This document shows, piece after piece, positions 1 to 39,721 of a stretch of DNA of 39,721 nt. The stretch is from Chiloscyllium plagiosum (Eukaryota): the NCBI RefSeq assembly GCF_004010195.1, contig NC_057754.1, forward strand, positions 11,305,216 through 11,344,936, read 5' to 3'. How positions within the stretch are numbered: position 1 is the stretch's first letter; each line of letters starts with the position of its first letter. The notes beneath the pieces are model-generated. The model saw nothing but the letters and a program-made list of their open reading frames with translations, was not told where the DNA came from and made no database searches. The translations under genes and the position numbers were made by a program.

Positions 1-2260
1 TCATCCAGCATTCCCTATACCTACCAGCCTTCCCTTTCACCCTGACAGGAATATACTTTCTCTGGATTCTTGTTCTCTCATTTCTGAAGGCTTCCCATTT
101 TCCAGCCAACCCTTTATCTGCGAACATCTGCTCCAATCAGCTTTCGAAAGTCCTTGCCTAATACCGCCAAAATTGGCCTTTCTCCAATTAGAACTTCAAC
201 TTTTAGATCTGGTCTATCCTTTTCCATCACTATTTTAAAACCAATAGAATTATGGTTGCTGGCCCCAAAGTGCTCCCCCACTGACACCTCAGTCCACTGC
301 CCTGCCTTATTTTCCAAGCGTAGGTCAGGTTTTGCACCTTCTCTAGTAGGTACATCCACATACTGAATCAAAACATTTTCTTGTACACACTTTAGAAATT
401 CCTCTCCATCTAAACCTTTAACACTATGGCAGCCCCAGTCAATGTTTGGAAAGTTAAAATCCCCTACCATACCTACCCTATTATTCTTACAGATAGCTGA
501 GATCTCCTTACAAGTTTGTTTCTCAATTTCCCTCTGACTATTGGGGGGTCTATAATACAATCGCAATAAGGTGATCATCCCTTTCTTATTTCTCAGTTCC
601 ACCCAAATAACTTGCCAGGATGTATTTCCGGGAATATCCTCCGTCAGCACAGCTGTAATGCTATCCCTTATCAAAAATGCTACTCCCCATCCTCTCTTGC
701 CTCCCTTTCTATCCTTCCTGTAGCATTTGTATCCTGGAACATTAAGCTGCCAGTCCTGCCCATCCCTGAGCCATGTTTCCATAATTGCTATGATATTCCA
801 GTCCCATGTTCCTCACCATGTCTGGAGTTCATCTGCCTTCCCTGTTTGGCCCCTTGCATTGAAATAAATGAAGTTTAATTTTTTAGTCCTATCTTGTCCC
901 TGCCTGCCCTGACTGTTTGACTCACTTCTGTTCTCAGCTGTACCCGTCTCAGATCGATCTCTTTCCTCACTATCTCCCTGGGTCCCAGCCCCCACCCCAT
1001 CTTACTAGTTTAAAATCGTCCCAAGCAGTTCTCGTAAATTTCCCTGCCAGTATATTAGTGCCCTTCCAATTTAGGTGCAATCCATCCTTCTTGTACAGGT
1101 CACTTCTACCCCAGAAGAGATTAAAATGATCCAAAAGTGTGAATCCTTCTCCCATACACCAGCTCCTCAGCCATCCATTCATCTGCCCTATCCTCCTATT
1201 CCTGCCCTCACTAGCTCGTAGCACTGGGAGTAATTCAGATATTACTACCCTAGAGGACCTCCTTTTTAAATTTCTGCCTAACTCTCTGTAATCTCCCTTC
1301 AGAATCTCAACCTTTTCCCTTCCAATGTAATTTGTTCCAATTTCACTGGCCCCTCTTCCCAGTGAGAGCATCCTGCACCCTCTCTGAGACATCCATGATC
1401 CTGGCACCAGGGAAACAACACACCATTCTGCTTTTTCTCTGCTGGCCACAGAAACGTCTGTCTGTACCTCTGACTACAGAATCCCCTAACATAACTGATA
1501 TCTTGGAAGCCGACGTACCCCTCATTGCATTAGAGCCAGTCTCAATATCAGAAACTTGGCTGTTTGTGCTATGTTCCCCTGAGAATCCATCACCTCCTAC
1601 ATTTTCCAAAACAGCATACCTGTTTGCAATGGGTATATCCACAAAAGGTTCCTGCAGTAGCTGCCTACCTCTCTTACCCTTCCTGGAGTTAACCCATCTA
1701 TGTGACTGTATCTGAGACTTCCCCACCTTCCTATAACTGCCATCCATCACATACTGTTGCTGTTACAAATTCCTCATCGCTTCTATCTGTCTCTCCAACC
1801 GATCTACTCGATCTGATAAGATACGCATCCAACAGCATTTATGGCAGATATAATCTGCAGTAACCCTTAAATGCTCTTTAGACTCCCACATCTGACAATA
1901 AGTACATATCACTTCAAAGGCCATTTTTGCTCCTTCACAATATATAGACCCAGAAAATAACACCGTATTATTCCTCAACAAACACTGCCCCAGGTTAAAT
2001 TAATAGCTATGGCTTATATTTTAAGTTTAATCAAGACACTTATCTCCAAAAACAAACAACCAAGAAAGAATCCACTATACTGATTACTGTAGCCTTTCTC
2101 TTGGACAGACTTAAAACAACAATTAACTTATCTGATTCTGTGCTGTGAACTTCGCCCAACAGTTCCTCCAAGATTAGTTGTGAATTTCACTGTTTGGTAA
2201 TTTTCCCAGATGCACTCTTTCCCAGGTTCTCTCTCTCTCTCCACACTGTCCTCGCCCATT
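1..2260 (-). mobile_element. CR1-clade LINE, 5' half (5'UTR, ORF1 zinc finger/coiled coil plus SGNH esterase, ORF2 APE endonuclease), frameshifted
   Basis: ORF1 pieces CTYCQMW...CHKC (1763-1981), LGDSVVRG (1343-1750), GTN and DGLHLN (970-1449); ORF2 endonuclease ETWL...YYRPP...GDFNFP (114-782). Confidence 0.93.
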
Positions 2261-2274
2261 TGCCATTTCCCGGC

Positions 2275-2770
2275 CTACTTCCCCAGCTGATCAAGGTCCT
2301 GCTGCAATTTCTGGTAACCTGCCTCTTGATCCACGATGCCATCTATTTTAATGCCATCAGCAAACTTACTAATCATGCCTCGTACATTCTTATTTAAATC
2401 AATGATATAGGTAACAAACACCAATGAGCCCAGTACCGACTCCTCAGGCACTCCACTAGTCACAGGCCTCCGGTTCGACAAGCATCCTTCCACTATTAGC
2501 CGCTGCATTCCTACCATCAAGCCAGCTTTGTATCTAATTTGCCAGCTTGCCCTGAATTTCATGTGAGCTAACCTTCCAGAGCAGCCTTCCCATGTGGAAC
2601 TTTATCAAAGGCCTTACTGAAATCCACATAAAATATGTCTACTGCCATACACTCATCAACCTTCCTTGTGACTTCATCAAAGAATTCTAACAACTTGGTG
2701 AGGCATGATCTCCCATGCACAAAGCTATGCTGACTGCTCCTAATCAGACCCTGTATTTCCAAATGCATGC
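2275..2770 (-). mobile_element. CR1 LINE reverse transcriptase fragment
   Basis: QHSFVHGRSCLT, DFSKAFDKVPH, GVPEESVLG and KFAD motifs split over frames. Confidence 0.9.
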
Positions 2771-2774
2771 ATAT

Positions 2775-3490
2775 AGAGTCAGAGAGATGTATAGCACAGA
2801 AACAGACCCTTCAGACCAACTTGTCCATGCCGACGAGATATCCTAACCTCATCTAGTCCCATTTGCCAGCACTTGGCCCAGATTCCTCTAAACCCTTCCT
2901 CTTCATATACCCATCCAGCTGCCTTTTGAAAGCTGTAGTTGTACCAGCCTCCACCACTTCCTCTGGCAGTTCATTCCATGCATGCATCACTCTTGGCATG
3001 AAAAATTTGCCCCTTAGGCCCCTTATACATCTTTACCCTCTCATCCTAAACTATGCTGTCTAGTTCTGGACTCGGTCGCCCCAGGGAAAAGATCTTGTCT
3101 GCTTATCCTATCCATGCCCCTCAGGATATCATAAACATGTATAAAGGTTACTCCTCAGCCTCTGACACTCCAGGGAAAACAGCCACAGCCTATTTAGGCT
3201 CTCCAGAGAGTTTGAATCCTCCAAATCTGGCAACATCCTTGTATATCTTTTGTGAATCCTTTCAAGTTTCACGACATCCTTCTGATAAGAAGGAGACCAG
3301 AATTGCATGCAATGTTTCAAAAGTGGCCGAACCAATGGCCCATACGGCCGCAACACGACTCCAATGCCTATACTTAATGCTCTGACCAATAAAGGAAAGT
3401 ATACCAAATGCCTTCTTCACTATCTTATCTATCTGCAACTCTACTTTCAAGGAATTATAAACCTCCCTAGAACATTACCATTAAATGAAT
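2775..3490 (-). mobile_element. CR1 LINE 3' end (ORF2 C-terminus and 3'UTR)
   Basis: LVRPLLKHCMQFWSP...LERIHKRYTRM; 3' tail similar to neighbouring copies. Confidence 0.88.
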
Positions 3491-3491
3491 A

Positions 3492-4765
3492 AGTCATAGG
3501 GTCATAAAGATGTACAGCATGGAAGCACACCCTTTGGTCCAACCCGTCCATGCTGACCAGATATCCCAACCCAATCTAGTCCCACCTGACAGCACCTGGC
3601 CCATAAGCCTCCAAACACTTCCTATTCATATACCCATCCAAATGCCTCTTAAATGTTGCAATTGTACCAGCCTCCACCACTTCTTACGGCAGCTCATTCC
3701 ATACACATACTACCCTCTGCATGAAAAAGTTGCCCCTTAGGTTTCTTTTATATCTTTCCCTCTCACCCTAAACCTATGCCCTCTAGTTCTGGACTCCCCG
3801 ACCCCAGGGAAAAGACTTTGCCGATTTATCCTATCCATGCCCCTCATAATTTTGTAAACCTCTATAAGGTCATCCCTCAGCCTCTGACGCTCCAGGGAAA
3901 ACAGCCCCAGCCTGTTCAGCCTTTCCCTATGGCTCAAATCCTCCAACCCTGGCAACATCCTTGGGGGTCTTTACTGAACCCTTTCAAGTTTCACAACATC
4001 TTTCCGATAGGAAGGAGACCGGAATTGCATGCAATATTGCAACAGTGGCCTAATGAATGCCCTGTAGAGCCGCACCATGACCTCCCAATTCCTGTACTCA
4101 ATGCTCTGACTAATAAAGGAAAGCATACCAAACGCCTTCTTCACTATCATATCTACCTGCGACTCCACTTTCAAGGAGCTATGAACTTGCACTCCAAGGT
4201 CTCTTTGTCCAGCAACACTCCCTATGACCTTACCAAAGTACTGATCTGATTTGCTTTTCCAAAATGCAGCACCTCACATTTATCTTAATTAAACTTCATC
4301 TGTGACTTGGCAGCCCATTGGCCCATCTGATCAAGATCCCACTGCAAAGTAAGGTAACCTTCTCCGGTGTCCACTACAGCTCCAATTTTGGTGTCATCTG
4401 CAAACTTACTAACTATACCTCCTACGTTCACATCCGAATCATTTATACAATGATGAAAAGTAGTGGACACAGCACACCACTGGTCACAGATGTCTGAAAA
4501 GTAAACCTTGACCACCACCCTATGTTTTCTACGATCGAGCCAGATCTGTATCCAAATGGCTAGTTCTCTCTGTATTCCATGTGATTTGATCTTGCTAACC
4601 AGTCTCTCATGAGTAATCGTGTTGAACACCTAACTGAAGTCCATATAGATCACATCCACCACTCTGCCCTCTTTGTTACTTCTTCAGAAAACTCTATCAA
4701 GTTCATGATACATGATTTCCCACACACAAAGCCATGATGACTATCCCTAATCAATCCTTACTAGA
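3492..4765 (-). mobile_element. CR1 LINE 3' part (RT to 3'UTR)
   Basis: KFADDTKIG, YCMQFRSP and LGLFSLE...DLIEVYKIMRG motifs. Confidence 0.9.
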
Positions 4766-4799
4766 CCGGCCAATTTTGCATTTTAGAGAGTCCCCTTTG

Positions 4800-5670
4800 T
4801 CCTCACCTCCCAACCCACGTGTCTCCAGATCCAATGCATCATCCTTAAACACTTCACCAACTCCAACTAGACCAGACCACCAAGAACATCTTCCCCTCCC
4901 CACCCCTCTCTGCCTTCCGCAAGGACCGTTCCCTTTGACAGTCCTTGGTTTGCACCACTCTCCCCACTGACCCCCCCGAACCCCCAGGTACCTTCCCCTG
5001 CAACCGGAAAAGATGGCAAACCTGCTGGCACGTCACCTTACACAGTTCCATTCAAGGCCCCAAACAGTCCTTGCAGGTGAGACAGAGGTTCACCTGCCTC
5101 CCTTCCAACCTAGTTTACTGCATCTGGTGCACCCAATCTAGTCTTTTCTACAACAGGAGACTAAACGTAAACTTAGAAAACAGTTTGCTGAGAATCCGGG
5201 GCGGGGGCGGGCGGCTGGGGCTGGGGGTCTGCAGTGGCCACCCACTTAAATTACCCCAAGCACTCCCTTTCTGACATGATCATCCTTGGCACCCCCATTG
5301 CCAAAACCAACCACTACGCAAATTGGAGGAACAACACGTTATCTTCTCTCTGGACACCCTACAGTCCAAAGGACTCAACTTTGGGGTCTCCAATTTCTAA
5401 TAACCTCCCATCCCATTCCCTGACTCCCTTCCCAGTCACTCCCTATCACTTCCACTGCTCTCTACCTCCAATTGGATTCATTCCTCCCATTGTCCAACCA
5501 ACTACGGTACTTCACCTATCCCCACCTCACTACCCTGCCCCAACCACCTCCTTTATATGCAGCTTCCCAACATCTCCTCCCAATCTTTAAGAAGGGGGAC
5601 ACCTGAGACGTCGATTATTCCACCTCCTGACGCTGCCTGGCTTGCTGTGTTCTTCCAGCCTCCTGCCTGT
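4800..5670 (+). mobile_element. Penelope-like element 3' part (GIY-YIG endonuclease region and pseudo-LTR)
   Basis: GTFPCNRKRWQTC...FTCLPSNLVYCIWC linker/GIY-YIG motif; homologous to 32686-33747; decayed hammerhead-like tail near 5585-5615. Confidence 0.85.
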
Positions 5671-5714
5671 CAGGTTTGGAGAAAGGATATTGATTGAAGG
5701 TGATGCATAAGACT

Positions 5715-5970
5715 GCCAACCCCGCCCCCCACCCTGATTTACAGGGGCACTCCCCAAATGCCAGCCACGTCACGTGACCTGCGCTCGGGGCACCCCGTGC
5801 GCTCTCACGCGAGTTCCTGGTCGTTGGTCGCTAACTGCCGCGGTGCGCGTGCACACTCGTTAGAACTACAACACCCACCGGGCCCCGCGGACCTAGTATC
5901 CGCCCGGCATGTTTACCAACTCGTACTACGCAGGCGCTACGCTCCCAGGCAGCATGGATAATGTAGTTCG
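5715..5970 (+). promoter_or_regulatory. CpG-rich Pol II promoter-like element with E-box, GC box and ZNF143/Staf-like motifs
   Basis: Local CpG enrichment; CCCGCCCC ~5720; GTCACGTGAC 5769-5778; TGCGCGTGCAC 5844-5854; GAACTACAACACCCA from 5863, GCTACGCTCCCAGGCAGCA 5936-5954 and inverted GCATGGATAATGTAGTTC 5952-5969. Confidence 0.7.
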
Positions 5971-5974
5971 CACA

Positions 5975-6088
5975 GGGTGTGCTGCAGGAAGCTGTGCGGA
6001 GAAACAGTTAATGTCTTGAGTCTGATCTAACTCTTGTTCAGACCTGGAAAATGCTAGGGTTTCTGTTGTAGACCGAGGAGAACAGATG
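5975..6088 (+). other. Putative first exon (start approximate)
   Basis: Immediately downstream of the promoter motifs; ends at ATG|GTAAGA donor (GT at 6089). Confidence 0.5.
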
Positions 6089-7515
6089 GTAAGAGTGCCC
6101 AGAGTATGTCCCTTTTTGGTGAATATTTGGCACTGTTTGCCTCTGTTCATTTACAGCCAGACATAATCCTGTTTCCCCTGTTTATCTCCACCAGTGCTCA
6201 TTTTCATACTCAAACCATGGCACGCTGCTTCTTGTTCTCGGTTATTGTTTATCCTTTATGGGGCTCACTTTAAAACTTCATCATCCCTTTGAATTCCATC
6301 TTATTCCTAATTTCCTGGAGGAACTCTTACTGTGACATTGCTCATTTACTCTGCTTTATTATGCAACACTCGATCTGAAACAGATCTACCTCCAGTTAGT
6401 GAACAATGTTGTTGTTGTTCCAAGAAACACTGACAAAACCATTCTACAAACTCCATTTTGAGATCACTCTTGCCAATGTGATTGACCCGGACTGTATGCA
6501 AACTGAAGTCCCCCATAATTATTCCCTTGTCTTTTTACAAATCCCAGTAGGTTCCTGTTTAATGCAGTGTCTTAACGATGCAGTGCTGATATCCAAGTCA
6601 AAAGTGTTCACCTATTTTCAATTCTTGGCACATCGTCCTTCCAAATTGCTTTCCTACTGACTGTATTTCATAACCTGGGGATAAATAATTTGTCAGTCTT
6701 GCTTTTGTTATGCCGAACTAAAAGGTTCCTCCCTCCTCCATTTCCATTCTGTCTGTCCCTCTGTAAAACTGAGTACTCTTGAATATTAATGTCCTACATT
6801 TTGTTCACATTAACCAAGTCTCTCTGGTGATTAGATCAAAGTCATTCACTTCTGTGTTCACCTGTCCATCCATCTTATTGCAGATACTTTGCGCATTCAA
6901 ATAGAGAAACAATAACTTACATCTTATTACCAGTTAAACTTGTCCCTTACTGTTCCTTTCTTCATCCACATTATCATGTTATTCCTATGTTTGAACCTTT
7001 CTCATTGTTTTTGAAAATATCGACTCACCCGACCCCTGTTCCTGCCTCATCTCTGTCAGTTAAAAGGCTATTCGTAATCGTATTCATACGACTAGCCAGG
7101 ACACTGGTCCCAGCACTGATCTTGTGGAATCCAATACTGAAGCTCGCTTTTCTTGAGCACTGGTGCCAATGCCCCATGAATCAAAACCACTTCTTCTGAC
7201 AGTATTGTTTGATTCTGAAACTTCTTGCATGCTTTTGGGATTGCTCAGTATCTCTTCATGTGATCCCTCACTGTGTGTGTGTGTGTGTGTCTAGCTGCTG
7301 CATCTGTCTGCCACTTTCTGTTGCAGCTACTCTAAGATTCTGGGCCGACAGAATTCTCCACTGTAGACAGGAGAGCCTAAAAGATTATGTAACATTGACC
7401 AGGAATGGAGACTGGGATTTTTTACATCTCTGTGAGACTCGGTATCATTCTATTCGGGTAATACTCATTTCATCAGCGTAATTTCTGAATCTTTCTATTT
7501 CTGTGTCTCCTGTAG

Positions 7516-7640
7516 CTACTCGGAATTCTTAACTCAGCAGAATTCCCACATTCTGCCTCATCCATCACCACATTGAAGACAATCAACCAGCCAGAAAGAT
7601 GAGGGAGAGTGAGATCTACAGTCTTCAATAAATCCTGCAG
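7516..7640 (+). other. Putative internal exon, probably non-coding or 5'UTR
   Basis: Polypyrimidine tract plus TGTAG acceptor (7511-7515) and CAG|GTAAGA donor (7641). Confidence 0.55.
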
Positions 7641-7994
7641 GTAAGATCACTTGTGTTGGATAAAGGTGAATTAGAGGGCTCAAAGCTCTAGGCCCACAAA
7701 CATGACACAGCTTGAGCGCTGAAGTGGGAGCACAGAAGCTCCATTGTTATCCTCTCACGAGGCCTGCTTTCACCATTCCTTTACTGAGCTTTGCAAAGAT
7801 AGCATGGGCTACAATTGATGACTGGGATCTTCACATGCTGTTTTCGTGAAGTTCAGTTCAACAGAGGTGGAAGCAGATCTGTCACGAGAGGCTGCTAATT
7901 AAGTCTGATATCTTTTTGTATTATGCTGTTCTCTGTCTTCAACACAGTATTTATGTCATGTGTTATGTTGCTGTGTTTTATCTATCTAACTTCT

Positions 7995-8535
7995 ATTACT
8001 GTCCCTATCTCTGTAACCTCCTCCAGTCCTTACTACCCACCCTATCTCTGTAACTTGCTCCTCTCTCTACAGCATGCCCTGTCTCAGCAAACTGCAGTCA
8101 CTGCAGTAGTCACTATCTTTCCCATCTCCTCCAGTCTCTGCCATCTCCTACAGACCACCCCATCAGTGCACCCTCCTCCAGTCTTTGCAACACTCCTTCC
8201 TCCCATGCTTCAGCAATTCACTATTTCTGTAATCTCCTACCGTTACTGCAAATCTCCCCAACTGCTTCAGGTTCTCCAAACGGTAAAGCTTTTCCTCCTT
8301 GTGTAATTTGCTTCAGTCTCTACTATACTCATTGTTCGGGTGACCTTCTGAAGCCACTTTGACCCTCCCCGTGCCTGTCACCTCATTCAGTCTCTACAAT
8401 ATTCTCCGTCTCTGACCTGCTTTTTGTAACTAGAATGCTCCCTATCTCTACTTTCTCCAGTCACTATTAGCCTTCCTAAAGTTGTAATCTCTTGCAGCCA
8501 CCTAAAACTATCCATGTCCCTGTAACATCCTCTTG
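7995..8535. repeat. Degenerate ~30-35-bp minisatellite (CCCTATCTCTGTAACCTCCTCCAG-like)
   Basis: Recurrent ctatctctgtaac...ctcctccag units. Confidence 0.75.
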
Positions 8536-8872
8536 AAAAGAGGGAGAGGTATGGCATTGTTAGTCAAGGACGGTATTAAGGTGGCAATATTTGGTGAGAA
8601 CTCATCTACTTAGGGAGTGTAGCCTGAGATTAGAAACTGGAAAGGAGAGGTCACCCTGTTGGATGTTTTCTATAGGCCTCCGAAAATTTCCAGAGATGTC
8701 GAGGAAAGGATTGCTAAGATTATTCTGGAGAGGAGTGAAAGTAACAGAGTTGTTGTTATGGGGGCTTTAACTTTCCAAATATTGACGGGAAATGTGATAA
8801 TTCGAGTAGTTTAGGTGGGTCAGTTTTTGCCCAATGTGAGCAAGAGGATTTTGTGACACAGTATGTGGATAG
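8535..8872 (+). mobile_element. CR1 endonuclease fragment inserted in the minisatellite
   Basis: Reads ...ALLVKD...FYRPP...VVMGAL; homologous to 38700-39140. Confidence 0.8.
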
Positions 8873-9030
8873 TCAGAGAGTGTGGTGTTGGAAAAGCACA
8901 GCTGGTCAGGTAACATCCGAGGAGCAGGAGGATCAAAATTTCAGCATGGAATAAGATGGGGGGAGGGGAAATGAGGAAACTGGTGAAATCCACATTGATC
9001 CCGTCTGACTGGAGGGTCCCTCTCGGCATC
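8873..9030 (-). mobile_element. Penelope-like element 3' fragment
   Basis: gtgttggaaaagcacagc...ggagcaggag and ggggaaatgaggaaactggtgaaatccacattgat are shared with 32690-33060. Confidence 0.7.
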
Positions 9031-9234
9031 GACTGGTTAGGGTTTGGTAATGGAGAAGGTGTTGAATGAGGAATGTAACCGAACATTTTAACTCCTCCCT
9101 CATTCCGCCAAGTTTGAATCCAGTTTGCCAACTTCTTTTGGATCCCCTGGGGATACCAGCTTTTCATGTGGGGCCTTGTCAAATGTCTTAAGTTCATGTA
9201 AACCACATCAACCACACACAGACACACACTCTTC

Positions 9235-10075
9235 CTGTAGGCATCTGCAGTCTCTCAAACATTCTGTATCAGAATCGCTTTTTCCAGTCCATACAATCAG
9301 TCCTATCTCTGTGAACCTCTCTTCCCAATACAACCCTCCCTGTCCGTGTGTTCCCCTGCACTGCCACAATGTTTCTTGTCTGAAAAAGTCTCCAGTACAT
9401 TGAGCTGCCCCTATTTGTAGAACGTCTTCCAGACCCAAAAAGCCTTTGCAACTTCCTCAATCCCTTACAGCCCTCATTATCAGTATAATCTTCCTCCTTC
9501 ACAGCAAATCTCCATACCTTGGTGACCTCCTCCAGCTCCTGCAATCTTCCATAACCCCATATGCCGTACAGCTGCAAGTATCCTTCCTAATGTAATCTCT
9601 CCAATCCTCACAATCTCTATAAAGTTCACCCATCTCCACAACATACACATTCTCCGTAAGCTATACTAGTCCCTCCTACTTATATCCATGTAAACGCTTC
9701 AGTCCCTTCAACCCTTTACTTCTGTAGCCTCTTGCAGTTCATATATGGCTCCTTATCTCTATAGAGGAGAAAGTGAGGTCTGCAGATGCTGGCTGAAGAA
9801 GGGCTTATGAACCGAAACGAAACGTCGATTCTCCTGTTCCCTGGATGCTGCCTGACCTGCGCTTTTCCAGCAACACATTTCCAGCTCCTTTTCTCTATAA
9901 CCTCCTCCAGACTTTACTTCTCTACTTATTTTCAAAATCTCTACCACCTCTTACAATTCTCCCGATCACTTGATTAACTCTCATATCCAATTACCTCTGT
10001 TTGTTTGTAAAGTCCTCTTAACCTTCCAACCATTCCCTGATCTGTGCACTCCTCCAACCTCTCAAATCTTGCCTG
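9235..10075. repeat. Continuation of the degenerate minisatellite
   Basis: Same unit family as 7995-8535. Confidence 0.65.
9791..9830 (+). ncRNA. Minimal hammerhead-like motif in a short Penelope pseudo-LTR (9762-9887)
   Basis: CTGAAGA-AGGGCTTATGAACC-GAAAC-GAAACGTC-GATT; helix II disturbed. Confidence 0.5.
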
Positions 10076-10636
10076 TCTCAATTATTGTGCAGTCATAGAG
10101 TTGTCCAGCATTGAAACGGATCCTCCACTCCAAGTTGTCTGCGTCAACGAGATATCCTAAATTAATCTAGTCCTTCTAAATCCTTCCTATTCCTTTACCC
10201 ATCCAGATGCCTTTTAAATGCTGTACTTGAACCAACTGTAGCAAATGCTGTGGCAGCTCATTGCATAAACGCATCACCCTCTGCATGAAAATATTGCCCC
10301 TTGTATCCATTTTAAATATTTCTCCTCTGGCATTAGATCTATACCCTCGAGGTTTGGACTCCCATCTCCCTGTAGAAAAGATCTTTTCTACTTAGCCGAT
10401 TCATGCTCCTCATAATTTTATAAGCCACGATCAGATCACCTCTCTGCCTCCTGGGAAAATAGCCTCTGCCATTTCAGAATCTCTCCCTATACCTCAAACC
10501 TTCTAGCCCTGGCAACATCCTTGTAAATCTTTTCTGAAATTTTTCAAGTTTCACCACATTCTTCCTATAGCAGGGAGACTAGAATTGCACGCAGTATTCC
10601 AAAAGTAGCCTATACAATGCCCTGCACAGCTGCCAT

Positions 10637-10936
10637 GGGCAGCACGGTGGCACAGTGGTTAGCACTGCTGCCTGAGACCCGGGTTCAATTCCCGCCTCAG
10701 GCGACTGACTATGTGGAGTTTCCACGTTCTCCCCATGTTCTCCTCCGGGTGTTCCGGTTTCCTCCCATAGTCCAAAGATGTGCAGGTCAGGTGAATTGGC
10801 CATGCAAAATTGCCCGTAGTGTGAGGTAAGGGGTAAATGTAGGGGTATGGGTGGGTTGCGCTTCGGCGGGTCGGTGTGGACTTGTTGGGCAGAAGGGCCT
10901 GTTTCCACGCTGCAATCTAATCTAATCTAATCTAAT
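10637..10936 (+). mobile_element. tRNA-derived HE1/V-SINE-type SINE
   Basis: A box TGGCACAGTGG, B box GGTTCAATTCC, CR1-like tail ending in (TCTAA)n. Confidence 0.88.
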
Positions 10937-11445
10937 ATGATCTCCAACTCATCTCCTCAAGGCAATCATCAATAAAGGCAAGCATAATAAATGGATTCTT
11001 CACGATTCTGTCTACCTGCAACTCCACTATCAAGGAACTATGAACCTGCCCTCCAAGATCTCTTTGTTCAACAATATTCGGCAGGACCTTACCATTACGT
11101 GTATAAGTCCTGCCCTGATTTGTCTTTCTAAAATGCAGCCCCTCGAATTTCTCCAAATTAACCTCCACCTGCCACTCTTCGGCTCATTGGCCCATCTGAT
11201 CAAGATCCTGTTGTAGTCTGAGGTAACCTGCTTCACTGTCCACTACACTGATGTCCAATTCTGGTGTTGTCTGCAAAGTTACTAACCATGCCTTGTATGA
11301 TCACATTCAAAGCATTTATATAACTGACAAATAGCAGTGGACCCAGCACTGAACTTGTGGCACAATGCTGGTCACAGGCCTCGAGTCTGAAAAGCAAACG
11401 TCCATCACCACCGTCTGTCTTCTACCTTCGAGCCAGTTCTGTATC

Positions 11446-11836
11446 CAGATTGCAAGATTTCCATGTGATCTAACATTTTTAACCAGTATACCATGAGGAA
11501 CCTTGTCGAATTGAAGTCCACATCGATCACGTCCACCGATCATTCCTTATCAATCCCCTTTGTTACTTCTTCAAAAAACGCAAGTTAGTGAGATACGATT
11601 TCCATGCACAAAGCCATATTGACTATTCATATGCGTTGCCCAGATTGCAAGATTTCCATGTGATCTAACATTTTTAACCAGTATACCATGAGGAACCTTG
11701 TCGAATTGAAGTCCACATCGATCACGTCCACCAATCATTCCTTATCAATCCCCTTTGTTACTTCTTCAAAAAACGCAAGTTAGTGAGATACGATTTCCCA
11801 TGCACAAAGCCATATTGACTATTCATATGCGTTGCC
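11446..11836. repeat. Near-perfect tandem duplication (195 + 196 bp) inside the CR1
   Basis: 11446-11640 versus 11641-11836, about two differences. Confidence 0.92.
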
Positions 11837-12827
11837 TTTCCAGTACATATACATCCTGTCCCTCAGGAATCCCTCCAACAACTTGCCCACCACTGATGTC
11901 AAGCTCACCGGTTTACAGTTCCCTAGCTTTTCCTTCCCACCTTTCTTAAATAGTGGCATCACCGTGTTCTGGTACCTCATCTGTGGCTATTGATGAGACA
12001 AATAGTTCAGCAAGGAGTCCTGCAACCACTTCACTAACTTCCCACAGAGTTCTGGGTACACATGATCAGATCATGGGGATTTATCAACCTTGATGCATTT
12101 GAGACTCCAGTACCGCCTCTTCTGTAATATGGACATTTTTAAAGATGTTGCTATTTGATTCCCTGTGTTCTGTATTTTCTATACCCTTCTCCAGTAAAAA
12201 CTGAAGCAAAGCTGTTGTTTAGTATCTGCCCCATCTCCTGTGGCTCCACACATAGGCAACCTTGTTAATCTTTAATGGGTCATATTCTTGCCCTAGTTAC
12301 CTCTTTGTCCTTAATGTAGTTGTCAAAACCCTTTAGATTCTCCTGAACCGTACTTTCCAAAGATACCTCATGTCCCCTGTTTGCCCTCTTGATTTCCCTG
12401 TTAAGTATATTCCTACTGCCTTTATACTCTTCTAGGGATACAATCGAATTCTGCTGTTTATAGCTGGAATATGTCTCCTGCTTATTTGTGACAAAAACCT
12501 CAATTTTTCTCGTCATCCTACATTCCCTACTGTTATCAGCCTTGCCCTTCATCCTAACAGGATCATACTGGCTCTGGACTCTCGTTACCTCACTTTTGAA
12601 GCCGTCACTTCACTAGCAAACATCTACCCCACCCCACCCAAACAATTTTTGAAAGATTTTGCCAAATACTATGAAAATTGGCCTTCCTTCAATTCAGAAC
12701 TTTAACTTCTAGATCCAATCTATCCTTTTACGTCACTATTTTAAAGCCAGTAGTGTTTAACATGCAACTGGACAGAATCAAACTACTTTTGCGAAAATGT
12801 ATACAGAGATAGTTTATGAATAAAGTA

Positions 12828-14786
12828 TATAGACAATAGGTGCAGGGGTTGGCCATTCTGCCCTTTGAGCCTGCAGCACCATTCAATATGATCATGGCTG
12901 ATCATTCTTAATCAGTATCCTGTTCCTGACTTATCTCCATAACCCTTGATTCCACTATCCTTGAGAGCTCTATCCAACTCTTTCTTAAATGAATCCAGAG
13001 ACTGGGCCTCCACTGCCCTCTGGGGCAGAGCATTCCACACAGCCACCACTCTCTGGATGAAGACGTTTCTCATCATCTCTGTCCTAAATGGTCTACCCCG
13101 TATTTTTAAGCTGTGTCCTCTGTTTCGGCACTCACCCCGCAGCGGAAACATGTTGCCTGCCGCCAGAGTGTCCAATCCTTTGATCATCTTATATGTCTCA
13201 ACCAGATCCCCTCTCAGTCTTCTAAACTCAAGGGTACACAAGCCCAGTCGCTCCAGTCTTTCAGTGTAAGGTAATCCCGCCATTCCAGGAATTGACCTCG
13301 TGAACCTACGCTGCATTCCCTCAATAGCCAGAATGTCTCTCCTCAAATTTGGAGACCAGAACTGCACACAGTACTCCAGGTGTGGTCTCACCAGGGCCCT
13401 GTACAGCTGCAGAAGGACCTCTTTGCTTCTATACTCAATCCCTCTTGTTATGAAGGCCAGCATGCTATTAGCCTTCTTCACTACCTGATGTACCTGCATG
13501 CTTGCCTTCATTGACTGGTGTACAAGAACACCCAGATCTCTATGTGCTGCCCCTTTACCTAAATTGATTCCACTTAGGTGGTAATCTGCCTTCCTGTTCT
13601 TGCCAACAAAGTGGATAACCATACNNNNNNNNNNNNNNNNNNNNNNNNNNNNNNNNNNNNNNNNNNNNNNNNNNNNNNNNNNNNNNNNNNNNNNNNNNNN
13701 NNNNNNNNNNNNNNNNNNNNNNNNNNNNNNNNNNNNNNNNNNNNNNNNNNNNNNNNNNNNNNNNNNNNNNNNNNNNNNNNNNNNNNNNNNNNNNNNNNNN
13801 NNNNNNNNNNNNNNNNNNNNNNNNNNNNNNNNNNNNNNNNNNNNCATCTTTCCTACCACTGAGGTCAGACTAACTGGTCTGTAATTTCCTGCTTTCTCTC
13901 TCCCACCTTTCTTGAAAAGTGGTATAACATTAGCCACCCTCCAATCCTCTGGAACCGTCTCCGAATCTATCGAACTCTGGAAAATAATCACCAACACATC
14001 CACGATTCTCACACCACCTTCTTCAGTACCCTGGGATGTAGACCATCAGGCCCTGGGGAATTATCAACCTTAAGACCTAACAGTCTCTCCAACACCAATT
14101 CCTGGCAAATGTAAATTCCCTTCAGTTCAGGTCCTTCAGCCACTGTTACCTCAGGGGGATTGCTTGTGTCTTCCCCAGTGAACACAGATCTGAGGTACCA
14201 ATTCAATTCTTCTGCCATTCTTTGTTCCACGTAATATAATCCCCTGTTTCTGTCTTCAAGGGCCCAATTTTAGTCTTAACCATTTTTTTGCCTTTCATAT
14301 ACCTAAAAAAGCTTTTACTATCTTCCTTTATATTTTTGACCAGTTTACCTTCATACCTCATTTTTTTCTCTGCGTATTTCCTTCTTAGTAATCCTCTGTT
14401 GTTCTTTAAAAGCTTCCCAGTCCTCCGTTTTCCCACTTATCTTTGCTATGTTATACTTTTTCTCTTTTAACTTTATATGTTTCTTAACTTCCCTCATCAG
14501 CCACGGCCACCCATGCCTCCTCTTAGGATCTTTCTTCCTTTTTGGAATGAACTGATCCTGCATCTTCTGCATTATACACAGAAATATCTGCCATTGTTCC
14601 TCCACTGTCATCCTTGCTAAGGTATTGCACCATTGAATTTTGGCCAGCTCCTCCCTCATAGCTCCATAGTTCCCTTTATAGAACTAAAAAATTGTCACTT
14701 CCGACTGTACCCTCTCCCTCTCAAATTGCAGATTGAAGCTTATTGTGTTATGGTCACTACTTCCCAATGGCTCCTTCACTTCGAGG
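12828..14786 (-). mobile_element. Relatively young CR1 LINE ORF2 and 3' end spanning an N gap
   Basis: PEDWRVANVIPLFKKG...NYRPVSLTS and LVRPHLEYCVQFWSP in long open frames. Confidence 0.95.
13625..13844. other. Assembly gap
   Basis: Run of N. Confidence 1.
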
Positions 14787-14879
14787 TATAATTTTGAAAT
14801 AAAAAAGAAGCTAGGCTCAATGTGAAGTGATAGTTACACTAAGGAGTGTGAGGCTTTCAGAACCTACCTGGTACAGCAC

Positions 14880-16190
14880 AGGTTTGCTCGGGGTGAATCA
14901 CTGATCCCAGAGCAGACCTGACCCGGTTGTTGGTGACCTAGACAGGATTTTGTAGTCTGCATTCGGCAATGATTTTGGCTGCCAATTTTTAATTTCCTCA
15001 CTCTCCCTCTTCCACTTGTAGATAAGGGTGATACCATCTTTCCTCATGGAATTCACTCATGCTACCTGCCAGAAACATACTGTCATGCATCTCCAGCAAT
15101 CAAAGGGATAGAGGATCAGTCAGCCAAGTTTCCAGAGAAAATGGCCTTGCCCTTCCCTCGATTTCTCTTGGCTCCTGAGGCCAGTTCGAATACAACAGAA
15201 TAAATAAACCTCGGCCAGTAAGCCATCACTTCCGGGTCTTTTAATCTTTTCTAAGGACTTGAGGGCCTTCGTCAGCTCATTCAGAGGTAACGGCTGATCT
15301 AGCCCCTCCCACATGCTGCTGTCTAAGATCTCCATAATACAGAAAGGAACGACTGTGAGGCTGCGCTGTCTGTGGACTTCGTATCGTACAGACTGGCATA
15401 AATGGATTTGCTGATTCTCAGGATGTCAGACTGAGATAATGTTACCTAGTGTGGTGTAAAATTATGTCCCAATACATGTGTGAATCATAATGTAACACAT
15501 GTATTGGGCCAAGCAGTGGAATGTGGTGAAACGGTTAAACATTATGTCCCAATACATGTGTGAATCTAACCGGAATGGAGGTGTTGCTTAGTCCCGTGTG
15601 AATCTTATTACACACCTCCCCGTGTGAATCTTCTTATCTGTATGTAACCAGAATGGAATGTGTTTTTTAGCCTTGCTCTGCTGTTCACATGAATGTTTAT
15701 ATCTGGAAAAGAGTATATCAGCTGGAAAAGTCTCCAGTTCGGTGAGTCTGCTCCAGGGTTACGTTTAACCGCCGAGCGTGGGTTGTTGGCAACCGCTCTA
15801 CGAGAACTGACGGCTCCCAGTTCCGGTAACATGAAGAGTGAGTATAAGCCAGACCCGTTGTAAGTATGAGACCTGGTTGTGGCGACGCTGCGGGGAATAA
15901 AATGCTCATATTCTAGCAGACTCGCCTCTTGGTCGTTTGTTCTGTGTCAGACTACTCTCCTACGAACCTGACCTTGAGAATTTTTTAAAACACCTAGCCA
16001 GTTTCTTTTTCAAGGCTGCTGAGCACAGAGCTCTCCTTGTGTATGTTCTGGAAGAAGCACATCTCCACTTGCTCCATGGTGTGGACTCTGGACCGGAAGA
16101 TTAACTTGTTGGTCTCTGAAGTAGAGAGCATGGTTTGCTGTCTCTTCGCCTCCTGAGATCCTCCGTGACATCACACCCCATTGCCTGCAG
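14880..16190 (-). mobile_element. Tx1/L1-clade LINE ORF2 fragment split by a solo LTR
   Basis: FFQNIHKESSVLSSL... continues across the LTR into ILRISKSIYASLY and LNELTKALKSL...PGSDGLLAEVY. Confidence 0.78.
15450..15992 (+). mobile_element. Solo LTR, 543 bp, TSD CCTAG
   Basis: TG...CA termini; CCTAG at 15445-15449 and 15993-15997; U3-like direct repeats; AATAAA at 15896. Confidence 0.88.
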
Positions 16191-16349
16191 CAGTAATAGG
16201 TTCTGCATGGTTTTATGACATTTGGACAATTTTGTCCTGGTTGCATCTACACACTAGTCATACCCACCCCCCATCTGATTCCTGTGACCCCACACTTTCC
16301 TATTAGGAGTTGCTGCGAAATGGCCAGCTGCTCATTCTTTATCACTGGG

Positions 16350-16750
16350 TGTACACATAAGCCTGACCTTATTTATGCAGCTCCCAGTAACAATACGGTG
16401 ACTGTAAAATGTCTCACAGTGGACCCTGGACTGGAAGATTAGTCCAGGGGCACTAGCCTTGCCAACGCTCCTCCCACTAGCTATGTGGTCACTGTGATTC
16501 AGGTCTCATTTACATACCTCCCAATATCTACATGGTGATTGCAAACAGTCTCAGTGTCCCTGGCCTCAATTGCACAGCCTCCAGTAAAAAGACAGTCTCA
16601 CAGTGACCTTGGCCTCGGGTATCCACATCTCAGTAACTAGACAGTAACAGCCTGCCCTCAGCTAAAGACCACACACCTCTCCCTCCTCCGGCCCAAACGT
16701 ACATACCATCCAGTAACTATAGAGTGACTGTAACCAGTCTCACAGTGAAT
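16350..16750. repeat. Degenerate tandem repeat
   Basis: Recurring CCAGTAAC...GTGACTGTAA...CAGTCTCACAGTG units. Confidence 0.55.
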
Positions 16751-16761
16751 ATGATTGATTC

Positions 16762-16885
16762 AAAGGAGAAAGTGAGGACTGCAGATGCTGGAGTCCCAGA
16801 GTTGAAAAATGTGGTGCTGGAAAAACACAGCAGGCCAGGCAGCATGCGAGGAGCAGGAGAATTGACGTTTCGGGCATAAGCCCTT
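16762..16885 (-). mobile_element. Penelope pseudo-LTR fragment, truncated inside the hammerhead motif
   Basis: Minus strand AAGGGCTTATGCCCGAAACGTCAATT followed by the family 3' end. Confidence 0.75.
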
Positions 16886-17683
16886 ACTCCTACCAGTAAC
16901 TTCCCAATGTCTGTGGCCTGTTTCACAGTCAGCCCAGGCTGATCTGAGTGAATCCTTTGTGTCCTCTTCCATTTAACCCCTGCTTTTGAGAATGCAGCCA
17001 GATGCTCCTCCAGGCTGCAACTGCATTCTCCGCACTGTCTTGGTGCTCCCACATACACCACCTGTCTCTCCCTTTCCGTCCTTAATAGTTCTTGTGAAAT
17101 CCACCCCCTTCCCTGATCCCCACCTTCCAGCTGCAATTTTGGAGAATCCTCACTATGGGCACTGCCACTTCTTCTCCAGCTCATTCATATTTCTTCTCCA
17201 AACAGAAACATGACTCATTGATGGGAAGAAGTGGCAGGTGAATGAGATAAATCATACATCTGAATGCAGATTGCTGTACAACGGTGGGATTAACTTTATT
17301 TTATACGCATAAAAATAGAAGCAGGAAAAATGTCTTTTTATGCATGCAAGCCATTTCACTGAATACAAATGTGCAAAGAAATGATATCTCTGTTTTTTGA
17401 CCAATTTCAACAACACAACATTGGAGAAAGAACATTTGGAAATGATATAGAAACTGCAGAGTTCAATGACTTAGAGGATTACAAATCAAGGTCGGGGAAG
17501 CAAACCATTTCACAAATGGAATGTTTCATTCAGACAGTTAAACCTGTCTTCTTCATTCTTTACTGGTCTCCTTCACATTCAATTTTTTTCTACTCTCTGA
17601 GCCGGCCCCAACATGGATCTCCCTTTCTCTCCCTGGGTATGTAACTTCTTTTTTAGCATGTGCTTGATTTCCAGTGGCCATAC

Positions 17684-17939
17684 TGCAGTGGTTGTGACCA
17701 GGTCAGTCAGTCGTATCTCATAGAATATGAGTTCCCTGACTGTGACTTGGAAGCAGGTAAAGCCATCAAGAAGGTGAATCGATCAGGGAGCCCTGGCTGA
17801 CAGATAAGAAGGGGGAGTGTCAAAGAACCTGACACTTTGATAGCTTTCTTTGAATGAGGCAGTACCAAAGTCAGGGACTGTTCATGTGTATATAAAGGGT
17901 GACTTGGAGACCGACACCAGCCTCATTGTAGTTATTTCA
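17684..17939 (+). mobile_element. Short solo LTR, 256 bp, TSD CATAC
   Basis: TG...CA termini; CATAC at 17679-17683 and 17940-17944. Confidence 0.82.
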
Positions 17940-18321
17940 CATACGTCTCTAGCACTGGGTCTGAATGTTACTGTCTAGCTTCCCATTGTTGTCAAACGTA
18001 TGCAGTGATCAGCTGGGGTAGAATAAGAATGATATGGGGAATGTGGGACCACTATTGGGTTGCATTTGCAGAAGTGTTGATGGATAGGAAAAAAGAGGTT
18101 GCGAATTGAATTGGTTTTGACTGTGAGGGATTCTTGAATTTAATGAATTGATAATTGACTTTTTTCTTGAATGACATCTGAAATGATTCATTGAATGATA
18201 AGCATGAAGGATATCAGTGTATATTGGTACATTCGGATTATTATACTGATTTGAAATGTGATAGAGGTACTCGAATAGGCACAGACCCCATTTACAGAAA
18301 ATCCCAGATTCCTTAATAGAT

Positions 18322-18963
18322 TTATTGTATCCTTGGTGTCTGTTCGATGAAATATTCCGGTGCACAACATTCTGTACACCTGAGTGAACCTTCTACGTCA
18401 CACCTTCTGACATGAAACCCGGTATTCTCCACTGCAGCCAGCTTATCCTGGTGTCGGCTCCGATCTGCATCATGTGCAAATATTTCACTGAAGACAAAAT
18501 ACTTGTGAATGTCTGGTTCAGTTCATATGTCCCGAAATGGGGAATTTTGCAAGGCAGAGATGATCTCTCAGTTCTCGTGTTACTGAAACAGAGGTCTAGG
18601 TATGGGCTATAGGTGGTGTAGAGAATGATACAGCCCACTGGTTCATTAGTGTTCTGGGTTCTGTTGTTCAGCAGATTTTGGAAAAGCTGAGCCGCATTGC
18701 CGTTCTTGTTATTCTGGTTGGGGTTCAGCAACTTACTTTCTGGGCAACGACTGCCGCTGTTCGGGAAGACAGTGGGGTAATTTCTGCCTGGGTTCTTAAG
18801 GAAAAAGTTCACATCGTTGGTAATAAGAGGATGTATTTAGCCGCTGGGGTTCAAGTCTACATCTGTGTTGCTTCCTCCGAACTGGGAAGCAGGTAAACTC
18901 ACCAGGAAGGCAAAATGTCCGCTGCCACAATGGGTCATCTCTTGCCCGGCCAGAAGGTGGAAA
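18322..18963 (-). pseudogene. SNAD-like (secreted novel AID/APOBEC-like deaminase) catalytic exon, pseudogenized
   Basis: TTTTCAG acceptor at 18970-18964; reconstructed GHFAFLVSLPASQ...RCPESKLL...GCIILYTTYSPYLDLCF / IISALQ...KYFVFSEIFAHD...FHVRRCD...RCTEC; stops at 18839-18837 and 18525-18523; frameshift near 18590-18567. Confidence 0.72.
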
Positions 18964-19399
18964 CTGAAAAGGGTGAAATCAGGTTGTGAGTCATGGGACG
19001 GAATTAGGGTAAAACATTCTCTTTTTAGTGAATGGGTCCAATTTGAGATGAGTTACTTGGCACATTGCTTCTCATATTAGAGAAAACATGAAGCACTACA
19101 ATTCACAATTCGAATTTTGCATGGATAGATCAATGCTGATGTACTGTTTTTTCCCTGTCCAAGTGTTCTAGTAAATTGTGGGACCACAAACATCGATGAG
19201 AGGTTTAAAGAGAGAGCCAGGGCGACAGGTAATGTGATGGAGAGAAATTAAAGTAACTGCAGCGGAAACAGCCAAAAGAGTAGGTACGAAGATGGAGAGA
19301 AAATAATGAGGAAGAAACAATGGGGTGTGTGGTTGAGATTGCGAGGAAGAAAAAGAGATGTGAACTGGTAGGACACGCCTCATGTCCACTTCCCTGCCC

Positions 19400-21020
19400 T
19401 TTCCCTGTCTCCCTTAGTTCTCCTACTGATCAAGAATCTACCTCGGCCTTAAATATACACAAGGGCTCTGCCCCCGCAGTTCTCTGTGGCAAAAATGTTC
19501 AAAAACACAGAACCTTGTAGAAAAAGAAATTCCTCCTCACCTCACTGTTAGCTTGATATACAACTAGATAGAAAGATGGTGTGCTCTATTTGCGACGAAA
19601 GAGGGGTGGTAGCTCAAACTCAGAGAAAAGGGATGCAAAGAGAACTGGAGAGCGTAAGAATTTGGACAGCCATAAAACCATTGGGGCCACTCGATCCCTG
19701 TTTGGCCATCCATAAGATCATTCATTCTCAGTGTTTTCAATTCCACTTTCACATCTTACCCTAATTATCTTCTCTCTCAAGATTATCCATCTCCGCCTTA
19801 ACATTCAAGGCAATTGTCTCTACGGCCTTGTGAGGTAGAAATTCCAATGCCAAACAGCTCTCTGAGAGAAAAAATACCCTAATCTGTCCAGAAAGAGGGA
19901 TACCTAATTTTGAAACATTGCCCCTATCTCTGTACTAACCCACAAGATTAAACATCCTTTTCTCATCTGTCCAGTAAAAAAAATTAATGCAGTCATTGCT
20001 GACTCCTGTAAATCATAGTGAACAGCAGGAGAGTCTGTGCAATGTTATCTCAAGAGACAGCTTGTCAATTAAAAGTGTCAACTTAGGAAGCACCTTCCGC
20101 ACTATTTCCAACATATCTCCATTCTACCTAAACCAAGAAGACCAAAACCACAGAGTATTTCAGTCTTAGCCTCACCACTTCCTGTAGAACTGAAGCAGAA
20201 CGTTATTACTCATCTTTGTGCAGTTCCTCCTGCAATAAATCACAGAATGCTACTAGCCGCCTTAATAATTTTCTGTAGCTTCATTTTATTTCACTATGAT
20301 TCACTACTTGCCTCAATGTCACAAACGATCATGATAGATAGATGGATAAGAGCATAAGAACCAAGAGCAAGAGTAGGCCGACTGACCCTTCGAGTCTGGT
20401 CTGCCATTCAGTAAGATCATGGCTGTTCTTTTCATGGACTTAGATCCACTTCCCCACGCTCTCACTGATAAGAACATGAAAATAATTTCACTGTGATTCA
20501 GAGCAGTCAACAATGACTGCCTTATAAGTATCGGAATGGGTTTGACTGGACGGACATGGAAAGGATGTTTCCATGACAGTTCAAAACTGTGCATCATCAT
20601 GGCTCATGTAGAGGAGGTAAGGAGGCTTTGGAATTATATAAACAAGGTCAGTAAATTGGTAAACACGCGCTGGGGCAAACGTGATGTTGTCCACATCGAT
20701 AGAGAAAAAAAAAATCAGAAAGGCAAATTATGATTCAAATGATGATAGAATTGAGCAATATTGGCATCAGTAAGGAGAGGAGGGATAGGACATTGAGGTA
20801 TGACCTTACAGAGGTATATAAATTCCTGAAAGGCATAGATGAGGTTAAAGGGCAAAGGTATTTTCCCGAGTGCAGAGGAGTTCAAAACTAGGGGGCAGAG
20901 TATTTAGGGGAGAGGCGAGAGATATAGGGGACTGGTAGGGTAACCTTTTCACACAGAGGGTGGTTCATATGTGAATTGAATGCCAGAGAAAGAGTCAGAT
21001 GCTGGTACAGATGCAACATT
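19400..21020. mobile_element. Patchwork of old CR1-type 3' fragments on both strands
   Basis: cataagaa/gatcatggctg-type tails; DLTEVYKFLKGID...FFTQRVV at ~20790-20970. Confidence 0.6.
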
Positions 21021-21022
21021 TA

Positions 21023-22490
21023 TAGAACATGGAACATTACTGGACAGTAGAGGCCCTTCGGCCCTCAATGTTGCGCTGACCTGTGGAACCAATCTGAAAC
21101 CCATTGAACCTATACTATTCCAGTCTTGTCCATATGCCTATCCAATAACCACTTAAATGCCTTAAAGTTGGCGAGTCCCCTACTGTTGCAGGCAGTGCGT
21201 TCCATGCTCCTACTACGCTCTGAGTAAAGAAACTACCGCTGACGTCTGCCCAAAACTATCACACCTCAATTTAAAGCTTTGTCTCCTCGTGTTTGCCATT
21301 GCCATCTGAGGAAAAAGGCTCTCACTGTGCAATCTATCTAACCCTCTGATTATCTTATATGTCTCAATTAAGTCAGCTCTCAATCTTCTCTCGAACGAAA
21401 ACAGCCTCAACCTTTCCTCATGAGACCTACCCTGCGTATCAGGCAACATACTAGCAAATCTCCTCTGAATCCTCTCCAAAGCTTCCACATCCTTCCTGTT
21501 CTGTGGTAACCAGAACTGTATGCAATACTCCAAATGTGGCTGCACCAGGGTTCTGTACAGCTGCCGCATGATGTCATTGTTCCGAAATTCAATCCCTCTA
21601 CCAATAAAAGTTAACACATCGTATGCCTTCTTAAGAACCCTATCAACCTGGGTGGCAACTTTCAAGGATCTATGTATCTGGATACTGAGATCTCTCTGCT
21701 CGTCTACACTACCAAGAATTTTACCATTAGCCCAGTACTCTGCATTCCTGTTACATCTTCCAAAGTGAATCATCTCACAATTTTCTGCATAAAACTCCAT
21801 TTGCCAACTCTCAGCCCAGCTCTGCAGCTTATCTGTATCTCTCTGTAACCTACAACATCCCTTGTCACTATCTACAACTCTACTGACTTTAGTCTCATCC
21901 ACAAATTTACTAACCCATCCTCCTATGCCCTCATCCAGGTCATTTCTGAAAATGACAAACAACAGTGGACCCAAAACATATCTTTGCAGTACCCCACTAT
22001 TAACTGAACTCCAGGATAAATATTTCCCATCAACTACCACCTTCTGTCTTCTTTCATTTAGCCAATTTCTGATCCAAAATGCTAAATCACCCTCAATCCC
22101 ATGCCTCTGTATTTTGTGCAATAGCCTACCATGGGGAACCTTATCAAATGTCTTACTGAAATCCATATACAGCACATCAACTGTTTTATCCTCATCCACC
22201 TGTTTGGTCACCTTCTCAAAGAACTCTATAGGTTTTGTGAGGCATGACCTACTCTTCAGAAAACCATGTTGATTACCCCTAATCAACATATTCCTTTCTA
22301 GATGATTAAAAGTCTTATCTCTTATAACCCTTTCCAACACTTTACCCACAACCGAAGCAAGGCTCATAGGTCTATAATTTCCAGAGTTGTCTCCACTCTC
22401 CTCCTTGAAAAAGGGAAGAACATTAGCTATCCTCCAGTCCGGCACTATTCTTGCAGACAATGGTAACAAAAATCAAAGCCAAAGGCTCCG
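21023..22490 (-). mobile_element. CR1 LINE RT region (418-aa open frame) and 3' end
   Basis: NYRPMSL, QHGF, DFSKTFDKVPH, KFVDETK (catalytic ADD altered), HLEYCIQFW. Confidence 0.95.
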
Positions 22491-22592
22491 CATTTTAAAT
22501 GACATTTGGCAGGCACAAGTATATGAAAAGAGTATTTGCCAAATGGGAATAGTTTAGTTTGGAAACTTGCTGGACATGGACAAGTTAGGGAA

Positions 22593-22772
22593 TAGAACAT
22601 AGAATCCCTACAGTGTGGAAACAAGCACCTCAGCCCAGCATTCCACTCTGACCCTGCGAAGAGCATCCCACCCTGACCTTATTACTTGACATTTAACCCT
22701 GACTAATCACCTAACCTACACACTCCTGAACACTATGGGCAACTTAGCATAGCCAATTCACCTAACCTACAT
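22593..22772 (-). mobile_element. HE1-type SINE 3' half
   Basis: ctatgggcaacttagcatagccaattcacctaacct matches the SINEs at 10637 and 27060. Confidence 0.75.
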
Positions 22773-22789
22773 ATAAGTTTGTGGGATGA

Positions 22790-23268
22790 ATCTATCCTTG
22801 CAGAATTCCATTTTACTTTGATTAAAAACAGCATGTAAGCTTCTGTAAATCCGTTTTTAGATTAGAATCAGTCTGACCATTATGGCACAGACAGTCTCAC
22901 ACTGGGAAGCTCACATCTTCAATACATTATCTGGGCCAACATGATGTCAATTGTGAAAGTTCACTTGAGAATGTAACTTTTAAAAATGTTTTGCGATTTA
23001 CATATGAAAGAACTGAAACCAACATGGTCATTCTAACAGATGAGAAACTTAACAAAAAATCTTTTTTCAATATATAATTTCAGTTACATCACACTGTAAA
23101 CATTTGCTATAAATATTGTGTCATACAATCTTATACTCCACAACCACCTGATGAAGGAGAAGCACTGCAAAAGCTGGTGCTTCCAATTAAACCTGTTCGA
23201 CCATAGTTTGGTGTTGTGTGATTTTTCACTTTGTACACCCCAGTCCAATGCTGGCATCTCAAAATCAT
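22790..23268 (+). mobile_element. Second repeat family 3' end (probably Penelope-like) with a decayed hammerhead core at ~23145-23180
   Basis: CACCTGATGAAGGAGAAGCACTGCAAAAGCTGGTG; homologous to 24100-24270. Confidence 0.6.
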
Positions 23269-23770
23269 GAGAGAGAGGGAGAGAAAGACAGTGATACAGA
23301 CAGAGTTCGTCAGTGACAGAGTAGAAACAGAGAAAGGGAAAGAACAACGAAGATGAACAGAGCGAGACAATGAGAGAGACAACTAGTGTATATGTATGTG
23401 TGACAGCGATGGTGCAAGGTAGAGAGCAGGACAGTGAGAGAATGACAGAGAGAAGAAGAGACTGACAGAGACAGTGAGAGACAAAGAGAGAGATTGGGAG
23501 ACTGTGTGAGAGACAGCTGTGAGATATAAAGAGAGAAATATTGACAGAGAGATAGTGGGGGATTGAGGAACAGTGTGGGGGGGGGGAAGAGTGTGTGTAA
23601 GAGAGAGAGAGAGAGAGAGGGAGAGTTAGTGTGTGTGAGAGAGATATTGAGACACAAAGATCGAGAGAGAGAGAGAGAGAGAGACATCGGGGAAGAAGTA
23701 GGAAGAGTGGCAGTGAGAGATCTATAGTGAGAGAGAGTGTGAGTGAGGGAGAGTCAGTGAAAGAGAAAGA
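23268..23770. repeat. GA-rich low-complexity tract
   Basis: Imperfect (GA)n. Confidence 0.9.
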
Positions 23771-24234
23771 TAAAAATCACACAACACCAGCTTACAGTCC
23801 AACAGGTTTATTTGGAAGTACAAGCTTTTGGAGCATTGCTCCTTTGAAAGGTAGCTAGTGGGGCAGTGTCATAGCAAACAATATTTATAGTAAAAGGTTA
23901 AAGTGTCATACAACTGATAGATGTATTGAACAAACCTAGACTGCTGTTAAGTCGTCAATCACTTTGCACAGCGATGCAAGTTTTGATTCATTAATATGCA
24001 AATGTACATATTAATCAATCAAAAGTGGCAACCCATTCTAAGTGATTAAAGGCTTACCAGCAATTTAGGTTTGTTCAATACATCGCATCAATTGTATGAC
24101 ACTGTGAACTTTTATGAAAAATTCTGTGTGCTATGATCCTACCCCACTAGCTCCTTGATGAAGGAGCAGCGCTCTGAAGGCTAATACTGTCAAATAAATC
24201 TATTTGACAATAACCTGGTATTTTGTGATTTTTA
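23771..24234. repeat. Imperfect ~460-bp palindrome made of two inverted element ends
   Basis: TTTTGATTCATTAATATG (23981) / CATATTAATCAATCAAAA (24007); TAAAAATCAC (23771) / GTGATTTTTA (24225). Confidence 0.88.
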
Positions 24235-24554
24235 ACTTTATCCACCCCAGTCCAACAAGGGCACCTCCCCATGAGAGTAAGAGAAGAGAGAGAGAGAGGC
24301 ACTGAGACAGAAAGAGCAACAGAGAGAGAGAGAAAGTGAGAGAGAGAATGCAAGGGAGGAAGAGTGGGATATAATGAGAGAGGGGGAGAGAGAGAGAGAG
24401 GCGGAGTTCGAACCAAATGGAAAGAAACAGAAAGACAGAGGTTCAAAAAAGATTCACCGATCAGAATCACCTCGTCTCTGAATTAACTACTCTGCCCTTG
24501 TGCCCTCAATTTATGTTATTTTCCATATTGGGCCACTTCTTCTTTTGATTCGGC

Positions 24555-26690
24555 CAGACACGTACATCTTGCAAAATTATCTTCTTGGCCAAACTAACCA
24601 CAGCACATCCACCTGTCTCTTAGGTCAACAGGAATAAAATGCAAAATGCAAAAAAAAAATTGCATGCTTTTTTGCTTTGGACCAATTTGATGACTATTCT
24701 CTGGTGGCTGGTTCCAGACTCTCCTCAAAGCAAGACCTTTATGCAGCATTCGACAATTCAATGTGTGTTTAATTAAATAAACTCTGCTTTTATAATGCAC
24801 TAAATAGCTTTGTCTGCAATGCTATTGTCAGAAGCAAGCTCTTCCTCTGCAGAAATTCTTTTATGTTGATCTCTTCACTGTAAGCATATCCTTCCCTCAT
24901 TATATCAGCAATAATGTGCACTTTACTCAAATACACAAACCACTTGAAATTTGGCAAGTGGACAACCTGACAGTGAAGCATTGCCTAACCACTGCCAAAG
25001 ATTTTAACTATTTTGACATTTGTAACAAATCTATGTTCCAGTCATGAGCAAAAGCCCAACAAGATACAGGGAGAGTGCGGGTAAGTGGTGTTGAAATGCC
25101 CATCAGCTATGATTGAATGGAGGAGTGGACTCGATGGGCCAAATGGTCTTACTTCCATTCCTATGTCTTATGGTCAGAGATCTCATAATTGAATAAGGCT
25201 AAGGTAAAAGTGTTGTCAATCAAAGGAAGAGATGTATAAAGCTGATGTTGGGTGGTGGGGTGGGGGCTGGAGTTAGGGCATCTGGTGGTGCAGAGTTCAT
25301 GAACAGATAATTTTAAAAATAGTTTACTTTAAAGCAGTATGTGTAAACCTGATATTAAGCCCAGGCCTGGAGTTTCAGAATACTTTCAAACTGGTAAAGC
25401 AGGACCAACAAAATAATGCATTAAGAGAAAAACAGCATGAAATTAAATGAGCAAAAGACATAAGCATGTGTTTGAATAAGCTTTCTGTAGGTAAAGCAAA
25501 AAGTGATCACAAAAGACTAATATGCACTGTTAACTAGCAGCAAAAGAACACTATCACTACAACGAATATTCTGAAAACACCCAGATGTTGATTGTCAGAT
25601 TCCAGGATTGTATTTTGTTTTCTTTAGTACTACTTTTGTGCACTAATGACCAATTTGTCTACCTCCTCATTTTCACGAGGGTACTGCTTCTGTTGTATTA
25701 TTGAGAAACATAGTGAATGTTCCTCTTTGAAGACAGACCCAAAATATTATCTTTATTTCCCTGTTATTTATACCATCCCAATTGCAATTTTTCCTGATTC
25801 TGCCAGTTGTTGGTGCATATTTCTGATTGCATTTTGCTTTCTTTGTAGAAAGCTTTTACAAACACATGTTTATGTCTCTCACCAGTTTAATTTCATGTTG
25901 TTTTCTCTCTTAATTTTGTTAGCGTTGCTTTACTGAATCGAATGTGTTCCAAATTTTAAGGCCTAGAGTTTAATGTCAGCTTTAATTATTTAAAAAAATT
26001 AACCTATTTTTCCAATCAACATGTTATTACACAGCTCGGGAGCATGGGTAAGGACATTACCACAAGATCCCCTCCTTCTCCCTAACATCAGCTGTATACA
26101 CCTCTTCCTTTGATTGACCATAATCTGGACCTTCGCCTGTATTCCATAATTATACCTTGTTGGGCTTTTGTTCATGATTGGAATTTAAATTTGTTACACA
26201 TGATGAAATAGTTAAAATGTTCTATTTAAATGCAAGTTATCCAAACTACAGTATACAGACTGTCGCACACTCAGGAGCAATGGTAAGGCAATACTGTCAG
26301 GTTGTCCATGTGCCAGATTTCAGCTGGTTTGTGTATTTGAGTAAAGTGCACATTATTACTGACCTTATGAGGAAAGTATATACTTCCAGTGGAGAGATGA
26401 ACATAAAAGGTTTTTCTGCCAATGAAGTACTTGTTTCTGACAGTAGCATTGCACACAAAATTTACCTCATGAAAACATGAGTAGAGTTTATTTAATTAAC
26501 AATACACATTGAGTTGTTTCATGCTGAATAAATGCCTCACCTTAAGAAGAGTCTGGAACCAAAGTATAGTCGTCTAAAAAATCCAAAAGCAAATTGTTTT
26601 TGCACTTTGCATTTTATCCCTGTTTACATAAGAGTTGGATGAACATGCTATGGTTCATCTGGTCAAGAAGACTGTTTTGTAAGATGTACT
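24555..26690. repeat. Old inverted duplication (arms ~24555-25545 and ~25800-26690)
   Basis: AATAATGTGCACTTTACTCAAATACACAAACCA (~24910) mirrored at ~26325-26357; AAAAGCCCAACAAG mirrored at ~26156; similar translations on opposite strands. Confidence 0.88.
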
Positions 26691-26947
26691 AAATTGGAGG
26701 AAGGTAAATTATAACGGTATTAGGCAAGAATTTTCAAAAGTTGATTGAGGGGAAATAGAATTAAGGAGATTCCAAAGATATTCTACAAATACATTAAGTA
26801 CAAAAGAGTAACTAGGGAGAGAATAGGGCCCCTTAAAGACCATCTAGGCAGAAGTGGGTATTGTAGTTGCTGGAGATCAGAGTCAAGATTAGAGTGGTGC
26901 TGGGAAAGCACAACAGATCAGGCAGCATCCGAGAAGCAGGAAAAAAA

Positions 26948-26980
26948 TTATGTTTCAGGCAAAAGCCCTTCATCAGGAAT
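26948..26980 (-). ncRNA. Minimal hammerhead motif in a Penelope pseudo-LTR fragment (26868-26980)
   Basis: Minus strand ATTC-CTGATGA-AGGGCTTTTGCCT-GAAACATAATT. Confidence 0.6.
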
Positions 26981-27059
26981 GTTAAAGATCAGCAAAGCTG
27001 CCTATGTGTGAAATTGTAGGAAATGGGGGTGATACAAACAGGTACTTTACTGCAGTCTT

Positions 27060-27357
27060 TAGATTAGATTAGATTACCTACAGTATAGAAACAGACTCTT
27101 TGGCCCAACACGTCCATACCAACCCTCCACAGAGTAACCCACCTAAGACCCATTCGCCATATGTACCCCTGACTAATGCACCTAACACGATGGGCAATTT
27201 AGTATGTCCAATTCACCTAACCTGCACATCTTTGGATTGTGGGAGGAAACCAGAGCACCCGGAGGAAACCCACGCAGACACGGGGAGAATGCGCAAACTC
27301 CACACAGACAGTTGCCCGAGGCTGGAATCAAACCTGGGTCCCTGGCACTGTGAGGCA
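27060..27357 (-). mobile_element. HE1-type SINE, 5'-truncated
   Basis: B box GGTTTGATTCC on the minus strand; (TCTAA)n tail at 27060-27076. Confidence 0.85.
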
Positions 27358-27529
27358 CATTGACTCTGTTCAGGTGGAGGTTGTGTTGATTGTTGTGCCT
27401 CCACTCTGGCTACCTTTCCTTCTTCTCCGATCTGTCCTCACTTCTGGGTAACCCTCCCTTTCAGTTTTCCTGCTGGCAAACGGCACCTCACTGGCCTTTG
27501 GGGGTCCACGGCTCACTTTGCCCACTTCC

Positions 27530-27985
27530 AGCTATTTGAGCATATGTGGCACCCCCCGCTCCTGGTCTTGGTCAGGCCTTATATAGGTGGCCTGCTTCCC
27601 CACACAGGTTGCAGCTGTTGGATTCCTCCAGTCCTTAGTCAGGTGGCCCTCTTGTTTGCAGTTCCTGCAGATGGTTACTTTGCAGTTTGTTGCCATGTGT
27701 GCTACCATCCTGCAGGGTCGGTACACTGTAGGCTGCCCCGTGTACATCAGGTAGCCTCAGCTCCCTCCAATCACAAAGCTGGATGCTGGGTGGAGGATGT
27801 TCCCACTGGCATCTACCCTCAGAGTCACCTTGACCTGCCGCTTGCTGGTCCATATTCCAAAGGGGTCCACCACATTGGCGCTCCCTCCTTCAAACTGCAT
27901 ATACTTTCCCAGAAAAGTCAGGACAGCTGTTGCTGTGACATGGGGCTTGTACAAATGGATTGTCACAACCCAGCTCCTCTGTGCA
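27530..27985 (-). mobile_element. Tx1-type LINE ORF1 fragment (ZCCHC3-like, CCHC knuckles), frameshifted
   Basis: TIHLYKPHV...DPFGIWTSKRQVKV...HPASSFVIGG; YTGQP...CRNCKQEGHLTKD. Confidence 0.8.
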
Positions 27986-27995
27986 GAGAGAATTA

Positions 27996-28530
27996 TAGAG
28001 TCATAGAGTTATACATCACAGAAACAGACCCATCAATCCCACCTGTCCATGCTGAACAGAATCCCAAACTAAACTATTCTCACCTGCCTGCTCTTTGCCC
28101 ATGTCCCTCCAAGCCTTTTCTATTCATGTACTTATCCAAATATCTTTAAAAATGTTGTAATTGTATCCACATCCACCACTTCCTCTGGAACTTCATTCGA
28201 TACACATGCCACCTCTGTGTAAATAATTTGCCTCTCAGGTCTTTTTTAAAATCCCTCATCACAAAATGCGCCCACTCGTCTTGAAATCCCCATCCTAGGG
28301 AAAAGACAACTACTGTTAACTCTATCCGTACCCCTCCTTATTTTATAAACTTCTATACATTCCCCTCTCACCCCTCCCATGCTCCAGTGAAAAAAATACC
28401 CAGCCTATCCAGCCTTTCTTTATAACTCACACCTTCCATACCCAGCAGCATTCTGGTAAATCTCTTCTGAACACCCTCCAGCTAAATCATACCCTTCCTA
28501 TAACTGGATAACCAGACCTAGACAAAGTAT
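27996..28530 (-). mobile_element. CR1 LINE 3' end
   Basis: (ATAGAGTC) tail and ORF2 C-terminal homology to the other copies. Confidence 0.8.
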
Positions 28531-29039
28531 TCTAGGAGGGGGCGAGGTGGGGGTGACAAGAGAAAGGATGAGGGTGTGAGGATAGCAGCGATAATTCACT
28601 TCCTCCACAACCCTTCCCCCATCCAGACTACCCCCCAAACCCACTTCCAATTGAAGTGGAGACAAGACCGGGCGGGCGGGCGACCTTTAGAGAGATTCCA
28701 ACATCAAATATTGAGAGGAACTGGCTGGAATGGGACAGAGAGACTCACTGGGGTGGGGGAGCCCTGTTCCTCCTCCTGTTCACTTCGAATCGATGCTAAA
28801 CTACATTCACATGGCACCTGCACAATTCATTGTGCACTCTTTGCATTGTGACACCATCTGAAAATATGATTCACAAATTCACACACGGCTCCTGACCGTT
28901 TTCCCCAACTCAAACCCCTCCACCCCAAAGGACAACGTGGGGATGAAGGAGCAACTGCATGACAATAAGAACAGATCCTGCAGTTAGAAACCATGGGCTA
29001 TAGAGATTGAGACACTGTTACCTCCACTTTTGTGTAGCA

Positions 29040-29620
29040 CTGTCTCTGTCTCTCTTTCCCTCTCTTTCTCCTTCTCTCTCCCTCTATGTGTTTCTATCTC
29101 TGCTTCATACCTTCTCTCTCTCTGTCCCTGTTTCTTTTTCTCTTCGTCAATTACTTTATTTCTCTTTCCTCTCCTTCCGTCCGTGTTTCTTGTTTCTCTT
29201 CTATTGTCCCTGTTTTGTATACTCTCTCTCTGCTCTGTTTACCTCTAGCTCTGTCAATGTTTCTGTCTCTTTCTCTCTATCCCAGGCTGTAATCTCACGA
29301 ATGTGCTGGAGATTGTTTCTAGAGATAGAGGGACAGAGAAATCTCGAACACCCACCACGATTCGTTCAGATCCCGGCTCAATTTGTTTGTCTGTCTGTCA
29401 CCACCCCCACCCCTCCAACATACACACACACACACACCATCTCTTTCCCTGTCTCTCTTTCTGGTTCCACTTTCTTCATTCAGGGGCAATTGGGGATTTT
29501 CCAACATTCCATCTTGTCTCTCTATCTCTTCCTGTCCTCCCCCCTGCCACCCTGCCACATGCTCTCTCTCTCTCTCTCACTGTCTGCATCTGTTTTTCTT
29601 TTCTATCCCCTTTCTTCCAT
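29040..29620. repeat. CT-rich low-complexity tract
   Basis: Imperfect (CT)n and (CA)n. Confidence 0.85.
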
Positions 29621-29878
29621 AAATTCCCTTGGACTAAAAGAAAATTCCATTTTCCCTTTTTAACATAGCAACAAGGTGTATTGTCTATGGGACATTTATT
29701 TGTTTAAACAAACAAGAAAGCTGTAGAGGATTCTGGACGAGAGAGTCAGAGAGAGAGAGAGAGAGAGAAAGATAGACCCTCCTTCTAGATACGCAGCGAA
29801 CTGAATTGAAATGGCCATCCTGCGTCTTATCCTGTGCCTGTGATCTCTAATTATACCATTCTGCCCCAGACAGATCGT

Positions 29879-32684
29879 ACATTACTCTGACAACAAGTTT
29901 TGAGGGAAATTTTCACATTTAGAATTTTAATTTCCTCTTCTGGGGGAGTCCTGTCTGTAAGATACACGCTGATGGTTTATGTGTTTGTGTCAAAGCCCAA
30001 GGCTCTGTTTACTTTAACCCCAAGTTCAATCCTCTTTTGAAATGACAGGGCCACAATACAACAGGACTCAGTTGACCAGAGGCTCATAACATTATTGGGG
30101 GCCCACAGAAGAAATCAAACTTCTGAATAATAAACAGAAACAACTCACATGGGCACCATGGAGTATTGCCTGCCAAACAGGCCTCAGAACTGTGGCTCCC
30201 TCTTGGAGGATGCTCTTGTTCAAAGGTCATCTTGTCCCAAACTTTTTGGATCTTCTGAGTGAACTACTATTTCTTGGGATAAAAGAGATGGGTGAGAGGA
30301 CACAACAAGATCCCAGGGATTTCAGACTTGGGGGATACTGACAATCTCTCAGCAACATATTAGTCATGGATTGAGTTTTACTGCTACAACCCTTTTCAAA
30401 AACTTCACGAAATGAAGAGTTTGCTGAGTAAAACACTCAGTGCCTGCAGCGATGGCATTGTAGCAATTGTTGCACAGCACGATCCCACCCCAGCGGTATA
30501 GCAGCAGCCGGCCCAAGAATCTGATTCCTTTCTCCTCTGTGATGCTGTTTCACTGTTAACTATTTGCTCCAGAAAAGAACTAATCTCAAACGTCTCTCTC
30601 TCTCTCTCCCCCGACACGCGCACACACAGACATACACAACCTCAGTCAGGCGGGGAGAGTTGCTCACTCTCTCAACAGAGAGAGAAATAACAGGATTTGA
30701 GAATTAATTTGACACATTCTTCTGCAGATTTATTCTCATTGACGGGTTTGCTATCTCCACCCCGGAGTGTTGGACACATTGCAACGTCTGTCAGTCCCCT
30801 TCCCGAGAGCTCCCTGTCCCATTGAGTTGTTAATGTCAGGACTTGAACCTTGTTAGATCTCCCTGAACATTGTCATGTTAATTCTAGTGCAGGAAAGCTT
30901 GACCATTCCTTGTTTCATCTTAAATCGTTTTAAAAATTTTGTAATCTATATCAGTGCTGTCTGAAAACATAAAACATTGATCCCACACTAGCCTCAAAGA
31001 TTCTCTGCCCCTAAATCTATCAGCACACTCAGAACTAGCCAGACCGTGGGGATATTTGCTGAGGTTCCCTCTAGGGATTTTCCTGCTGCCAGCATGACTC
31101 CCAGATATAACACTCTCACACATTACTCTGACATTATATCAAGTGCTTAAGGAGAGTTTCACATTTCGGGTTTTCATTTCCTCTCTGGGGAGTCCTGTCT
31201 GCCAGACATTTAACATGTTTGTGTCAAATCTCAAGGTCCTGGTTACTTTAACACCAGGCTTCAAACTTGTTTTAAAATGACAGAGCCACAATCCAATGGG
31301 ACTCAGTTAACCAGAAGCCATTAAAAAAACCAGGATCTCCCAGAGAAAATCAAACCTTGGGGTAATAAACACAAACAACTCACATGGGTCCCATGTGGTG
31401 TGGCCTGTCGAATAGGCCTCAGGCCAATATCTGCCCTTCCCCTTCAGGAGGAAACTTCTGTCCAATTGAAGGATTTCTTGTCCTGCCATAGTTTTAGAAT
31501 AACAATTCCTGCATGGGGTGGGTAGAGAGAGTGGGAGAGAAAATATTATTGAAACTGGAAATGGGGGAGACATTCAAAAAATTACACAGCAACAGGTCAT
31601 TCTGTAAAACAAAAATTCCCCCAGCACAACTTAACTACGATCAAATTGGGTTTAAAGTTGGGGATTTCAATCCCAGACCGATTGGGAAGCCTGAAAACTA
31701 CAGGCTTCGATCACTTTGTTGCAGGCCATTGGAGAACAGCCACACCTCACAGGCAGCAACATGTCAGCAGCAAGATCAGTCCAATTTTTTTCTGATGGGG
31801 ACTGCTTAAAACTTCAATATTTGTTGCAACTACAGGCACTGACATAACTGCTATTTCACAATTTCAAATACTTCTCCCTCCCTCCATCTCTCTCTTTCTC
31901 CCATCCCTCTCCCTTTTCAAGTCTCTCTCTCACTCCCAACTAAAATTTTAACATTCACACTTTATTACTCTGACATTATAACAAATCTTTAAGACTCAGT
32001 TTGATATTTAGGATTTTAATTTCCTCTTTGGGAAGTTCTGTCTGTCAGACATTCACTGGGAATGGGGACATGGGGGTTAACAACTTTGCGTTGAATCCCA
32101 AGACCTCGGTTACTTCAACCCCAGGCTTCAAACCTGTTTTAAAATGACAGGGCCACAGTTAATAACAGGACCCAGTTAATCAGAGTTCCCTTAAAAAGTC
32201 AGCGTTCAACAGAGGAAACTACTCATTGAGAGGAATAAAGAGACACAACTGAGGTTGGGCCCCATGGAATGCCGCCTGTCGAATACGCCTCAGGACTGCG
32301 TCCCCCTCTGAAGGATGCTATTGTTCAAAGGTTACCATGCCCAAAACTCACTCTCTCTTTGGATCTTCCAAGTGAATAACAATTCCCTGGGAGAAAAGAG
32401 ATAGGATCAATTAAAAGAAAGAACAAGGAAATCTTTAGAGAGATCGCACACCAAGATACCAGGGATTTCCTCTCTCAGCAACATCCGAACATAAACCATG
32501 TCAGCTGGAAGTTGCTTTTTCAGGCCAGACCCTTTTGGACCTTTACAAAACAAGGTGATAGCTGATGAGAAAATTCATTGCCTGTGAAGATGATATGGTG
32601 ACAAATGATGCATGGCAAGATCCCATGTGGAACAATGTAGCAGCAGCTAGCTCAGCTGATTCCTTTCTCCTGAACAATGCTGAT
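29879..32684 (-). repeat. Three diverged tandem copies of an unidentified ~0.7-kb unit containing an exon-like cassette
   Basis: ATTACTCTGACA at 29881, 31122 and 31963; AAATGACAG(G/A)GCCACA in all three; acceptors at 30272, 31508 and 32386. Confidence 0.85.
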
Positions 32685-32747
32685 CAAGTTCTGGATTAGT
32701 GGTGCTGGAAGAGCACAGCAGTTCAGGCAGCATCCAAGGAGCTTCGA

Positions 32748-32783
32748 AATCGATGTTTCAGGCAAAAGCTCTTCATCAGGAAT
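32748..32783 (-). ncRNA. Minimal type I hammerhead motif
   Basis: Minus strand ATTC-CTGATGA-AGAGCTTTTGCCT-GAAACATC-GATT. Confidence 0.6.
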
Positions 32784-33170
32784 ACAGGCAGAGAGCCTGA
32801 AGCGTGGAGAGATAAGTGAGAGGAGGGTGGGGGTGGGGAGAAAGTAGCATAAAGTACAATGTGCGAGTGGGGGAGGGGATGAAGGTGATAGGTCAGGGAG
32901 GAGAGGGTGGAGTGGATAGGTGGACAAAGAAGATAGGCAGGTAGGACAACTCCGGACAATTCATGGGGACAGTGCTGAGCTGGAAGTTTGGAACTAGGGT
33001 GAGTTGAGGGACAGGGGAAATGAGGAAGCTGTTGAAGTCCACATTGATGCTCTGGGGTTGAAGTGCTCCGAGGCGGAAGATGAGGCATTCTTCCTCCAGG
33101 CGTCTGGTGGTGAGGGAGTGGCGGTGAAGGAGGCCCAGGACCTCCATGTCCTCGGCAGAGTGGGAGGGGG

Positions 33171-33348
33171 NNNNNNNNNNNNNNNNNNNNNNNNNNNNNN
33201 NNNNNNNNNNNNNNNNNNNNNNNNNNNNNNNNNNNNNNNNNNNNNNNNNNNNNNNNNNNNNNNNNNNNNNNNNNNNNNNNNNNNNNNNNNNNNNNNNNNN
33301 NNNNNNNNNNNNNNNNNNNNNNNNNNNNNNNNNNNNNNNNNNNNNNNN
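33171..33348. other. Assembly gap
   Basis: Run of N. Confidence 1.
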
Positions 33349-33746
33349 TAGACACGGAGGGAACGGTCTTTGCGGAAGGCAGAGAGGGGTGGGGAGGGAA
33401 ATATATCCCTGGTGGTGGGGTCTGTTTGGAGGTGGCGGAAATGTCGGCGGATGATTTGGTTTATGCGAAGGTTGGTAGGATGGAAGGTGAGCACCAGGGG
33501 CGTTCTGTCCTTGTTACGGTTGGAGGGGTGGGGTCTGAGGGCGGAGGTGCGGGATGTAGATGAGATGCATTGGAGGGCATCTTTAACCACGTGGGAAGGG
33601 AAATTGTGGTCCCTAAAGAAGGAGGCCATCTGGTGTGTTTTGTGGTGGAACTGGTCCTCCTGGGAGCAGATCCGGCGGAGGCGGAGGAATTAAGAATACA
33701 GGATGGCATTTTTGCAAGAGGTAGGGTGGGAAGAGGTGTAATCCAG

Positions 33747-34730
33747 GTCAGTGTTGGGGCCATTGGTGTAATATACATAAATGATCTGGAAGTCGGTATG
33801 ATCAGCAGGTTTGCAGATGACACAAAGATTGGTGGAGTAGCAGAAAGCATAAGGGACTGTCAGAGAATACAGTAGGATATAGATAGACTGGAGAGTTGGG
33901 TAGAAAAGTGGCAGATGGTCTCAATCCAGAAAAATGTGAGGTGATGCATTTAGGCAAGACTAATTCTCGAGCGAACTATACAATGAACGGAAGAGCCTTG
34001 GGAAAAGTTGATGGGCAGAGAGATCTGGGAGTGCAGGTCCATTGTACCCTGAAGGTTGCTGCACAGGTGGATAGAGTGGTCAAGAAGGCATATAGTATGC
34101 TTGCCTTCATTGGACGGTGTATTGAGTATAAGAGCTGGCAAGTCATGTTAAAATTGTACAAGACATTGGTTCGGCCGCATTTAGAATACTGTGTACAGTT
34201 CTGGTTGCCACATTACCAAAAGGATGTGGACGCTTTGGAGAGGCTGCAGAGAAGGTTTACAAGGATGTTGTCTGGTATGGAAGGTCTAGCTATGAAGAGA
34301 GGTTAAGTAGGTTAGGTTTACTTTCATTAGAAAAGAGGAGATTGAGGGGGGACCTGATTGAGGTTTACAAAATCATGAAGGGTATAGAAAGGGTGGATAG
34401 AGACATGCTTTTTCCCAGGGTGAAGGATTCAATAACGAGAGGTCACACTTTCAAGGTGAGAGGTGGAAGGTTTAAGGGGGATACACGCGGTAAGTACTTC
34501 ACACAGAGGGTGTGGGCGTTTGGAACACTTTGCCAGCAGAGGTGGTAGAGGCAGGCACGGTAGATTCACTTAAGATGCGTCGAGACAAATGCATGAATAG
34601 GTGGGGAGCAGAGGGATAAAAAAGTTTAGGAATTGACCGACAGGATTAGACAGTACATTTGAATCGACTCAGGCTTGGAGAACCGAAGGGCCTGTTCCTG
34701 GTCTGTAAATTTTCTTTGTTCTTTATTCAT
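33747..34730 (+). mobile_element. CR1 LINE 3' part
   Basis: IYINDL...RFADDTKIGG; LVRPHLEYCVQFW; RGDLIEVYKIMKG. Confidence 0.93.
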
Positions 34731-34731
34731 T

Positions 34732-36455
34732 CGAAAGGGCATCACTTTGAATTGATATAGCCCATTTCAGGTTACAAATGCAGAAATTTCTTCCACCGTC
34801 TCTGATAAAAGTACCTGCCAGTAACCACGCAGTAAGTCCACCTTGGTGATGTAACTGGATTGACCAGCTTTCTCGATACATTCCTCCAATCTCGGTATTG
34901 GATATAAGTCCAATTTTGAAACGGCATTGACCTACTATAATCCATACAAAATGGTTTAGTCCAGTCCAGTTTGGGAACTAAGACAATCAGCAAACTCCAT
35001 TCGCTCTGGCTCAGTTTGATGTTATCCTCATTGAGCATGGCTTCTACCTCCTTCTGGACCTGTCTGGCTTTGAAAGGATTAAGCCGATGGGAGTGTTGTT
35101 TTATCAGAACAGCATTCCCTATGTCTACTTCATATACAATAGCATTAGTCCTCCCCATCTGATTTCTACATATGTCCTCGTACTGTAGCAACAAACCTCT
35201 CAACTGCGATCTTTGCTCCTGAGACAGATAGTTCACTCAAGGACTTCTTCATTTTTTAACATATTTTGAGATACATCAAAAGCCACTACAACTGGATTTG
35301 ATTCCTCTGCGGGGCCGTAACTAACACCTGTTTCTCCAGGTTTTTCTCTCGAGTATAATACCTTCTCAAGACGTACACATTACATACCCAATACTTTTTT
35401 TTCTATCTAGCATTTTAACTAGATAGTTCACTTGACTCAAATCTTTTCTCAATTTGATAGGGACCACTAAACCTGGCTTTGAAGGGAAATCCTATCACTA
35501 GTAACAGTGCTAACACATCATCCCCATGGGATAATGTCAGAGTCTCAGATTTTTTATCTGCCACCTGCTTCATTCTATGCTGTGCCCTCTTTTGGTGCTG
35601 TTTAGCTAACTCACCTACTCAATTTAATCTCTCCCTCACCTCCGATACATAATCTAACTGTGAGATCTCCAACTTTGGTCCTGTCAATTTTTCTTTAATT
35701 TATTTCATAGGGCTTCTCACTTCATGCCCTCCAGAAATCTCATAGACACATCCATTATCGTCAAAAAGTACTGGTTCCCACTTTTAGTCCTTCGGTGGGC
35801 ACCCAAACAATCAATTATAACCTGCATGAAAGGTTCTTCAAATGCGGGAATTGACAACAAAGGTGCTGGTTTTGTTACTGTCTGTGGCGGACCTACCATT
35901 TGACATATATGACATGTATGCCAGAAGTTAATCACATCCCTGTGGTTCCAGACCAACAAAATGTTTTTGTACCTTAGTTTGAGTCTTTCGTACCCCTAGG
36001 AGACCTCCTGCAAGTAGTTCATGTGCTCCCCATGTGCTTCCTGTCGGTATGCTACCAGCAACACAATCTGGTGCACTTCAGCCCACTTCTCCTCTGGACT
36101 AACCCGCCAGTGGTCTCCATTTCCGCCTTAGGATTCTATCTTTCAGATAATAACCCTCAGGAATATTCTGTACCTCCTTTTCAGAGTACGCATCCACATA
36201 TATATCTTTTATCATTGTGTCTTTCTGTTGCAAGTTTCTTAGCCTTTCCAGACCAAACACTTCTGTCTGACCCTCTGCCAGTTCAGGTTTTTCCTTCACC
36301 ATTACATCATACAGGGTGTCTGCTAACCAAACATCAACTCCTTCATCTTTCTCTTTAGTTTCTCCTTTGTGCTATGACTTATGATAGTGGGATCTGATTA
36401 CTGTACAGTCTTGGAAAATACCAGAATATTTTTCTGTTATCTCCGCAGTTTCTTG
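34732..36455 (-). mobile_element. Gypsy/Metaviridae pol fragment with integrase upstream of RT (Gmr1-like)
   Basis: Integrase CHICQ...EEPF...IIDCLG...YFLTIMD (35717-35959), GPY motif ~35455, then RT start IKQHSHRLNP...SEWSLLIVLVPK...FCMDY (34772-35236). Confidence 0.85.
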
Positions 36456-36459
36456 ATCT

Positions 36460-39153
36460 TAGAACATAGAACAATACAGCACAGAACAGGCCCATCGGTC
36501 CTTGATGTTGTGCCGACATGTGAACTAATCTAAGCCCATCCCTCTACACTATCCCATCAATATCCGTATGCTTATCCAAGGACTGTTTAAATGCCCTAAT
36601 GTGGCTGAGTTAACTACATTGACAGGCAGGGCATTACCACTCTCTGAGTAAAGAACTTGCCTCTGACATTCTGTCTTCAATCTATCACCCCTCAATTTGC
36701 AGCTATGACAACTCATACAATCTGATTCATCATCCTAGGAAAAAACTCTCATTGTCCACACTATCTAATCCTCTGATCATCTTGTATGTCTCTATTGAAT
36801 CCCTTCTTAGTCTTCTTCTCTCCAATGAGAACACACCCAAGACCTTTCCTCATAAGCTCCAGACCAGGCAACGTCCTGGTACCTTTTCCAATGCTTCCAC
36901 ATCCTTCCTGTAATGGGCGACCAGAAATGTAAACAATATTCCAAGTGAGACTGTACCAGCATTTTGTACAGCTGAAGCATGACATCACAACTCTGGAACT
37001 CAATCCCTCTACCAATAAAACCTAACACACCGTATGCCTTCTTAACAGCACTGTCACCCTGGGTGGCAACTTTAAGGGATCTATGTACATGGACACCAAG
37101 ATCCCTCTGCACACCCACACGACCACGAATCTTTGCATGACCCAGTATTCTACCTTCCTGCTTTTCTTCCCAAAGTGAATCAAGTCACATTTAGCTGTAT
37201 TGAAGCCACATCTCAGCCCAATTCTGCAGTTTATCCAAGGCCCCCTGCAACCTACAACATTCAACCACACTGCCCACTACTTCAAGGACTTTAGTGTCAT
37301 CTGCAAACTTATTGACCCATCCAACATTGCCTGCATCCAAGTCATTTATAAAAATGAAGAACAGCAGTGGTCCCAAAACAGATCCTTGTGGCACACCCCT
37401 AGTAACCAGACTCCAGGCTGAATATTTTCCATCCAGCATCACTCGCTGCCTTCTTACAAAAAGCTCGTTTCTAATCCAATCAACTAAATCACCCTCAATC
37501 TCATGCCTCCACATTTTCTCCAAACGCCTACCATGTGGACCCTTATCAAAGGCTTTACTGAAGTCCATGTACACCACGCCAACTGCCCTACCCTCATTCA
37601 CATGCTCGGTCACCTTCTCAAAAAACTCAATAAGGTTTGTGAGACACGACCTACCCTTGACATAATGATGTTGGCTATCTTCATTCAAATAGTTGCTTGC
37701 TATATGATTATAAATCCTATCTCTTATCATCCTTTCCAAAACTTTTCCTACAACAGATTGTAAGGTTCACTGGTCTATAATTACCTGGGTCATCTCTACT
37801 GCCCTTCTTGAACAAGGGCACAGCATTTGCAATCCTCCAGTGCACTGGTACTAAACCTGTAGACAATGATGACTCAAAAGTAAAGGCCAAAGGCTCCACC
37901 ATCTGCTCCTGAGCTTCCCAGAGAACCCTCGAATAAATCCCATCTGGCCCAGGGAACTTATCTACTTTCACATCTTCTAGAATTGATAACACCTCCTCCT
38001 TACTAATCTTAATCCTTTCTAGTCTAATAGCCCATATCTCAGCCTTATCTCTACAATATTCTCCTTTTCCTGAGTGAAAACAGATGAGAAATATTCGTTT
38101 AGCACCACTCCAATCTCCACAGGGTCCACACACAACGTCTCACTTCTGTTTGACTGGCCCTATTCCTCACATACAAAGCTTTAGAGTTTTCATTTATTTT
38201 ACCTGCTAAAGACTACTCATGTCCCTCTTTGTTCTTCTTAACTCTCTCTTTAAATCCTTCCTCGCTAATCTGTAACTCTCCATTGCCTCATCTGAACTAT
38301 CTGGTCTCAACGTCACATAAGCTTCCCTCTTCAGCTTAAGAAGAGATACAATTTCTTTAGTAGACCATGGTTCCCTTATCTTATCATTTCCTCCCCGCCT
38401 GAAAGAGACATACCTATTAAGGACATGCAATATCTGTTCCTTAAACCAGCTCCACATTTCGATTGTCACCATCCCCTGCATTTTGCTACTTCATTCTATG
38501 CCTCCAAAGTCTTGCCTAATCGCATTATAATTGCCCTTCCCCCATCTATAACTCTTGCCGTGTGGCATGTACCTATCTCTTTCCATCGCTAAATTCAATG
38601 TAACCGATTAATGGTCACTCTCTCCAAAGTGCTCACTTAACACTAAATCAAACACCTGGCTAGTTCATTACAAAGTACCAGGTCTAGTGTGCTCTCTCCT
38701 CTTGTCGGACCTTCGACATACTGTGTCAGGAAACCCTCGAGCACACATTGGACAAAAGCTGATCCATCCGAAGTACTAGAGTTATAGCTATTCCAGTCAA
38801 TGTTGGGAAGGTTAAAGCCCCCATAATGACGACTCTGTTCCTTTCACTTCTACCCAGAATCATTTTCCCAATCCTCTCCACATCCCTGGAACTTTGCAGA
38901 GGCCTCTAAAGAACTCCTTGCACTGTGACTCTCCTCTCCGGTTTCTAACCTCAGCCCATACCACCTCAGTAGACGAGTCCTTGTCAAAAGTTCTTACAGC
39001 CACTGTTATACTGTCCTTGACTAACAAAGCCACTCCTCCCCCCCTTTTACCACCTCCTCTGATCTTAATGTGAGATCTAAATTCTGGAACATGCAATATC
39101 CACTCCTGACCCTGCTCTATCCATGTGTCTGAAATGGCCACAACACCGAAGTC
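36460..39153 (-). mobile_element. CR1 LINE, nearly complete degenerate ORF2 and 3' tail
   Basis: Endonuclease VVAISDTW (~39140); RT DFSKAFDK, GVPQGSVLGP, KFADDTK; (AGAACAT) tail at ~36460. Confidence 0.93.
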
Positions 39154-39721
39154 TTTTCACAGCAGAGAGCGGCACGAGCTGGGCGGAAGTGAAGTTGGAG
39201 GCAGAGCTGGTCGGGAAGGTAAGTGATTGATATTTGAGTGGGGAGGAAGCAGGCAGTGCAGGGATCCCCTGTGGTCGTTCCTCACAACAATAAGCATACC
39301 GCTTTGGATACTGTTGGGGGGGAGGGCCTAGCAGGGGTAAGCTGCAGTGACCACGTCTCTGGCACGAGGTCCAGCTCTGAGGCTCAGAAGGGAAAGGGGG
39401 AGAGGAGGAGAGCGCTAGTTATAGGAGACTCTATAGTTAGAGGGATGGACAGGTGGTTCTGTGGACATGGGCGAGACTCTCGGATGGTTTGTCGCCTCCC
39501 GGGTGCCAGGGTCCGAGACGTCTCAGACCGTGTCTTCAGGATCCTTAAGGGGCAGGGTGTGCAGCCAGAAGTCGTGGTGCACGTTGGCACCAATGACATA
39601 GGTAGGAAGAGGGGTGGGGAGGTCACTCAGGAGCTCAGGGAGTTAGGCTGGAAGCTAAAAGCTAGGACAGACAGAGTCGTCATCTCTGGGTTGTTGCCGG
39701 TGCCACGTGACAGTGAGGCAA
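39154..39721 (+). mobile_element. CR1 LINE 5' portion with ORF1 SGNH esterase, runs off the window
   Basis: Plus frame ALVIGDSIVRG...LPGARVRDV...VHVGTNDIG...VVISGLLPVPR. Confidence 0.92.

Follow-up and report, generated by a model that had tools for sequence, protein, structure and literature searches.

We found that the window, a stretch of 39,721 nt from the shark Chiloscyllium plagiosum, carries on its minus strand what is, with high confidence, an unprocessed pseudogene, no longer functional, derived from a shark SNAD1 gene. The SNAD1s are little-studied secreted deaminases of the AID/APOBEC-like type, thought to be antiviral or antimicrobial. On our account, a duplication at the DNA level copied a segment of a SNAD1 gene that included exon 2, the 3' part of the intron, and the 3' flank. 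Exon 1 was lost after the duplication, or was never included. The copy then decayed: it acquired three nonsense codons, one 1-nt deletion, and one 9-nt deletion, and a zinc-ligand Cys was lost as well as a Cys of the cluster. The features on which this account is built are collected in Table 1.

Table 1. Features of the window, with the strand on which each is read and the evidence for it.
Feature	Position	Strand	Evidence
SNAD1 exon-2 pseudogene	18322..18963	minus	tblastn, Pfam SNAD1, paralogue alignment
Premature TAA stop at exon-2 codon 42 (Tyr in P0001)	18837..18839	minus	alignment
C-P-E motif kept: Cys as zinc ligand, Glu as catalytic residue	18738..18746	minus	alignment; C106/E108 invariant 12/12
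Zinc-ligand Cys (C154) changed to Tyr, TAC; PC to PY	18600..18602	minus	alignment to L002
1-nt deletion (18579/18578), then TGA 18570-18568 replacing a Cys codon	18568..18579	minus	L002 alignment
Premature stop TGA replacing a nearly invariant Trp (W180 of P0001)	18523..18525	minus	alignment
In-frame 9-nt deletion (three codons)	18448..18449	minus	L002 alignment
Phe (TTC) in place of C241, the last of four Cys in the C-terminal cluster	18349..18351	minus	alignment
3' flank common to paralogues	17690..18321	minus	blastn
3' end of intron 1, acceptor AG 18965-18964 and polypyrimidine run	18964..19222	minus	blastn 73-80% identity
Intron segment absent from main paralogue clade	19223..20193	minus	matches C79589 and C45:12.17 Mb
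Last traceable piece of intron 1	20194..20310	minus	blastn 73-77% identity
LINE-like open stretches	117-812, 973-1473, 12915-14045, 21216-22472, 27535-27756, 37194-37766	minus	open-stretch scan
LINE-like open stretch	39238-39720	plus	open-stretch scan

To which family does the locus belong? The closest public homologue, P0001 (245 aa), was placed on the window by tblastn (E 1.4e-68): residues 34-162 fall on 18962-18576, and 18573-18337 holds residues 164-245. The locus is colinear over residues 34-245 with SNAD1-domain proteins of bamboo shark and epaulette shark at 64-74% identity (tblastn), and it covers the domain equivalent of residues ~34-245 of the intact shark proteins. Given this placement of P0001, the locus is a single exon that formerly encoded the whole deaminase domain, and what was matched is neither a chance pattern of motifs nor a transposon. 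Judged from these alignments, the observation is far beyond chance.

A Pfam-A scan of four pieces of the pseudogene pointed to the same family. Two of the four matched SNAD1 (PF18744) in colinear order: 18396-18836(-) with E 2e-5, 25 bits, over profile positions 86-133, and 18325-18522(-) with E 0.067 over positions 153-201. The other two pieces had no Pfam-A match, and none of the four matched a transposon or an unrelated family. The best score equals the gathering cut-off of PF18744 (25 bits) exactly; for comparison, this profile gives 50.8 bits for exon 2 of the intact paralogue L002 and 64.2 bits for P0001. This borderline score is explained by the lesions that split the gene. When 5.8 billion proteins were searched through a word index, 10 candidates emerged, of which five are proteins from the sharks Chiloscyllium punctatum and Hemiscyllium ocellatum (P0001-P0005; E 1e-30 to 6.5e-26, 67-73% identity), all with PF18744. 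Phmmer, run exhaustively on 1.84 billion representatives, added only six more distant relatives, among which Stegostoma, Pristiophorus, Mustelus, and the bowfin Amia are named. SNAD1 was matched by all 12 aligned homologues (Pfam), with stray weak matches to NAD1 in two of the 12 and to APOBEC4 in one. An initial annotation of this DNA had called the locus SNAD-type, had taken the host for a probable cartilaginous fish, and had proposed a profile search. The search returned SNAD1 on two pieces and no transposon or unrelated family, and the nearest proteins are shark SNAD1-domain proteins (Chiloscyllium and Hemiscyllium, then Stegostoma, Pristiophorus, and Mustelus), in keeping with both calls.

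We reproduced the minus-strand translation of the initial annotation letter for letter (18963-18322). Its TTTTCAG splice acceptor is present, with the G at 18964 directly before the pseudogene frame, and its frameshift shows up in the pairwise alignment to L002 and also in tblastn, whose two pieces lie in different frames. The first frame starts at 18962 (-), reaches the TAA at 18839-18837, and resumes in an open stretch of 147 aa (18836-18396). The second, shifted by one base, runs from 18522 to 18325 (-) and is stopped by a TAA at 18324-18322; this is four codons beyond the stop of the paralogues, which has been lost. We also considered a small intron that would remove the TAA at 18839-18837 in frame, using GTGAGT (18902-18897) as donor and a pyrimidine-AG at 18795 as acceptor. 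This intron was rejected because the intact paralogues and the shark proteins code straight across the region, and because GTGAGT is, in the alignment, a mutated GTGGCT that encodes Val-Ala in the paralogues.

Lesions were scored against L002 (639 nt), to which the pseudogene is 81.7% identical at the nucleotide level over its whole length. This alignment revealed seven independent lesions over 500 nt of exon 2. The frameshift and the stops listed in the initial annotation are all present in the sequence; the list had missed a third stop, the TGA that lies beside the frameshift. Several lesions fall on residues that the family conserves. Residues invariant in all 12 homologues include C106 and E108, which form the CxE motif, and C154, while C158, W180, C224, C232, C235, and C241 are nearly invariant. 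At the C154 column, Cys is read wherever any of the 38 other loci in the census alignment has a residue. The second Cys of PC-x3-C (C158) is kept. The C-terminal cluster is incomplete and retains three of its four Cys (the one after RR and the CxxC pair). The zinc site, [H/C]xE with PC-xn-C, was present ancestrally and is now destroyed.

The initial annotation had expected an HxE motif. No such motif is present; its equivalent is the C-P-E at 18746-18738, whose Cys and Glu are the residues invariant in the 12 homologues. Because C106 and E108 are invariant in this alignment, the shark SNAD1 clade uses CxE and PC-x3-C, not HxE. A carp study from 2024 describes HxE, with a His ligand, in the SNAD1s that it compared (PMC11004436). 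The shark clade and one bowfin protein differ from those SNAD1s in carrying CxE.

With three stops, a 1-nt deletion, the loss of a zinc-ligand Cys and of a cluster Cys, and no exon 1, the locus is indeed not functional as assembled, as had been stated at the outset. The pseudogene cannot make a secreted deaminase.

Are the lesions real, or is this a working SNAD1 gene broken only through errors of assembly or consensus? We compared the window with Logan contigs at single-copy depth from runs X6 and X10, which belong to two further studies of this species. Over 18745-19094/19104 and over 17878/17782-18427, 0-2 differences separate the contigs from the window, and the TAA at 18839-18837 is included. 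As the single-copy contigs of both runs agree, the TAA and both exon ends are real. The middle of the exon is almost uncovered: single-copy depth in the bin 18569-18625 is 4.6 and 2.9 in the two runs, a stretch almost without single-copy contig support, which leaves some room for an assembly error. For the lesions within 18523-18602 (the frameshift, both TGA codons, and the change from Cys to Tyr), the evidence comes mainly from the assembly and from a run that is possibly its source. Thus the read check proposed in the initial annotation confirmed the TAA in two studies and barely covered the lesions between 18523 and 18602. Dozens of paralogues could also have confused the assembler. Set against these points, the TAA recurs in independent studies, the seven lesions are spread over 500 nt, two conserved Cys were lost by substitution and not by indel, and exon 1 was not found in the window. 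Moreover, the identity of 76-85% to all but one long copy (63.7% to the most decayed) argues against a chimera. We consider a working gene extremely improbable.

The sister species (run X17), in which the locus is ~97% identical, provided information on timing. There, a T>A difference at 18837 gives TAT (Tyr), showing that the TAA nonsense change arose after the species split. The sister single-copy contig lacks the extra base at 18573 that a paralogue-depth contig has, which suggests that the 1-nt deletion is older than the TAA change. For most of the lesions, the order is one that we infer. Summed depth over the conserved parts of the exon reached ~60-75x the single-copy depth in both species, which fits the family census given below. 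In a single-cell RNA run (X21, ~2% sampled), we found 15 reads, all of them partial fits on a high-copy repeat at 17714-17941, which bear on that repeat and not on expression of the pseudogene.

Next to the exon, the gene structure of the paralogues shows how the copy was made. Intact family members in the same genome have two coding exons, and exon 2 holds the whole zinc-deaminase domain with the CxE motif, PC-x3-C, and the four-Cys C-terminal cluster. In five paralogues, exon 1 has 33 codons, begins with ATG, is hydrophobic, and lies ~0.9-1.0 kb upstream of exon 2; judged by eye, it probably encodes a signal-peptide-like N-terminus. A GTAAGT-type donor follows exon 1 in four of the five, and the L001 copy has no GT there. 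The acceptor context ctttcag is common to nearly all of the 44 loci compared, the window included. Exon 1 was not found in the window by tblastn (word size 2, E up to 10), by blastn (word size 7), or by nhmmer --max with a profile of five loci, which gave a best E of 0.98 in the wrong place. The same nhmmer search did not find it in L049, a locus on the same scaffold. No signal-peptide exon was detected within the 20.7 kb upstream of the pseudogene, and exon 1 possibly lies beyond the upstream end of the window.

DNA upstream of the acceptor is that of the family intron. The stretch adjoining the acceptor (18964..19222) matches the introns of L001, L003, L005, L006, L007, and L008, and the last traceable piece (20194..20310) matches those of L001, L002, L003, L005, L007, and L008 (blastn). 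In total, ~380 nt of the pseudogene intron is homologous to the paralogues. This homology ends at 20310, ~640 nt of intron short of the position that exon 1 takes in the paralogues, and a LINE reverse-transcriptase fragment (21161-22472) comes after that end. The segment between the two pieces (19223..20193, 971 nt) has a full-length match of 89% at C45:12174731-12175715 and a 70% match on contig C79589. The C79589 copy, the other early-branching one, aligns at 71.7% identity (L050 683-2221 with window 18240-19774). The idea that 19223-20193 is a new insertion was rejected, as it is older intron sequence common to the C79589 copy and C45:12.17 Mb. It had no match in a phage collection (megablast). 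Within it, at ~19372-19558, lies a SINE-like high-copy repeat with 2750 first-look candidates in the genome.

The 3' flank is likewise familial. Positions 18321-17998 are common to the 3' flanks of the main clade (L004, L005, L007, and L008; blastn), and 17990-17690 is common to those of an older clade at an equal relative distance, with full-length matches ~300-350 bp downstream of SNAD exons on C99781, at C8:79.73 Mb, and at C8:44.51 Mb.

Because the acceptor, the intron, and the 3' flank are all homologous to the paralogues, the pseudogene is an unprocessed duplicate made at the DNA level and not a retrocopy. A processed pseudogene, retrotransposed from a SNAD1 mRNA, should show homology along the mRNA across the exon junction; here, homology follows the intron and not exon 1. 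In favour of such an origin, LINE fragments in the window could have supplied the reverse transcriptase, and the pseudogene is alone on its scaffold. Yet protein similarity ends exactly at the intron acceptor of the family, the DNA upstream of it is homologous to the paralogue intron, and the flank beyond the gene is common to the paralogues. A processed origin has next to no probability.

Several other observations concern the surroundings of the exon. A SINE-like repeat at ~17782-17939 in the 3' flank has 1201 genome candidates for its core and reaches a contig depth of up to ~16,000; in the single-cell RNA run, reads with poly(A) tails came from other copies of this repeat. Inside the conserved 3' flank, ~560 nt downstream of the pseudogene, 34 nt at 17745-17778 (-) match the part of SNAD1 exon 2 that encodes the first strand (88% identity; tblastn with P0004, E 0.077), and this stretch may have been left by a tandem neighbour that is now gone. 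Further upstream, window positions 19028-23504 form a 4.5-kb inverted segmental duplicate with L049 1224-5713 (C45:12,171,423-12,175,912), 850 kb away and 88.4% identical. The duplicate carries the intron remnant and the LINE beyond it, and it ends 65 nt before the acceptor of the SNAD exon; after its end come a CT-rich low-complexity run and then an N run. A second SNAD copy at C45:12.17 Mb was rejected, as there is no SNAD exon between the end of the homology and the N run.

The rest of the window is dominated by LINE debris. Of the 29 open stretches scanned, six had a match in Pfam, and we saw no further host gene. RVT_1 was matched at 21216-22472 and 37194-37766 (one of these open stretches has 419 aa), the endonuclease Exo_endo_phos at 117-812, and the further matches are two GDSL-esterase-like ORF1 pieces and one zinc knuckle. 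N runs occupy 13625-13844 (220 bases, inside a LINE-like open frame) and 33171-33348 (178 bases); they mark gaps or sequence that was withheld. CT/GA-rich low-complexity tracts at 23087-24482 and 29004-29660, and also in 1-5000, read as frames with Ser/Leu runs, and GC skew is strong at the window ends, down to -0.38.

We examined the fold on P0001, which was modelled with AlphaFold2 from the 12-sequence alignment. The model has a mean pLDDT of 66.8 and a pTM of 0.73; short helices at 58-62 and 84-89 follow a strand at 51-57, and pLDDT is below 50 over residues 72-104. In a Foldseek search against the PDB, the top rows were nearly all APOBEC1, AID, APOBEC3, and APOBEC2, at E values of 0.008-0.18, and no row had E <= 0.001. 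VIA-align ranked APOBEC3G first, with Z 5.8 and an rmsd of 4.4-4.7 over 142 residues, a score below the safe level of the tool. Its top 26 rows were almost all zinc deaminases (RibD, ADAT2/3, AID, APOBEC3H, dCMP deaminase, APOBEC1, APOBEC2, and TadA). The fold check proposed in the initial annotation thus brought mostly AID/APOBEC and other zinc deaminases to the top of two fold searches, if weakly. A profile of the 12 homologues against PDB sequences retrieved no deaminase, only four unrelated rows at E 0.025-0.54. With classical AID/APOBEC proteins (AID, APOBEC1/2/3), the family would have in common a zinc-deaminase fold, as far as the P0001 model goes (Z 4.7-5.8), whereas the SNAD1 homologues have no significant sequence match to solved deaminases. 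The model is consistent with an AID/APOBEC-type zinc-deaminase fold without proving it, and membership in SNAD1 is assigned on the sequence profile and not on the fold. An enzymatic role of the intact members is probable from family membership and the literature.

How large is the family to which the pseudogene belongs? A six-frame search with P0001 of the genome (3.56 Gb, 101,977 contigs), in which the window occupies C45:11,305,216-11,344,936, gave 114 matches, from which the window and the 48 other exon-2 loci L001-L048 were cut out and each aligned to the L002 exon. The genome thus holds at least 49 SNAD1 exon-2 loci: four intact and full-length, 39 visibly broken, and six partial ones without a lesion seen. 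Some single-frameshift copies counted as broken could be assembly errors, and many of the copies are on unplaced contigs of small size or adjoin N runs. The four full-length loci free of stops and frameshifts are L002, L003, L004, and L006; L002 has TC in place of PC. The broken loci comprise 29 full-length copies, the window included, and 10 partial ones. Among the six partial loci without lesions, two are cut by N runs and one has an in-frame deletion of 147 nt that removes the PC motif. Both the paralogue search and the birth-and-death picture put forward in the initial annotation hold, as intact copies and many decayed ones were found in the same genome.

The 39 copies of at least 450 nt are distinct loci and not duplicate haplotigs, because no pair is 98% or more identical (the closest reaches 97.5%). 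The same TGA stands at codon 170 (CGA elsewhere) in 16 copies that cluster in the tree, which indicates that broken copies went on duplicating. A TAG at codon 172 is common to five copies, and the public bamboo-shark protein P0004 stops at that position. The main clusters lie at C17:71.19-71.22 Mb, C8:44.5-48.0 Mb, and C8:78.8-79.7 Mb. The pseudogene is apart from these, alone on scaffold C45, and its branch in the tree is long, early, and isolated. It is 63.7-85.1% identical to the 38 other long copies, 63.7% being the value for the most decayed copy, and 80-82% identical at the nucleotide level to the four intact ones. P0001-P0005 and the four intact loci resemble the pseudogene in the exon 2 boundary and the motifs; unlike it, they have open frames and keep the conserved Cys, individual variants aside.

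Could a dead copy have been kept for a non-coding use, for example as a noncoding RNA or as a donor of gene conversion to intact SNAD1 genes? In favour of such a use, an orthologue exists in the sister species, and the 16 copies with a common TGA show that broken copies keep duplicating. However, ~97% identity between sister species is the neutral expectation, and intron and exon differ alike. The pseudogene also lies on another scaffold than the main C17 and C8 clusters, its identity of 76-85% to all but one long copy includes no higher-identity tract that we could see, and no Rfam match at gathering score was found in 16500-21200. We therefore regard a retained non-coding use as very unlikely. 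The wider notion that disabled SNAD1 copies form a sequence reservoir from which gene conversion feeds the few secreted deaminases still intact, by analogy with the pseudo-V segments that diversify chicken antibody genes, is a long shot. If it were true, the dead copy would mark an undescribed system in which disabled copies are still duplicating.

We return to the reading of the locus as an unprocessed, dead SNAD1 copy and compare it with what has been published. The SNADs were defined in 2018, and in the accessible text of that paper SNAD1 is listed from bony vertebrates only; lineage-specific expansion and pseudogenisation are given as traits of the family (PMC5889660). SNAD1s are described as secreted, with a Cys-rich C-terminus that replaces the last helices (Krishnan 2018, PMC5889660). 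As in the pseudogene, SNAD1 in that description has a first strand, a [C/H]xE helix, a hydrophobic strand ending in (S)PC-xn-C, an FVF strand, and a C-terminal Cys cluster (strand-end Cys, CxxC, and last Cys); the window copy differs in being broken and without a signal-peptide exon (PMC5889660). Proteomics detected two proteins of the SNAD1 family in the plasma of nurse sharks (Bakke et al. 2022, PMC9207270). These proteins group with SNAD1 in a tree and push the origin of SNAD1 back to a time before cartilaginous and bony fishes diverged (PMC9207270). Compared by description, they belong to the same family and likewise come from an elasmobranch, and they are two expressed, secreted proteins whereas the window holds a dead genomic copy; the accessible text of that report gives no genome-wide count of SNAD1 genes or pseudogenes (PMC9207270). 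Beyond this 2022 report of two plasma proteins, the literature searched yielded no account of SNAD1 genes or pseudogenes across a shark genome, and shark SNAD1 proteins stand in genome annotations and databases as 'uncharacterized protein'. The initial annotation had spoken of a poorly described shark family; this is right in that the literature searched holds no genome-wide account, and too strong in that plasma proteins were reported in 2022 and annotations exist.

Taken together, the pseudogene is an ordinary dead member of a known family, and the size and decay of that family are the more useful result. The pseudogene does nothing itself; its value is as a pointer to a large expansion of SNAD1 in a shark, with heavy gene death. 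The CxE active site of the shark clade and the two-exon structure are useful for annotating SNAD1 genes. With at least 39-49 distinct loci, the shark of the window may have one of the largest SNAD1 arsenals known.
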